From positions 808,364-872,363 of the forward strand of contig ML996696.1 in the NCBI GenBank assembly GCA_010356995.1: 64,000 nucleotides of DNA, written 5' to 3'. Positions 1 to 64,000 of this stretch are shown here, in pieces. Positions within the stretch are counted from its first letter, which is position 1. Each line of letters starts with the position of its first letter. The notes beneath the pieces are model-generated. The model saw only the letters and a list, made by a program, of their open reading frames with translations. It was not told the DNA's origin and did no database searches. Source of the DNA: Trichodelitschia bisporula. Its lineage: Eukaryota. Position numbers and translations under genes: made by a program.

Positions 1-182
1 AGTACGAAAGACGGCGCAGAGGAGAGCAAAGATGGAGGTGGAGAGCATAAGGTCGGAGATGCCGACGATGCCATGGTTGATGTACCCGCAACTACATAGG
101 GAACCAACATTGGGCGTGAAGCCGCTCCAATGGTATGCCTGGCGGTGTAGTTCTCATCTTGCTACTCAACTACCACCCCACA

Positions 183-1110
183 TCACCGCCCCTCAAAAAC
201 CGGCTTCCTCTTCTCCGCAAACGCCTTGAGTGCCTCAACCCGATCACTCGTCCTAAGCACAACCTCATACGCCTCATCCTCCGCCTCTTGCCCTCTCTTC
301 CACCCATTTACCGCCCTCAACGCTTGCCGTACCGCCACCGGCCCCCCCTCACAGATCTCCCTCGCCAGCTCCTCCGCCTCCACCATAACCATCTCCCTCA
401 CAATCTCCCCATGCTCCCCCTCATTAACCTCCACCAACCGATCGCACAGCCCGAGGAAATACGCTTCGGACCCGCTAACCCGCCTTCCCGTGAGAATCAT
501 ATCCCGCGCCCGCCCGACCCCGATCAGCGCAGGCAGGCGGTGTGTACCGCCGGCACCGGGTATAATCCCGAGCCTAGTCTCCGGCAAGCCAACGAGCGTG
601 TTCTCCGCAAAAACGCGCAGGTGCATCGCAAGCGCCAGCTCCAACCCCCCACCAAACGCACTACCATGCACAGCCGCGATCGTCGGAATAGGCAGTGCCG
701 CCAGGGCCGCGAACGTAGAGCGGAGATTCGCAAGGAATGCACGGGTTCTGGGAGCGTCAGCAGTGTCCTAACTCCGCATATTATCTCTCTAGTAAAACCC
801 ACTCATCCTCGTCCATCCCCTTCCTCTCCTTCAGATCCGCGCCCGCGCAGAACACATTCTCGGCTACGCTCCCGATGACCAGCGCGCGCGTCTCACCGCT
901 CTCGCCTTCTTCATAGAGGCTGTCAACTTCGGAGCGTAGTTCCGCGAGTAATTGCCGCGAGATCGCGTTGCGTGCTGCTGGCCGGTCGAGCTCGAGGACG
1001 CGGATTACGCCTGTGTGGGGTGCGGGGAGGGTGCGGACGCGGATTGTGCGTGCTGGGGTGGAGTAGCACCGGTAGGCGGCGCGGAATAGGTTGACTCGAA
1101 GAGCAGGCAT
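183..1110 (-). CDS. Mitochondrial enoyl-CoA hydratase/methylglutaconyl-CoA hydratase (crotonase family), 2 exons
   Basis: Crotonase motifs ARNAIS, FCAGADLKER, AFGGGLELAL, GLPETRLGIIPGAGGT, EKRKPVF; N-terminal presequence; intron 748-802 (GTGGGT..CTGAC..CAG) joins the two ORFs in frame. Confidence 0.92.
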
Positions 1111-1745
1111 CGTGATGTGGTGGTGACGTTGAGGAGCGCCCGCCCTGTCAACCGAGCTATTTCCGGAACACAGCTTCCCCCGCAGCACGGGCGCGTGGTA
1201 CGGACAAGCTTTGGCGTCCTTGGCGGGGGCGCCGGGGTGGTACGGTACGGGTACCTTGCGCCGTTGTCGGGCCGGTCCAGATACTCGCCGGATTCGGACG
1301 GGGGGAGCGATGCAAGCGGAAGCTGTGATGTAATAAAGCCTGGTCTGCGGTAGGCGATGGGCACAAGGGTAGAAGCTCCTATTGATAACGATACGAATCC
1401 TGCCATGCAACGCTGCCGGCTTCACGAGTTATCGTAAGGTACAAAGTTGCAGCAACTCTCTCGCCTCGAATTCCACCGATTCCGCCGTTTTTCCCGTTGC
1501 GCCACAACTGTAATCGGACCGCCATACTCCTTAGCGCGCCACCCCAAAAGAAAGGGGCGTCAGCCTGCCGAACGTATAAAATCTCAGACGCCCCACGAAC
1601 GCGCCGCTTACGCGCATCGCATTCTTCCTCGTCCGCTCGCTCCGCAAATTCGCCCAAGTCCCTCTCTTCTTCTTGAAATTCACCCAAGTCTCTCCTTCAA
1701 ACCCCCACCAAAACCACAATCATGCACGCCCTTACCCTCTCCTTC

Positions 1746-2432
1746 ATGACCACCTTCCTCCCCTCCGCCCTCACCCTCTCCCTCATGACCGCCTCCTTCC
1801 CCACCGCCTTCGCTGGCGCCGAAACCCGCACCACCGCCACCCCAACCGGCCCCACCGTCCAAGCCTTCCTCGGCTTCGTCGCCGACCCGCAAATCCTCGT
1901 CGCGAGCATCAAATCCGCCAGCCCCTCCGCCACCGTCATGGAAATCGGCTGTCCGGACGGCACCTCCGGCAACGACTGCGGGTTCAACCCGCCCTTGACC
2001 CTAACCCAGGGCCCAACCACCGCTGTCCTCGTCCAGGACCGGCCCGATTACACAGGCTTCACCATGAGCATCGGGTGCAGCCTGGATACGAAGGCGAGCA
2101 CCGCGGTGTGTGTGAGCAGCATGGGTGGTGCTGAGGCGAATTTTCCCGGCGTGGAGACGGGGACGGTGACCGGGACTGATTATGGCTTCTCGCCTGTTAC
2201 GGTTACGGCAGGGGCGGAGAAGTTGAGTGCGGCCTCCGGGAGCGCGACGACGGGGAAGACGTCTGGTACTGCGACGGGGAAGGCGACTGGCACGACGAAG
2301 TCGGGTGCTTCAGCGTCGGGTACGGCCGCTTCGGCTTCGGGATCCAGCACGGGTTCGAGTGGTGCGGGGCGCGTGGTTGGCAGTGGTATTGCGCTCGGGG
2401 TTGTGGCGCTGGCGATATGCATTTTGGCATAG
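1746..2432 (+). CDS. Secreted Ser/Thr-rich GPI-anchored cell-surface protein
   Basis: Signal peptide, small Cys-containing domain, VTVTAGAEKL, S/T/G linker, omega-like SGA plus hydrophobic C-terminus; alternative ATG at 1722. Confidence 0.85.
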   Translation: MTTFLPSALTLSLMTASFPTAFAGAETRTTATPTGPTVQAFLGFVADPQILVASIKSASPSATVMEIGCPDGTSGNDCGFNPPLTLTQGPTTAVLVQDRPDYTGFTMSIGCSLDTKASTAVCVSSMGGAEANFPGVETGTVTGTDYGFSPVTVTAGAEKLSAASGSATTGKTSGTATGKATGTTKSGASASGTAASASGSSTGSSGAGRVVGSGIALGVVALAICILA

Positions 2433-3035
2433 TTGTGCTGTGCTTGATGATACCCAAATTGTACTATTGTTAAAGTTGCTCCGAGCTGGTTGTGGTGATG
2501 CTTGAGATCGTACCTGCCTTGTTCAAGATTCGACTCCTTTACTATTCCCATGGTGGGAAAGGAATTGAGCTCCCTTCGGGGTGGGATCCGGACTGTCAGT
2601 GCAGAGGAGCATGGCGTGGAGATGCACGGAAATGACTGCTTTTCAGCATTCGGCACTCCAGAACCTTTGACGTGTCTATTAGACCCTCCAAGCGGGATTG
2701 CGTCACACAAAAATTAGATACCCATGCACAACATTACTGGCATAAGCTCTGTCGCTCAATGGCTTCAATATAAATAAATTGAATCATCGTTCGTCACCGG
2801 TTCAAGGGAGCATCATCACAAAAGGAAGTGTTCTTCTAAGCAAATTGCTTCTATGATATCGCATCTAAACCCATGCAGTATCGCCTCTGAATCTACCTCT
2901 AATGAGTCGCAAAACGCAGGACTCGAACGCAGAAGACGTAGCTTAGACACGAAATGCTCTACGCCCAAGTCTGGAAACAAAGCCGTGGGTATCCCTTCAT
3001 CAACATCATCATCGTTCAACCATCCGCCTCTAAGC

Positions 3036-4764
3036 TCACGGCCGCAAGTCCACAATATCGAACTCCAGGCCTGCCAGCTCCATGACATGCCCGGGACGCA
3101 TCGCATCCGTGTACACGTTGGGCTCTGGGTGGGGATGGAAAAGCCCGGTTTGCCGGCAGTTCAGCACCGACTTCAAGCCCGGCGGAGCAGTTAAGCGGAA
3201 CACGCCGTACCTATGGTTGTCAGTCTTGCGAAGGTAAGGTGAAAGGGTGACTTACGAAGGATCGTGCTGAGGAGCACACACGATCGCAATGCTCTCGGCC
3301 AGCTGAACCTGGTACCCACTGTGCGTGTGCAGGTCGCGCGAGCTCAAGAAGCAGGTTTGCGTTGGGTGCGTGTGGATCCAGCCGAGGGTCATCAGGTTCT
3401 CCTTGTCGCAGTAGTCGAACAGTGCACCTTCATTCACCGTGTCGCATGTATCTGACGTGCTCTCTTGCTCCGGGATGACAAGCTTGGTGATGAAGAAGGC
3501 GTTGGAGATCAGGTGGCCGCAGAGGATGCCGCAGGTTTCCAGGTTGCGGCGTGTGTTAGAGCGAGCAATATCGAGGAACTGGAATCGTAGATTCGGGTTG
3601 ATAAAGACGGTGCGGAGGGGCTCACCGCCTTCTGTCCAAGCCGAGGGGTTGAAAGTGTAGTCTTTGGAGTCAATATCCGCGGGTGGAGGTGTTTCTGTTG
3701 ACGCTCGAGAAACAGCCTCCAACGGTACTTGATCGAGAACCTTTGCAGGAACTAGCGGCGCCCACGGGTCACACACAACGTTCTCCTTTGGGGGGAGCTT
3801 TGGTGGGATACGTGGGTCTAGCGATGTCCGGGACATGAGATCGTGCAACTCGTACTTTGGAGGAACTTCAGGCCGAGAGTCGGTAGATACGTTCGAGGCG
3901 CTCTTTTGTGGGACCGTAGGATATCGCGGAACCGTAGCCGATTCTGATGACTTCCTGCTAGAACTTTGAGCACTGTTGCGCTCAGAAAAGGCTTGTTCAA
4001 CCCTGCGTTGAGTCGCGATGAGATCCCTCGAAACATCATATGTCTGGTCGTCATATGATGCGCTCCCTCTGCGCGCTGGAGTATGTCCATGCACCGGAGT
4101 GTGCGATGGCAGTCTTTCGGCTCCGTACTGAGCATCGTGTGTCTCTTTACGTCTTCTGAACTCCTTATTAGCAAGCGCAACGGCGTAGCTCCTATTCTCG
4201 CCAGCTTTCAGTTCTTTCCTGTGCTTCTTGCGCTCGGAGCCAGAAGAGGGAGGCCGCAAGCTTTCCCCATCATTCGCCATCGATCTCCTCGTGGATTTGG
4301 GATGCTCTTGCTCCCAACGGTCCTGTCGCGCCTTACGCCGTGCCATGTCGTCAAGATGTTGCTTGTACCGCATGTTGATCCTCGGCTTGAGTTCTTCCAG
4401 CTTCGTAAGGTTCGCCATGGCATCTGCGTACACCCTTCTCCACAACGGACGGTTAGGCGGCAGCCTGATCTCCGGATGCGTGGCCAGTTTCTCCAGCACG
4501 AGGTGCACATGGCGGAAGTAGAAGAGGTATGCATCTTGCTCGTTGCCGTCACGCTCGTACGACTGGGCCTGTGAACGGTTAGCAACGCGATATCACAGCA
4601 TCGTGTTGTGGACAAACTTGTGACTGGATAGCGGCGGCGGTGCGCAGCCAGTACCGCAAGGGAATATCGGGATTGTAGTCGAAGTTGCTAGCTTCTTTCA
4701 CAACGCCTCCCACGTCCAGCGGTTCGTGGCCAAAGCCACTACTCGTGGCGGAGTACAGCGACAT
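3036..4764 (-). CDS. AMSH/STAMBP-like JAMM deubiquitinase (Sst2-like), 3 exons
   Basis: N-terminal 'PLRYWLRTA' USP8-dimer-like region, JAMM motif ETCGILCG...GWIHTHPTQTCFLSSRDLHTH; last exon YGVFRLT..FHPH..DLRP*. Confidence 0.92.
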
Positions 4765-5429
4765 TCCGGGGTGGTGGTGGTGGTGGTGGTTGTGATGTAC
4801 CTGGAGTTGTAATGCGGGGGCGGGGAAGTGAGGGGTTGGTGGCGGTGCCGTTTGGCGCGGCTGCTCGAGTAGCTCTGCCCAGCGCTGTTAGCAGAGATGG
4901 GCTTGGGATGTGATAGTTGGGCGCAAAACATTTTGAACAAGCAGTTTGAGGTTCAACTGCGTTGGGGCCTGGATTAGTAGCAGATCTGACATGGGACGTT
5001 GGCAGTCCCATGGCGGGGGCACATGCACAGTGGCGGCAAGGATCCCGGACAGGTACCGTTGCATCAAAGCCTCAAAGCTGGGATGACTATGAAGAAGTTG
5101 CGACTCGCACTATATCAAGCGTGTAGTTCATCATTCTCTCTATCTACTGTGCAAATAAAAGACAAAGAACAGGTGACTATCTTGAGATATCCATCGGCTT
5201 CAACCAAGAGTATCCCCATCGAAGACTCGTCGCAATGCAGTGTCCATCACAGTACAGTGTCCATAAGCCATAATGTACATTTGAACAGCCCAGATCCCTT
5301 AGGCTCGATGCATCCCACTGCTTGCATACTGTCCCGCCTCTCAGTTGTGGAGGCTCTACCCCGACACTTCGTCCTGTGGTTGGGAGAACTTAGCCGTCAC
5401 TGGTGTGCGTTTAAGCTGTAGCAGAGACT

Positions 5430-5975
5430 CTATTTCTTCTTGGCCTTGGTATCCTTCGACGTAAAGCCCTTCATCGTGGCCATCTGGCCGCCGTCCTTCG
5501 CGTTGGCATCGGGCTGGTATCCACTGATCAAGTCGAGGAGGCTATCATCCTCCTGCTCCACAGAAGCTTCGTCTCCAGCAGCCGCCTAAGCACTGTATTA
5601 GCGAGTGCCCATAACCACGGATGTAATATGAAATACCTCTGCCGCGGCCGCGTCCGCATCCCACCCTCTTCCAAAGCGCTCACGGAAAGCCCTCAGCTTG
5701 CCAGCTTCATCTTCCTCCACGTTGAGCAGCTTCTCGCTGGACGGATTCCATAGCGGCGAGTTCCGCACATCCTTGGTTGATGTATAGACTGGCTGTGGAG
5801 AGGTGGTGCGGTGCATGTATGTGCTGCCGTCAGTGAGGGTCACCAGCTGCGTGAAGGTGTACGGCCGCTTCGGTCGCCGCAGCAGGGTGGCATGTCGCAC
5901 TTGTTGAAAATCGGCACGCTGCAACAAGTCCGGCCTGGCGACTCGCCGGGGTATTGAGCAGAGGATGTTCGACAT
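5430..5975 (-). CDS. MRPL36: Mitochondrial ribosomal protein bL31m (MRPL36-like), 2 exons
   Basis: RRPKRPYTFTQLVTLTDGST, KDVRNSPLWNPS, EEDEAGKLRAFRERFGRGWD; intron near 5588-5637. Confidence 0.85.
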
Positions 5976-6197
5976 TGCAATTGATTGTGGAGCTGCGATG
6001 TTGAGATGGCCGCAACTCGCGATTGGGTTGAACTTTTCGCGTCTTGGCGCGAATGCTTTCGAGCGGAGAAATGACCGCCGTTGTTGAGCGACAACAATCA
6101 AACACCTTTTTGTCTTAAGTTTACTCGCAAAGTGCAGAGCTAAACCGGAGTTTTGCCCGGATCGCTCTCTACCTGAATTGGCCACATACCCTCGAAG

Positions 6198-7106
6198 ATG
6201 GCTGCTGCGGAGGCATTTTCCGTCTTCCGCAGCTGGAACCGTGCCTTGTGTAGGAGCCCTATGCCTTTCTGGAGCGCACCTCACAATCTATTAGGCCCTC
6301 GATGCAGCAAGAGATTGCTGAGATACAATGCACCCTTGCCCTCGCAAGCTGTGATGCGGCAGCATATCCGCTCCTCCTCACACTTCGCGGAGCGTCGTAC
6401 GTCACCGTGGACTGGTGCAGGCGCATGGGCAGCGGGGAACAAGGGACAGCGGAGGAGGAATCATACAGACGCCAGCGAGTCACCAAGATTAGGACGAGAA
6501 GCTGAGACAAATCTCAATCGGTTACGCTCCTTAATGCGTTGCATGCCGCATCCGGTTGTCCTCATCACCACCTGTGCAGAGACCGCTACTCCATCCGAAG
6601 CCGAACGCAAAGAGAGAATACCGCATCATGAAAGAGCCTATGGTGCTATCGTCTCCTCCTTCACAACCGTTACCCTCGGCCCACCCCCAGTTGTCTCCTT
6701 CAACCTGCGCGTTCCTTCCCGGACCCTCAACGGAATCAGCCACAACCAACTGTTCACAGTGCATCTCCTCAAGGCAACTGGGCACGGTGCCGGGATTGCC
6801 GACCTCTTCGTCAAACACGGCCATCCAAAAGCGTTTGAGCTTCTCCCTGAGAGCGAGCATTCTCTGGACCTGCCGTCAGTAGCGGGTGATGCATCTGACG
6901 GCACCGCTTTCTATCCGTTAATTGCGGGAAAGGGAATCATGGGATCCATCGTATGCAGACTGCTTCCAAGCAAATGTGTCACTGTTGATGACCATATCAT
7001 CATGGTCGCCGAAGTCTTAGAAGTGTCGTCCCCCGGCTCCCATCATCGTGGGCTGCTCTACTCGGATGGCAGATATAAGACGCACGGAGACCCTCTAGAG
7101 CCCTGA
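6198..7106 (+). CDS. Flavin reductase-like domain protein, probably mitochondrial
   Basis: LRSLMR..PHPVVLITT, SSFTTVTL, VSFNLRVPSRT, DHIIMVAEV, LLYSDGRY motifs. Confidence 0.8.
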   Translation: MAAAEAFSVFRSWNRALCRSPMPFWSAPHNLLGPRCSKRLLRYNAPLPSQAVMRQHIRSSSHFAERRTSPWTGAGAWAAGNKGQRRRNHTDASESPRLGREAETNLNRLRSLMRCMPHPVVLITTCAETATPSEAERKERIPHHERAYGAIVSSFTTVTLGPPPVVSFNLRVPSRTLNGISHNQLFTVHLLKATGHGAGIADLFVKHGHPKAFELLPESEHSLDLPSVAGDASDGTAFYPLIAGKGIMGSIVCRLLPSKCVTVDDHIIMVAEVLEVSSPGSHHRGLLYSDGRYKTHGDPLEP

Positions 7107-7349
7107 ATGCGGGTTCATTGCGAGAATCGAAGAGAAGGAGTTGATGGATAGAATATACCCCACTGCGAACTGTGGCTTCATTTCCAACAGTTGCTTGGCA
7201 TTGTAGATATTGCGTACATACTGGTTACTTGACGACCAAAGCTAACGGCAGTTGTCGTCAAGCTGCAGCATACAACGCGGCTTGAGAGCTGAACTCCAAG
7301 ACTTGCTCGATAGGTCGTGACTGATCAGACTTTAGATGCCCACGTTGAC

Positions 7350-7848
7350 TCAGCTTCCCTCTTCCATTTTCTCGCCTTCCGAAGCGCTAGGGAGCTTCTC
7401 CAGAAACTCTATAGCTTCCTGCACCAGTTCAGCTTCCTTGGCCAGAGCGAGGTCCTTGGTGCGGCTGTTCAGCCAGCCCATGTTGAGTGACTTGAGTGCG
7501 TCCTTATTGATGCCGGGTCCCAGCCTTTCCGCAGCCTGCTGGTTGGGGAAGATAATGCCTGCAGATTCGAGGGCATCCACCTGTGCGTTCAATTCCTCGT
7601 AAACTTCACGCAAACATTTGTTGAAGGTCTGCACGTGAGCGCTGATGAGGGCCTTGCGATCCGAGCCAGGTGCCACATTGGGCGGTGAGGGATCGCTGAG
7701 AAGTTGGATCGCGGCGCCCGCTTCGCTCAGGAGAGCAGGTACTTTCTATCTCAGTGAGTAACCGCCCAGCAGCTCGCAGACAACATACAGAGCTGGTAGC
7801 TGCAAGTGCCTCGATCTTTTCGCGCTTGAGCACAAATTTAGGGTCCAT
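7350..7848 (-). CDS. MED11: Mediator subunit Med11-like, 2 exons
   Basis: VPALLSEAGAAIQLL and the fungal Med11-type 'LNMGWLNSR' C-terminal motif; intron ~7747-7788. Confidence 0.65.
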
Positions 7849-8502
7849 CCTGATGGCCGTCGGAGTCCAGAGCGTGCTGAATGTGTGATGGCGAAACTCG
7901 TTTACGATGTTTGCAATCCTGTAACCGACGACTCTGCGTCGGCCACACGTTGACCACGCGACCCGGAAGTAGCGAGTACTTGGCGGCGACGTCCTCAACC
8001 GACGGGCGAAGCCCGAAAGGGGCCTTGCTATGTGATTACACAGCCAATTGACATCCGGTTTTGAGATACTTCGACTGATTGTCACGTCGTCGAGGACTGG
8101 CAGTGAGCAATCGGCACAGGCTCTACAGTATTGCGTGAATCTGAAGAAACAGTGGTGGCTGGAAGAGGTCACTGATGTGACCCGATACTCCGTAGTGCGG
8201 CTCTGCGGGAACGCGGTGCACAGACCGCGTTACCTGATGTCCTCATCATCCAATCATCGAGGACGTGAGGCCCAACCGATCATGGTACAACTATTATCCG
8301 ACGGACTGTGAAGACGAGGCAACATCAGCCATCTACGAAGTACGACTACACGTCCCGGATAGGCCCAACCACCACACTTCGTCTCTCTTCAGTATAGTTG
8401 ATCGTATACAATCCATACCACAGAACTCAAATTTCAGTACCTATATCACACGTTGGCAACAATCAGGCGCTAATTCGCGCGCCGTTTGGCCCGACCGCAA
8501 AC

Positions 8503-11164
8503 ATGTCGAACCCACCAGGCGCTCCTTCAAGGAGCGGGAGCATCGCCAACGGGCCTCCCAGCGCCGGGGTTGCTCCAGGTGCTGGCAATCAGCTGCCAAG
8601 CACTCCCAGTACTCCGTCGCAGCAGAATCTCAATCAAATTGTATGTGACTGCGTAAATGCGCTGCTTCGTTCTCCCGCACCTCTACCTTTTTCCACCTCC
8701 GTCTCCCCCTTTCACCTCCACTTTCGCCTACACCTTTTACCCGCACCCTTCACCTACACCCTTTACTTCCAGCCTTGCCTACATCTTTCGCCTCCAACTT
8801 CACCACTCGATTACCACCGCCATGCCTTTGCCAATACTGCCGACAGTGGAAGCTGCTCCACTGTCATATGGCGTACCAGGGCGGCGTTTCTATGGAGAGC
8901 TGCCTGCAGCTTATACGGCGGCGCTTATCATCGATAACCGCTCTGCGTCCGAAGGGCTTCCGGATTACCTATGGGACGACCCTGTATCTATAATCTCCCA
9001 CTAGTGCTCAAGCGTAGTGCGCTTCGCTACGCGTTTAATGCCACTCGCTTCCTTCTCGAACTGGTAGCTGATTGCGATATTTAGGTTCTCGAATACCTCA
9101 GCAAGAAGGGGTACAGCAAGACGGAGTCGATGCTTCGGCGCGAGTCTGCATTTCACGATGCGGAAGGGCGCCCGCTTGTTCGGCGTGCCGAGGACGCCGG
9201 TGGCAAAATGTACGAGAGAGGATATCAGCTCCTCCTCGACCACGTCAGCGATGTCTTGGAAGTGTACAAGCCCGAGCTGTCGCGCTTGCTTTGGCCCGTC
9301 TTCGTGCACTCCGTCCTCAGCCTGGCGCGCAGCCACTACCCGAAGGACTCGGAAACTTTCTTCAACAAGTACAATGACCGCTTCACCCGCGAGCATCAGT
9401 CGGAGCTTGGCCAGCTTCAGACCGTCACTGCCCCGGAGCATGTTGAAGAATCGTCCATTGCCAAAGTCTATATGAGCAACAAATACCGCGTAACGCTGAC
9501 TCCGATGGCCTACAACGTGCTTGTGCAGTTCCTGGAGCAAAAGGAAGAGGACGGCGGATCAGTCATCATCGCGCTGTTGGAGCAGCACCTGCATATCATC
9601 AAGGCAGAACGCGGGGGTCCAGGTGCAGAGCGCAGCCTTGCGGCGATGCTCGCGCGTGGCGGAGAGGAGTATGACATGCCGGCCGAAGACGAAGGTATTC
9701 CGGGCCACAACCCCGGCTCTGCGAACGTCGACCCCAATGCGCCGAACAAACTCCCGAAGTTACTCCTGGCCGCCCCTCCGCTGGACCCAGATGCCATGGA
9801 AGATATTCGCGCGGAGCTTATTGAGGCCGATACGCGCAACCCGCCGCGCCCAGGTCAGTCGTCGCTTCTGGAAGAGTTTGAGCAGAGCATCAAGCAGGAG
9901 CCTCAGGATGAAGCGGCCAGCCGCGATGCTGTGCCGCTTCCGCCCATGATGGCTCGCGATATTGCCATGGAGGTTCAGAATATCCGGGAGCATCGCGACC
10001 GTTTCAGGATAGACCCCAAGTCTAGCGGCGTCGGCCCAGGCGTGAGCGTCTGCCTCTACACGTTTCACAACACCCACAACAGGTGAGTCAGCTGTACTAG
10101 CCGTTGTTTCGTATCTAACAGCCAGCAGTATCAGTGTTATGGAATTCTCGCCTGACCTGAAGTTCGTTGCGGTCGGATTCCAGCAGTCGTACATCCGGGT
10201 TTGGACTGTAGATGGCTCTCCGCTCCCGATTCTTACTCCCGGCCAAGTCAGTGCCGTGACCACCCCGGTCAATTCAAAAAAGTTGATTGGGCATTCCGGT
10301 CCTGTGTACGGTCTGTCCTTCTCCCCTGGCACCCCCAAGCCGTCCGAAGACTCTCCCAACACCAATTCTCGGTACCTTTTGTCTTCCTCTGCTGACGGAA
10401 CGATTCGCCTCTGGGGTTGCGACATGTGGACCTGTCTTGTGTCTTACCGCGGCCACGACGCGCCGGTTTGGGATGTGCGCTGGGGTCCGCATGGTCACTA
10501 CTTCCTCTCCTGTGGACACGACAAAGTGGCTCGCATTTGGACCACAGACGTCATCGCTCCCCTTCGCCTTTTCGTGGGCCACGAGAGCGATGTGGATGTG
10601 GGCTGTTTCCACCCGAGCGGCATCTATGTCTTCACTGGTGGCGATCGGACTGTCCGCATGTGGGAGATCCAGCGCGGCAACGCTGTCCGCATGTTCACGG
10701 GACACACCGGCCATATCACGGCCATCGAGTGCTCCCCCAACGGCCAGTTTCTCGCTAGCGCCGATGACCAGGGCAACATCATCATCTGGGATCTACAGCC
10801 GGGTAACCGGATGAAGCGCATGCGCGGCCATGGCAAGGGAGGCATCTGGTCTCTCTCCTGGAGCGCCGAGTCCAACGTGCTCGTTTCCAGCGGTGCTGAC
10901 TCGGTAATCCGCGTCTGGGATGTTCTGCTTACGCCGTCTGAGAAGAGTGGTGATGGGTTGACCAAGGTTGAGAACGTCGTCTCGGCCGCAGGAGCGACTG
11001 GGGCACCGCAAACTGGTTCCCAAAAGAAGGGCAAGAAGGATGTTGTAGTTACCCCAGATCAGATCAGCGCCTTCAAGACCAAGAAGACGCCTGTCATCAA
11101 GGCCATGTTCACCCGCTCTAACCTAGTGGTTGCTGGCGGCGCTATCAATGAGCTGAGCCATTAG
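8503..11164 (+). CDS. TAF5: TFIID/SAGA subunit TAF5 (LisH, NTD2, WD40), 3 exons
   Basis: QNLNQI|VLEYLSKKGY LisH, ELSRLLWPVFVHS, SVCLYTFHNT, WD40 repeats, TKKTPV; introns 8641-9084 and ~10083-10127. Confidence 0.96.
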
Positions 11165-11459
11165 TTTCCCTTTGCTTTGGCGTCTCGGATGGATGGCGTT
11201 GAGGTCTGGTTAGGATGACTACCCATGGGCGGCGGGCGTTTGGCGAGATAGATACCAACTTTCTAGCGTAGAATCTAATCTATGCTGTGCTACCTGATCT
11301 GAGGTGCCAATATGTGACACTAGCAACTACTTTTGACAGTGCCTTTTGGCTGTGGCTCGGCTTAGCATTCCTCTCCATTCGCCCCCGACAATTCTCTCCA
11401 CGGGGTTCGCTCTGAGCAACCCAGCCTCGTTCGATATCCCTTCCCTGTAGCAGCGCCGT

Positions 11460-12018
11460 TCATGACGGAGTGGCTGCTTGCAACTGAGTCTGAAGCTGAT
11501 AGATCTATTCAAAGCGTTAGCAGTCCTCGCAGTATTGCTCTATTAACTGCCTACCTCCATCTTCTTGGTCTCGCTCGTTTGCTGGATATCAGCAATTTTC
11601 TTCTCGATCCGGTTTCTGTGGCAGTTAGTGTCTAAGCCATTTTGCAGTAAACTGTCAAACCCACATCTCCTTCTCAATAAACTCTAACCGACCGTTAACC
11701 GCCATTTCTGCTTCATTTCTCTCCTGCTTTAGCAAGACCGGACCGATGAGTTTGTAGATGTTGTCATCGTCCGTGAGCTTGGCGAATTCCTGCAGCACGG
11801 TCAGATCACATCCCACGAACAGAGCAGTGATATGTACCTTTTGCACAGCTTTGTTTTCCTGCTGCTGAGACTCGAGCTTCTGGCGCGCCGCCACGTTTGT
11901 CGAGAGATCTGTGACGAAATTAGGCTTGTACGTATTCGAGAATCTCGATGTGATTACCAGTTTCTAACGACCGGTACTCTTCGGACAAATCCTGAAGCCT
12001 TTTTTGCGGATTCGCCAT
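11460..12018 (-). CDS. YKE2: Prefoldin subunit 6 (Yke2/Gim1), multi-exon
   Basis: ARQKLESQQQENKAVQK|EF..NIYKLIGPVLLKQE..VNGRLEFIEKE. Confidence 0.9.
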
Positions 12019-12435
12019 CTTCAAGTCCTCTCTGACTACGGCACAGTAATCTGTTCGACCTTTTATATGGAGGGAGGCATCCGCCTCTTCGCGAGCCACC
12101 CCCACCAAAGCAACGACCTCGCCAAGCCGGCCCGATCCAGTGACATCGTCCTTTGTTTGGGGCCAGGCGTTGCTCGCCGCAACCACAACACCGCTTTGCG
12201 ACTCGAACTGTGCAAAAATCAACCCATATCTCCACTGCCATCTAACCGCGCCGTATACAACACTTACCGTTTCATTCAGACCGCTCGCCCTCTTCTCGCC
12301 GTGCTCCCCGCGCCCAGCGTCCAGACCCCCGCTGCAGGCCCCAACGACCCCGCTGCACTCACCCGCACCTCCGATCGGACATCACCCAGGCCGGGCCATA
12401 GCTAGTACACACGGTCGCTCGTCCCGGACTGCAGG

Positions 12436-13966
12436 ATGAGCGGGCACGACTGGGTTGGGCGTGCGATCGAGGTGGTTAAGAAGGCGATCGAGTATGACCA
12501 GGCGGAGAACTATGAGGAGGCATACAAGGCGTACATGAATGCTTGTGAGGAAGCGCTGCTGGATTCGTGGGACAAGTGCTAATGATGGGCAGTGGAGCAC
12601 TTTATGCTAGCGTTGAAGTGTGAGTGATGCTGCTTGAGGCGTACTGCCTGGCTGACTGGTGCAGGGGAGAAGAATGCGGCGAATAAGGAGGTATTGAGGA
12701 AGAAGGTGGCGGAGTACATCTCGCGGGCGGAGAAGCTGAAGCAGCATCTGGACGATCAAAACGACAAGAAAAAGCCGAGTGCCATAGGGTCAAATGGCAA
12801 GGTTTCAGGCACCGGGGCCAAGGGAAAGTGCGTGGATATCGGCACTCGCTGAACAACTGAGTCGCTAACCCAAGTCAGGGCGGATGAAGAAGAAGATGCC
12901 GATTCCAAGAAGCTCAGAGGTGCCCTCGCTGGAGCTATCCTACAAGACAAGCCCAACATCAAGTGGGAAGACGTGGCGGGTTTGGAACAAGCAAAGGAAG
13001 CGCTGAAGGAGGCCGTCATTTTGCCCATAAAGTTTCCTCATCTCTTTCAGGGAAAACGCCAACCATGGAAGGGAATTCTACTCTACGGCCCCCCAGGTAC
13101 GGGTAAAAGTTACCTCGCAAAGGCCGTGGCGACGGAGGCGAACAGCACATTCTTCAGCGTCAGCAGTAGTGACTTGGTGTCAAAGTGGATGGGTGAGAGC
13201 GAACGGTAAGGCTCTCTAACATTTTACGAGTTATTCTAACGGCGCCAGTCTCGTAAAGCAGCTCTTCAACATGGCCCGAGAGAACAAACCATCCATCATC
13301 TTCATCGACGAAATCGACGCCCTCTGTGGTCCCCGCGGTGAAGGCGAATCAGAAGCGTCCCGCCGTATCAAGACGGAGCTGCTGGTGCAAATGGACGGCG
13401 TGGGCAAGGACTCGCGCGGCGTGCTCATCCTCGGCGCGACTAACATCCCCTGGCAGCTCGACGCCGCTATTCGCCGTCGCTTCCAGCGCAGAGTACACAT
13501 CAGCTTGCCAGACCTGCAGGCCCGCATCAAGATGTTCGAGTTGGCGGTGGGGACTACGCCTTGCAAGCTTACGCCTGCAGATTACCGTCGGCTCGGAGCG
13601 CAGAGCGAAGGTTACTCAGGGAGTGATATCAGCATCGCGGTGCAGGATGCTTTGATGCAACCTGTGCGGAAGATTCAGACGGCGACGCATTACAAGGAGG
13701 TATGTATCCCCTTTAATCGTGTTGCAAATTTACTGACCCACCAGGTCATCGTGGACGGCAAATCCAAGTTGACGCCTTGCTCGCCCGGCGACGCTGGCGC
13801 CATGGAGATGGACTGGACGCAGGTGGACTCTGAGAGGCTAGAGGAGCCGCCGCTGCTGTTGAAGGATTTTGAGAAGGCCATTCGTACGGCACGGCCAACG
13901 GTTAGCCAGGAAGATCTCATCCGCAATTCGGAGTGGACGAAGGAGTTTGGTAGCGAGGGGGCGTGA
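12436..13966 (+). CDS. VPS4: AAA ATPase Vps4 (ESCRT-III disassembly), 6 exons
   Basis: MIT domain, GPPGTGKS Walker A, IIFIDEID Walker B, LTPCSPGD beta-domain, [10 protein letters not shown]-terminus. Confidence 0.97.
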
Positions 13967-14339
13967 TTGCACATATGCAGGGTTTGCGCCAGCATGTATA
14001 AATGCATGTTTAGTTCTCGAACTTGGTAATGAGATGATGTGGAGTTGGGTTGAGGGTAGAGGAATATAGGGGACATGATTACGTCTATGAATGCCTTGTT
14101 TGTGGTGGGGCGGAAGTGTAGCACTCGGTAGGGATCTGGATACCATTACGCATGGCGTTGACACTGAGCGGTTGTTGTTTGCGTTTGTGGAGGGATGGTG
14201 AGCGCGTGGTCAGAATGTATACGTATCACACACAAGGGGCATGAGGTTCTGGTGTTGAGTACATTTCAATTCCTCGTGATATTCTTGCCGTCAACGGTAG
14301 TGTCCAGCAACTCTTGGTTATCATCTACCATGCTAATAG

Positions 14340-14945
14340 TCCACACAATGAACAACCAAACAGGGACATGGGAGGCGAGGGTTGGCATCCCGACCGCGAG
14401 CGTTGCTAACTGTAGCAAACTCAACCACTTCCTGACAATCTCGCTCTTTCCGTTCCGCATCTTCCGTTCTTCAGGATGCGTCCGCCGGCCCGCTTCCAGC
14501 ATTGATCCAAATCCGACCGTCCTGGGCCAAAGTACTTCAACCGCCCAACCCCTAACGACATGGTAATTTTGAACAGCAGGCCTAGCAGCCCCGGGTTGCC
14601 ACCTCTGATGCCAGAGTCTACACGGCGAGCAACCGAGCAGCGACATAGGAGGAACGGGTTGTTGCCCCGACCGCGAGCGCTGCTAATCGTTGACAGCTCC
14701 ACCACTTGTTGACAATCTTTGTCTTTCCTTTCTTCGGGATCCGCCCACAAGCCCGCTTCTAGCATTGATCAACATCCGATCGCCCTGGGACGAAGTGCTT
14801 CAAGCCCCCATGAAATCGACGTCTTCAACGGCAGGACCAGCAACCCCTTGGTCACTGCCTCTAATGCCAGAATCTACAGCATGAACAACCAAACAGAGAC
14901 ATGCATTTCGCGCATTTGGGACCCGGCGGGGGATGGCTAATCGTG
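14340..14945. repeat. Degenerate tandem repeat A, ~265-280 bp, about 2.3 copies
   Basis: ccgaccgcgagcg(t/c)tgctaa at ~14390/14670; cccgcttc(c/t)agcattgatc at ~14490/14752; atgaacaaccaaacag at ~14348/14881. Confidence 0.8.
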
Positions 14946-15419
14946 AGCCATCCTCCGGCCCGGACACACCGTCCGTCTCCGGCATTCGCTGCACCAATTC
15001 CTGAGCTCATTCTTAAGCCTGCAACCGCTCGTCGGACCCGATCACCGTCCGCAAAAGGCGCAATCCGGATCTAAGACTCGCCGCGGTACACGCCCGGATG
15101 GGGGCTTCGACGAATTCGACCATACCTTTTGATCAGAGGGAATAGCTCTGATTGCTGCTTTGATCGGATCGGATAGACGAGACGAGTGCAAGTGTAGGGA
15201 TCGAAGAAGTGCAGGAGGTATCTGTTGCCGTCGAAGATGGTTCACAGAACATCAAGTCCCCGGCTCTGTCCAGAGAGCACACCGCCACGCCTGAGAATTC
15301 TTCCGTAGGGTTGCTGCCCCGGCAGGGAGAGCCCCCTCAGGTAGCTGCCGGCCCTGTTCAAGGAAGCTCCGGAAGCTCCGGAAGCAGTGCGTTGTTGCCC
15401 CTGGAGACAGCGACGCCCG

Positions 15420-16640
15420 GAACGGCAGCGAGAGGAAAGCGATAGAAGAAGGGTATCCAAGCGATGCCTGTGCGGCTGTGTCGAGCACGCTCTAGAAGAA
15501 GCGGGTATCTGGAGCTGAAGGCGGCGCAGGCACGAATTTGTCGCGATGGTTGGTTCCCCGACACCAGATTTTGAGAGCCATGGAGTCGAGGAATGTTGGT
15601 CCGCGAAAGCAGAGGAGAGTTCTGGGGATCAGAAAGGTTGATGTCGCTGGTATGATGCGTCATGAGGAACACGCTCTGCCCGACCGGGTTCCACGGACAC
15701 ATTGCCTGGATCCCACATGGAACGGACCCATTGATAGGGTCCTTCGCCGTCCTTGGAACAGCCGCCGGGCCCGACCACAGTCCGCAAGACGCGCAACCCA
15801 GCCCCATAGGATAGTGGTGGTAATATCCGGGCTAGCTCTGCCTCGAAAGCGCACCGCAACACCAGAGTAATAGGAGAAGGAGTAGGAGGCCCGGACTTGG
15901 AGCCGTCTGGTAGAAGACGCTAGAATACCGAGCGCGCTCTGGCAACGAGGGGACATCCAGCGCCGAGTCGGGCGGGGTGAGGTTGTTATCGGGCCTCTAG
16001 TGATGCCTGGAGTGATGTGTGGTTGCCGTGGTGATCCCCAAGACACCATGTCCGTGAAAATTTCACTTTGGTCTTGGTCGACAGCTTGCCCTTTGAGGAC
16101 GAGACTTTGGAGGTGTGTATCCGGGGCTAGTTCTGCCCCAAAAGCGTACCGCAACGCCGGAGACTTCCGAAACCCGGATGAATGCCCCTATCTGCCTTCG
16201 TTTTCAGCCTTGACTACATCGCATTAATCTCCCAGACAGAGAATGGGAATCGACTTGCCTCCTGCAGGCGCTCGAAGCTTTTCGAGCATTGGACACGCCT
16301 TTAAGACTGCTACTGCGAGTTAGCCAGCTGGACAACTCGCGATTGGACAACAGTTAAAAGCCCACCTTCGGCTCCAACTTTGCAGCCCCTTTCGACGTCA
16401 CAATGGTTGAACAAAGGGCGTGTAATGTTTATAGGGGAGAGTAGAAAGCCCGCCCGGCCTTGGAGTCATCCGAGTAGAGGCCATTAGCATACCGAGCGTG
16501 CTCTGGTAATGAGCGGACATCTAGCGCCGGGGTGGGCACACGGGCGAATTCGTCGTCGAAGTTTGCTGCCGGGTACCAGATATTGAGAGCCATGGAGTCG
16601 TAGGGACATGGTCCGCTCAAGGGCGCATTGAACAACTTTC
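15420..16640 (-). repeat. Degenerate repeat B (~500-560 bp spacing, ~3 partial copies) with a decayed coding-like frame on the minus strand
   Basis: tgagagccatggagtcg at ~15572/16583; ataccgagcg.gctctgg.aa at ~15925/16489; translates as DSMAL.IW and ALDV.SLPE.ARY. Confidence 0.6.
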
Positions 16641-16949
16641 AGTACGTGAGGCAGGTATTCTCGGCATGCCGACAGCTCGTCGAAGTTGTACTGGACGTCT
16701 GGAATACCTCCACGGTGCGCTCTACTGCCTTCTTTCTTGCCTTCTCTTCCTCATGCGGGTGCCTTCCTAGCTAAATCTGTGTGGTCTTCTGGACTAGTGC
16801 GTGCATGTCGAAGGTGCGCTCGTCTTCCCTGCGGGGACGAGAGGCGGTGTGAACTGAGTCCGGCGCGCAGGGGGCCGCATCCTTGTCTTTCTTGTCCGGC
16901 CTGACACAAGAGTCATGAGATCGACGGCGTGGCTGCGCCGGCCGCGGAT

Positions 16950-18230
16950 GGCGATAGTTCCGTACCGGAGTCAGGAAGGAGGCAGGCGAATACAATGTAG
17001 TCGATTGGCGCCATGCCGAAATGGGACGGCCTCAAAGGACACCCGAGCCGCCGAGCGCGCGATACGGTCGTGATCTGGAGTTGTATTCCGAGCCGGGCCA
17101 ACTTGCGGGCCGAAGGGGTGCCGAGGGCGCATGAATCGAAGAAGCGCACAACCCAGCGGCAAATTTTTAGTCTTCAAAGAACGCCTAGCCGCGAGCAGAT
17201 GCTGATGGTTTCGTAGAGGAGTCAGGGAGGAGGCAGGCGGACGCAATACGGCAGGAACTACATCCCCCGGGATGGCTCAGTACTCAATAAGTCCTGGATG
17301 GAGACGCGTAAGGCAGCTTCTCAATGTCGCGCCTCGCCCGCCGGGCGCGGAGTAGCGGGAATTTGCAGTTGTGTTGCGAGCGGAGGCAACGTCCGGACCG
17401 AGAGTGTTCAAGAAGGCAACCCAATACACCTGGTGACATCGGGGCGCGCGAAGGCACACCGACATAGCTCCTTTGTGATGTCCTCCAGGTGAGACACGGA
17501 GTCTGAATCGCCTTGTACTGTGTCGGGCCGGAAAAGGGGGGGCGGTGCGAGTGCCCGGCGGCAACAGAACGGCCAGTACGAAGCATGGTACGGTAGTGGT
17601 ACATGGGAGGCCAGTAGGCCCCACGAATTCAAGGCGGAAACTTTCAGCCCGGCTGCCCCGCGGAGTTTGTTGGTAACCTGGAGTTGAATTGCGAGCCGAG
17701 CCAACGTCCGGACCGAGGGCGTTCAAAAAGGCTGCCCCGCCGGACCGACATGAATCCTCCGGGATTTTCCCCAGAAAGACACGAATTTGGCGTTGCCGTA
17801 CTCTGTACCGGGCCGGAATAAGAACAATGTCAGGGCAGGCAACGCTCGCAGTGGGGCCAAGGTGAAGTACAGGCGGCGGTCCAGAAAAGGCCGAGCAGGC
17901 CCCACGAATCGAATACAATAACTTTCAGCGCAGATGCCCCGCGGGGTATGGTCGTGATCCGGGGTTGATGCGAGCCGAGCCAACGCCTGGGGCGATGGAC
18001 TTGAGTCGTCGGGCCGGGAACGGTTTGCGATTGGGTTGCTGGCGGCAACAGGACGGCCGAATACCGGAGGAGGGAGGCTGTCTAGACAAGGCCGAGCAGA
18101 CCCCACGAGTAGTTTGGCTTGATTTGAACCCAGGCTTTCACCGGGGGACCAAGTGCCCTCGACCGTTCGTATTGCAGACACCGACATGGTCGTCGGCTCG
18201 GGCCAACGGAGCTCGCTCAGGCGGAGCATA
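16950..18230. repeat. Degenerate tandem repeat C, ~290-310 bp, 4-5 copies
   Basis: (g/c)cgagc(c/g)g(a/g)g(c/g)caac motif at ~17088, 17376, 17691, 17970; aggccccacgaat at ~17616/17896. Confidence 0.75.
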
Positions 18231-18266
18231 AGTCAGCATCGAAAATTTCACACCCACTAGTCTCCT

Positions 18267-18348
18267 GGTCTTATAGTGTAGTTGGTTAGCACACGGGATT
18301 CTGATAAGAAGCTTTCCCGGGACCCCGGTTCGAGTCCGGGTAGGACCT
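18267..18348 (+). tRNA. tRNA-Gln(CTG) with ~9 nt intron (18305-18313)
   Basis: Acceptor GGTCTTA/TAGGACC, anticodon stem CGGGA/TCCCG with TT-CTG-A loop, T-arm CCCGG-TTCGAGT-CCGGG, A and B boxes, TTTT shortly downstream. Confidence 0.93.
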
Positions 18349-20794
18349 ACAGTTTTGCTTGCAGACCATGACTTTGGCGTGGTAGGCGCCCGGCAGGCGG
18401 GACATAAGGGGGCAAGATGACGGCTGTGTTGCTTCCGGCTGGATGGGCGATGTGGCTCCGCCGCCGGGAACGACCGTGGGATTAGAAGCCGCTGTGGAGA
18501 GGGGGTAACGGGTTGGGGGGGTGTTGTGTGGTCGGTGTTGTGTGGTCGGAGGAGGGAGGCGAGTGGACGGCGGGACACCAGCCCGGGAGAAATGTTTTGC
18601 ATCTGCAGGAAGCCAAAAACAGATACTGTAGGAGATCACCGTACATGAGACGCGTCGCGGAATAGGCGAGGAGAATTTCGCTCCCGAAGCGCCGTGGTTG
18701 TCGCATCGACGTGTATGGGCGGAGACAAGCGCAGCGGCCGCAATAAGTCTCATAGCTGAGTGCCCGAGGGCCAGACCACACAAGCCGTCGTAGGGCTGAT
18801 CTGAGAGGGAGGGTGACTGGACGCGACGTAACACCAGACCGGGGAAAGTCGTTGCTCGATGTTCAAAACCAGACACGACCCTCGTGGGAGCTCGCCGTGC
18901 ATGAAGCGCACCGCAAAATCAATGATGAACTCCGCCCCCCTGAAGTGCCGCGGTGGTCGCCTCGACGCATATGGGCGGAGTCAACCGCAGCGGCCGCAGT
19001 TCGTTGTACCGGCACACGACCGCAATTCGTAGTTTTTATCTTCGGCTGCAATTTCAAGGAGGTGGACCAGGCCGCGAGGCCGGACCAAACTAGGTGTCGT
19101 AAGAGGGGACTAGCAACCGAGAAATCATGTTCCGGCTTTCCCAGCCAGACAAACGCGGGCGGAAGCCGGTATAGGCCTGGAGTAGGAGGGCTCAGGCGAG
19201 CACCAACCATGATGGCCAAGATTGGGAAAAGGAAGGGGAGGCGTGGAAAGAGGCGCCATCCAAAGGTCGGGCTCATTGCCAGGAAGACACCCCACCGACG
19301 CGAACAATACCGCGAAGGAATAATTACAGGACACTCCATCCGGTAGATCCAAAGAGCCCCGGAATGCTGCATCGTGGTAGGAGGCTGAAATATAACCTCC
19401 TGCTCGCAGGCACTATGCTGAAGAAGATGTCACAGCTGAGAGCCGTCGATGGATTTGCTACCCAGTAGAGATACTGAGTAGTGAAGGTGATGTACACCAC
19501 CGACAGCACGAACCGACGCACAGTTATGCAACATACCCGGAGCCGGTCGCCGGTGAGCGGGACGCCATTAGGGGTAGCCTTAGCCGCCCGGCTTTGTACG
19601 CAGCCCAGGCATTCCCCGAACACTTCGGCCTTGTATGCGATTGGTCCAGTAGACATTGCGCGAGGGGCTGGGTCAGTTCGAGTACGATAGAGACTTGAGG
19701 CTTTCCGCTTGCACTCCAGGAGGATGAGAAGGTCCATGGCCCCTGACGACTTCGTACTATACTTGATATGGGGGGAAAGCCTTTCGGTCGAGCCCGAGGG
19801 CGGCTTCTTCGACATCCCAGCCCGTCAAAGCCGTTGAACCGGAGTCGTTCATAAATGAGACGGCCATGCTGGGGGAGCTCGGGGAGGGCTTCGGCTGTTT
19901 TCGCACAGGACTGCTCCATCGGTCAGGGAGTTTACCCCTTTTTGCCGGAGGACGACCTCGTAGGCTACCAAAGGAAAGTTGCAAGATACCTGCCTATGCC
20001 CGAGCCCGGGGGGATGACGAGGAGAGAATTGCGGCCCGAAGCCGACGGCACCGAATGGGCTTTTTGTGGCACCCGCCCGGTTCAACCTGGTGACGGCAGC
20101 CGGGAATGCGAGTGATCAGGTCTCCACCCAGCAGAGAGGTGCGCCCACATAGTCCTTCTTCCTCCCGCGCCGGACCCAGCCACATGGGTAGGCTGGATTT
20201 AAAACCCGGAATGTGGGCAAGGCGCGTTGGGCGCCCTCAGCACCGGAGAGCGGGCCGGAGGTAGATCCAGGAGTGATCAGGTCTCCTTCCAGTTGGGAGA
20301 CATGCCCACATGCGGATGTTTTCTCGCGGGCCGGACCTAGCGACAATGACCGCCGCAAATTTTGGCTTGCGAAAATACCCGTATAATGTTGGCGCAAGAA
20401 TGAGGCAAACAATGTTGATGAAAGCGAGTGTCTAAAAAGTGAAAGTGAAGCCCGTAGCCCTGGGCGGACCTCGCCAAATAGTGATGGAGGCTAGGGTAGG
20501 TCCGGGTGTGATCAGGTCTCCTCCCAGCAGGGAGGCGCGCCCACATAGTCCTTCTTAGTCCAGCGCCGGACACAGCGACAATGAGCTTGAGTACCTTTAA
20601 TGCAGATTGTAGGTCAGAGGCGCGTGGACGCCCTCGGTGTCTGGAGAGCACGCTGCTAAGCGTGGTCGGTCCAGGAGTGATCAAGTTCCACCCAGCAAGG
20701 AGACACACAGACGCATTTTTCGTCCTTCTCTGGCGCCGGACCCAGCCACCATGTGGCTTCAAGTAGGAAAACAGGAATGTGTGTAAGGGGCGCT

Positions 20795-20962
20795 GTGCTT
20801 CTTCTGGTAGTTTCTGGAGTGGTAGTACGCGATGTGGCATTTGGGGCACTGCTTCAGCGGCACGAAGAAGCTTTCTCGGCTCTTGCCGCAGCCGTGACAC
20901 TTCGAGATATCGCCTAGGAAAGCCGTCTGCTGGGGGGAAGCCTCGATCAACTTGTCCACAAA
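20795..20962 (-). pseudogene. MYND zinc-finger gene fragment inserted in a repeat D unit
   Basis: KCHGCGK..LKQCPKCHIAYYHSRNYQKKH matches the MYND pattern C-x2-C..C-x2-C..YCS..CQ..HW with two Cys lost. Confidence 0.7.
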
Positions 20963-21585
20963 GCGCCCTTGGCGCCATGAAGCCGGCCAGGTAGAAGCAG
21001 TAGGTGAAGCAGTGACCAGGTGTGCTCCCAGCAGGGAAACACGCGCCCACATGTCTTCGTCGTTTTCAAACCCCGGAATGTAGCCAAGGGGCGCGGTGAG
21101 CACGTCGGTAGGCGAGGTAGATCCAAGAGCGATCAGGTCTCATCTCAGCAGGGAGACACGCCCACATAAGGATGCTTTGTCCGCTTTGGGCGCCGGAGCC
21201 AGCCATATGGAGATTTTGGTATAAAAACCAGGAATGCGAGGAATGCGAGGAAAGCGCGTGTTGAGTACCGTCGGCGCCGGAGAGTGGGCCGGAGGTAGAT
21301 CCTTAGGGTCTCCTCCCAGCAAGGAGAGACACGCCCACATGCAGTCTGTGTGTCGGGACCCGGCACGGCCACAATAAGGGATCAGACCGAAAAACCCGGG
21401 ATGTAGGCAAGGATCGCGGCCCGAGTGGGCAAGATAGGTCCAGGAGTGCTCGGATCGCTTCCCAGCAGGGAGCCACAAGCCCACATGGTATGATCGGGTA
21501 ATGAGCCGGACCCAGCCACAATCTCGCTGCGGATGGAAAACCCCGGAAAAGTGAGCCGGGTGGATGCAGTGTGTCCGGGCCAACG

Positions 21586-21752
21586 AAGTGCTGTAGCGAT
21601 ACTAACACTGATGAATGGGGATCCCTGGCTAATGTATGCAGCGGCTTGGGTAATGGCAAGCGGCATGCACTCGAGTGTCTGAACCAGATCGATAGTGTCG
21701 CTGGAGGCTCGAATCCCACGACCGAGGGCAGAGTCGAAGTTCCAGTTGAAAA
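21586..21752 (-). pseudogene. NB-ARC (fungal NLR) gene fragment inserted in a repeat D unit
   Basis: DLVQTLECMPLAITQAAAYISQ matches the GLPL-motif helix of fungal NB-ARC NTPases. Confidence 0.8.
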
Positions 21753-21989
21753 TTCTGGGCTTCCCTCCCGGCACGGACACACGCCCACATAGCTTTCCCT
21801 CAAGGCGAGCCGGACCAAGCCACAATGAATTGCCCTTGGCTAAATCCGGAATGCAGGCAAGGAGCGCTGTAAAAGCCGCCACAACTGGCGGTGCAGACAC
21901 CGACGCGGCAAATCTCGGGCTGGACGCCGTGCTTTTTTAAGGCATCTGGGATGGATCGGGCCGTGTCAGAATCGACGGTGGACCAGCTA

Positions 21990-22800
21990 CAAGGTGCGGA
22001 GAACGCGCCGGGAGAGTAAGATGGTACGAAGGGCCACGGACGGGGCCAGACATCGCTATTTTTGACATCACCGTTATTTGGAGAGAGCCGGTCGTGAACG
22101 AGAGCCGGACGCAACCACAGTTACTGAAGATCGTGGACGGCCCGAAATGGAGGCAGCGTGCGCGTTCAGCGCTTTCGACACCGGGAAGCACGCCGGGAGA
22201 GTTAGATGGGTATGAAGAACAGCGGACGGGGCCGGACATCAATGGGCGTGGATGAGATCCTGGCTTCGAGAGAGTTGGATACGGGAATGGATCAACTGCT
22301 CCGATGCGGGGCCGGAGAACGGCGCAACGGTCGAATGTGAACATCGCTGGTGGTTGCGGTGCCGTTGAGGTGGACAAGAGTGTCATATGGGACCGGTTTG
22401 ACCGCCCTGGAGTCGAGATCGTGTCTCCTTCAGCAGGGACACACGCCCACATACGCGGTCATGGAGCTCTTCCAGGCGGGCCGGACCCAGCCGCATGTAT
22501 ATTTCGAGGTAAGAACCCGGAATGTAGGCAAGGGGCGCGTTCAGTGCCATCGACACCGGGGAAGCACGCCGGGAGAGTGAAATAAGTGCGACTGGTCACG
22601 GACCGGGGTAGAATAGTAGATTTCTAGCATTCGGAAATTCTGGTATGGAGAGTGGGATACTGCAACTGATAAGGCGTTCTGACGCGAGGCCGTAAAACGG
22701 CGCAAAGGTCGAACGTGAGCACCAAGGGCTGTTGCAGTGCTGTGTATGTTGATGATACAATGCAGTATGGGACCGTTTGACCTCCAGGGGGCCGAGGGAC
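21990..22800. repeat. Degenerate repeat E, ~375 bp, about 2 copies, including a repeat D-like core
   Basis: cgccgggagagt at ~22006/22191/22567; acggcgcaa.ggtcgaa.gtga at ~22319/22697; atgggacc(g)gtttgacc at ~22387/22767. Confidence 0.75.
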
Positions 22801-23439
22801 ACACAATGCCAGGCAATGCTGCGCCCGGTCAAGTTTGGAGCTGCTCGATGAACGGCCCGACCAGCCCCGAGGAGCGACCGAAATTGTACGACTTGTTGGT
22901 GCTCCAGTATTTGAAGTCCCTGGAGCCGAGAGGTGTAAATACGCGGAACTTGACTACCACCTGCGGCCTGGCGAGGCTGGGAACTGCTCAATCACGGTAG
23001 GCAGTGAGCCACCTGGATGGGTGGCCCGGCCAGACCCAAGGAGACGGGGACCAGTATGAGAGATGGTCTTTATTCCAGGCTGTGAAATGCCGGAGACAAG
23101 ATATATGTATTTCCTCGCCCGTCCTGTAACCAGATCAGTACTCGTTGACAGAATATCAGAGATCGAAGACTTCGTACCTGCAGACCACGCCCCCGTGAGA
23201 CGTCGCTCAGCAAGGAGGACGCCGGCAGGCGATGCGTGCGCACGTTTCCATACCAGGCCGCGCAAAGGCAAGGCCAGTTAAACTGCGTCAAGCCATCTCC
23301 CTAGGGCATGGTGAGGCTGTATTAACCCCCCGATCCGATCCATATACCACGAAGGAAAGAACCGTGATGGCAGTGGAAAGGCCGGAACACACGGACGGCG
23401 ATCAAGTTGGGTGCTGCACCGCCCGGCAGGACGGGCGGG

Positions 23440-26400
23440 TGAAGATGAGCGGACGGTGTGCCCGCGAGCCATAGGATGCAGCGGATCTGAGCCAGAACGA
23501 CAGCCGTGAGGGCAAGACGAGGCGCGCGGCAGAATATGGTGTTGGATGGCAAATCCGGACTGAAAAGAACTTCTCCAGGAGCGAGGAAGCCCGGCGGTGG
23601 GAAGTCAAGCCACCCTTCGGTGGTGTCCAGGACCGAATTTGCATATGCGTTGCTGGTATCAAATGCCCACGGTTCCAGACGCTGGGTAGTGCTGCGAGAG
23701 TGAGGTCGATCCGGTTGTGCACTGCCGCCCGCCGTAAGACCAGGACAAGGTATGCGGGAATGAGAACATCCAAAGTGCGGAACCTGCGGAGTCCAATTTC
23801 CAGCAAAATCATCCGGTGGTAAGAAAAACAAACTCCTGACTGCGGGGAGATCCCCCTTGGAAAGACGACCAAGGGGTATGCCGCGAATGGATGACCACGA
23901 GAGAGAACCGCGGCCGTGAGGGCGAGACGAGGTGCAGGGCAGCCATATGATGGTTCATTTTTAAACCGGGCTGGACAGCATGCCGAATCAATCAATTATG
24001 CTCGAAGATAGTCCATTGAACTGCCGCCGACGTCAGACCAGGACAAGACATGCCGGAACGGAAACATACCTCTGCTAGCCATGTCGTCTAGCCGCAAATC
24101 GACGGCCATTTTCGTGGTCCGGGAAAAGCTTGAGTATGGCACGAGAGCAATTGTGCGAGAAAGCACTCGATATGAGCCTGTGGGTGCTGACGGTATTGAC
24201 GGGAGATAACCGCGGCAGCGACGCAGAGACGAGGCGCACAGGAGACATGAGCGAATCGTGACCAGGGCCGGGCTGAACAGCAAGCCGAATGCGACATCAA
24301 GTTCGAACGCCAGGACGGCTTCGTGCTGCCTCTAACGTCAGACTAGGATAAGGCAGCGCCGAAACGGGGACATACCTTTCGAAAGCCACACCGACCAACC
24401 GCAATACTATGGAGCGTTTGGTGGCCCGGATAAACCGGAGTATAGAACGAGAGCAGTTGTGCGGAAAAGTACTCGATATGAGCCAGTGGGGTGCCGATAG
24501 GAGTGATGGGATAGAACCGCGGCAGAAAGGGCAAGACGAGGCGCGGAGCAGCTGTACCATGCTGGGAGTTAATTCCGGGCTGAACAGCAAGCTGAAACAG
24601 TCCCTTATGCTGGAAGCTGGTCCGTTGCACTGCCGCCAGCGTGAGACCAGGACAAGGCAGAGCAGAAAGGAAACATACCTCAGAGTAGCCCCATCCCTTT
24701 AAAGAGCCACACCGGGCAGCCGCAATGCGAGATGATCTCGGGCCGTCCGGATAAGCCTAATCAAGATCACCGGCACCATTATCGCCGCCCCCGGAACTGT
24801 CGACCCTGGGCATTCCCGTTAAGGTATTTTCGCACTTCTGAGCGCGGCGGGGCGAGATGATACCCTGCTCGAGGGCGGAAGAAATCGAAAGCTCCTTGAA
24901 GTCTGGGAGAACAGAAACCCAGGACGCAAGTATGAGAGAAAACTCGCGAGATGAGCCAGTAGGCTCGCCAGGATGGCGAGAGAACCGCGGCAGTGAGGGC
25001 GGGATGAAGCACACGGCCAGAAATGGGTTCATAAGTGATTAATCCGGGCTGAACAGCAAGCCGGATCAGTCGATTATGTTCGAAGTCGGGTTGTTGTACT
25101 GCCGCCGACGTTAGATCAGGACAAGGTAGTACCGGAACGGAAACATACCCCGATAAAATCCCCCTTGGAGAGCCACACCGGGCAGCCTCAACTACGGCGT
25201 ACGATGTGTGATCCGGGCAAAGCCAGAATATAGGACGAGACCAACTATGGTCGAAAAGAGCTCGAGATAGGCGGCATGGGCTCGCCAGGAGAGAATCGCG
25301 GCAGTGAGGGCGAGACGAGGCGCAGAGCAGACATGCATCTTTTGTTTCAAAATCCGGGTTGAACAGCAAGCCGAGTCAGTCGATTATGCTAGAAGCTGGC
25401 CCCTTGTACTGCCGCCGACGTCAAACTATGACAAGCCAGTACGGGAACGGGAAGATACCTCGATGACACCCCCCTGGAGGCCACACCGGCCAGGCGCAAT
25501 GACTGGAGCATGATGTGACCCAGGCAAGTGGAGAAATGGGGCATAGGAAGCCAATGCGCAAGAAAGCACCCAGATAAGCCGCTAGCTCATCCGGCTTATA
25601 AGAGAGCACCGCGATCGTAAGGATAAGGCGAAACGCAGAGCAGACATAGCCATGTGCTGTGAAACAGGACAGAAAGGCAAGCCGAATGTATTAGTGAAGT
25701 TAAAAGCCGGCCCGTTGTACTGCTGTCGACGTTAGGTCAAGACAAGGCATACGGGAATGGGAACATACCTCGGTGAAATCCCCCTTGGAGACGTGGGAAG
25801 CCAATGCGCAAGGAAGCACCCAGATAATTGGCGAGCTCATCCCGGTGATAAGAGAGCACCGCGGCCGTGAGGGCAAGACGAGGCGCAGAGCTGACATCGT
25901 GTCCTTTATTGTAAAACCGAACAGAACAGCAAGCCGAATATATCGTCCAGGAAATAAACCGGCCCGGCCGGATACTGTCGCCGACGTTAGATCAGGACAA
26001 GGCAGAGCAGTAAGACAACATACTTTGCTAAGAACCCCTTAGGAGGCCGCGCCGGCCAGGCGCAATGTAAGATGTCTGGGCCGGCCGGACAAGGAAGAGG
26101 ATGAGATGCGAATAAAATGCGGTCAAACTCGAGATGAACCGATGAGCTCAGGACGGACGCTAGCAGGACAGGAATCGCATAGAAGAGCAGCGGCCCGGGA
26201 AGACTGCGATGTGCAGAGAAGAATCAGCGATGGTTGAGAGGGTATCGGGAACATACCACGTCGAACCCCCCTTGGAGAGCCACACCGGCCAGGCGCAATG
26301 TAAGATGTCTGTGCAGGCCGGAGAAGGAGGAGGATGGAATGAGAGTAATACGCGGGAAAAGCACTCGAGATGAGCGGATGGGCTCGTCACAGACAGGAAT

Positions 26401-26440
26401 AGCAAGGGAGGGAGTTGGTCCGTGAAGCCTGCGATGTACA
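23440..26440 (-). repeat. Degenerate tandem repeat F, ~305 bp, 9-10 units, each with a minus-strand intron
   Basis: gtgagggc(a/g)agacgaggcgc, ctgaacagcaagccga, ctgccgccgacgt(c/t)aga, cccttggagagccacaccgg recur about every 305 bp. Confidence 0.92.
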
Positions 26441-26555
26441 GAAGAGATTCGGCGGTGGTTTAGAGAGAAACGACAACAGAAGATGGATTGAGAGGAGGAT
26501 GAGAGGAGTGGATTGTGTGATTGAAGGCTGATGTGGGATGATGTGTTTGAGCGGA
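23440..26555 (-). ncRNA. Putative spliced repeat-derived long non-coding RNA
   Basis: 8 intact GT-AG introns with branch sites, upstream TATA and CT-rich leader, no long ORF; 3' end unknown and transcription is inferred. Confidence 0.5.
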
Positions 26556-26575
26556 AGATGGGGCGGTATATATAC
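26470..26575 (-). promoter_or_regulatory. Putative Pol II core promoter: TATATATA plus pyrimidine-rich leader
   Basis: gtatatatac at 26566-26575 followed on the minus strand by ~90 nt of C/T/A-rich, ATG-free sequence like the 5' leaders of other genes in this window. Confidence 0.55.
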
Positions 26576-26609
26576 TCTCCAAACCAGCATACGGCGGCTT
26601 TGCAGGTCG

Positions 26610-26725
26610 AGAAGGACTCTGTCGCCGTGGTGGAAGGACTCTCGGACCGTGGAGTAACGACTCACGCCGTGGAGGAAGGACTCTCTCGCCGTGAAGAAGG
26701 ACTCTCTCGCCGCGGAGAAAGGAGC
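26610..26725. repeat. Minisatellite G, ~21-24 bp x5 (gaaggactctctcgccgtg)
   Basis: Direct tandem copies visible in the sequence. Confidence 0.85.
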
Positions 26726-27180
26726 GCGGGGCGTACGGCATGCAACCGCCCCATCCGTCGAGACGCACTGCCCTATATCGCCATCAGGCGCAACAGGGAC
26801 CGAGAGCAAGCCGTATGAAGAAAGTCGTTCGCACTATCGCCTCGTCTCGACTTCCGCCCAGCATCCGGAGACATCGCAGGTGAAGTAAGAACCTCGCGCC
26901 GTCCGGGACGCAGCCGCTCCATCCGTCGAGTCACACTTCCCTCCGTCAGCATCAAGAACAACAGTGACCATGAGCAGGCCCTATGAAGAAAGTCATTTGC
27001 GCTACCAACTCATCTCTCCTTCCACTATTCACACCCTTAATGAGTTTGCGGCCATACCTCAAAGGCACATACCTCACGTTCATATATTGCCACAGCCTGA
27101 CTTCCTCCATCGACAACCAGCACAATGAGCCTGCCTTAACCCATCGAGCGCACATACCTCACACCACCTCCCCAACCCAC

Positions 27181-29821
27181 CTACCCACTCAACTCAACCC
27201 TCCTCGCAAGCACCTTCCTCGCTTCCGTAACCCCCACCCTCACCAACCCCAACTCCCCAAGACACACCCTCGCCTCCTCCCCGTCGCCAAAAATCCTCTT
27301 CTCAACGCCCCACAAGGTAACCTTCCCCCCATCCCCTCCATCATCCCCTTCCTCCCCCCTCCCCCCCTCCAACCCAACCAACCAAGCCCCCTCAACAACT
27401 CTCCTCAACCCCTCCCCAACAGCCACACTAACCAACTTCACCAAACACCCCCTCACAGCCTGCACATCCGCGCCAAACTGCCCCGCCCCGGCGGCACTAA
27501 ACTCGCGCCTTAGAAGCACATGCTCAAACAACTGATTATCAATCGCATGCGCCGTCTTCCGCGCAACACGGTGCAGCGGCGCAGCACCCAGCGCCTTGGC
27601 CAGGTATTCGAAATGGGTTGACAAGGTCGTGAGCAAGTTGTCGAGTTCCGGGGTCGGCGGGAGCGAGGGGAGGGAGTCTGGACTACGGGCCGCTGGGACA
27701 GGAACCGACGTCGAGGGCGCGAGGCTGGACCAGGGGTTTATCCGGGAATAGGCTGAGAGGGAGTTGCGCACGTTGTTGATTAGTAAGTCTGCGATGACGG
27801 CTTCGGTGCGCTCGCGCAGCCGCGTGTAGCTCGCCGCCGTTTCGTCGAAGAGCGCCCCCGTAGCCGTAGGATCGTCGAGCTCATCCGGCGGGGTGGACAC
27901 GGCGCGAGACGTGCGGGCCGCGACCTGGGCTAGATTCATGCTCCCCGATATATTTTGCCCCCTTGTGGCAGCGCGGTGTTGCAGTTCTGACCAAAGGGAG
28001 AGGAAGAAGACGTCGTCGCTCCAGTCGCGCATGGCCCTTTCGAGGTACTCTGCGCTACCGTAGATGCGGCATAGACTCTCGAGGCCGGCGACGCCTTGCA
28101 GGGTGATTTGCTCTTCGCGGCTGGTGCGGCCGATGGTGGAGGTGCGGGAGAGGTAGGCGGCTAGGCCGTCGGCGAGGCGCTCGTGGAAGAGGTCGAAGAT
28201 GGAGATTTGGATGTCGATTAGGAAGCGGAGTTTTTGGGAGAAGGAAGTTAGGGTGCGGTAGTGGCCTGGATGCATTAGGATAGGATCAAAGGTCACCAGA
28301 GCACGAACCTGTGGTAGCCTCGAGAAGATCGTTGACTCGGATTGCGGCCTTGGTCGGCTTGGTGCTCTTCGCATCGACGCCATCGTAGTCCAGATCGAAG
28401 CTATCAGGAGCATCGACGATCTCCTGGTAGCGGGCCAAGGCAACTGCCAGATCAGCTCTCATCCAACAGAGCGGCAGCACAACCTACAGTCCTTCTCCAC
28501 CTTGAGCCACTGTTCGAACCAATCATTCGCACTGAGCACTTCCCAGGCAAGGCCTCTCCAGCATTCCCCTTCCGCCCCAGCCTCGTACCGCCATTCATCC
28601 CGCAGCGTGGTGTCAAATTTCATTACCTCATGGATGAGGTGGCTCAATAGCTGCGGCCGACCCGAAACCTTGGGAAGCGTAGTAAATATTTTCGCCCTAA
28701 CCATCGGCAGCAAGGCTGTGACGAACGCAGACGTGGCATCGATATACGCAGGGTTGCGGGCGATGCTCGTGCCCCTGAACTTCTCCAGCAGCACTGGCTG
28801 CAGATTGTCATCCATAAAGTCATTGTACTGTCCGAGAAGCTTGTCCGTGACGTGGAACAGAAAGTACTCGGGTCTGTCCAGTCTATTGGTGGGGCGATCG
28901 GTCTCGAAGTGATACCTGAACGCCAGCTCGAGGGGGTGCACCATCGCCTGCAGTGGCAGCAGCACAAGTGGCGCTGTGGCAGGCGAATTGCCTGCTTCCT
29001 CTCGGGCTTCCTCTCGGGCCTCCAGCTCGGGTTTCTGCAGCTCCAGGAGCTTACCGATAGTGGCCCTGAAGCTGCCAACCATTGTCGGAGGCACCGTAGC
29101 GTCGGGAGATGGCCAGGAGATCTTCTTGAGGAGCGTCTCCAACTCACCGATGAACGATTTCTGGATACGATCATGCAGCGCCTTCGTCTTCTGCGCAACA
29201 GAGTCAAGAAGATGCGGGGCAGCGCCCTCAGCCGCATCCTGAAGTGGCTGGAGTGATACGGACAGACTGTGCAGGTGACGATATGCATCAATCGCCTCTG
29301 CATCGTGCGTGCCTAACCGCGCCACGCCCTCATTGCTGCCCAAGTCAGGTCGTGCCATGCATTCAGCGGAGGAGACAGAGCACACCAACCTCAATCGATC
29401 AACCTCTCGGAGCATCTCAACATATCCATTAGCAATCTCCAACCGCCGCATCTTGTCCATACTCGACTCGAAGCGTTTCACAGCCGCATCGCTAGTATCC
29501 GAATTCGTGGCAATCAGGAGGCGCCGGTCGATGTCCGCCTGCGCGCGCTCGAAGCGGTCTACGCGCGCACGGAGGCTGCTGTCATGTTCGGATGCGGCGC
29601 GTTTGGCCGATTCGAGGTCTTTTTGGGCGACATGGATCTTGTTCGGGTGTTAGAGCTGTCATAACGGGGAAGGGGGGGGAGGGGCTGAAGAGGCACACCT
29701 GGTCCTCGAGCAGCTTGCGCTGCGCAGAGACACTATCCAGCAGCTCGCGGAGCAAATCAAAGTCGGCCGGCGTCTGTAGCTTGTCGTCGAGGTAGTCGCC
29801 GACTCGGACGTCCCTCGCCAT
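27181..29821 (-). CDS. TIP20: RINT-1/Tip20 family, Dsl1 tethering complex subunit, multi-exon
   Basis: DYLDDKLQT, FRYHF..RPTNRLDRPEYF, LLSHLIHE..FD, WSDDVFFL, FSAAGAGQF. Confidence 0.92.
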
Positions 29822-30824
29822 AGCTGTGGGCCTGCGGTAGACTGGGTTCGGGGGATGCGGAAGCAGGTGGTGTGAGCGTGTTCCGGTATGCGGTGCGTTG
29901 GGCGGCAGAACGGGCGTCTGGTGGCTCAGTCACTCCCCGTACCGTAGATACGATCTCGCACGCGGCGCTTGCCGTGTGTGCTAGGCTAAAGCTGCGGTCT
30001 GCGTCGCTGGCCGCGGGAGCTCTCCGGGTGGATGTGGGATGGAGCACTGGACACGGGGTGCGTTGAAGCGGCTTCGGCCACTTGGGACGCGTTATGACGG
30101 AAGCGAGCTGCGGAACCGATGGGGGAATAAAAGCCTCGTCCTTCCCAGATGAGCTTCCCAGATGAGCTTCTCTTCGCTAAAGTAGGGACCAAGGGGACGG
30201 TCGAGCACAAGGGGCTTGGATAATGGTACGATGAAAGCAGCAGCGGGCGGGAATATCGTCAGAATGTGTGAAGGGCTGGTCCCCTGCCCTGTATTGCCTG
30301 ATGCTTGCTTGCCTGCGCTCTGAGCATGCGGGCGGGGGGTTCTCGCCGTTCGCGATCGGGGGCTGCTACGCTACACATCGGGGGGGTTCTCTCGCCATTG
30401 GAACACTGGCACGATTGGCTACAGCAGAGGGGGGTGCACTGCTCACCCGCCTAACAGAACTCACTAACGGGCGGCCCACCGCCTCCAAACCCTCCCTGCA
30501 GAGGAGGAGCAGAAAGTGGGCAGATCGGCATCGGCTACGGCGTTTACGGGCGAAAAAAAAAGATCTGATCTCAGGCATTGGCGATTCGATCTGCGAGCCC
30601 AGCCCAAATTCTGCCACACAACCACCCATCGAGAAACGCCCTCATCACACACCCAACCCCAAACCGGACGTCCACCCGCCTGCACACCCGAATCACCCTT
30701 CTGTGGTTCAAATCACCGCCGAATCCCGGGTGGACTTGTGCTCCCCGACTTTCCCTCCCAATTCCCTCGTCATAGAACACTAGTTCTACTCAACAAGAGC
30801 ACCCCGCTGCTGACCGCTAAGGAC

Positions 30825-33227
30825 ATGCCTAAAGACCTGAAGAAGCGCGGCCGCCGCGCGGAGAAGAAGCGCAAGCTCGAAGAGGACGAAACCGCCCTTG
30901 AGACCTCGACAAAACGACAAAGACACGAGCGCAACTCCGAGCCTGGACTTGAATTCCAGCCTCTGGAGAATGGCGAGCAGGATGAGGCCGCGAGCGGGGA
31001 ACGCATACATTTGGGAGAAACGCCGTTCTACGGTATGCTCGACGAGGAGGAGCAGGAGTACTTCAAGCAGGCGAGCGACATGCTCGAAGCGGACCAGTTC
31101 AGCGACGCTGAGGAAAGGAACCTGTTCTTGGAGAACGTGTACCGTGAAGCCAACGGCAAAGAACTGAAGCTCGCGAGTTCGCAATCCTGCTCCCGCCTTC
31201 TCGAGCGCCTAATCCAGCTCTCGACACCAACGCAGCTGCGCAATCTCTTCGTCAAGTTCAACGGCGAGTGAGTTACATCCGTACCCTATCCGCTCTCCCC
31301 AGTTTCAATTTTCTATTTCCCTTTCTCCTTGCTAATGAATCCTAGATTCCTGCATCTCGTCCAGCACCGCTTCGCCTCCCACTGCTGCGAAGCACTCTTT
31401 GTCCAAGCAGCGCCCGTTGTCAGTGCGGAGCTCCTTGCACCACCTGAGGCTGTGACGCCCGCCGACCCGAACGAGATCCAGGAAACAATGGAGAATTTGT
31501 TCCTGCATACCGTTAACGAGCTCGAGGACCATTTAGGCTTTCTCATGACGAATGTATTCGCCTCGCACACGCTTCGTGTACTACTACTCGTGCTCGCAGG
31601 GCTCCCAATTGAGCAATTCAAGAACAGCCACCTCGTGCAGAGCCGCAAGAAGGAGCACGTCACGCACGGTGTAGCGGCAGACAAGCAAGACGAAGAGAAG
31701 AAACTGGAGAAACGAGTCGTCCCAGACTCCTTCACCGAAGCCCTCGAAAAGGTAATGTACAAAAGCGTTGCCGGGCTCGACACAAGCTACCTCCGCGCCC
31801 TCGCAACCCACCAAACCGGCAACCCAACCCTGCAACTCCTCCTCCAGCTCGAACTCGGCCACTTCGGCAAATCCCGCGCCAAAGACACAACTTCAATCTA
31901 CCACACCCTCCTCCCAGACGATCCCCCCTCTGCCGACACAGAGAGCGCAGCCTTCATCAACAGCCTCCTCTACTCCACCATCGGCAGCCGCCTCCTCGAA
32001 ACCATAATCGACCACTCCCCAGGTAAAACCTTCAAAGTCCTCCACCGCGAATTCTTCAGCTCGCGCCTTGCCAGCCTCGCCCGCAATGACGTCGCTTCCT
32101 ACATCGTCATCCGCGTCCTCACCCGCCTCGGCAAAGACGACCTCGCCGCCGCCTCTGAGCTGCTCTGCCCGGTCATCCCGACGCTCGTCGAGCGCAACCG
32201 CACCTCGGTGATCAAGGCCCTAATCGAGCGCGCGGCTATCCGCGGCGTGGATACCGCGCCCATCGCCGCAGCGCTCAAAACAGCATATTCGGGCGCCAAT
32301 GGGTTCGATATAACGCACATACTCAAGCTGAACCACGCCGCTAGCCGACCCGCCGATGACACGGCTCCCGAAGCCCAGCCCAGCAACGCTGGGTCGAACC
32401 CTGAGAAGCTGCACGGTAGCCTGCTCACACAGGCGATGCTCGCTGTGCCCGGGCCGCTAAGTGAGTTGGTATTAGATGCATTCTCACGCCTCGGGACCCC
32501 GCTCTCCCTCACCATCGCCCGCGACGCATCCGCCTCGTGGGCCCTACAAGCCGCACTCACATCACCGCACGCCAGCGTAATCCACCGTCGAAAGATCATC
32601 GCGCAGCTCTACGGACACTATGGCGAGTTAGCACTCGACCCATCTGGCAGCCGCGTGGTCGATGCAGTGTGGAAAGGCACGCAAGGGCTCGCATTCATTC
32701 GCGAAAGGGTTGCAGAGGAATTGTGTGAGAACGAGGCTGCATTGAGGGAAAGCATGGTTGGTCGGAAGGTTTGGAGGAACTGGAGGATGGAGGCTTTCAG
32801 GAGGAAGAGGGGGGAGTGGGTACAGGCGAGCAGGGCCGCGGGTGCGGATGGGTTCGTGGGGTTCCCTGGGGAGGGGGAAGGGGAGGGTGGAGAGGGGAGG
32901 AAGAAGAGTGCGATTGAGATGGCGAGGCTTAGGCATGCTAAGGAACGGGAGAGGAGGGAACGGGAGGCGAGGGATAAGGGGAAAGGGAAGGAGAAGATTA
33001 CTGAGCCGGCTGCTGCTCCTGAGGCGACTGGGAGTAATGCGGTAGAAGTGGTCAAGGAGAAGAAGGAGAAGGAGGAGAAGTCAAAATCGAAGGATGAGGA
33101 CAGGCATAAGCCGAAAGAGGGAAAGGAAAAGAAGGAAAAGAAGGAAAGGAAAGAGAAGAAAGAGAAAAAGAAAAAAGAGAAACGGGCCCACGTGGAAGAG
33201 ACGCCTACGCAAGCCGTCGCCACCTAG
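30825..33227 (+). CDS. NOP9: Nucleolar protein 9 (PUF-like, 18S rRNA maturation), 2 exons
   Basis: PFYGMLDEEEQEYF, GKELKLASSQSCSRLLERLI, HRFASHCCE, FASHTLRVLL, Lys/Glu-rich tail. Confidence 0.93.
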
Positions 33228-34813
33228 CCCATCCAACCGTTTGTCAAGTAAGGCATCAGCATATCATACTCCCTATTTCGGCCACGATCATCAGCATTGG
33301 CATTGACATTTGGCAAGGAACGCTACCGGAGTGGTTTGTGGACGTTCGCTCATCTGAGGGCTGTTGTAGGATATGAGGGTGCTTTTACAGCAGGCCCGAC
33401 TTGGTATGTGTCTGCCTCGAGAGAGACTGAGGGTTGGGTGATTAGAATGTAATGTATGTAATTAGGTACAGCAATGCGATGTTGCTCCCTCGTACGGTAC
33501 TCTGGATGTTGGTGTGAGCTTGCTGCAGTGGTTGAAATAGGCGTGGATGGTCGTGGACCTGGATGAGGAGCGGGTGGGATGCCGTGGTGCGGCATAAATG
33601 TGATAATGGAAACATAGTCTTGACACGTTCAATACCTACGGCGTGAAGTGAAAGCTTGATAAAGGACGAAGAAAAACAGAGAGTCCAGAGACGCTCAAGA
33701 CTAAATACACGATGTGGCAAATCTCCCCCCATGCTCCTTACGGCCTAGAAATGCTCCTGCCTCCTGTCTCTATTAGCTCCTGCCCCATGTCTACATCATA
33801 GGCTGCTAGTATACCGTAGTAGGGGGCCGGATGCCGTTATGCGTGATAGGAACGAGGACCATGATCAAAGACCCACGTCGGGCTGTGGTGAAGCTCAAGA
33901 GTAGGCAAGCAAGCAAGTAGCATCGTCTTCATCCATAAAGCAACCCTTATCAAATTCCATTGACGCAGTTGAGAACCTCAACCCGACAACCCCGTACAGC
34001 AACGCAACCCACAGACTCCAACAAAACCCATGGACCAGCGGGTAACAACTGAACACTCAAAGACGACAAATCAGCCTGCCTACCTGTAAGGCGGCAGACA
34101 CTGATATCTGAAACCCACTCATCCGATTCATACCTATCACAAGCCCATTAGCAAGCGTCTATCTCCACTTCTGGAGAATCTACTCAAGAGACAACACGAA
34201 AACGAGAGGCAGTGGTGGAGCTCCAAGATTTATACTCTATATCATGTGACCCTCCCTCCCCATCCTGCCCCCACCCACCGGGGGGTAGTACAATGAAGGG
34301 GAAAACCACCTCAGCCAGGCCCAGACACACACGCGCGACAAAGGGAAAAGGAAGAGCGCATTCGGCCGATAACAACCGCCACCCAGAACCCCAACCCGCA
34401 TCCCTCACTCCATCGCTCAAGTCCCCCTCCCCCATGCTCCCGGTATGACAGAGCAGCCAGCGTGCCATGCAAACCCCGGCAAAAAAGCAACATGAATCCA
34501 TCATAGTGAAGTATCCCCAGACAAAGATTTCAAATGACACCGAAACACCCCCCCTTTCCCAAGACATAGTACAGTGGTTGGTAGGATCACGCGGCGAGCG
34601 AGCGGGAGGACGACAAGAGAGGTGGAGAGATGGAGGAGGCGGTAGAGCGCAGGCGTATAGCGGCCGAAGGGGCAATTCCGCGTCGCTCGTGGTGGTAGAG
34701 GAAGATGTGGCACAGGAGAATTTTGAGATTGCCATCCGATCCAGTCGCACGCTAGAAAACGCGCAATGACAGCCGTAGACTGCTAAACGAAAGTGCTTAT
34801 TAAATTCGTACTT

Positions 34814-35728
34814 TTAGTATCCATCGGGGTTCGTGACCTGCACAAGTTAGCTTGTATCTTTGATGCCTGCCAAGATTCCCACCTTCAATATCCGCCTGGA
34901 GTAGTCCTGGTTGTCGGCGATGCTGCCGGTACTCTCACGACGCTGCATGATGATCGGATCAAGACGCGAGTCGCCACCAGAGCTGGTGCTGCCACCGTGC
35001 TTGCCACCAGCCATGAAGCTGCTGACGGCAGCCTGGCGTCGGTACTCTTCCTCGGCCTTCTGTCGCCGCTTCTGGCGGAGGAACAGCCACACGCCACCCA
35101 CGATTCCCGCAATGACTATGATGCCAACGACTACGCCGACGGCGATGCCCACTGTATTGCTCTTGCTCTTGTGGGCGGGAGTATTGGACGCCGTAACCAC
35201 GACGGTGCTGGGAGGCTGAGTGGTGGAAGAAGTCTTGGTTGTTGGAGAACCGCTCGTGCCGGTGAGCGACTTCGGGTCAAGGTAGCCGATACGGTTCCGC
35301 GTGATACCCGTCAAGTAGACCCACCAGAGATCAGGTCCACCGCCTATAACAGTTAGTTAACCTCAAGAAGAGAGCGCGTAGTACACACAGTTTTCTGTGT
35401 CGATGCCGGCGCACGGCGTGTTGCAGCTGGAGTTGTCCACCTTGGTGTTTTCGGGAGGGATGAGCGATCCGCACCAGCAGTTTGTGCCGTTCACGAGGCC
35501 CATGACCGGTTGCTGAAGCTGGTAGCAGATAGGTTGGCAGTTGCCGGATGACTGGAAGGTCCAAGGTCCGTGGTCAACCATGGGCTCTGGTGTGGAGAAG
35601 CAACCCACAGCCGTCAAGGCGTTCATGGGAACCTTCGCAGTGGCAGTGGGGATAAGCTGAGCGGAGACTTGTGACGCAGAGAAGAGCATCGCGACGGCGA
35701 GAGCCGCATTCAGTGTTGAAGCGAACAT
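34814..35728 (-). CDS. WSC-domain cell wall integrity sensor (Wsc1/Slg1-like), 3 exons
   Basis: Signal peptide, WSC Cys pattern (GCF, FQSSGNC, CWCG, CNTPCAG), S/T stalk, single TM, DNQDYSRRILK|VTNPD C-terminus. Confidence 0.92.
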
Positions 35729-38700
35729 GATTGCAGATGATGTGAAGTCGAGATGGATGACCGTGGTCGAGTTGCGGAAACGAGAGTATTCGGCTTTGGG
35801 ATCCGGATCCCACGCTTGTTTGCTGTGAAAGCTCGCGAGCGCTGCAGCGTACTGACTACTCGGTGTACCTCATGGAAGGACCACGATAGTTCGGTCGGCG
35901 GCAAGTAGATTGGGGCGAGGCTCCTGACGATTTCCCTGTTGTAACGACAAATACGCTGCGAAAGGCCGGCGGTTGGCTGATGACAGCGCTTCCCTGCACC
36001 CAGAACGTGTACTAAGTTCCAGGAAGGCGATGCGGATGAAGGAACACTTGGATGCGACCGCGTTGCAATGATCGCTTGGTGAGAATGGGTGCGTGTAAGA
36101 GAGGACGAGTGTCAAGAGCTGAATCCGAAACCCTTGGGGGTATTGAGGGTTTGCAAGGGAGGAGGAATGTTTCAGAGCCGGCCCGCCCGCGAACAAGCAA
36201 ACAAGAGCGAGAGAGTGAGTGTGTGAGTGTAGTATCTACGTGGACGAAGACACAACGACAGTGACGGCGAAAGAGTGTGATGTTGGTCGGAAGGAAGGAA
36301 CGATGTAGATTTCTAGAAGGAGGGTGAGGTTGTAGTGGGTGTGGAGGGTTGGATGGTTGGTGTGCGAATGGGTGGAGGGGGTCTTGGAAGGGGGAGAAAG
36401 CAGGACTTCGGACTGGGGGCGTGGGGAGAGGGGGAAAGATAGACCGGAAACGCGGATCCCTCTTTTTGGTTGGAGAAGTTGAGAAGAGGGGGGGGAGGGT
36501 GTGAGAGGGAGGGGGGGAAGGGTCAGAGGGCTTGGAATTTGGAGGGGTGGTCTCACGAGTTTTCGGAGGGTGAATGTTTCTGTGTGCCCGAGAGACCAGC
36601 TTTCAAAGGGAGAGAGACAGCAATAATATCTGGAAACCTGCAGCGGAGCGGGAAAGAAAAAGAAGAAAGAGGAAAGCGCAGAAGGTTCACGGGCGACAAG
36701 AGACAAGCACGACAAGAGCAAGGATAAAACAGGCACACTCGGCATCCTATTCGCTGCTTCCCTTGGGCTGCCTGAGCTAGCCAAATCTTCTTTCGCTGCT
36801 AAGCCGCTGCACGGAGCTCCTGCACGCGTATTCTACTGCACGTTCGCGCGTTCCTACGAGGACAACCCCTTTATTTCGATGGCGCTACGTCGAACCGTTG
36901 AGCTTCCGTCGACGCCTCACCTGAGCTGCGACTCTTTTGAAGGGCTGAAAAAGCCAGCAAAGAACCAGGCGCATCCGCCAGTAGTGACGGAACCTCTTCG
37001 TGGAATTGAGGTGACGGTACCGGTAGGTGACATGGCGATCTATCTCCCATATTTTATATGAGATGCCTCCCTTCTCCATCCTTCGCCAGCTTCCTTTGCC
37101 AGCAGCGCTTCCATCCCTCGGCCTCTCCCATTGTCATCATCTCCTTTATCGCGGCGCAGCATGACATGACAAGGAACGGCTCCTGCCCCAGTCTAGGTAC
37201 CGTAATCGTCCTTGCAGCACTCGTAAACTGTCCAGCCCGCCCTCGGTCTTGCAGCAACGGAGCAAGCAAGTAATGCCGAATCAAATGGCTCATTCAATCC
37301 CATGTCCGCTTTGACCGGCTGCTTGTCAACAACAGCCAAAATCTCCGACTTGTTGTCGAGTCTTGCTCTGCATCACTCGTACAGGTGTACTCCGCCTCGC
37401 ATGATTCTTCGTCCACATTCGAACATGTCTACGACACGGATCATTATCTCCAAAGCAAGTCAGGTCAGCCGCATTGCTTGCGCGTTCAATGTCCCACCCA
37501 CGAGCCACACCCAAGCCATCCCGTGATAGCCACAGCCGGAGCCTCCGCCACCAGCGACGCCAGGCTGACGCTTGACGTCCCCGGTCCCGCCATCTCGGAG
37601 GCCCACAAAGCCCGTGGGCGCGCGGCTCCACCGGGTCAGCATCGCGGGCCTATAGCGGCAACCCCCATTGCTTGCAAAACAGGAGCCTGTAAACTCCGAG
37701 AGATGAGCGGCCGAAGGAATGGGGATCGAAGTGCTTGCCGGCGCATGGATGACGGGCTTTCCGGCGTTGCAAAGCGCGGCCAATGTTTCATCTCGCTGTT
37801 GGCGGGCTTGGGTGCTGATCTGCACCACCGAGGCGGCCCTGGAGGTTGATATCGGTGCTGAAGGGTGGCCGATCGCAAGGGAAAAGGGATGGCTACTACG
37901 TAGTATTTCCAGGACGACTGAAGTATTGCTTCCCGACGTCAATAATATGAGAGCTAACGTCACTTCGACTGCGCCTCTTTCATCGTCTTTTTACAGGCAT
38001 TCAAGCCCCTACTGATGAAACTAATTGCCGCCGATGCTTCCTCCATTTTTCAAGCGGGAAGCCGGCGGTATTACCATGGAGCTAATATCTGTAGCGCCGT
38101 TGCCGCCTGCACCCTGCCAGACATCACACCCAACACTCTCGACCATCGCGTCATCCTACGGCACAGCTTCAAACTCCACGGAGAAGCCCAACCCAATTCA
38201 CGGCGAGGCACAATCCATTGGCTAATCACACTAGTTATAAGTTGGCCGATCTTCCAGGAAAACCTGCAAACTGTTCGCTGCCAGTGCCGGTTGCATCGTG
38301 GGGAATTATTTTCCACTTATTGGAATCAGCACATGGCACAACTGGTTACACACTGGACCCAGGCTCGCCAACTGTCGGCCGGCGATCTCCTGATGTGCTG
38401 CTATCGGCATGTCACCAGCGACTCGCGAAGCATTTGCATAAAGGCGCCTGGACTGTACCTCGTAGCACAGCTATAGGTGACATTTCGGAAGCTTGCGTCT
38501 CTTAAGCTTGTTGGGCCGTTGCTGAACGAAGCAACTGGGGGAGATAGCGGACCTTCTCCACAGATTCTCAGCGTCGGCGGCTGCATGAATTGCTTTTTAG
38601 CTCCGTACTACGGTGATGGTATGCTGTCACGTGAGGCGTTGGCGAGGCTGGTCGTGTTGACCGCGAGATAGCGTGGATATGGGAGGCTAGGGCATTTAAA

Positions 38701-39859
38701 GCATACACGGTGACGTCCTTCTAAAGTGTGGAATGCGAAATGACCGGTAGACAGATCAGAAGTGAGGAAACTTGAACACAAGTCGGCCACTTCTCCGCAT
38801 ATCGCTCTTAAGCGTCCAGGACCGAAGATGGCATTGATTCAAACGTGGTTGTCACTTGCAGCCCAGGAATTCTTGATGACCGGCATGCCAATCGTGGAGA
38901 CCATCCAGATATCTGCATGACCATTCCCCGCCTTTCCACGCCGTTGACGTGTCACCCGCAATAGATGCAGACCCTTGATACCATTGATCCCATCGGTCTC
39001 TCAGCAACTGGGCCGTGCTTCATGTCTCTGGCGCGACAAAGATGATGGAGACAAAGCTATGTATGCGGTCATATCTCGATCTAGATCATCACTTCCCTCA
39101 CAACATGGCTCTCAATCAAGACATGTAGTATGTCAACACTGTACCATCCTTTTCGAAGAGTTTCAGCCTCATTTAACAGAGTCTGAGCAGGAGAGGACCA
39201 ACAAAGACCTTCATCGTTTCCGACTTCTTTCCGGCGACAGCATCTGATCCGGTTTCTCAGGACCACCAAGCTTACGGCAAGCCACTTTCTTCACAATTAC
39301 ATCCACCTTATCACCACTCCATCGTCCATACAGTGTTCCAGATGCAGCGGTGATCTAAACACTGTTCCAGGTAGTCTAGTCCTGTGGGATCGGCCGTCTT
39401 GTACTTGATGCCACTCGGCTGTTTCCATCCCAACATGATATTGAAAAATCACCGCCAGCCCACGACAACTACAGCACATCTAACGATCATGCTTGCAGTC
39501 AGCCGATAGGCTCCTAGTAAGTCTTAACTGTATGGGTAATGAATTTGGGCAATGCGCATCTTTTTTTGGCTCCGACAGCTTCCGCCTTGGAGAGAGCCGG
39601 CTGGATAGGAAGGCATCCCCAACCAGACGTAACTTACCGAAGACTTTCCGAGTGCACAGCATCGAAATCTGCCAACTGAAGTTCGCTTAGCCAAACAATT
39701 CACCTTCCTAAAAGACTCTACCCTTTCAGTTTTGCGACTCTCTATCACCTAGACTCCAGTCACATGATCTGGTGAAAAGGTTGGCCGCGGTCGCGGGCCT
39801 GTCCTGACCTCATAATCCAACCCCCGCCTCAAGTGCATCTCCAAAACAACAACACCCTC

Positions 39860-40732
39860 ATGTCTGCGATCTTAGCGAAAAAAGCACCTACTCTCACCGC
39901 CAGTAGTCTCTCCCTCCATTGCCACCAATGCTTCAACCCTAGCACACCATCCCGACCCCGCAGGCACTATGCCTCCATACACAGCGGCATCGATTCCTGG
40001 CCCAGCCCCGCGCATCCAAACCTATACCCAACACCCTACCAGATCCTAAACACAAAGAAAGGAACGCCATACGATAAATCGCATTTCTGCGATCTCGTCA
40101 AGCTATACCACCCCGACCGCACCGCGCACACGCCCTCCCTCTCCCCCGCCCTCCGCCTCGAGCGCTACCACCTCCTCATCGCCGCGCACACGCTCCTCTC
40201 AGACCCGGAGAAGCGCAAGGCGTACGACCTCTGGGGTGCCGGGTGGTCGTACACACAGCATCCCGCGACCACGCCGGCCGACCCCCCGCGCTGGAGCACG
40301 AATTATGCGACCCCTGGTAGCCCGATGGGGAATGCGACGTGGGAGGACTGGGAGCGGTGGTATGCGGCGCGGGACGGCACGGGGACTGCGCATCAAGGCC
40401 CCGTGTTTCTGAGTAATGGCTCTTTCGTGTCGCTGGTTATTGCCTTAGCGGCGTTGGGCGGGTTGGGACAGTTGGTGCGGGCGGAGAATGCGGGACAGAC
40501 GCTGATTGCGAGGAAGGATGAGGTGCATGACCGCACGGCGAAGGAGCTAGCGAGGGTGAAGAAGGAGGCCGCTGGGTGGTCGAGGGATGAGCGGATAATG
40601 CGGTTTTTGAGACAGGTGGATCCGGAGGCGTATGCGAATGAGGGGGTGAGGAGGTTGATTGTTGAGCCGGATATTTGTGATGGTGGGGATACGAAGGAGA
40701 GGGAGTTTGACTTGAAGAGGAAGTATCGGTAG
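39860..40732 (+). CDS. Mitochondrial J-domain protein (Jid1-like)
   Basis: PTPYQIL..LVKLYHPD..LLSDPEKRKAYD J-domain, NATWEDWERWY, TM segment. Confidence 0.85.
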   Translation: MSAILAKKAPTLTASSLSLHCHQCFNPSTPSRPRRHYASIHSGIDSWPSPAHPNLYPTPYQILNTKKGTPYDKSHFCDLVKLYHPDRTAHTPSLSPALRLERYHLLIAAHTLLSDPEKRKAYDLWGAGWSYTQHPATTPADPPRWSTNYATPGSPMGNATWEDWERWYAARDGTGTAHQGPVFLSNGSFVSLVIALAALGGLGQLVRAENAGQTLIARKDEVHDRTAKELARVKKEAAGWSRDERIMRFLRQVDPEAYANEGVRRLIVEPDICDGGDTKEREFDLKRKYR

Positions 40733-41190
40733 TGTGCTTTTGGGGGCACTTTGGGCCTTGGAAGAGGGATGGGATAGCGGTTATGGTGTTCGGACTTTGC
40801 TGGTGTATATATTCCTCTCACGATACACAAGATGGAGTTGGCGGCGAATGGGGGGATATCCGGGTACGCAGCGCTCAAAGAGCACACAGATAGGCTCACA
40901 ATTTGGCACAATGCAAATAGCAACACATGCACATTCATCCACGCGTCTATCCGGACCTGCAGCATCTCCTCCACAATTCTCCATCTTGCATTCTCGAAGT
41001 TGGGTAGAGATATCCAATCACAACTGCGCAGAGGCCCGTGCTCATTACGCAACAAAAGTCTTGGCTCGGATGCACCCGCCGGCGATTCGTCGGCGGCCGG
41101 GACCACCTGCACCTTGGCCGAGCTCAGCATCGCAAAGATCCAACCACCGCGAAAAATATCAGAAGCCATTGCATTCCGTCCGCTGCCCCA

Positions 41191-42016
41191 ATGGCGATGA
41201 GGTTCCTCCTGCGGCGCGTGCGTATCCTCGTCATCTTCTTGCAGATGTACAGTAGTTAACGGACCCAGCCCGCCGCCCTCCCTGTCACGGCCCTGACCGC
41301 TGCTCTTATCCTCACCCCCAAGTCGAGCGTGCACGCTGAGAGCCCCCGCGATGCTTCTGAGAGGGTACGTTGGCGATACTGGGGTTTGGAATAACTGCTG
41401 ACGCAGACAGCGGCCCCGCCGCTCCCTCTACGACGACTCCCTCTCCGCCCCCGTCAAGTTCGCCGACTCCCGCCCCACACACTCCGAAAACTGCGACTAC
41501 ATCCGCCCCACCGACCGGCTCGCCGCTCAAATCGGCGCCGCGCGCGTCTTCCTCCACGGCCACGCCGCCGCGCTCGAGGACAAGACCAACGAGGTGCTAA
41601 CCCGCGCCTTCCATCTCGAGCACAGCTTCACGTCTACGATCGCGGGGCTGGCGCCGGGGCCGCAGACGGGCGAGCAGGTCATGCCTGGGGCGATATATGT
41701 GGCTGTTGCGGCGATGGGGAGTAGCATTATGGTGCGGAATCGGAATGTGCTTTTGAGAGGGGTGGTGCCGATGCTGGTTGGCCTCGGGGCCGGGTATGTG
41801 GTTTTGCCGAATACGATGCGTAATGTTGGGGAACTGGTGTGGAGGTATGAGGAGAGGTTTCCTGCGGTGGCGGAGACGCATTTGGCAGTTAAGGAGAGGG
41901 TGACGAGGTTTGTCCAGACTGGCGTGGCGCATTCGCAGATGGGGGTGCAGATGTTTGAGGGGAAGGTGGGGGAGGCGAGGGAGAGGATTGAGCAGTGGGT
42001 GAGCAAGGGGAAATAG
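41191..42016 (+). CDS. MICOS subunit Mic26/Mic27 (apolipoprotein O family), 3 exons
   Basis: PTDRLAAQIGAAR, LEHSFTSTIAGLAP, MPGAIYVAVAAMGSSIMVRNR, LPNTMRNV. Confidence 0.88.
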
Positions 42017-42666
42017 ATGCGGAGGTATTCCTATGCTAGCTGGTTCCTGAGTTCTCTCTCTCTTTGATCCTGTAATCTTGATTCCATAGACGGCTGCTTG
42101 TCATCTGGCGGGCGGCGCTGCAAGCAATGTAAACACCATGTCCATGTTCGAAATAGAGACGGTCTTTAAGCTGCGATTGCCCGGTGAAGTTTTAGATTTC
42201 TCTTTCGTGCAGTGAGCCGTCATAAGGCTTTCGATCCTGTCTTGAAAGGGCTTATGGTTATGTCTGTGCTTTAATCCGGACATAAATGAGCGAGCTCACG
42301 TATAATGAACAGCATCTCCATCGATGCGCCAAGCTGAGTACATGGCAGGACTCATGGCGTGGCTGCCATCACCGAAGAGCTCCAACAGTGGATTCCTGCC
42401 AAGCACCCACCTCCGTGGGATATAAATACTGCTTCTCTAAGATTCAGGCAACTGAACCACGAAACATCTACACAGTGACTGCATCTCGCATTCACAACAA
42501 CATCCTCTACAGGTTGGTTTGTACATAAAGGACATTTTCGTTTGCTGTGTTTCATCAACATCAGTCTCTACATGCCTCATACTCATCCAAAGATTGCTCC
42601 TCTCTCCAAGCCTTTATTGTCAGTCCTAACAGTCTTCTCAGTCCTCCATCTCTACAACCAGCAAAA

Positions 42667-42929
42667 ATGTGCGTCCAAACCCTCACCTCCTACGACTGCG
42701 GCCACGATGTCGTCAAGGACATGATCAAGTGCGACACCCCAAAGACACGATCAAACGCGACAACCCAAAGTTCACATTCAAACGCGACAAGCCAAAGGAC
42801 ATGACCAAATGCGACAAGCCAGAGCTCCGTCCTCACAAAATCAGCTTCTGGGGCCGTTCCAAGAAGAAGGGGAAGTGTCCTACATGCGAGAAGGGAGAAT
42901 GGCCCCAAGGCATCGCGACGTACGAGTAA
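42667..42929 (+). pseudogene. Small Cys/His protein (MC..Y.CGH..C..CPTC type) frameshifted within an internal 27-bp tandem repeat
   Basis: N-terminus MCVQTLTSYDCGH and C-terminus KCPTCEKG lie in different frames; one repeat unit is 26 bp. Confidence 0.55.
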
Positions 42930-43252
42930 AACTCGACAACCTGATTCTCAGTTGGATGTGCCTCTCCCACTGAGGGAACCATGGGGATATCTCTACCACG
43001 TCTGTACACTAGAGGAAGGAAGTGGCTTCAATTGAAGGGCGGCAAATGATAAATTATTGTCGCGATATGAAATGTCTCCTCACCACCCGTCGATGCTCAG
43101 TCGTTGCAAGGCTAGCCTTGGCACGCCGCTTTTCGCTCCACCTCCCCCGCACGTGACAATCGCGTATCGCGAGTGTTTACTCCGCGCCTCACCCTCCCCC
43201 TCTCCACCATCCACATCCCACCTCCATCCTCCGCCTCACTCCCACCGCAGAA

Positions 43253-43933
43253 ATGTCCACAACCCCCACCCCCAGCGGCCCCCGCGACTCCACCCGCCCG
43301 CGCAGCACCAGCCGCACGCGCATCCCCTCACGCCCAACAACCCCCCTCCGCCCCTCCTCCCGCAACTCGCTGCGCACCTCCCAACAAGGCGCGGCTGCAG
43401 CTCTAAACAACCCGCTCGACGAGCTAGAGGGGCAGTTTGCGGAGTTAAGCGACGGAATGGCCGACCTGGAGGCGAACTTCATGCACCTGCAGCTTATGCA
43501 CGAGAGCCTGGCTAGGTTCAGCGAGAGCTTTGCGGCGTTTTTGTATGGGTTGAATATGAATGCGTTTTGTGTGGATTTCGGCGAGGCGCCGGTGCCGGAG
43601 AGTTTTAGGAGGGCGATGCAGGTGCAGGTGTTGAGGGAGATGGGGATGAGGGAGAGGGAGAGGGATGTTGAGGCTACGTTTTTGTGAGTGAGGATGGGCT
43701 GTTGTTGGATTGGGGGATGCTGATGGTACAGGACGAATGATACGAGCTTTGTTGAGCACCCGCCTACGTCGTCGAAGGCGTCGTCGAAGTATGGTACCCC
43801 GAGGCCTGAAGCGAGGGTTTCGCGGGTTGCGCGCGGGAGTGGAGCGGCGAGGGGGAGGGGGCAGGGGATTCCGCGGGCGAGTGGGATTGCGCGGGGGAGG
43901 GGGAGAGGAACTGCGAGAGGGACGGCGCGATGA
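43253..43933 (+). CDS. DAM1: DASH complex subunit Dam1, 2 exons
   Basis: RPTTPLRPSSR, ELSDGMADLEANFMHLQLMHESLARFSESFAAFLYGLNMNAFCVDF; intron 43684-43730. Confidence 0.93.
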
Positions 43934-45450
43934 GGGGATACTGGATGAGGATACTGTGAAGCTGTACTGTGAGGCGGGGTTGTTGGTACGTTCTATGTTG
44001 AGGTGTTGGGACGATGCTAATTGGGGTTAGGTTCTGGCATATAGGCGTTAAACTGGACGATAACGGCCGGCTGCGCGCAATGGCCAGTGGAGCGCTGCGC
44101 TTTTGAGCTGGCGACGGGCTAGGTCCTTTGCGGCCTCATCACGTTATCACTGGACTATCAAAAGGTGCAATGCAAGCATGAGGCGTCGAGTGCAGCGACA
44201 GGACTCGATAGGCGAGACTTCCCCGGCGAGGCGGCCGAATAGGACTGCTTTCCGTGCGCAAGTTACTTTTGGGGGCAAATCGTCGTAGCTCTGGAACGTG
44301 CAGAGTCATGTCTGCCGCAATAGCAAGTGAGTTATGGGGCTAGAATGCTTATCACGCCTGGTTTTCAAACACCGTGCTGTTTCCCACTGCTCGACCTGAG
44401 TCCCGTTTCTCGTCGAACCTGAGGCCCGTTTCTTGCGGCAGATCTTGACGTCGCTATTACGGAGAGGTACTATTTGAAGCATCGTTCGGTTTTCAGGCAG
44501 CGCGTTGAAGCAAACACGGCTGCCTTGTAACAGCAAGTCCTGTGTTTCTCCCTGATATACCCAGGCAGCGATCCCAGCCTCCCCCGAGCTTCCAATCCTC
44601 ATGCGGAAGCTCGCAAACTCGGAAACCACCGGTACACGGCGGCAGCTGTATGATCAGCAACCGGGAGGGGTGCAAACTGCATCTTGGCCACCGAAACGGC
44701 GGGAGTGTTTTTTCGCCAGATTTTGAGGTTGATATAGACTGGGATCGTGGGGCTACGTCACGTAGGACGAGACCAGCGCCGCACTGCGGCTATATCGCAT
44801 GCGCAGGGTAATAGCACTCCCCCGAGCTCAACCTCTCCACTTCAACCCATTGCTAAAAACGTCGTACAGGCAATCAGCTAATAACAGCACCACGCACCTC
44901 ACGGCCTCAGCCTTATCCTCACAAGCCTTTCTTTTTAGCATCACAAACATCGCGCTTCTCGCCCCAAGCACCCGACCAAACATTCCCCGGTTTACCACCC
45001 CCCATCCCTGCCCGCATCCCCCGTGCAGGCCACCCAAGCCGCTCAAACGTGTCTGCGACATGGGATTGGCCAGGGCCCCGCACGAAGCTGCAGCAAGCGC
45101 AGCAAACGCTGCGGCTTGTTTTACGCTTTTTCATCGGTATGCGCAAGGGAATTGGCCTGGATGTGGGCGCATTGGCGCGGGCAGACTTGCACTGCATGCA
45201 GGATGGGATGGGGCCATGCGGAGTACTATGGGCAAGGCTGCATTCTTGCTTCGTGCGGGCACGAGTCGTGCGCCTTGGGACTGGTACGGGGAGGGAGAGG
45301 CTTTAAAGCGCCTGAAGCCCGCGCTGGGCGTGGGATGCGACCCCTCTAGATCTCGCGGGTCCTTTCGCTACGGATAGCGATCTATCGTTTGCACCACGAC
45401 GCTGAGAACCTCACGACACTACCCACCGCCTCCGGCGCTCAACCGCCGCG

Positions 45451-47009
45451 ATGCCCCGCACCGACACAACCATATCCTCCATCCTCTCCGCCTTCACCAC
45501 AACCCTCGACTCCCTCCGCGCCCTGCGCTCGCGCCGCCATCATCGCAAGCGCGTGCTCAAGGCGCCGCGGGGTGGGTGCGTGCCCGTTGAACCTGCGCCG
45601 GCCGATGAAGATGCGCTGTCCCATAGCTTGCGACGAGGGGCGGGGGATGTGCAGAGGGAGTATGAGCGGCATTATAGAGACCGCGGGGAAGGGTTTGCGG
45701 CTGGCGATCGTAGGTTTTCCACAGCAGTGGTGGGATGGGGCTAATGGGGGCAGATCTGGCGCACGCGAGCCTATCCCGCACTCTCGCAAAGCTCAACGCG
45801 CGGCTCGTCGCCATCGTGGGCGCGCTGATGCACCGCCCCCCCAAATCAACACCCGACTACCGCAGCCTCGCCAGCATCGCAGACATAAGTCGCGCCGAAG
45901 CCCTCGACGCACTGGAATCGCTTAGTCGGCGGATTTCCGCCCCTCCTGTCTCCGCCCCCCCTCCCGGCCCGGCACCCCTCCCCACGCCCCCGCCGTCGAC
46001 AAGCCCGGTTGTGATAGAGCCGGATACAACGCCCACGCACACGAATACACACCCGCGGCGACGGCCGGCACGGCTTACACCCCCCCGCCGCGGGGTAAGG
46101 AATTCGCCGCCGTATCCGCTTACGCCGCCGCCGACGACTGTGAGGAGGATTACCCTGCCCACGAGTCCGACGCCGCAGCTAGCTCTTGTACGCCCGGCGC
46201 CGACGCCCCCGCGGAGCCGCGAGCACACACCGCAAACAACCAACTCCCCGCGCAGCCGCGACGCGACCCCACAGCAGGGCAGCTCTACTCCCCGCGGCAC
46301 CCCGCGCCCATCACCGCGAAGGCGCGACACGCCCCCCTCGCGTGGAACGCCTCATGACCGTACCTCCCCCCCATCAAACGGAACTCCGCTCGACCGCGAT
46401 CTCAGCGTCATCCTCACCACGCCCTCACCCCGCAACACTCCTCCGCCCGCGTATACGGCGTTCGCGCTGCCTGCGAGCCCGCCGGCTGAGTTGCCTGCTA
46501 CGCCGGTCCCGACGCCGGCGCCGGCGCCGCTGCCTACGCCTGTTGCTGTTGGTGGGGAGGGGCGGCGGCGGCGCTCGGGTGAGGAGGAAGGAGGGTGGAG
46601 GAGGGGCTCACGGGAGGAAGGGGGTCGGAGGAGAGGCTCACGGGAGGCGGATCAGGAGGGGGCGAGTCCCTTACCCGCTCCCGTACCGGCGCCTGCAGCC
46701 GTGCGTCCCCCTCCCCCCCCTCCCCCCGCCAACCCGCCCCGCCGAGCACGTGTCAGCGCCCCGCCTAGAGCGGAGGAATCATGTTACGCGGCTACGCTAA
46801 GGAAGACGAGGCCGGAGAGTCAATATACGTTTGCGTCTGATAGCACGAAGTTGGGGGAGATACCGATGGGGAGGTGGGCGGTGGCTTGGGATTGGGAGGA
46901 GATGGAGAGGGGGAATCGGGAGGCGAGGGAGATGGGGTTGAGGGTTGATGGTGGGGGGAGGGGGGATGGGGAGAGGAGGGAGGGGAGGGGGTGGAGGCTT
47001 TGGCGGTAG
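45451..47009 (+). CDS. Fungal hypothetical protein, helical N-terminus and Pro-rich C-terminus, 2 exons
   Basis: LSHSLRRGAGDVQREYE..GFAAGD|LAHASL; SQYTFASDSTKLGEIP; intron ~45710-45753. Confidence 0.75.
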
Positions 47010-47142
47010 GGTTGGGGTGGAGTGAGGTAGATTTTGGGGATCTCGTCTTTGGTATCGGCGTATGCGGTTACTGGTGCAGGGATAGGGTGCGCTGGGGGAG
47101 TAAATCTGGTATTTGCGCAGGACGGCGCTTTTCTTGAAGACG

Positions 47143-47306
47143 GAGAGCCGTGAACGACGGCTGGCCGAGCCACTGCCGGCGGAGATCTGTGAGGTTCATG
47201 AGGAACTTGCCGAATGGTCCCGGTGCCGGAGCCTTTCCAGAAACTCCTCGTTGGCCTTACGGATCTGCGCCGGCAGTAGCTCGGGTAGCTGTCGTTCACG
47301 GTTCTC
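47143..47306 (+). ncRNA. Long imperfect RNA hairpin (61-nt arms)
   Basis: 47143-47203 is the reverse complement of 47246-47306, with most differences forming G.U pairs on the + strand. Confidence 0.6.
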
Positions 47307-47878
47307 GGAAGCGCGTAGAAAGTTCCTGGCGTGGAAAATGCCTTGCATCTAGATTGTACACTCGAGCTTCGGTGACGAGAGCAAAGTGGTGATGCCCTGG
47401 GACGGTAGCGGGATGCTGCTGTGGCGAGGAACCGATCCGTCTCTATACCCCGCGTGAAGCACCGCGATGGCGTGGTGTCTGGACCAAGTTCATTGGGTCG
47501 GGGAAGGGACACGAGGGATGACGATGCTTTACCATTGATGGCGGTTGGTTTGCTTCGACTGACGGGACAGTATCAAACACTCCACGAGGGGATGAAATCT
47601 AGAACTAATCTCTTCTAGCCCCACAGCCTGATTGCTCACCAAGGCCATCATGTGAAATCATTTCGTGCTTTTGCAGCGAGGGCGCGGTTCATCCTATCGT
47701 ACAGAACGGAGCGGATATCGAGATTGTTAGCGATATACGGATGTAGGTTGGTTCGGGGGGGGTGAAACACGTGTGAAGTCAGTTCGCCACCCTCAGATTC
47801 CAGGGCCTCGGAGAAAGTTACGGCCGATCCTCCAGGCCAACTTTGTGGGCGCGCACAGCTAGGACTTTACGAGTGGAT

Positions 47879-50443
47879 ATGGTGGTACAAGTGGTAAACT
47901 AACTTCACTTCCTCCCTCGACCAACGTACATAGAATCTGAACCGTAAGAACCTACTCTATCTCGCATCTAACACCTTGTATCTTTGGAGCTCAAGTTTCC
48001 CTTCTCTTTTGGAGCCTACAATAAACGTTTTCCTAGCATCATTCGCCTCTACGTTTCGACCCCAGTCTTCAACCTCAAGGACATCGAATCCCATCGAACC
48101 ACATCAAGTCCTTTCCGGTTCAACGTGTCTCTACTACGTACGCGGTCTATCGGCTGTCGGTCTTGCGATCCGGCGATGAAATGTCCGACTACGAATCTGC
48201 CGTCCCAGAGTACCAAATGTCTCTCTGCCTCCAAGCCTCGTAAGCTCCATGCGCTTGAACCCTCTGGAGCACTTACGCCTTCATCCGTCATGTGAAAGAG
48301 TCCATCAGGGTTATAACGTCATTACTCCGGCTCTAAGTGTAATTTTTTCGAAGGATCTTTCCCTTTGCTGCCTCTACAGGCCGACGTGGATCCGAGATCC
48401 AAAAGCCGAGCGGAAAACCGATGAGCGCCCTCCCAACAGTCTCTATTCCTTCGCAAAAGCTTTAGCAAAAGGCGACTACAACCTTCGGGAGGTGCGCTCA
48501 TTGTTTGTCCACTCAGCCCTTGGTACCAAGTGGTACCAGGTCCACCACGGGGTCTGGAACATGTCACCACCTCACGAGGTATGACTTGCCCAAACTCCCA
48601 GCCCTATCTGCCTGGCATATCTAGGAGGAAAGCGCGATGACGACTACCGCCCTCCCGCCACCCTCCACGTCGACTTCCACGTTCAGCGGCGAACTTGGAA
48701 ACGCTGTGACAGGCGTTCCAGACAGAACGACATCCAGACAGCTACTCGCTCTATCGCATTCCACATGATACCGTTTCTCTCAAATGTCGGCTTTCGCGAC
48801 TTCCGACTCCGAAGATGTGTATATACTTGCTGTTGAAAGTCCGATTTGGATTCAGACGGTTCATGCGAGTTCAAAACAGGTAAAGTCTTCAATTCCGTGC
48901 CCCAACCCCATCCTTTCAGATGCGCGTCTCACATCCATCAGCGTTCCGGACTTCTGATGAACGTTGCATCTGCCAGCAAGGAGATACGCGATGCGTCTGC
49001 TTCCAAAGCATAGCGGCGTACTCCACCCCATCGTCAATTGCTGCTGCATTTTTCAATCCATTTACTTTATACGAATCCGCCCCCCCACTTGTTTCGCAGG
49101 AGGAAGCGGAAGCGGAAGTGATGGATGGTAAGTCTCCTCCAACTACGTCCGATGCTGACGTCCTCCGCTCACTGCCCGCTAGAACTAGAAATCTCTCCCA
49201 CCGAGGGCGCGTGTGAAACGTGGATACTCCATGAAGCTGCCTCACGCTCGATTCGAGTCACCTCAGGCGCTGTGAGAAAGCTATTCTCTCTTACAAGTGG
49301 TCGGATCAGCCTCACAGTTAGCGTGTTTCGAGCGATTTGCGACAGTCCAGCGGGCTAACTAGCCGCAGGAACTGGAGGTACATTGGACTGGGCTGAAATG
49401 GGAGAGGTCATCGAAGACATGATAAGGGGAATCATCACATGGCCAGGCTTTCCATCTTGGGAGTTTTGTGACCCAGTTCTCGGCAGCATCCTCCGCTGCA
49501 CGGCACGCGTTGGCGTTTTCTTTACGCAAGATGCAAAAACCCCGCAGATTCTGGCGGCGCTCCTACAATGCATACTGCATGGCTACATTCAGGCTATGCC
49601 GGATGCTAGTTGTGTTCCGGGGGGCGGCTTCTCCTACCCTACTCCGTTTCACCGGCTGTATGCGAAGGCGAACTTCTCAATGTCGCCCCAGCGGTACGCC
49701 GCGATGAACTTCCAACCTGCTCCGGGGTGGGTCTTTCCATTTGGCTGTATAAGGCGATGCCTAACCGCGGCTTTAATGGAGTTCTCCTCGACCAACCTCC
49801 TGATATTCCCCCCCCAAAAAGGGCTAGCCCCGTGGCTAGGCCCAGTGGCGGCATACGGATTTGAATTATATAGAACCTTAAAAGAGGTTACGGGCGTGAG
49901 CATAGTCCCGAGATCCGAGTTCTCCGACAAGGAGGAATTACGGGATAGGCCGGCATTTTCGATAGGAGAAGTGCGCTGGGGAATCGAAGTTGTGCGGGAC
50001 GGCCATGGGCTAATGAATTGCTACAACCGCTTCACTGGGACAGGGCGGTATACGCGCTACAAATTTGCCGAATGGGTACTTGTAGACTTCCGCACGTCCT
50101 TCCCCCCCGCCCAGCTCCGTAAGTAAATCTACTCGAAGATGCCCCATCTACAGCCCTGTGTCCCGGCTTGTATTTTGTGGTGTTCGACCAGGAATTCAAA
50201 ACGTGGAGGCTCCTGGACCACATGTTCCAGGAGCTGGTGCCGGTGAGGCAGCTCCTGCCTGGATCAATCAAACCGAAAAAGGCTCTTTCAAACCCAGGTC
50301 TCTCGCAGTTAAGCACGTGGCCCCCCAGTAACGACATACACCTGGGGACCGAAAGCGATGTTTTCAATCGAGCGTTGATCGAGGATTATCAGGAAGTTTG
50401 CCTGACGCCTGCGGGAATCTCTCTGCCAGCCTTCCTGTGGTGA
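47879..50443 (+). pseudogene. Decayed Crinkler-like P-loop NTPase + restriction-endonuclease-fold gene
   Basis: ELYRTL..GVSIVPRSEF..WGIEVVRDG..RF..GRY..LVDFR..LYFVVF; upstream LFSLTSG and degenerate Walker A; stops and frameshifts between segments; boundaries approximate. Confidence 0.6.
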
Positions 50444-51454
50444 TGTCACCGGGACGGAGGCATTCTTTTGGGAGATGGGGTAATGTCGGGAAAAAAGGTA
50501 GGGAAATACTGCAATATGTACTTTGTTTTGAGGGGCTCTGGCATTCATTTGCTTTTCGCTTCACGTCCTTTTAACTCATGATGCTGTACTCCTTGTCTTT
50601 GCACACGTTGCCGTGATCATGCTCCCATTACTTCGTATCTTGAAGTATATCGAGCAGCCATGGCCCAAAGTCCGGAACATAACTGTACAGTATCGGTGGA
50701 GAGAACAGACGGAAAGAGTACTTGTCTACATCCGTATTCTCACATAATGGTTTGCATTCTCCAGAATACCTGTGGAGAAAGCCGGATAGACGTCAAGAAA
50801 TCGTACCGGTACCCCGAATGCTTTCCCAATCGGGTTGGCGGACGTCATCCCTGAACCGCAATCTCGGCCTAGCGTATTATCTCAATGAGGATGAGTCCTG
50901 CGCGCTATGCTCATTGAAGTGAACCTGCGAATCGGCTTGCGGCGAAGTCGTGTCGACTTGCCGTGGAGGTAGAATTTCTGGACAATGGCATAAGTCCAAG
51001 ATGTGAGGGTTGAATTATTGACGAAGGTTGCGGACGGCGAAGATGCATGACGACATGCGGCTCAAGCGATGGCGGAGGCGGCGCCTCCATCAATCAGCCC
51101 CGTAAATGGCTAGTTTATGCCACAAGCAAGTACCCGTACTTACAACCTTGAAGAATGATAGAGTGCAAGAGTAAAAGGCGCTCTGTGGGGCTCTTTCATC
51201 ATGGAACTTAATTCCGACATTCCAAGGCTGCATGTGACATCGGCCAGTCTGCCATGGTGGGGAGCTTCCCAAGCTGGGAGCCAAGGAGGTACATCCGTGA
51301 CGTCATTGCCCCTTCCCCTCCCGTTAAATGGGAAGTGACGAATGGATGCCCTCAATTGGAACGCAAACATCACATTACAATCACCACCTTCTTCACCTTT
51401 CGAACTCTAACTTTACCACAACTCCATCTCCCAAACTCTCACACTACAATCACA

Positions 51455-51932
51455 ATGTTCCGCACCGCCATCTTCCGCAATGCGCGCCTCCTCTCCACCT
51501 CCGCCCGCCTCCAAAAGACCCCCGTCGAGGTCGGAAAGGATATGCTGAAGAAGGTCGACCGCGTAGCCGCCGATGCAGCGGTCAAGGGTATCGAGACTGG
51601 TGGTATGTCTCCAGTTCCTTACCTCTTAGGCAATGCCCGCTAACATCCCTCCAGAGAAGGTCGTTGGAGCCGCTAAGTCCGCCGCCGGCGTCGTCCAGGA
51701 GAAGACGCCAGACTCAACATCGGAAGCCCAAGGCAAGGCGAGCGAGCTGGCTGGCGAGGCCAAGGGCAAGCTGAACGAGTACACTGGCCAGGGGAGCGGA
51801 AAGTCATCGGAGGTTGCGGGCGAGGCCAAGGGGAAGGCGAGCGAGTTGGCGGGTGAGGCGAAGGGCAAGGCACAGGAGTATGCGGGTCAGGCGAAGGGCA
51901 CGGCTGAGCAGGTAAAGCGTCGCAACTCGTAG
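51455..51932 (+). CDS. Mitochondrially targeted LEA-like protein, 2 exons
   Basis: Presequence MFRTAIFRNARLLSTSARLQ, KKVDR..AAVKGIE, 11-mer GEAKGKASELA repeats. Confidence 0.85.
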
Positions 51933-54369
51933 ATGATGGGGTTGTCGATGTGGTTGAGCGATGTTGGTGCTGTGACGCGGCGAGAAGGCGAGATATGCTG
52001 TAAAATGTCTGATGGCGCCGGAGTTTGATCGGATGATGCGGTCATGTGAGTAGCTAGACAACCTGGTCCCTCGATTTTCCGATGCCGCGCCTTCATATGC
52101 AACTAGTGGATTGCCAAATCCGATGTAAACCGCGTGAATGCCGACGCCGAGCTCCCCGTACCGAGAACTGCAGGTCCGAACTCGAGTACACCCACATCTC
52201 ACTCCACCGACCGGGCAGAGCGTCTAGTGATATATCGGAACTATTCCCGTCCTCACCGGTCCATAATTTTTCCACCGCCCGGATCCCTTCCATCTAATCA
52301 GCTCCGCATCCGTGGACGCAATATACACCGCCAAGCCCCCGGAACAGAACCCCGAGATGAACAAACAAATATGTAAGGGGCATATCTCCCGATCTCAATC
52401 CCATTTGTCGCTCTCTAGCGATCTCTACTCCGTAATCTTGATTTACTAAAGATAGAATAGTGATTCTTCCGTCTCGGCTTCGACACCGCGCTTTGAGATG
52501 GCAAGGCTGATGCTTGGCGCTGGTGGGACCTTCCCTACGTGTGGTACCTTAATATATGCGGGGACCATGCGGGACCTGTATGGCGGGAGGTTGGTTGAGG
52601 AGATGGGCGGGGTATGGGTGCTGCTTTCGGTGGGAATTCTCGTTAGTGAGGGGTTGGGTGTGAGCCGAAGCGTCGAACTGGTGCTTGACATCAGTAGGCG
52701 ACTCTCGGAGGAACCACCCCGTTGACATCAGTTCTAAGCTGAGAGATGTAGGAGAGTTCTGTGCTCAAGCCAGTGCGGGTGGGATGGAAAGGTGAGGGGC
52801 GAAACGTGGCATTCCTTCCTCCATCAGTTTCCATTAAAATGCACCCCATCCCGCCGATTCTCGCGCACGTCCGACTTCCGAGCGGGCCAATGCATGCCCC
52901 AGGCCCGGCTTTATAGTACGGGCAGGTCCGCCGTTGGGCTTACGCGGCTCTTAATAGGGTGTGTGGGGACCTGGTGGTTAAAATGGTTGGGAGGGACGGT
53001 CGGGAGGGATGGGCGGGTGGGCTTGACGTCTATGATGAACTATACGCACATAGAGACTGGCTGAACAACGCAATTTTATAGTGGAGGCGTGAATGCAATA
53101 GTATATTCCCCGCTTACTGCCCCTTCCGCTTCAACCTGGCCGCCCGCATTTCCTTCTTGACGAAATTTCACGGCTGTGAATTTGCTGAAGAGATTGCTAA
53201 ATGGGAGCAGAAGGCATCACAACGAATATATATCTGGGCTGTACCGTCATGGGAAAGCTGCGGGTTCAGCTTCTTAGACTAGAACTATCTGCTTCCTCAT
53301 GCGCCTCAACCACCGCTGTACTGATCCTGCTAAGATCTCCGTGATATAGGCGATCCTGAACATATCGGCCCAACTGGAAGGGCGAGACGAGGCCCGATGA
53401 GGTTGGTTAAGATCGAAAAGTACCTGCCTCAATATTTTTGGTCCCCAGAGAGCTCTTTTGATATCGGGAGGCTTGGTGGAAGGTATATTCGTCTGGAATG
53501 GAACCGGTGACTTGACCCCTAGCCAGCTGGCATGGCGTCATGATAACTGCCCGGTCGGTCCTTCTTCCTTTGGCCACGCCCGGTATCGTGGCCAAGCTGG
53601 TCAGCGATCCTTTGCTCGATTCCGGCTGATAGCAATGTCGGCTGATATCGATATCGACTTGGCAGCGTTGTAAAGGCACATCGATGACGAGGCCCAGAAT
53701 GCAGTGTCGTGTGGAGATGGGTAGAGAACTGTAGTGCAGCTAAATTGCAGCCTTCTGCTCTGGACCTCCCAGCGCCGCCACGGAGTGCGATAAACTCCCT
53801 TCGCATGAATCACCGAGTCTGACCTCGATACACAACGGCAAGGACCGTGAAAACCGGCTCTCCTGCAATTCGATCCCGGAACACCCGCCAGCCAAGCCTT
53901 CTTTCCATAAAAAAAACGTATATCGTACAGTTCCGGGGTGGAGGTAGGCGGATTGCCGGCAACAGGCCTCGGACGCTCGGAGCACACCGCAAAAGCCTAT
54001 ACGGCAGCTCGGCCTAGCGACGCAGGTACCGACCGTGCCTGCAAGATAGTGAACAAGGACAGGCCCCCTCGGCACAGGGCACTCCCCGCGCACAGTCCGC
54101 CTGTTTCCAGCCGCGTTCGCGGGAACGAGAGCGGGGCCGGCAAGTACTGGGCAGGGAAGGGAAGGGTTGGTATAAGAAGGCTCGATTGCGCTGTGCTTGG
54201 ACTTGGTCTGTGTTTTGTCTGCTTATCTTCTGGTTGTTGCTCGTGCTTAGTGAGCGGATCTCTGCGCCGACGAGGAAAAAGTGGAGGCTGAGAAGAGCGG
54301 TTGATATCAGTTGCACAAGCGAGGCTGCGGGCGGGGATGCGATTGCGCGTCCGCGCCGCGAGGGACGAA

Positions 54370-55202
54370 ATGGGCTCGTTTGCCCCCTTAATCACGGCAC
54401 TCCCTCTCCTCCTCCTCCTCGCACAACCGGGATGTAAGTAAGTGGCCTCCCGCGCGCCGCGCCCGCCTAACCGCGCACAGCATGCATACCCGCGCAACAT
54501 AAACCACACACACTCCTCCCCCGCCAAACCGTCCCGCAAATAACCTTCACCATCCTGCCCAACATCACATCTCTATCCCAACGGCACGCAGCAGCCTGCT
54601 ACGAAGCGCCCGATTTCATAGCGCAGCCGAAGCGGTACTACCGCGAAGGCAACTCCGTCGTCGCGACTTGTTGGACTAAGCCGGCGGCGTTTGAATGGGG
54701 CCGCCAGGCATGCGAGGAGAATGACCAGCTCTGGTGGCAGACGAGCGAGAAGTGCTGGGTGCCTGATTTCGCGCTCCAACCGCCTGAGGATCTGAATACG
54801 CCGAATGATAAGCGCGCGCAGCTGAATTTTTGCCCGCCGCCGTTGCACCAGACGGGCGCGCTGTGGCCCGAGTACGGCGGTGTGAGTTACTGCTACACGT
54901 GCGCGAATCTGGATTGTGCGGCGAGGAAGATTCAACATCGGGGGGGGCATATCGAGCTTAATTGCTGGCGGCACGGGGCGAAGGCGTTGGGTGATGAGTG
55001 AGTGCACCTTTTCTCTTTCTGACTTCCTCCAGTGCAGCGGCGTTGACGTCCACAGCGTGTGGTGGCGGATTAAGGAAGAGGATTGCTGGGTCCCGCAGCA
55101 AGTCTTCGATCCCATGACGCTCCAAGGTACGTTCCCCACAGATGCGCAAACGGTTAGGCTAACAATGCAGGTAACGGCCTCGAATGTGCGCGGGGAGCGT
55201 AG
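54370..55202 (+). CDS. Secreted Cys-rich protein with two SH3b-like domains, 4 exons (only partly captured by the ORF track)
   Basis: Signal MGSFAPLITALPLLLLLAQ; introns 54434-54480, 54998-55037, 55127-55170; two repeats CY..C W..WW..CWVP. Confidence 0.7.
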
Positions 55203-58200
55203 GCGCTTATTCTTCTTTACAGGTAACGGGCTCGAGTGCGACCGCAGGTAGCGGCGGCTCTGGCGGCGCAGGGGGCGTAGGTTGGTTTTCGCGGTTGAGT
55301 GTATGATATTGAGTGGGGGTGGTTGATGACGACGCCGTAGATGGGGTCTTTGTATATATATAAGCTGCCAAGCGGCTCGTTTCCACGTTTTCTTCTGCGT
55401 TCCGATGTGGAGAGATCCGATGTGGAGACGGTGACTGTGCTTGATCGTTCAGCGCTCGTTTTAGCAAAGCTAAACAGCGTAGTAGCGATGGCGTCGAGCG
55501 ATGTAGCCAGTGTCCAGGTTCGTGGTCGCGGATGGCGGTTTTGCAGTTCTGGGATAGCCCGGTACCACTATCGTTAACACTCACCAACCCCTGCAAAAAA
55601 AAGTCGAAAGAAGACGTCAGCCTGGCCGAAAGAGATGCAGAGAGCGATATTCGTGGGCACGGAGGATTATGCCATTCGCGAACAGGACTTGTCTCCGCGG
55701 AACCATGCCTATACACTGGGAAATGAAAAGCCATTAGACACATTGGGCAATTCCAGAAGCTATCGGATAGCAGACTGACGTCGACACGGTGCGGCGATCG
55801 CGATGACCGGATCCCTACGAGACACACTGCCTCGTCACCATTGGCTCGGCTGTGATTGACAAGTCTGGATGGCGGTTCCGGAAGACAACAGTCGGAAATG
55901 AGGGTTCCAAATCGGATAGGGCAAGTTCGGCTATCGGGCTTGTGTCACCAAGTACGACGGGCCGCCGCAGAAAGATGGGCGCCATATGGTTGACTTCAGG
56001 AAGGGCCCCCACTCTAATTCTCCGGGGTGTGGCCACTTTGTTTACAGCTTGGACCAAGTCGGTCAAATTGCCGAATTGGTACAGTATGCTGGATCTCAGT
56101 GCTCGAGGCCACTTCCGAAAGGTCAGGATAAAGCACAGATAATTGTGATTGAGGAAGCGATCCGTGGATGTCAGCATCCTACACCTTGATTGGGGATGCG
56201 GACAGCAAGGCTGAGACGGGACTGCGGAGTTGGATCTGAGTGATGTGTCTGATGCCTGGTGTTCATCAGTCAGCACATCGTCGGCAGGTACGTTGTATGA
56301 GGTTGAGACTGCACTGCCTAGTCAGCATCGGCTTGTCTGAAAGTTCATACGCCACCTAAGATTCCCCTTCGATACACAACCGGGGCGACCTTAAGTATAC
56401 CACCATAATCCATTGACTGCATCCCTCAACACTGTACGTACCATAAGCCATCATCCTTGAAAAACACTCCCCATCCTTTGCTTCGGTACCGAATAACGCC
56501 CACTCAATGAGCTGGCTTGCTATATCGCAAGACGGTCTTGGACCTTGCAGCTGCGTTGTTAAGACGGGGCTGGCTTTCAGCCGATATGCATCTCCTCGCC
56601 AGGCCAGAGACAGCAGTCGAGGTCGGCATCCCGCCCTCAACTGCACCGCCTCTGCTCCGCCGACCCCGCTCCAAGCGATCCTTAGATCGCTATGAACTGG
56701 ATCACTTTGAGCTTCAGAGATTTGGGTTGACAACAAAGCGATCGGGCTCCTTGCCAGTGCAATCAGAAACTCCCTGCAACTTATCGCTTACAAGTATGGC
56801 TCCGATGCCGATCTCATGGGTTGTTTAAGAAGCTCACCCAGGCCTAGGATGCAGATTCCAAGGCTGCCGGACGCATCATTCAGAGTTCGAAGGGAATGGT
56901 GAACGTCGATGCCACTGCATCCTCATCGACCTAGCCGTTGAGACGGGAAAGCAGGTCGGTGTTTGCCTGTTGATGTTAATGTAGGATATATCCGGTGCTG
57001 ACCATCTACCCATATGAAATGCATGAATAGACAATCTCAAACTCCAGAAGCATGTAAGATGAAGTACGCGAGGAGACCGACACGAGCGTAACGAGCCTGC
57101 TGTCGGGTCCGCGTGAGGATATTTCTAGGCTCTTTTGGGGGCCTTCGAGAAGGCGAAGTCATCAGGGATTGTGCCACAAACGAACTCTCTTGGCTGGATT
57201 TGCGTTAGCGAGGGGGATCGTGATGCTTGTGCAGATGAGATCGGCCCTACGTTCGTCGACATCTTTAAAGTACCCAGCCGGCCCCATCGTGTGCTTGATG
57301 ATACCAGGCTACCGTACCACGGTCGGCATCTTCCGGCCGCCACAAGGCACCGGAAGGAAGTCCAGACTTCGGCAAACGCCAACCGACTCCATTCCGAACC
57401 CGAAAATCCTAACTCGGACGGCTCAGATGCTCGGCGGGCGCAGCTGCGTCGCGTGGTACGAGACGTGGCGGTCTTCGGTCAAATCATCGCATAATGACAT
57501 GAGTCAATATCTGAGGAGAATGCCGAGAAACAGGAGATGAACGGGACCCAGAAAACGAGAAAAGGGGTATTCTTGGAGAGGTCAGGGAGTTGATGTCGTG
57601 CCCAAGCCTCCTCCGGCAAAGGTCGTGCGCTTGTTGTTCAGCGGTCGACGCCACCATCGCGCTTGGGGTTGTTCGCGGTCTTAGGAGGTTGACTAGGGTG
57701 ACGCAGGCGGTTGGCAACAGATGGTACACGACAATGGAGGAGCCGCAGCGTCAAAAAGAGACGGAGAAAAAGGACGAGAAACATGCAGTATGCAGAGTGC
57801 AGAGACGAAACAAAGACGAAACAGACAGCATCGCCAGTTACCGCTTGCAAAAGCGCCACGCTGTGCCTTGCACCGCCATGATACATTATTTTTGGATCGA
57901 CAGATGTACCTTGGCATGACGGAGGGGAGAGTGCAGAGAGGCTGTGCAAGGTGGGGGGCGGCGCCTTTCAACTTTGGGCTCGACACTTTGCGTTGCTGAT
58001 GAGATGACATGCTTAATTCTTCCATGCTCCTTGTCTTACCTGTATCCCATCTGATTCACAACTTCTAAACACCAACAAACTCACCTTCACTCTTCACTTT
58101 TCTTACCTTCGTCTCCTCGTTGCGGCTTCTTCCATCAAACACCAAGCTTGAGATACTTCATAGATCGAGCGTGCCAAGCAGCCCCGCGCTAAAGTCCTCA

Positions 58201-58440
58201 GACTATTAGAACTAGTATCTCACAGCTTTCGACTTCTTTGAATCTTTAACAGCACGTCCACCCGTCGCGTCGCGTCTTATGGATCTCCGCTAGATAGCCG
58301 ACTGCTAGCCTGTCTCTCTCTTCCCCATTCTCAACGCACTGGCAAAACTTGTTTATTTCCTTTGCTTCTGCACGCCGTTGTTGCAGCTCCACACCCACTG
58401 ACCACTCTTCTCCCCCCGCTTCTTCCCCCACCTTTCAGCA

Positions 58441-61300
58441 ATGAGCTACCAGCGACCAAACCCGCCGGCCTTGTCGGCCACCTTTGTGCCCGGTGGCTTC
58501 GACGACTATTACATGCCGCCCGTGCCAGGTCCAGAGCTTGTCTCCCCGTCTCCGCAGCGGTAAGTGTTCCCCGTTGATTGTACCGTGGTGTTCGCCGCAT
58601 CCCTTGCTCGCGCACCCTTACTACGGCCCAACGGGCGGCGACCCCGTCCTGACCCGGCGAATCAAGAACACGGCTCCTAACACGCTTGCTTCGGCTTTCA
58701 CAGTTACACTCCTGAAGTTCCAGAGAACATCCAAAACAACCTCGCGCAGCTCGAACTCAGTTCTGGTCCTACCCGTAACAGCGTCAGCGGCAACTCCTCA
58801 CACCCTCCTCTGCAACCGCATTCCTACAACGCTCATCCCGCTCCTCCTCAAGCCGCCGGTGCCGTCGCCACTCCTTTGTCCGCGAGCAGCGACTACGGCA
58901 CTATGGCCCCCAATGTGGACCTTCCACACTTCTCGCCCTTCCCTGCACTGATCAATCCGCTGCCGAACGTCCCGCCGAGCGACGACCAAAAGGAAGCCAT
59001 TCTCGAACAGGCGCGCCTCGCCGTCCTCAACTCCAATGATCCCGAAATGCAACTCGCGTGGGCACAGGATGCGCTGGCCTATGTGACGGCAGCACAATCG
59101 CATGAGGACAGACTGGCCGAGAATCGACCTGCGCGGTCTGCCACGCCCGCCGTGGAGCACCAGCTCAAGGTGGATGCGATGAACGTCGTGTCCTTCCTTG
59201 CGCAGCAGCACCACCCAAAAGCAGAGTTCATGCGCGGCATGTGGCTGGAGTTTGGCAACTTTGGCGTACGGCAGGACAAGCGCGAGGCGTTTCGGTGCTA
59301 CGCGCGTGCAGCTGAGAAGGGTTACGCGCGGGCCGAGTACCGCATGGGAATGCAGTTTGAGCACAATAACGATCCCATCAAGGCTCTGACACACTACCAG
59401 CGGGGTGCAGAGCTCGGAGATGCTGCGTCGAATTACGTGAGTATCAGGCGAAATTTGTTTGTACGAGGCTGACTTTGGGAAGCGACTTGGCATGATGACG
59501 TTGATGGGCCAGATGGGCCAGCAGCAAGATTACGCGCGCGGTATCCAGATGCTCCGGATCGCCGCCGAGCATGCAGACGAAAACGCACCACAGGGTGCAT
59601 ACATCCTTGGCATGCTGCAGGCCCGCGAGTTGCCTCAGGTGACGGTTCCCGAGGTGCTGCTGCCGTATAATGAGGCCGAGGCCCGGATGAATATTGAGAA
59701 GGCTGCCTATCTTGGCTTTGCCAAAGCTCAGCTCAAGATGGGGATGTGCTACGAGCTCTGCGCGTTGGGCTGCGAGTTCGATCCAGCCTTGTCTCTGCAC
59801 TACAATGCGCTTGCAGCGCGGCAAGGCGAGGCTGAAGGCGAGATGGCCATTAGCAAATGGTTCCTCTGCGGGCACCCTCCGATTTTCCCGAAGAATGAGG
59901 AGCTGGCGTTCGAGTACGCCAAGCGTGCGGCGCAGTCTGGCCTGCCCACGGCCGAGTTTGCCATGGGCTACTTCCACGAAATCGGCCTGACGGTCCCGGT
60001 GAATCTGGACAAGGCTATGGAGTGGTACGAAAAGGCGGCACGCAACGGCAATCAGGACGCCGCGGGCCGCGTCGAGGGGCTGAGGCGAGACAAGGCACCG
60101 CTCTCCAAGCAAGACCACGAGAACGTCGCCATCAACCGAATCCGCTCGCAGTACGGGTCCAAGCGCGGGGGCCGGCCAGAGCGCTTCAAGAACGGTGCTC
60201 AAGGTAGTTCGCTGGCGTCCATTTCGGATGAGCACCACGAACCGCCCAAAGCCAACGTTCCCCCTCGGTCATCATCCACCGCTCCCTACCCCGTGGCAGA
60301 CGGTCCGCCCCAGGTCAACGTTGAACGCCCGTCCACCGTCGCGCCATACCCTCTTGCCGACGGTCCACCAAAGGCCACCGGACGCCCTGGTCTAGCTGGT
60401 GGCTTTGTCCCTGAATTGCGCGCTGCATCCGTCGGTCCCATCCAGCAATCCCGCCAATCCGCCGGTGCCTTCAACATCAACCCCGATATCTACGGTCCTC
60501 CGCAAGGCAACAATGCCCGTCCACAGCAAGGCCGTCCCTACCCTGGTGAAGGTTTCCCTCCAGGTCGCGGTCGCGGTATGCCTCCGCCCGGCGGCATGCC
60601 CCCACCTGGACAGCGTCCCAGCCCGGGGTCATCCAATATCCAAACAGCACCGCAGCCGAAGCCGCAAAAGCTGGATATCGGCTTCTCAGCGCCGGACTCG
60701 CGCCCACAACAGCACAACACGCAGTCCACACCCTCCCTACATGACATTGGGTATATCGCGCCTCTCGCGCCGAAAAAGCCTACACCGCCTCCCTCAGGAC
60801 AAGGCGCGTACGACCGCCCTCCGCGCGGAGACAGTCGCACCGGACAGCCGCTGCCCGCACATGGCGGAGGTTGGGGCGGAAATCAGTCCCCTCCGCGCAA
60901 GGCGCCATCGCCACTCAGCGGTCGGGGCGGGCGCCAGTCGGCGGGGAGTCCGCAGTTGCGGCCGCAGGGGGGCCGGACGAGTGGCGGCTCGCCGAACTTC
61001 GGGCCTCAGGTCGGACGGCCGGGTGCGGGATCGCCGAACCATGGTCCACAGCCCGGCCGGGCGAGTGGACGTGGTTCACCTAAATACGGGCCGCAGGGTG
61101 GGCGGCCAGTGCAACAGGCGGCTACGGCGCCTGCGGCGGCACCTGCGGCGCAGCCTGCGCGGCCTAAACCTGCTGGCAATGGGCCAAAGACGTTTGATGA
61201 GATGGGGATTGCTAAGGTGTCGGATAAGCAGGATTGTGTAAGTTCTTTGACTCCTGGTGATGTGCACAAAATGCTAACGGATGTGCAGATTGTAATGTAA
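58441..61300 (+). CDS. Sel1-repeat chitin synthase activator (Chs4/Skt5-like), 4 exons, CaaX terminus
   Basis: DPEMQLAWAQDAL, Sel1 repeats (AEYRMG, AEFAMGYFHEIG), spliced C-terminus DCIVM*. Confidence 0.9.
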
Positions 61301-61651
61301 TTTGTGCGAAGATATCCTATGATCGGGGGGTTCGGTTGACGGAATGGACTGGGAATGGGGATTATGTTTGCGGTTACGGCCTTGAGAGGTAGGGTTGGAT
61401 TGGGGGATGGCCGCTCGGTAGTAGGTTCATGATACCTGGCGCTCTACATTTGTGATCGGATTGTTGTATAGGTTCGATATCCTAGATCAATGCCGATTTT
61501 TAGTTTATGTCTCAGGACTGCGATGTCGGAGTCCCCACCCCACCTGGCTGCTCTCTTAGGAAGTTGCGATGGTGATGTCAGGGTGTTGAGACTATATCAC
61601 AACTTCATTTTTTCTCCAACTCCGCTCGTTCCACCTTCATCCATAATCAAG

Positions 61652-62566
61652 ATGCCACCTCGCAAGGAGAAGGTCGAGAAGGCCACTGGCGATGCGGGTG
61701 GGTGAATGAAGCGCTCAATGGCGTTGCTAACAACGGCCAGCCACGGACGCCGTGCTCTCCTACCTTCGTAAGATACCCCTCACCTCATTCAGCCCCTTTA
61801 ACACACCCAGGCCAGCAAAAGTACTTCCCCACACCTTCGGGTCCCAGCGTATTACAACTAACCACCGCCATCCGGCACGCAGCCGTCCCTACTCCGTACG
61901 CTCCCCCCTCTCTCCCCAGCCTGTCCTAAGCTAACAGCACCAGGCAACCGACATATCAGCCAACCTGCACAACAAAGTAACAAAAGGTACCCCCCCGCCC
62001 CCACTCAAACCCAACCTAACCCCCCAGCCGCCGCAGCAAAGATCTGCAAAGACCTCGCCGAGCGTAACGAAATTGCCAGCCGCGCCTCGGGCAAACAAAT
62101 CGTCTACCACGCCCTGCAGGCACGTCACCCACCCCTCCCCTCACCGTAACTAACAGCTCAGGACCCAGCGCTCTTAGAGCAGTGTACGCCCGAACACCTC
62201 ACCTCCCTCGACGCTGCGCTGCGCGACGCACAAGCTGAGATTGCGGAGCTCAAATCGCGGCATAAGGTCCTGACTGCACAGCTGGCGACGCTGAGTAAGG
62301 CGGTGCCGCTTGCAGAACTACAGGCGAGGAATGAGGCGCTGGTGGAGGAGAAGGAGGGGTTGGAGAGGAGGATTGAGAGGTTGAGGATGGGTGCTGTGGG
62401 GCCGGTGAGGGAGGGGGAGAGAGAGGAGATTGATAGGGAACTCAAGAGGGTGGAGAGGGTTGTGGCGCGGCGGAAGGGGATTGTGCGCGAGATGTGGGCG
62501 GTTATTAGTGAGGCGGTGGGAGAGGGGAAGGAGGAGTTGAGGGAGGAGCTTGGGGTAGAGATTTAG
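61652..62566 (+). CDS. HOP2: Hop2/TBPIP (Meu13) meiotic pairing protein, 7 exons
   Basis: Spliced: VLSYLRQQNRPYSATDISANLHNKVTK..GKQIVYHALQ, coiled coil, RRKGI..MW..EELGVE. Confidence 0.88.
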
Positions 62567-63580
62567 GGGTGTTGGAGGCGATGCGGTGGGATGTGAAGGA
62601 TACGAGTGTGGATGCTCAGAAGCAGATTTGATCCTCTCTCAGACCATAATCTGAATGCACAATCCCATGATACAACCCTCGACATGATCCCTCGTCTCGA
62701 CCTTCCGGACGCTGATCTTTGACATTCCCAACCCGTCGGTATGGTACCCTAACCCCTTTCGGCCTGATGCCACGCCCCGAACCATATCTTCGGGTCGGTA
62801 CCCGCCCTCACGGCCCGTGCGCCGTTCCACGGCCGGCGAACGGGGAATCTTGGCGATATGGGAGGCGGACTTCACCGTGAACCTCGTGAGAGTGTGATAT
62901 GAAGCTTCGGCGTTGCGCAGTTCCAGAGTTAAACATGGATTTGGGTGATCCGATACTCCGCAGATACGGTGGGAATAAGCACGCCTATCGCAGATCTGCA
63001 AATCCCGCCCCAACTTCAGCACCGAGGGATGTGAGCACGCAATGTCCATGATCAACGTGCAAAGCGAACACGAGTTTCGTTAAGCGTTCGCCGTCTCGCA
63101 AATAACTACCGATCTTTCTTATACCGGTTTCCGCCCCGATGCGGCATCGCCTCTTCACACGTGGGAGGGCGCAATTTCGCTTCCGGCACCCGCTTCATTC
63201 CAGAACACGGGCCGGGCGCGGGGGGCGCCGATCAGTGGAGTTCCACGTTTCGGGTGCCGAGGCGGGAGGGGCGCCTTAAGGCGTGCACTCGAAGATCACC
63301 AAAAGAGTGGGGGCGGCAACGTTCTTCAATTGCCGATTAAGTTGCGTGTTCGCTTCCTGACATGCAGAGCCGACTCCGGCCTAAGATCATCACTATCAAA
63401 TCAATGCCCAACGCCATGCTGTAAATGCACCCGCCCACCGCTATCCGACCGACCATGCACCCTTCCCCCAAGTCCTACCGCCAAATGAAACATACATACG
63501 GAGTACGCTTCGCAACGGGCATGCGCGCCGGAGGATCAGGATGAATCCGCATCCCGCGTGGCCTCGTGGCAAAACGCGTG

Positions 63581-63690
63581 CTCCCGCTCCCACTCCCACG
63601 AGGCAAACAGCCCGCTCCCATTCTCACGAGGCAGAAAGCCTACTCCCACGAGGGCAAACAGCCCGCTCCCACTCCCATGAGGCACATGCA
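63581..63690 (+). repeat. Short tandem repeat (cccgctcccactcccacgaggcaaacag-like, ~4 copies)
   Basis: Direct copies visible; one frame reads RSHSHEA repeats. Confidence 0.65.
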
Positions 63691-64000
63691 CAATCCCCTC
63701 ACCCCGCCGCCTCACAATCCAACTCCCCCAACGCCGCCGTAAGCGTACGCCTCGCCTCAAACTCCCCCCCACTCCCGGGGCGCACATGCGCCGTCACAAT
63801 CGCCACGAGGGCACGATACACCGCATACCTGCTTTCATCAGCCTTGTAAACCATAAAACTCAACCCAACACGGTGCTCACAGCAACCCCCTAACCCTCGC
63901 TCCCCCCCCCTCAGTACCCCCCCACCCGAGAAGCCCGGTGACCCACCACTCCCCCCCGCGCTCCTCTACCAAAATCCCGCTCTCGTCGAGACCGAGGGGG

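Follow-up and report, generated by a model that had tools for sequence, protein, structure and literature searches.

The analysed window is a 64-kb stretch of the Trichodelitschia bisporula genome. It contains two convergent genes, VPS4 on the plus strand and RINT1/TIP20 on the minus strand, which are separated by a 13.2-kb spacer (13967-27180, minus strand) without any recognisable protein domain. Pfam places Vps4_C at 13802-13963 on the plus strand and RINT1_TIP1 at 27181-29649 on the minus strand. The spacer is made up of a number of degenerate tandem arrays and is spanned by a single long contig of spliced RNA. Its 183 open reading frames of at least 50 amino acids, taken from both strands, include 181 with no Pfam match, the exceptions being Vps4_C and one weak DUF, and none of the 183 contains a transposase, helicase, or Rep domain. 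The only Rfam family found was tRNA, in the 64-kb window at the gathering threshold and in 17000-28000 at E ≤ 1. The sequence between VPS4 and RINT1 is old and decayed throughout. Our literature search, covering fungal NLR, gene-fragment, and tandem-repeat lncRNA loci as well as T. bisporula itself, returned nothing describing such a locus.

The 13.2-kb region yields a long, spliced minus-strand RNA without coding potential. Contigs of 14309 nt (X3) and 13353 nt (X4) span positions 13500-27327; they come from two cDNA-like runs of one sample, which are tentatively labelled as RNA, and show no starts, ends, or levels. The VPS4 and RINT1 introns, with GT..AG borders, are missing from both contigs, which therefore behave as cDNA. 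The 11 listed splice joints, located between 16191 and 26024 (four further joints fall outside the list), are all in minus orientation, and the direction of the RNA follows from these joints in the two runs. Hence, the array, which the first-pass annotation had called possibly transcribed, is supported as both transcribed and spliced on the minus strand. The longest open reading frame of the 12.7-kb spliced model has 242 amino acids, and the array-B exons, with lengths of 256, 254, 420, and 260 nt as derived from the joints, do not preserve a reading frame. A coding repeat protein was ruled out on these two grounds and on the absence of a Pfam match. The transcript, being spliced and having neither a long open reading frame nor a protein domain, has the properties of a long non-coding RNA. 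On the minus strand, TATATATA at 26566-26573, followed by a pyrimidine-rich tract, was read from the sequence and may be this RNA's own promoter.

Array A (20099-22600, minus strand) is exonic and consists of ten units of ~160 bp, each having a conserved core of ~115 nt and a variable spacer. The units are 60-96% alike within the conserved blocks. The contig piece 18351-23122 is unbroken in X3 and X4, and no joint is listed inside the array. A search for structured RNA in array A gave six pairs and zero compensatory changes in RNAalifold. Unit A9 has a long spacer of 530 bp (21870-22400, minus strand), which is related to 22516-22796 and is therefore repeat material, not foreign DNA. A 54-nt intron (23122-23176, minus strand), defined by a splice joint, lies between arrays B and A. 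Comparison of the two arrays gave no sign of a common origin, as the scores of 18 of the 20 unit pairs are no better than chance, and outside the arrays the 64-kb window has no further copies of their units.

Array B (23400-26490, minus strand) comprises ten units of ~305 bp, eight of which carry a sister intron of ~50 nt and GT..AG type. Splicing is observed for six of the eight copies, which are absent from the RNA contigs, namely those at 24021-24069, 24326-24375, 24630-24678, 25099-25148, 25409-25458, and 25975-26023, all on the minus strand. The copy at 25720-25768 (minus strand) has intact signals, but no listed joint corresponds to it, while the copy at 23722-23771 (minus strand) has GG instead of GT and is retained. 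The sister introns are old, with a mean pairwise column identity of ~0.7. Sister introns produced by duplication within one transcription unit, as described for potato RdRp (PMC4974935) and in relation to fungal introners (PMC4457414), resemble array B in having one intron copy per unit. Different from those cases, the host transcript of array B is non-coding and the copies are old.

Five units contain unit-specific extra DNA, referred to as inserts 0 to 4, and all five were confirmed at about the reported places, including the 94-bp insert. All five inserts are exonic. Each occurs only once in the 64-kb window, and blastn and tblastx found no donor within the window for any of them. Significant homology was obtained for one insert (insert 2, to NLR genes); the MYND match of insert 1 is below threshold, and inserts 0, 3, and 4 have no relatives. 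A Pfam scan of the 29 stop-free frames from the five inserts (25 codons or longer) gave a match for the MYND frame only, with an E-value of 0.013. A PDB sequence search with four inserts retrieved neither a MYND nor an NLR chain.

Insert 2 (21584-21757, minus strand) is 174 bp long, was previously placed at ~21586-21752, and lies in unit A8. It takes the place of ~60-70 nt of the unit, which then resumes in phase. The segment 21601-21720 is an NB-ARC fragment in sense orientation, covering the GLPL-type 'MPLAITQAAAYI' region of a SesA-NB-ARC-TPR fungal NLR. Six matches at E ≤ 1e-3 were found among 1.84 billion proteins, and in four of these matches the alignment falls on the motif. Specifically, the insert shares 66% identity with P0003 over 35 amino acids, 60% with P0006 over 40 amino acids within the Pfam NB-ARC match of P0006, and 74% with L001, a SesA...DUF7779-TPR gene, over 27 amino acids. 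It is about as close to P0003 and P0006 as these two are to each other (23/35, hand count on the aligned segments). The piece runs for 65 codons without stop or frameshift and keeps the family motif intact, and the surrounding repeats are 20-40% diverged. It is not an NLR gene, which would have a complete NB-ARC domain including the P-loop as well as N-terminal and repeat domains, since it has only ~40 codons around the GLPL-type motif and does not itself reach the Pfam NB-ARC threshold. Judged by its sequence, insert 2 is a piece of ~120 bp from another gene, an NB-ARC NLR. A word-based search of protein collections, which is weak evidence and possibly did not include the organism's own proteome, gave no donor protein at E ≤ 0.01 among 94 candidates.

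Insert 1 (20793-20963, minus strand; 171 bp, previously ~20795-20962) is a simple in-phase insertion between the complete halves of unit A4, with ~5 nt lost. Its zf-MYND match has an E-value of 7e-4 to 0.04 depending on trimming and scores 14-20 bits versus the Pfam cut-off of 22.7, so that insert 1 is possibly a decayed MYND finger, below the threshold for assignment. Of the two recognisable domains reported for the inserts, NB-ARC is thus supported and MYND is not. The word-based search, again weak evidence and possibly lacking the own proteome, returned no word-sharing protein candidate for insert 1. Insert 0 (20395-20488, minus strand) is a 94-bp stretch in place of the usual spacer of unit A2, with no relative found. 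Insert 3 (23570-23705, minus strand) lies in the array-B unit whose intron copy lost its GT and also has no relative. The same kind of search, with the same weakness and the same possible gap in proteome coverage, gave 81 candidates for insert 3, none at E ≤ 10. A weak PDB match of insert 3 to cyanovirin-N (E 0.016, two 8-bit stretches) was treated as chance. In the ESM Atlas, insert 3 matched unnamed clusters only and insert 4 gave no usable match. Insert 4 (24761-24888, minus strand; previously 24757-24904), again without a relative, splits unit B3, both parts of which match the array-B profile in nhmmer. A target-site duplication at insert 4 was considered and rejected: the two nhmmer matches share 28 model positions, the flanks are unlike, and 95% of shuffles score as well. 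Inserts 0, 3, and 4 may be merely unrecognisable sequence.

The four larger inserts had been noted to read open on the minus strand, in the orientation of the intron-bearing array. We found that such frames are expected from strand composition. Stop trinucleotides have a frequency of 0.0178 on the minus strand versus 0.0332 on the plus strand (17000-27000), and 83% of 986 minus-strand windows of 150 nt have at least one open frame. The open frames of the inserts thus follow from the transcribed strand being rich in pyrimidines. The fifth insert, taken at the exact coordinates of the first-pass annotation, has a stop in each of the three minus frames.

The explanation that we favour, and to which we give about an even chance, is that the inserts are one-off ectopic insertions into an old and unstable repeat tract and are carried passively in the long non-coding RNA. 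Inserts 1, 2, and 4 suggest that the inserts came second, into units that already existed. A few repeat units would later have been hit by one-off insertion of, or replacement by, short ectopic DNA. The likeliest route would be repair-mediated capture, that is, repair of a double-strand break with templated or filler DNA, or a replication template switch. The inserts would then be passive exonic cargo of a non-coding RNA with no function of their own; we infer both this neutrality and the mechanism of insertion. Templated insertions from distant loci at DNA breaks are documented in yeast (PMC11724301). There, too, short pieces are placed singly at a site, without transposon marks, and in some cases the target loses a few to tens of bases. 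The size and single-copy state of the inserts fit this type of event; the junctions are unreadable and no donor was found. In contrast to the yeast insertions, three events here share one repeat-unit position and the junctions are too old to read.

Some observations do not follow from one-off capture. The three array-A inserts and the long A9 spacer all occupy a single unit position, the variable spacer, and this coincidence of the array-A inserts is not predicted by random breaks. The inserts are alike in size (130-175 bp), which has no explanation under one-off capture. Junction microhomology is unreadable in units that are 60-80% alike. No donor was identified for any insert, so that both capture and its timing are presumptive. 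The earlier proposal that gene pieces were captured repeatedly is borne out by a single insert of the five, the NLR piece, and perhaps by a second; the rest may not come from genes at all. The similar sizes and open frames of the inserts need no capture mechanism.

An unlikely alternative is that the inserts are mostly not foreign and that, apart from the NLR piece, they are stretches of the arrays' own spacers or units that have become hyper-diverged. Three of the five inserts have no relative in any search, the 530-bp "insert" of A9 proved to be repeat material, and the insert-bearing units of array A measure 335, 307, and 661 bp, near whole multiples of the ~160-bp period. On the other side, the array profiles fail to align to the insert stretches and B3 is split around insert 4. 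The plus-strand purine share of insert 1 (0.49 versus 0.56 for array A) and of insert 4 (0.50 versus 0.60 for array B) also sets them apart, although by only ~1.5-2 sd.

We consider it quite unlikely that the inserts are relics, in the sense that NLR and MYND genes once lying between VPS4 and RINT1 decayed while tandem duplications grew around them. The failure to find a donor elsewhere and the age and decay of the whole spacer are compatible with such relics. However, unit sequence continues in phase around inserts 1, 2, and 4, as insertion predicts, and the NLR piece has stayed intact over 65 codons despite the 20-40% divergence of the repeats. NB-ARC followed by MYND is not known as a domain order of fungal NLRs, which we also count against relics.

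Capture by a transposon, with a Helitron, Pack-MULE, or similar element taking up gene pieces and the arrays being its internal repeats, had been proposed as well and is very unlikely. Gene-fragment capture is reported for fungal Helitrons (PMC4289320), and fragment-bearing Helitrons and Pack-type elements resemble this locus in carrying short unrelated gene pieces in one transcribed non-coding context. Nevertheless, the five insert borders show no terminal inverted repeats, target-site duplications, or TC...CTRR ends. The one 13-nt inverted pair, which flanks insert 2, is roughly the chance expectation, and no word of more than 5 nt is common to the junction windows. Unlike such elements, this locus has no termini at the insert borders, where element ends were sought, no transposase or helicase among its open reading frames, and no further copies of array units in the 64-kb window, where carrier copies were sought.

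The first-pass annotation also likened the locus to a sequence memory or small-RNA trigger, with a piRNA-cluster-like or CRISPR-like logic, in which the repeat transcript feeds RNAi and the gene pieces silence their donors. We regard this as highly improbable. The locus is indeed transcribed, tandem repeats are able to set off siRNA production in fungi (PMC4358405, PMC12366691), and the NLR piece spans the most conserved motif of its family, so that small RNAs could hit many paralogues. The NLR fragment, however, is in sense orientation and single-copy, similarity among the repeats is only 60-80%, the word-based searches with inserts 1, 2, and 3 brought up no near-identical donor protein, and only one or two of the five inserts are gene-derived. 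Folding of the sequence around inserts 1 and 2 likewise gave neither a hairpin nor an unusual structure (z-scores of -1.5 and +1.3). A piRNA cluster would have antisense fragments or transcription of both strands, and here the NLR piece is sense and the 11 listed joints are all minus. A CRISPR-like arrangement would alternate near-identical repeats with unique spacers of one length, and here the repeats are 60-96% alike, a default spacer is common to most units, and few have unique DNA. In quelling, it is the sequence undergoing silencing that occurs in many highly similar tandem copies (PMC4358405), and each insert here is single-copy in the window. Quelling and TRISS (PMC12366691) resemble this locus in that tandem repeats of an ascomycete are transcribed, and differ from it in that the repeats here are degenerate and the gene fragments single-copy and sense. 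By analogy, the long RNA might still be an NLR regulator that, with its sense copy of the most conserved NB-ARC motif, passes through an RNA-dependent RNA polymerase and Dicer to small RNAs that damp many NLR paralogues in a quelling- or TRISS-like manner, which we hold to be extremely improbable.

Most of what was found is ordinary, namely short pieces of ectopic DNA within an aged tract of repeats, and open frames that are an artefact of composition. Of note, a compact fungal genome keeps a 13-kb repeat-built region that has no recognisable domain, yet is transcribed and spliced. With one intron per unit, array B is a clear case of introns multiplied by duplication outside coding genes. In plants, NLR genes are controlled by miR482 and phasiRNAs. 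If small RNAs arise at this locus, the NLR fragment would allow RNA-based control of fungal NLR genes to be tested directly, and if the damping of NLR paralogues were true, it would be a fungal counterpart of the plant miR482/phasiRNA control.

With ~57% GC and short GT..AG introns, the window has a fungal appearance. The convergent genes VPS4 (plus strand; Vps4_C at 13802-13963, Pfam E = 1.9e-20) and RINT1/TIP20 (minus strand; 27181-29649, PF04437, E = 2.8e-81 and 6e-52) flank the array region. When the stop-to-stop ORFs of 13800-27200 that reach 50 aa (183 in total: 92 minus-strand, 91 plus-strand) were searched against Pfam, the only match besides Vps4_C was a weak one to DUF7160 (E = 0.0067). 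Hence, the spacer of ~13.2 kb is without recognisable coding sequence. Self-comparison shows that it contains six or more degenerate tandem arrays, located at 14338-14902 (period ~277 bp), 17364-17998 (~280-315 bp), 18552-18998 (~253 bp), 20099-22600 (array A, ten ~160-bp units), 23400-26490 (array B, ten ~305-bp units), and 26611-27023 (~22, 42, and 168 bp). The entire 13 kb VPS4-RINT1 interval is built of repeats. The array A unit is composed of a conserved ~115-nt core and a variable spacer, and RNAalifold gave no conserved fold for it. Eight array B units have a mean pairwise column identity of 0.59, with patches from 0.36 to 0.76. The best-kept patches are the intron and two exonic blocks, namely the GCTGTTCAGCCCGG region and the CGCCTCGTCT...CCGCGGTTC region (0.72-0.76 versus 0.36-0.5 elsewhere), and this patchiness reflects either constraint on some motifs or uneven homogenisation. 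A shared origin of A and B units is not detectable, as 18 of 20 comparisons scored at chance.

Four public sequencing runs contain the stretch. X1 and X2 possibly represent the source DNA. One sample gave both X3 and X4, and its label 'RNA?' is a guess. We aligned the X3 and X4 contigs to 13500-30500 and found that they lack one VPS4 intron (13697/13743, GT..AG) and four RINT1 introns (CT..AC), the joints of which are absent from the DNA runs. X3 and X4 thus behave as cDNA. In both runs a single contig spans 13500-27327 (14309 nt in X3, 13353 nt in X4), with at least 11 joints in minus orientation between 16191 and 26024. They include 16191/16259 (67 nt removed, 16192-16258, reading GC..AG as listed, its borders uncertain), 16309/16366, 18269/18351, 23122/23177, and, within array B, 24020/24070, 24325/24376, 24629/24679, 25098/25149, 25408/25459, and 25974/26024. 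The stretches removed from array B are sister introns of ~50 nt, each having GTATGT, a CTRAC-type branch site, and CAG. Among the eight copies of this intron, seven keep the GT, all keep the CAG, and six are spliced; the copy at 25720-25768 has intact signals and no joint among those listed, and the one at 23722-23771 has GG for GT and is retained. As no listed joint falls within 18351-23122, array A appears to be exonic. The 12.7-kb spliced model has no ORF longer than 242 aa, and the reading frame is not preserved across array B exons of 256, 254, 420, and 260 nt, which indicates that the long RNA is non-coding.

The strand of the transcript is taken from splice orientation, the contigs being uninformative on starts, ends, and levels. 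A TATA-type TATATATA box with a pyrimidine-rich tract, at 26573-26480, suggests that the long RNA may have its own promoter. It may instead be a read-through product of RINT1, as the contig break at 27327-27448 coincides with a low-complexity stretch that breaks DNA contigs too. The DNA-run contigs are interrupted, or continue into other loci, at two stretches that each seem to have further copies in the genome. One, 27330-27391, is G-rich and of low complexity and lies in the coding region for the RINT1 C-terminus; the other is the 70-nt stretch 16623-16692. The 81-nt minus-strand intron 18270-18350 (GTAGGT start, GCTAAC branch site, AAG end) nearly coincides with a plus-strand tRNA gene at 18267-18348, so splicing removes the tRNA antisense from the long RNA in the X3/X4 contigs. 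ARAGORN assigns this gene to Ile(GAT); by eye it resembles tRNA-Gln(CUG) interrupted by a 9-nt intron. The only known RNA family that Rfam finds in the window is tRNA.

Five repeat units contain extra unit-specific DNA, which bears out what the first-pass annotation had reported. Numbered by rising coordinate, insert 0 (~20395-20488) lies in unit A2 and insert 3 (~23570-23705) in the first B unit. Insert 1 (~20793-20963) is a clean in-phase insertion in A4, insert 2 (~21584-21757) replaces ~60-70 nt of A8, and insert 4 (~24761-24888) splits B3 into two parts that both match the array profile. In array A the extra DNA always occupies one position of the unit, the variable spacer. All five inserts are exonic in the long contig. 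The longest 'insert', 21870-22400, which that annotation did not include, proved to be repeat material related to 22516-22796 rather than foreign DNA.

The four larger inserts had also been said to read open on the minus strand. Purines are enriched on the plus strand in 17000-27000 (A 0.249, G 0.323), and the minus strand is therefore stop-poor, with 0.0178 stop codons per trinucleotide versus 0.0332 on the plus strand. An open frame is present in 83% of 986 minus-strand windows of 150 nt, and two are present in 41%. Open reading is thus expected from composition and uninformative on coding. The plus-strand skews over 17000-27000 (AT up to 0.29, GC 0.1-0.19) match the minus-strand transcript in extent; the asymmetry could result from transcription-linked mutation bias or from selection for pyrimidine-rich RNA.

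Judged by its protein matches, insert 2 is a gene piece, an NB-ARC NLR fragment lying in sense in the long contig. Searching a full set of 1.84 billion representative proteins with HMMER returned six matches at E ≤ 1e-3; in four of these the alignment falls on and around the motif MPLAITQAAAYI. The identity is 66% over 35 residues with P0003 and 60% over 40 residues with P0006, and this similarity is about equal to that between the two matched proteins themselves (23/35, manual count). The aligned part of P0006 (362-401) is inside its own Pfam NB-ARC match (317-425), and the protein also has SesA and TPR. One locus from a metagenome scan is 74% identical over 27 residues, and its gene has SesA upstream and DUF7779 and TPR downstream of the matched part. 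Insert 2 comprises ~40 NB-ARC codons free of stops and frameshifts, and by itself does not reach Pfam NB-ARC. The remaining two HMMER matches, one a bacterial protein with Ig repeats and the other an unnamed repeat protein, were treated as unreliable. P0001 and P0002, unnamed predicted proteins from other sources, have two or three tandem copies of an NLR 'PLAITQA..YI' segment or insert 2 look-alike, so duplication or repeat embedding of short NLR pieces may occur elsewhere too.

Of the two recognisable domains claimed for the inserts, only the NB-ARC identity is supported. The MYND-finger likeness of insert 1 does not attain the 22.7-bit cut-off (14-20 bits; E = 7e-4 to 0.04 depending on trimming), and insert 1 has no PDB or word-based match. 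Among the five inserts, 29 frames stay free of stops for at least 25 codons; in a Pfam scan of these, inserts 0, 3, and 4 had no match, nor did they match anything in PDB, Atlas, or the word-based search. That most inserts are not foreign is unlikely in our estimate.

The simplest account would be that ectopic DNA entered an unstable repeat tract in a series of one-off events, the inserts then being carried passively within the non-coding transcript; we give it about an even chance. In yeast, breaks are documented to receive templated insertions copied from remote loci (PMC11724301), and the array inserts would derive from the same kind of event. Ectopic insertion leaves unaccounted the common within-unit position in array A and the similar insert sizes. 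None of the five inserts has a second copy within the window, and a word-based search of the protein collection, in which the host proteome is possibly not included, found no close donor protein. We consider it rather improbable that the inserts are what remains of genes once present at this position. Transposon capture, as by a Helitron or Pack-TE, is less probable still. The insert borders are devoid of transposon marks: words common to the junction windows do not exceed 5 nt, TC...CTRR ends are absent, and the only inverted repeat is a 13-nt pair flanking insert 2, close to the rough chance expectation of 0.4 such pairs per 1.6 kb. The spacer ORFs contain no transposase, helicase, or Rep domain in Pfam, and no hairpin or unusually stable fold is seen around inserts 1 and 2. 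A small-RNA memory locus, as first proposed, is very improbable: siRNA production can be set off by tandem repeats in fungi, but in the cases described (PMC4358405, PMC12366691) the silenced sequence itself forms many similar tandem copies, whereas the fragments here are single, in sense, and within repeats 60-80% alike.

Literature searched by organism and by combinations of gene fragments, tandem repeats, lncRNA, and NLR yielded no account of such a locus. The observation made in the first-pass annotation is real; its interpretation overreaches. Each element of the locus is of a known kind, namely ectopic fragment insertion, sister introns made by duplication, and repeat-rich non-coding RNA, and the significance of the locus is modest.

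Follow-up and report, generated by a model that had tools for sequence, protein, structure and literature searches.

On contig ML996696.1 of Trichodelitschia bisporula, VPS4 and RINT1 are separated by 13 kb in which no protein domain was found and which contain a tandem array on the minus strand (26387-23494) that consists of seven full and three partial units of ~300 nt (2.9 kb). All coordinates refer to the 64-kb stretch of DNA analysed in this work, hereafter the window, and the features of the locus are collected in Table 1. The units are 48-75% alike in pairwise comparison. A profile built from the units detected six full-length matches in the window (nhmmer, E 2.5e-59 to 1.9e-76), one further unit split by an insertion and three partial copies. 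Repeat search, blastn and the unit profile found no copy of the array elsewhere in the window, the four other profile rows (E 1.9-9.5) being noise; BLASTN with the unit, a check put forward with the original prediction for this locus, recovered the array and was confined to it within the window. Tandem Repeats Finder did not report the array because its units are too diverged. Donor-to-donor spacing is 233, 255, 310, 310, 470, 303, 306 and 298 nt, thus the unit length of ~305 bp originally given is right for the five central units, and one unit carries an insertion of ~160 nt. The putative exons 2-9 measure 180, 206, 261, 260, 420, 254, 256 and 249 nt, the last value being that of the exon preceding the ninth intron copy. 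Substitutions between units comprise 1516 transitions and 1412 transversions; with the two classes about equally frequent, RIP was ruled out as the source of unit divergence, and since the substitutions are not RIP-like, the divergence looks old and not made in a burst. Metagenomes scanned with a pattern in two parts (intron end plus block A) yielded four loci, none of which has blastn similarity to the array (0/4); these are chance matches.

Table 1 Features of the array and its flanks in the 64-kb window.
Feature	Position	Strand	Basis
21-22 nt motif repeated five times in tandem, core CGGCGAGAGAGTCCTTC	26611..26723	-	TRF, repeat search
TATA-box-like element TATATATA	26567..26574	-	read in sequence
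Putative exon 1 (leader), ATG-free, ~290 nt	26257..26545	-	ATG positions; profile match
Intron-like segment 1, 53 nt, GTATGT..CTGAT..CAG, diverged subtype	26204..26256	-	sequence
Intron-like segment 2, 49 nt, GTATGT..CTAAC..CAG	25975..26023	-	sequence, alignment
Intron-like segment 3, 49 nt, GTATGT..CTAAC..CAGCAG, tandem acceptors 25723 or 25720	25720..25768	-	sequence, pattern scan
Intron-like segment 4, 50 nt, GTATCT..TTGAC..CAG	25409..25458	-	sequence
Intron-like segment 5, 50 nt, GTATGT..CTAAC..CAG	25099..25148	-	sequence
Intron-like segment 6, 49 nt, GTATGT..CTCAC..CAG	24630..24678	-	sequence
Intron-like segment 7, 50 nt, GTATGT..CTGAC..CAG	24326..24375	-	sequence
Intron-like segment 8, 49 nt, GTATGT..CTGAC..CAG	24021..24069	-	sequence
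Ninth intron copy, broken donor, GGATGT..CTTAC..CAG	23722..23771	-	sequence
Array body, putative exons 2-9 interleaved with introns	23772..26203	-	unit alignments, profile
Unique-sequence insertion of ~160 nt in the 470-nt unit, limits approximate	24750..24910	-	alignment gap block; split profile match
Last, partial unit copy in the 3' tail, blocks A and B only	23494..23567	-	nhmmer E 1.7e-10; repeat copy 23489-23532
Block A, TTCGGCTTGCTGTTCAGCCCGG	each unit	-	unit alignments
Block B, CTGCGCCTCGTCTYGCCCTCACNGCCGCGGTTCTCTC	each unit	-	unit alignments
Block C, GGCTCATCTCGAG	each unit	-	unit alignments
Block D, ATTGCGNCTGGCCGGTGTGGC..CCAAGGGG, just upstream of the donor	each unit	-	unit alignments
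Unique (non-repeat) intron-like segment, 54 nt, GTACGA..CTGAT..TTACAG	23124..23177	-	pattern scan, sequence
AATAAA, candidate polyadenylation signal	23069..23074	-	read in sequence

All eight intron-like segments of the original prediction were found at their minus-strand positions when checked directly in the sequence. The donor is GTATGT in seven of them and GTATCT in the remaining one (25458), the acceptor is CAG in all eight, and a branch-like motif (CTAAC three times, CTGAC twice, CTGAT, TTGAC and CTCAC once each) sits 10-13 nt before the CAG in each. Short U2-type introns of filamentous ascomycetes have a GTRNGT-like donor, a YAG acceptor, a CTRAY-like branch site ~10-20 nt upstream of it and a length close to the mode of their genome; the eight segments agree with these introns in donor, acceptor, branch motif and length. 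In the neighbouring gene RINT1, a real intron has the same style (45 nt, GTAGGT..CTGAT..CAG). The seven core introns are 49-50 nt long, as against exons of 180-420 nt. A strict intron pattern matches 35 times on the minus strand of the window and 37 times on the plus strand, while inside 24021-26256 it matches six times on the minus strand and never on the plus strand; this clustering in the array exceeds chance. A plus-strand gene was discarded, the array having neither intron-like matches on that strand nor a Pfam match. The broken donor (GGATGT) of the ninth copy, also part of the original prediction, was read directly in the sequence, and this copy would probably stay in the RNA. In all, 8/10 intron copies keep the full set of splice signals, and the donors are lost in the two end copies.

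Other readings of these segments were tried and rejected. All nine copies fold with z-scores of -0.88 to +0.62 against shuffles and form no stable structure, which disposes of a structured intron as well as of a mirtron-like hairpin, for which no fold spans both intron ends. A second acceptor downstream, at block A (..CTGAY..TTCAG), is visible by eye in ~4-5 of 7 units and does not restore the frame. An element of ~50 nt repeated at 20-22.6 kb is not a second intron family, because most of its copies have no acceptor.

Conservation was compared in an alignment of eight units (introns 2-9, the broken ninth copy included), from which intron 1 was excluded as a diverged subtype. Mean pairwise identity is 0.89 in 14 signal columns, 0.71 in 35 other intron columns and 0.56 in 250 scored exon columns. 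When 14 columns were drawn at random 20,000 times, whether the pool was the entire set of non-signal columns or just the other intron columns, 0.89 was never reached; the signal columns were picked out after the fact, and the eight units are not independent samples because all descend from one ancestor. Fitch counts on the unit tree give a total of three changes over 13 fixed signal columns, compared with 1.14 changes per column in the other intron columns and 1.79 in the exon columns (draws as low as the signal columns: 0/50,000). The five essential splice positions changed once (p 0.0007 with exon columns as the reference and p 0.009 with the other intron columns). The free branch position (N of CTNAC) changed four times, its neighbours being invariant. 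The splice signals are thus better kept than the rest of the unit, as had been proposed. Such a low number of changes in the signal columns indicates selection on splicing, and the pattern in the sequence points to splice signals held by purifying selection throughout a divergence that has left the units 48-75% identical.

The same observations bear on the possibility that the array is a neutral relic, i.e. a tandemly duplicated exon-intron-exon fragment of a former gene that is decaying without function and is at most spuriously transcribed. The surrounding 13 kb contain, besides the array, six or more unrelated local tandem duplications as well as weak pseudogene relics downstream on the minus strand, namely a MYND-like stretch seen by eye (Pfam E 0.043, sub-threshold) and another stretch with one weak match to a TPR-domain protein (E 3.4e-3), so duplication may be a property of the region and not of a gene. 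The donors lost in the two end copies would fit decay too. However, neutral decay does not predict that the signal columns changed ~5-8 times less than the others while the free branch position changed most, and the retention of complete signals in eight of the ten copies despite the low identity of the units speaks against it, as do the conserved stops in all frames and the lack of residual protein similarity in any frame (see below). We regard the relic as unlikely.

The units were claimed to hold no reading frame, and this was borne out by exon lengths that are out of phase (modulo 3: 0, 2, 0, 2, 0, 2, 1, 0), by stops in all frames and by the lack of a protein relative. The longest stop-free frames after in-silico splicing comprise 210, 202 and 197 codons, the 210-codon frame being without Met, which is about chance level for such a pyrimidine-rich strand. 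A conserved cluster of TAA/TAG/TGA lies ~20-30 nt past the acceptor, with stops in all three frames. Pfam returned no match at E 0.001 for 147 six-frame ORFs of at least 60 aa in 13.9-27.5 kb; its seven rows at E 0.0067-0.048, of which Carb_bind (E 0.036) falls inside the array, do not reach the curated cut-offs and are at chance level. A phmmer search with the 198-aa ORF 24782-25375(-) found no match among 1.84 billion representative proteins, and a word search found no protein match for the 133-aa ORF 24300-24698(-), selected because a spliced RNA would extend it across junction 7. The first ATG past the TATA-like element (26254) falls within donor 1; the next one, at 26180, opens the six-codon ORF that had been predicted after the leader (ATG CGA TTC CTG TCC TGC TAG). 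An overall depletion of ATG was rejected (37 observed, 34 expected).

A repeat-protein gene with one repeat per exon was rejected on the grounds of a discontinuous frame, exons out of phase and the lack of relatives. The alternative offered in the original prediction, a recently decayed repeat-protein gene, is disfavoured by the deep divergence of the units, whose frames are broken in nearly all cases with the splice signals intact. There is one feature by which the array might be protein-coding after all, either for small peptides started at an ATG in block B or for an unusually read repeat protein: the frame M-S-A-L-R-L-V-(S/L)-P-S-x-P-R-F-S over block B is common to 6/7 core units, opened by an in-phase ATG in five of them and entered from an ATG farther upstream in the sixth. 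These ORFs, however, stop after 23 to ~90 codons at unrelated places, ~6 of ~26 differences in block B are synonymous (counted by eye), as expected without coding constraint, and neither a homologue nor a Pfam match was obtained, which makes a coding role very improbable indeed.

Splicing is not the sole constraint on the units, because four exonic blocks (A-D) in each unit are kept about as well as the splice signals. Among contiguous windows of 14 columns the best one lies in the exon (0.88, block A); 40/250 exon columns are invariant, as are 10/35 of the intron columns outside the signals, and the 3' half of the intron is likewise kept at its non-signal positions. To state that the unit keeps an intron but nothing else would therefore be too strong. 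In pattern searches of the window, block matches were confined to the array. For the exon blocks, the consensus fold amounts to -3.9 kcal/mol with 1/12 pairs covarying, i.e. no conserved RNA structure. With E values up to 1 allowed, Rfam gave no match in 20-30 kb and, at gathering score, one tRNA and nothing else in the 64-kb window. A snoRNA host gene was rejected, there being no Rfam match and introns of ~50 nt being too short for a snoRNA.

Another constraint, possibly at the DNA level, also acts on the units. CGG triplets can be sites of zinc-cluster factors, and CGG/CCG is abundant in the conserved blocks: block A has the form CGG-N13-CCG, block B contains CGGCCGCGG, and the intron contains TCGGCGG. 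The array might accordingly be read as a DNA-level element, either an array of binding sites such as those of zinc-cluster factors or an ORF-free chromatin domain, in which the intron look would be incidental. The conservation that reaches past the splice signals, the exon blocks devoid of RNA structure and the 13-kb VPS4-RINT1 interval devoid of a protein domain would all suit such an element. Its case is one of motif resemblance, whereas the invariant and free columns fit a strand-specific splicing code (GTATGT, CTNAC, CAG, their spacing and a length of 49-50 nt), and the TATA box and ATG-free leader favour a transcript; we consider the DNA-level element quite improbable.

Upstream of the array lie the elements on which a transcript could depend. 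The 22-nt repeat (TRF period 22, 5.3 copies, 75% matches) is situated 40-150 nt upstream of the TATA-like element and is a candidate transcription-factor site of the promoter. The leader that follows the TATA-like element is rich in C/T/A and poor in G, the first 300 nt downstream being 67% pyrimidine. The original prediction called the array promoter-driven: the TATA-like element and the five 22-nt repeats do occupy a promoter position, while the promoter role itself is what we infer from them. The start of exon 1 given in Table 1 is a guess, placed ~25-30 nt past the TATA-like element. Exon 1 contains a decayed unit copy (profile match 26387-26244), in which the donor of the intron copy is lost; the repeat pair 26167-26253 / 26392-26478 has 72% identity. 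On the other side of the array, the unique intron-like segment is possibly the last intron of the array transcript, and the AATAAA would give a primary transcript of ~3.5 kb.

Words of the array were also sampled in four sequencing runs from two studies. All sampled words are present in two runs, which may be the source of this DNA, and shares of 0.82 and 0.80 in the other two, guessed to be RNA although none of the runs is recorded as such; these shares are no evidence for or against transcription.

The minus strand beyond the array raises the question of the extent of the unit, since the array could form a long 5' portion, rich in introns, of a larger unit reaching into 23-14 kb, or a regulatory upstream transcript for something downstream. 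A strand bias (A > T on the plus strand) runs over ~16-28 kb, the tandem duplications in 14-27 kb are all direct, and the weak coding relics downstream are, like the array, on the minus strand. Against a larger unit, the AATAAA and the unique last intron-like segment lie directly past the array, Pfam recognises no minus-strand gene downstream, and outside the array intron-like matches in 13.9-27.2 kb show no excess on the minus strand (13 versus 11 on the plus strand). Such an extension has, in our estimate, a low probability.

We propose that the array is a TATA-driven, spliced, modular non-coding RNA gene on the minus strand, a reading we hold to be on balance, if only just, probable; transcription, strand and junctions of the RNA are here predicted from sequence features. 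It would be an RNA polymerase II gene enlarged by repeated tandem duplication of one module made of an exon plus a short intron. The promoter (five 22-nt repeats and the TATA box, 26723-26567) would start the primary transcript of ~3.5 kb, from which eight U2-type introns of 49-53 nt would be spliced out to leave a mature RNA of ~3 kb ending near the AATAAA at 23074. This RNA would bear 6-8 copies of each of the four short blocks and, by analogy with NORAD and Firre, may offer a multivalent platform or decoy to a factor that binds specific sequences. The introns may have been retained by evolution because splicing is needed for accumulation or export of the RNA, or because the splicing events matter themselves.

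NORAD is a single-exon RNA, the units of which carry Pumilio elements and stem-loops. Its central ~3.5 kb is described as twelve units of ~300 nt, the products of an ancient tandem duplication, in which little but a few short motifs has escaped divergence (10.1101/033423). The array resembles it in its 2.9 kb, its seven full and three partial ~300-nt units and its four kept blocks. It differs from NORAD in that each unit has its own intron and no conserved stem, and there is no sequence relationship; the sense strand of the array has no match to the Pumilio element UGURUAUA (TGTRTATA) or to TGTANATA. Firre is a lncRNA locus with 100-750 bp repeats, many per locus, found nowhere else and both exonic and intronic, of which the exonic repeat (RRD; R0 is intronic) has the role of a nuclear retention signal within the RNA; lncRNA loci are enriched in local repeats of such kind (PMC4820808). 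It differs from the array in being mammalian and ~100 times larger, with dispersed repeats that are not strictly head-to-tail, and splice signals are not claimed there as the conserved part (PMC4820808). The array shares with these loci units of a few hundred nt that are diverged save for short motifs and unique to the locus, here within the 64-kb window.

The Drosophila hsr-omega is a nuclear RNA with 280-bp tandem repeats. In Gomafu/MIAT, tandem UACUAAC branch-site repeats are reported to bind SF1 (PMC3116199). Both resemble the proposed RNA in being non-coding, with repeat units as multivalent binding platforms, Gomafu by decoys that are splice-signal-like motifs; both are, however, animal RNAs the repeats of which are not complete exon-intron modules, and neither has a sequence relationship to the array. 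In human lincRNAs, two studies report selection on splice-related motifs (PMC4245815, PMC4338330). Splice signals or motifs can be the main conserved sequence in multi-exon non-coding RNAs, although that evidence comes from many mammalian loci compared between species, whereas ours comes from paralogous units of one fungal locus. Among the papers listed in a literature search, none describes a fungal non-coding RNA made of tandem exon-intron units, which is weak evidence that no such description has been published.

The origin of introns 2-9 fits the description of segmental same-gene intron duplication (SGD) in fungi, in which near-identical short introns of ordinary length and fold energy are duplicated within a gene together with flanking exon sequence; the catalogue is of annotated genes and lists 82 members in 24 species, at most 16 per species (PMC3609843). 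In the array the intron copies are 70-87% identical to a reference copy, and whole units align, so that the flanking exon is duplicated too. Here, in contrast, 8-10 copies are found in one locus without a reading frame, which places it outside a catalogue of annotated genes, and the copies are old (56% mean pairwise identity in exon columns) rather than near-identical. Introner-like elements exceed regular introns in length, are predicted to fold stably and have many copies in unrelated genes across the genome (PMC3609843). The introns here differ from them in length (49-53 nt) and in fold energies, which are as in shuffles; within the 64-kb window no copy lies outside the array.

Beyond the proposed gene, a further reading may be entertained, though we think it rather doubtful as a whole: the array would give rise to a modular fungal lncRNA with a constitutive intron, under purifying selection, at the border of every ~300-nt module; this RNA would function through a train of eight splicing events while its blocks bind a factor multiply. 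The train might load export or stability factors, or titrate parts of the spliceosome. The array would then belong to a wider ascomycete class of long, ORF-free transcription units built by tandem duplication between housekeeping genes.

Functional non-coding RNAs of filamentous fungi are known mostly as RNA-seq lists, with few sequence-level signs of selection. The paralogous units of this one locus provide an internal comparative data set, in which splice signals are constrained in non-coding sequence. If the RNA exists, it would offer a compact and genetically tractable counterpart to mammalian repeat-module lncRNAs such as NORAD and Firre and a clear case of introns multiplied by segmental duplication outside a coding gene, and one could test directly whether selection in a non-coding RNA preserves splicing itself. 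If it does not, the conserved blocks would indicate a novel DNA-level repeat element.

The array is a head-to-tail repeat of a ~300-nt unit that spans 26387-23494 on the minus strand. A profile built from the units recovered six full-length copies in the 64-kb window (E 2.5e-59 to 1.9e-76), one further copy interrupted by a ~160-nt insertion and three partial ones (see table); outside the array nothing appeared at E <1, the four rows at E 1.9-9.5 being noise. The array was also recovered by blastn and by a separate repeat search; Tandem Repeats Finder missed it, the pairwise identity of the units being too low (48-75%). Each unit carries four short conserved exonic stretches (blocks A-D, D lying just 5' of the donor), and the three best-kept blocks gave 6, 4 and 3 matches with up to 3 mismatches, all on the minus strand within the array, with 0 expected. 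The ~160 nt of unique sequence (24750-24910, minus) lie within a 470-nt unit, have a lower pyrimidine share and belong to a 93-codon ATG ORF (24760-25038, minus) without a Pfam match. Over 23400-26560 the minus strand is 56-67% pyrimidine throughout, TAG is rarer than base composition predicts (13 vs 34 expected) and CAT is commoner (73 vs 46).

All eight introns of the original prediction were found as intron-like segments, from 26204-26256 (intron 1) down to 24021-24069 (intron 8), and the ninth copy (23722-23771) does have the broken donor ascribed to it, GGATGT. The eight segments measure 49-53 nt and have the donor GTATGT (7/8) or GTATCT (1/8), the acceptor CAG (8/8) and a branch-like CTNAC, TTGAC or CTGAT 10-13 nt 5' of CAG. 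The neighbouring gene RINT1 has a real intron of like build (45 nt, GTAGGT..CTGAT..CAG). A strict intron pattern has 35 minus-strand and 37 plus-strand matches over the whole window, of which 6 and 0, respectively, fall inside the array. In the rest of the 13 kb between VPS4 and RINT1, intron-like matches number 13 (minus) and 11 (plus), without enrichment. The core introns (n=7) are constant at 49-50 nt and the exons are full of indels. In the conserved 3' halves of introns 2-9, CCTTGTCCTG precedes the branch motif, and GTCGGCGG, unusually G-rich for that place, lies between branch motif and acceptor. The introns fold no better than shuffled sequences (z -0.88 to +0.62 in 9/9 copies) and are therefore neither mirtron-like nor introner-like.

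Eight exon-plus-intron units were aligned, those of introns 2-9 with the broken ninth copy among them; intron 1 was excluded as a diverged subtype. Pairwise identity and Fitch counts uphold the claim that the splice signals outlast the rest of the unit: mean identity is 0.89 over 14 signal columns, 0.71 over 35 other intron columns and 0.56 over 250 scored exon columns, with 0.23 (3 in total, over 13 fixed columns), 1.14 and 1.79 changes per column, respectively. By signal, identity is 1.00 for the acceptor, 0.92 for the donor and 0.79 for the branch motif, whose free position is the most variable intron column (4 changes, identity 0.21) between invariant neighbours. Random 14-column draws never reached 0.89 (0/20,000 in each of two pools) and none was as low as 3 changes (0/50,000); the five indispensable positions changed once (p 0.0007 vs exon columns, 0.009 vs other intron columns). 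These comparisons are between units that share ancestry, with signal columns recognised after the fact; among contiguous 14-column windows the top score (0.88) belongs to an exonic one, in block A, and 40/250 exon and 10/35 non-signal intron columns never change. A neutral relic is an unlikely explanation. Substitutions among units show no RIP-like pattern (1516 transitions vs 1412 transversions).

The predicted lack of a reading frame was borne out by exons out of phase, stop-free frames of about chance length and empty database searches. In-silico removal of the eight segments leaves exons of 180, 206, 261, 260, 420, 254, 256 and (preceding the ninth copy) 249 nt, mutually out of phase. The longest stop-free frames after splicing (210 and 202 codons without Met, and 197 codons) are about what chance would give on a strand of 56-67% pyrimidine, and a TAA/TAG/TGA cluster ~20-30 nt past the acceptor shuts all three frames in several units. 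That the array encodes peptides is most improbable: the block B ATG opens a 15-codon stretch common to most units, the ORFs end at unrelated places, and no surplus of synonymous differences was seen in them by eye. Pfam searches of 147 six-frame ORFs of at least 60 aa (13.9-27.5 kb) returned only chance-level rows (E 0.0067-0.048, below curated cut-offs); a 198-aa ORF found no match by phmmer among 1.84 billion representative proteins, nor did a 133-aa ORF (24300-24698, minus) in a word-based search. As predicted, the first exonic ATG past the TATA element, at 26180, opens a 6-codon ORF. No Rfam family matched the array, Pumilio elements are absent from it, and a consensus fold of seven exons over their first 130 nt reached only -3.9 kcal/mol, with 1/12 pairs covarying. 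The only RNA gene found in the window is a tRNA in the domain-free stretch (18267-18348, plus; Ile, anticodon GAT by ARAGORN; Rfam tRNA, 55 bits), which at 82 nt possibly contains an intron.

Features of the array, its putative ends and the neighbouring duplications (window positions)
Feature	Position	Strand	Remark
Partial unit copy	26387-26244	minus	profile search
Partial unit copy	26150-25975	minus	profile search
Partial unit copy	23567-23494	minus	profile search
21-22 nt motif, five tandem copies	26611-26723		upstream of TATA element
TATATATA, TATA-box-like element	26574-26567	minus	G-poor leader follows
Unique 54-nt intron-like segment	23177-23124	minus	downstream of last partial unit
AATAAA	23074-23069	minus	downstream of last partial unit
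Direct local duplication	14338-14902		period 277
Direct local duplications	15482-16616		periods 563 and 1011
Direct local duplication	17608-17998		period 280
Direct local duplication	18552-18998		period 253
Direct local duplications	20110-22800		periods 235-400
Direct local duplication	26716-27023		period 168; 140-nt segment, 74% identity, between RINT1 stop and 22-nt repeats

RINT1 is also on the minus strand and has its end at 27181, which leaves the array a putative intergenic promoter region to itself, ~600 nt long. The putative leader, exon 1 (~290 nt), has no ATG and holds a tenth, older intron copy without a donor. It is quite improbable that the array is part of a larger transcription unit.

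VPS4 (plus) ends near 13963, ~13 kb from RINT1, and this stretch, in a window of 57% G+C from an ascomycete, has no domain recognisable by Pfam. It holds at least six additional direct local duplications, mutually unrelated, with periods of ~170-560 nt; such a patchwork without recognisable ORFs (14000-27000) is unusual in a compact fungal genome. Inverted repeats are absent from 14000-27000, and a metagenome scan for relatives gave only chance matches. The array has a slim chance of being a DNA-level repeat element. Possible weak coding relics lie on the minus strand: by eye, a Cys/His pattern that resembles a MYND finger but has lost Cys positions (20820-20930; Pfam zf-MYND E 0.043, under threshold), and a possible relic at ~21640-21760 containing ..PLAITQAAAYI.., with one weak match to a 400-aa TPR_10 + TPR_12 protein (E 3.4e-3, 64% identity, 21% of query). 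About ten copies of a ~50-nt element starting ATGTGGGCG lie in 20100-22600 (minus); it includes a small hairpin (CTCCC-AGCA-GGGAG), two copies look intron-like and most miss the acceptor.

We consider it marginally probable, from sequence, that the array is a spliced non-coding RNA gene grown from an exon-intron module by segmental duplication. This is the simplest account because the GT/CTNAC/CAG code is strand-specific, correctly spaced and selectively preserved, coding ability is missing and a putative TATA promoter lies upstream. The original prediction of such an RNA is partly supported, by the anatomy, the excess conservation of the signals and the missing frame, all of which are shown; transcription, splicing, transcript ends and function are what we infer. 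In geometry the array resembles NORAD, described as twelve ~300-nt units from ancient tandem duplication, diverged save for short motifs (10.1101/033423), and it resembles the Firre locus, which carries locus-specific exonic and intronic repeats (PMC4820808); neither is related to it in sequence or motif. The introns of the array fit the segmental 'same gene duplication' class known from fungi, but unlike in that class the host has no reading frame (PMC3609843). As to function, we favour a multivalent platform or decoy: the 6-8 copies of blocks A-D per RNA would bind a sequence-specific factor, and the transcript would depend on splicing for its accumulation or export.
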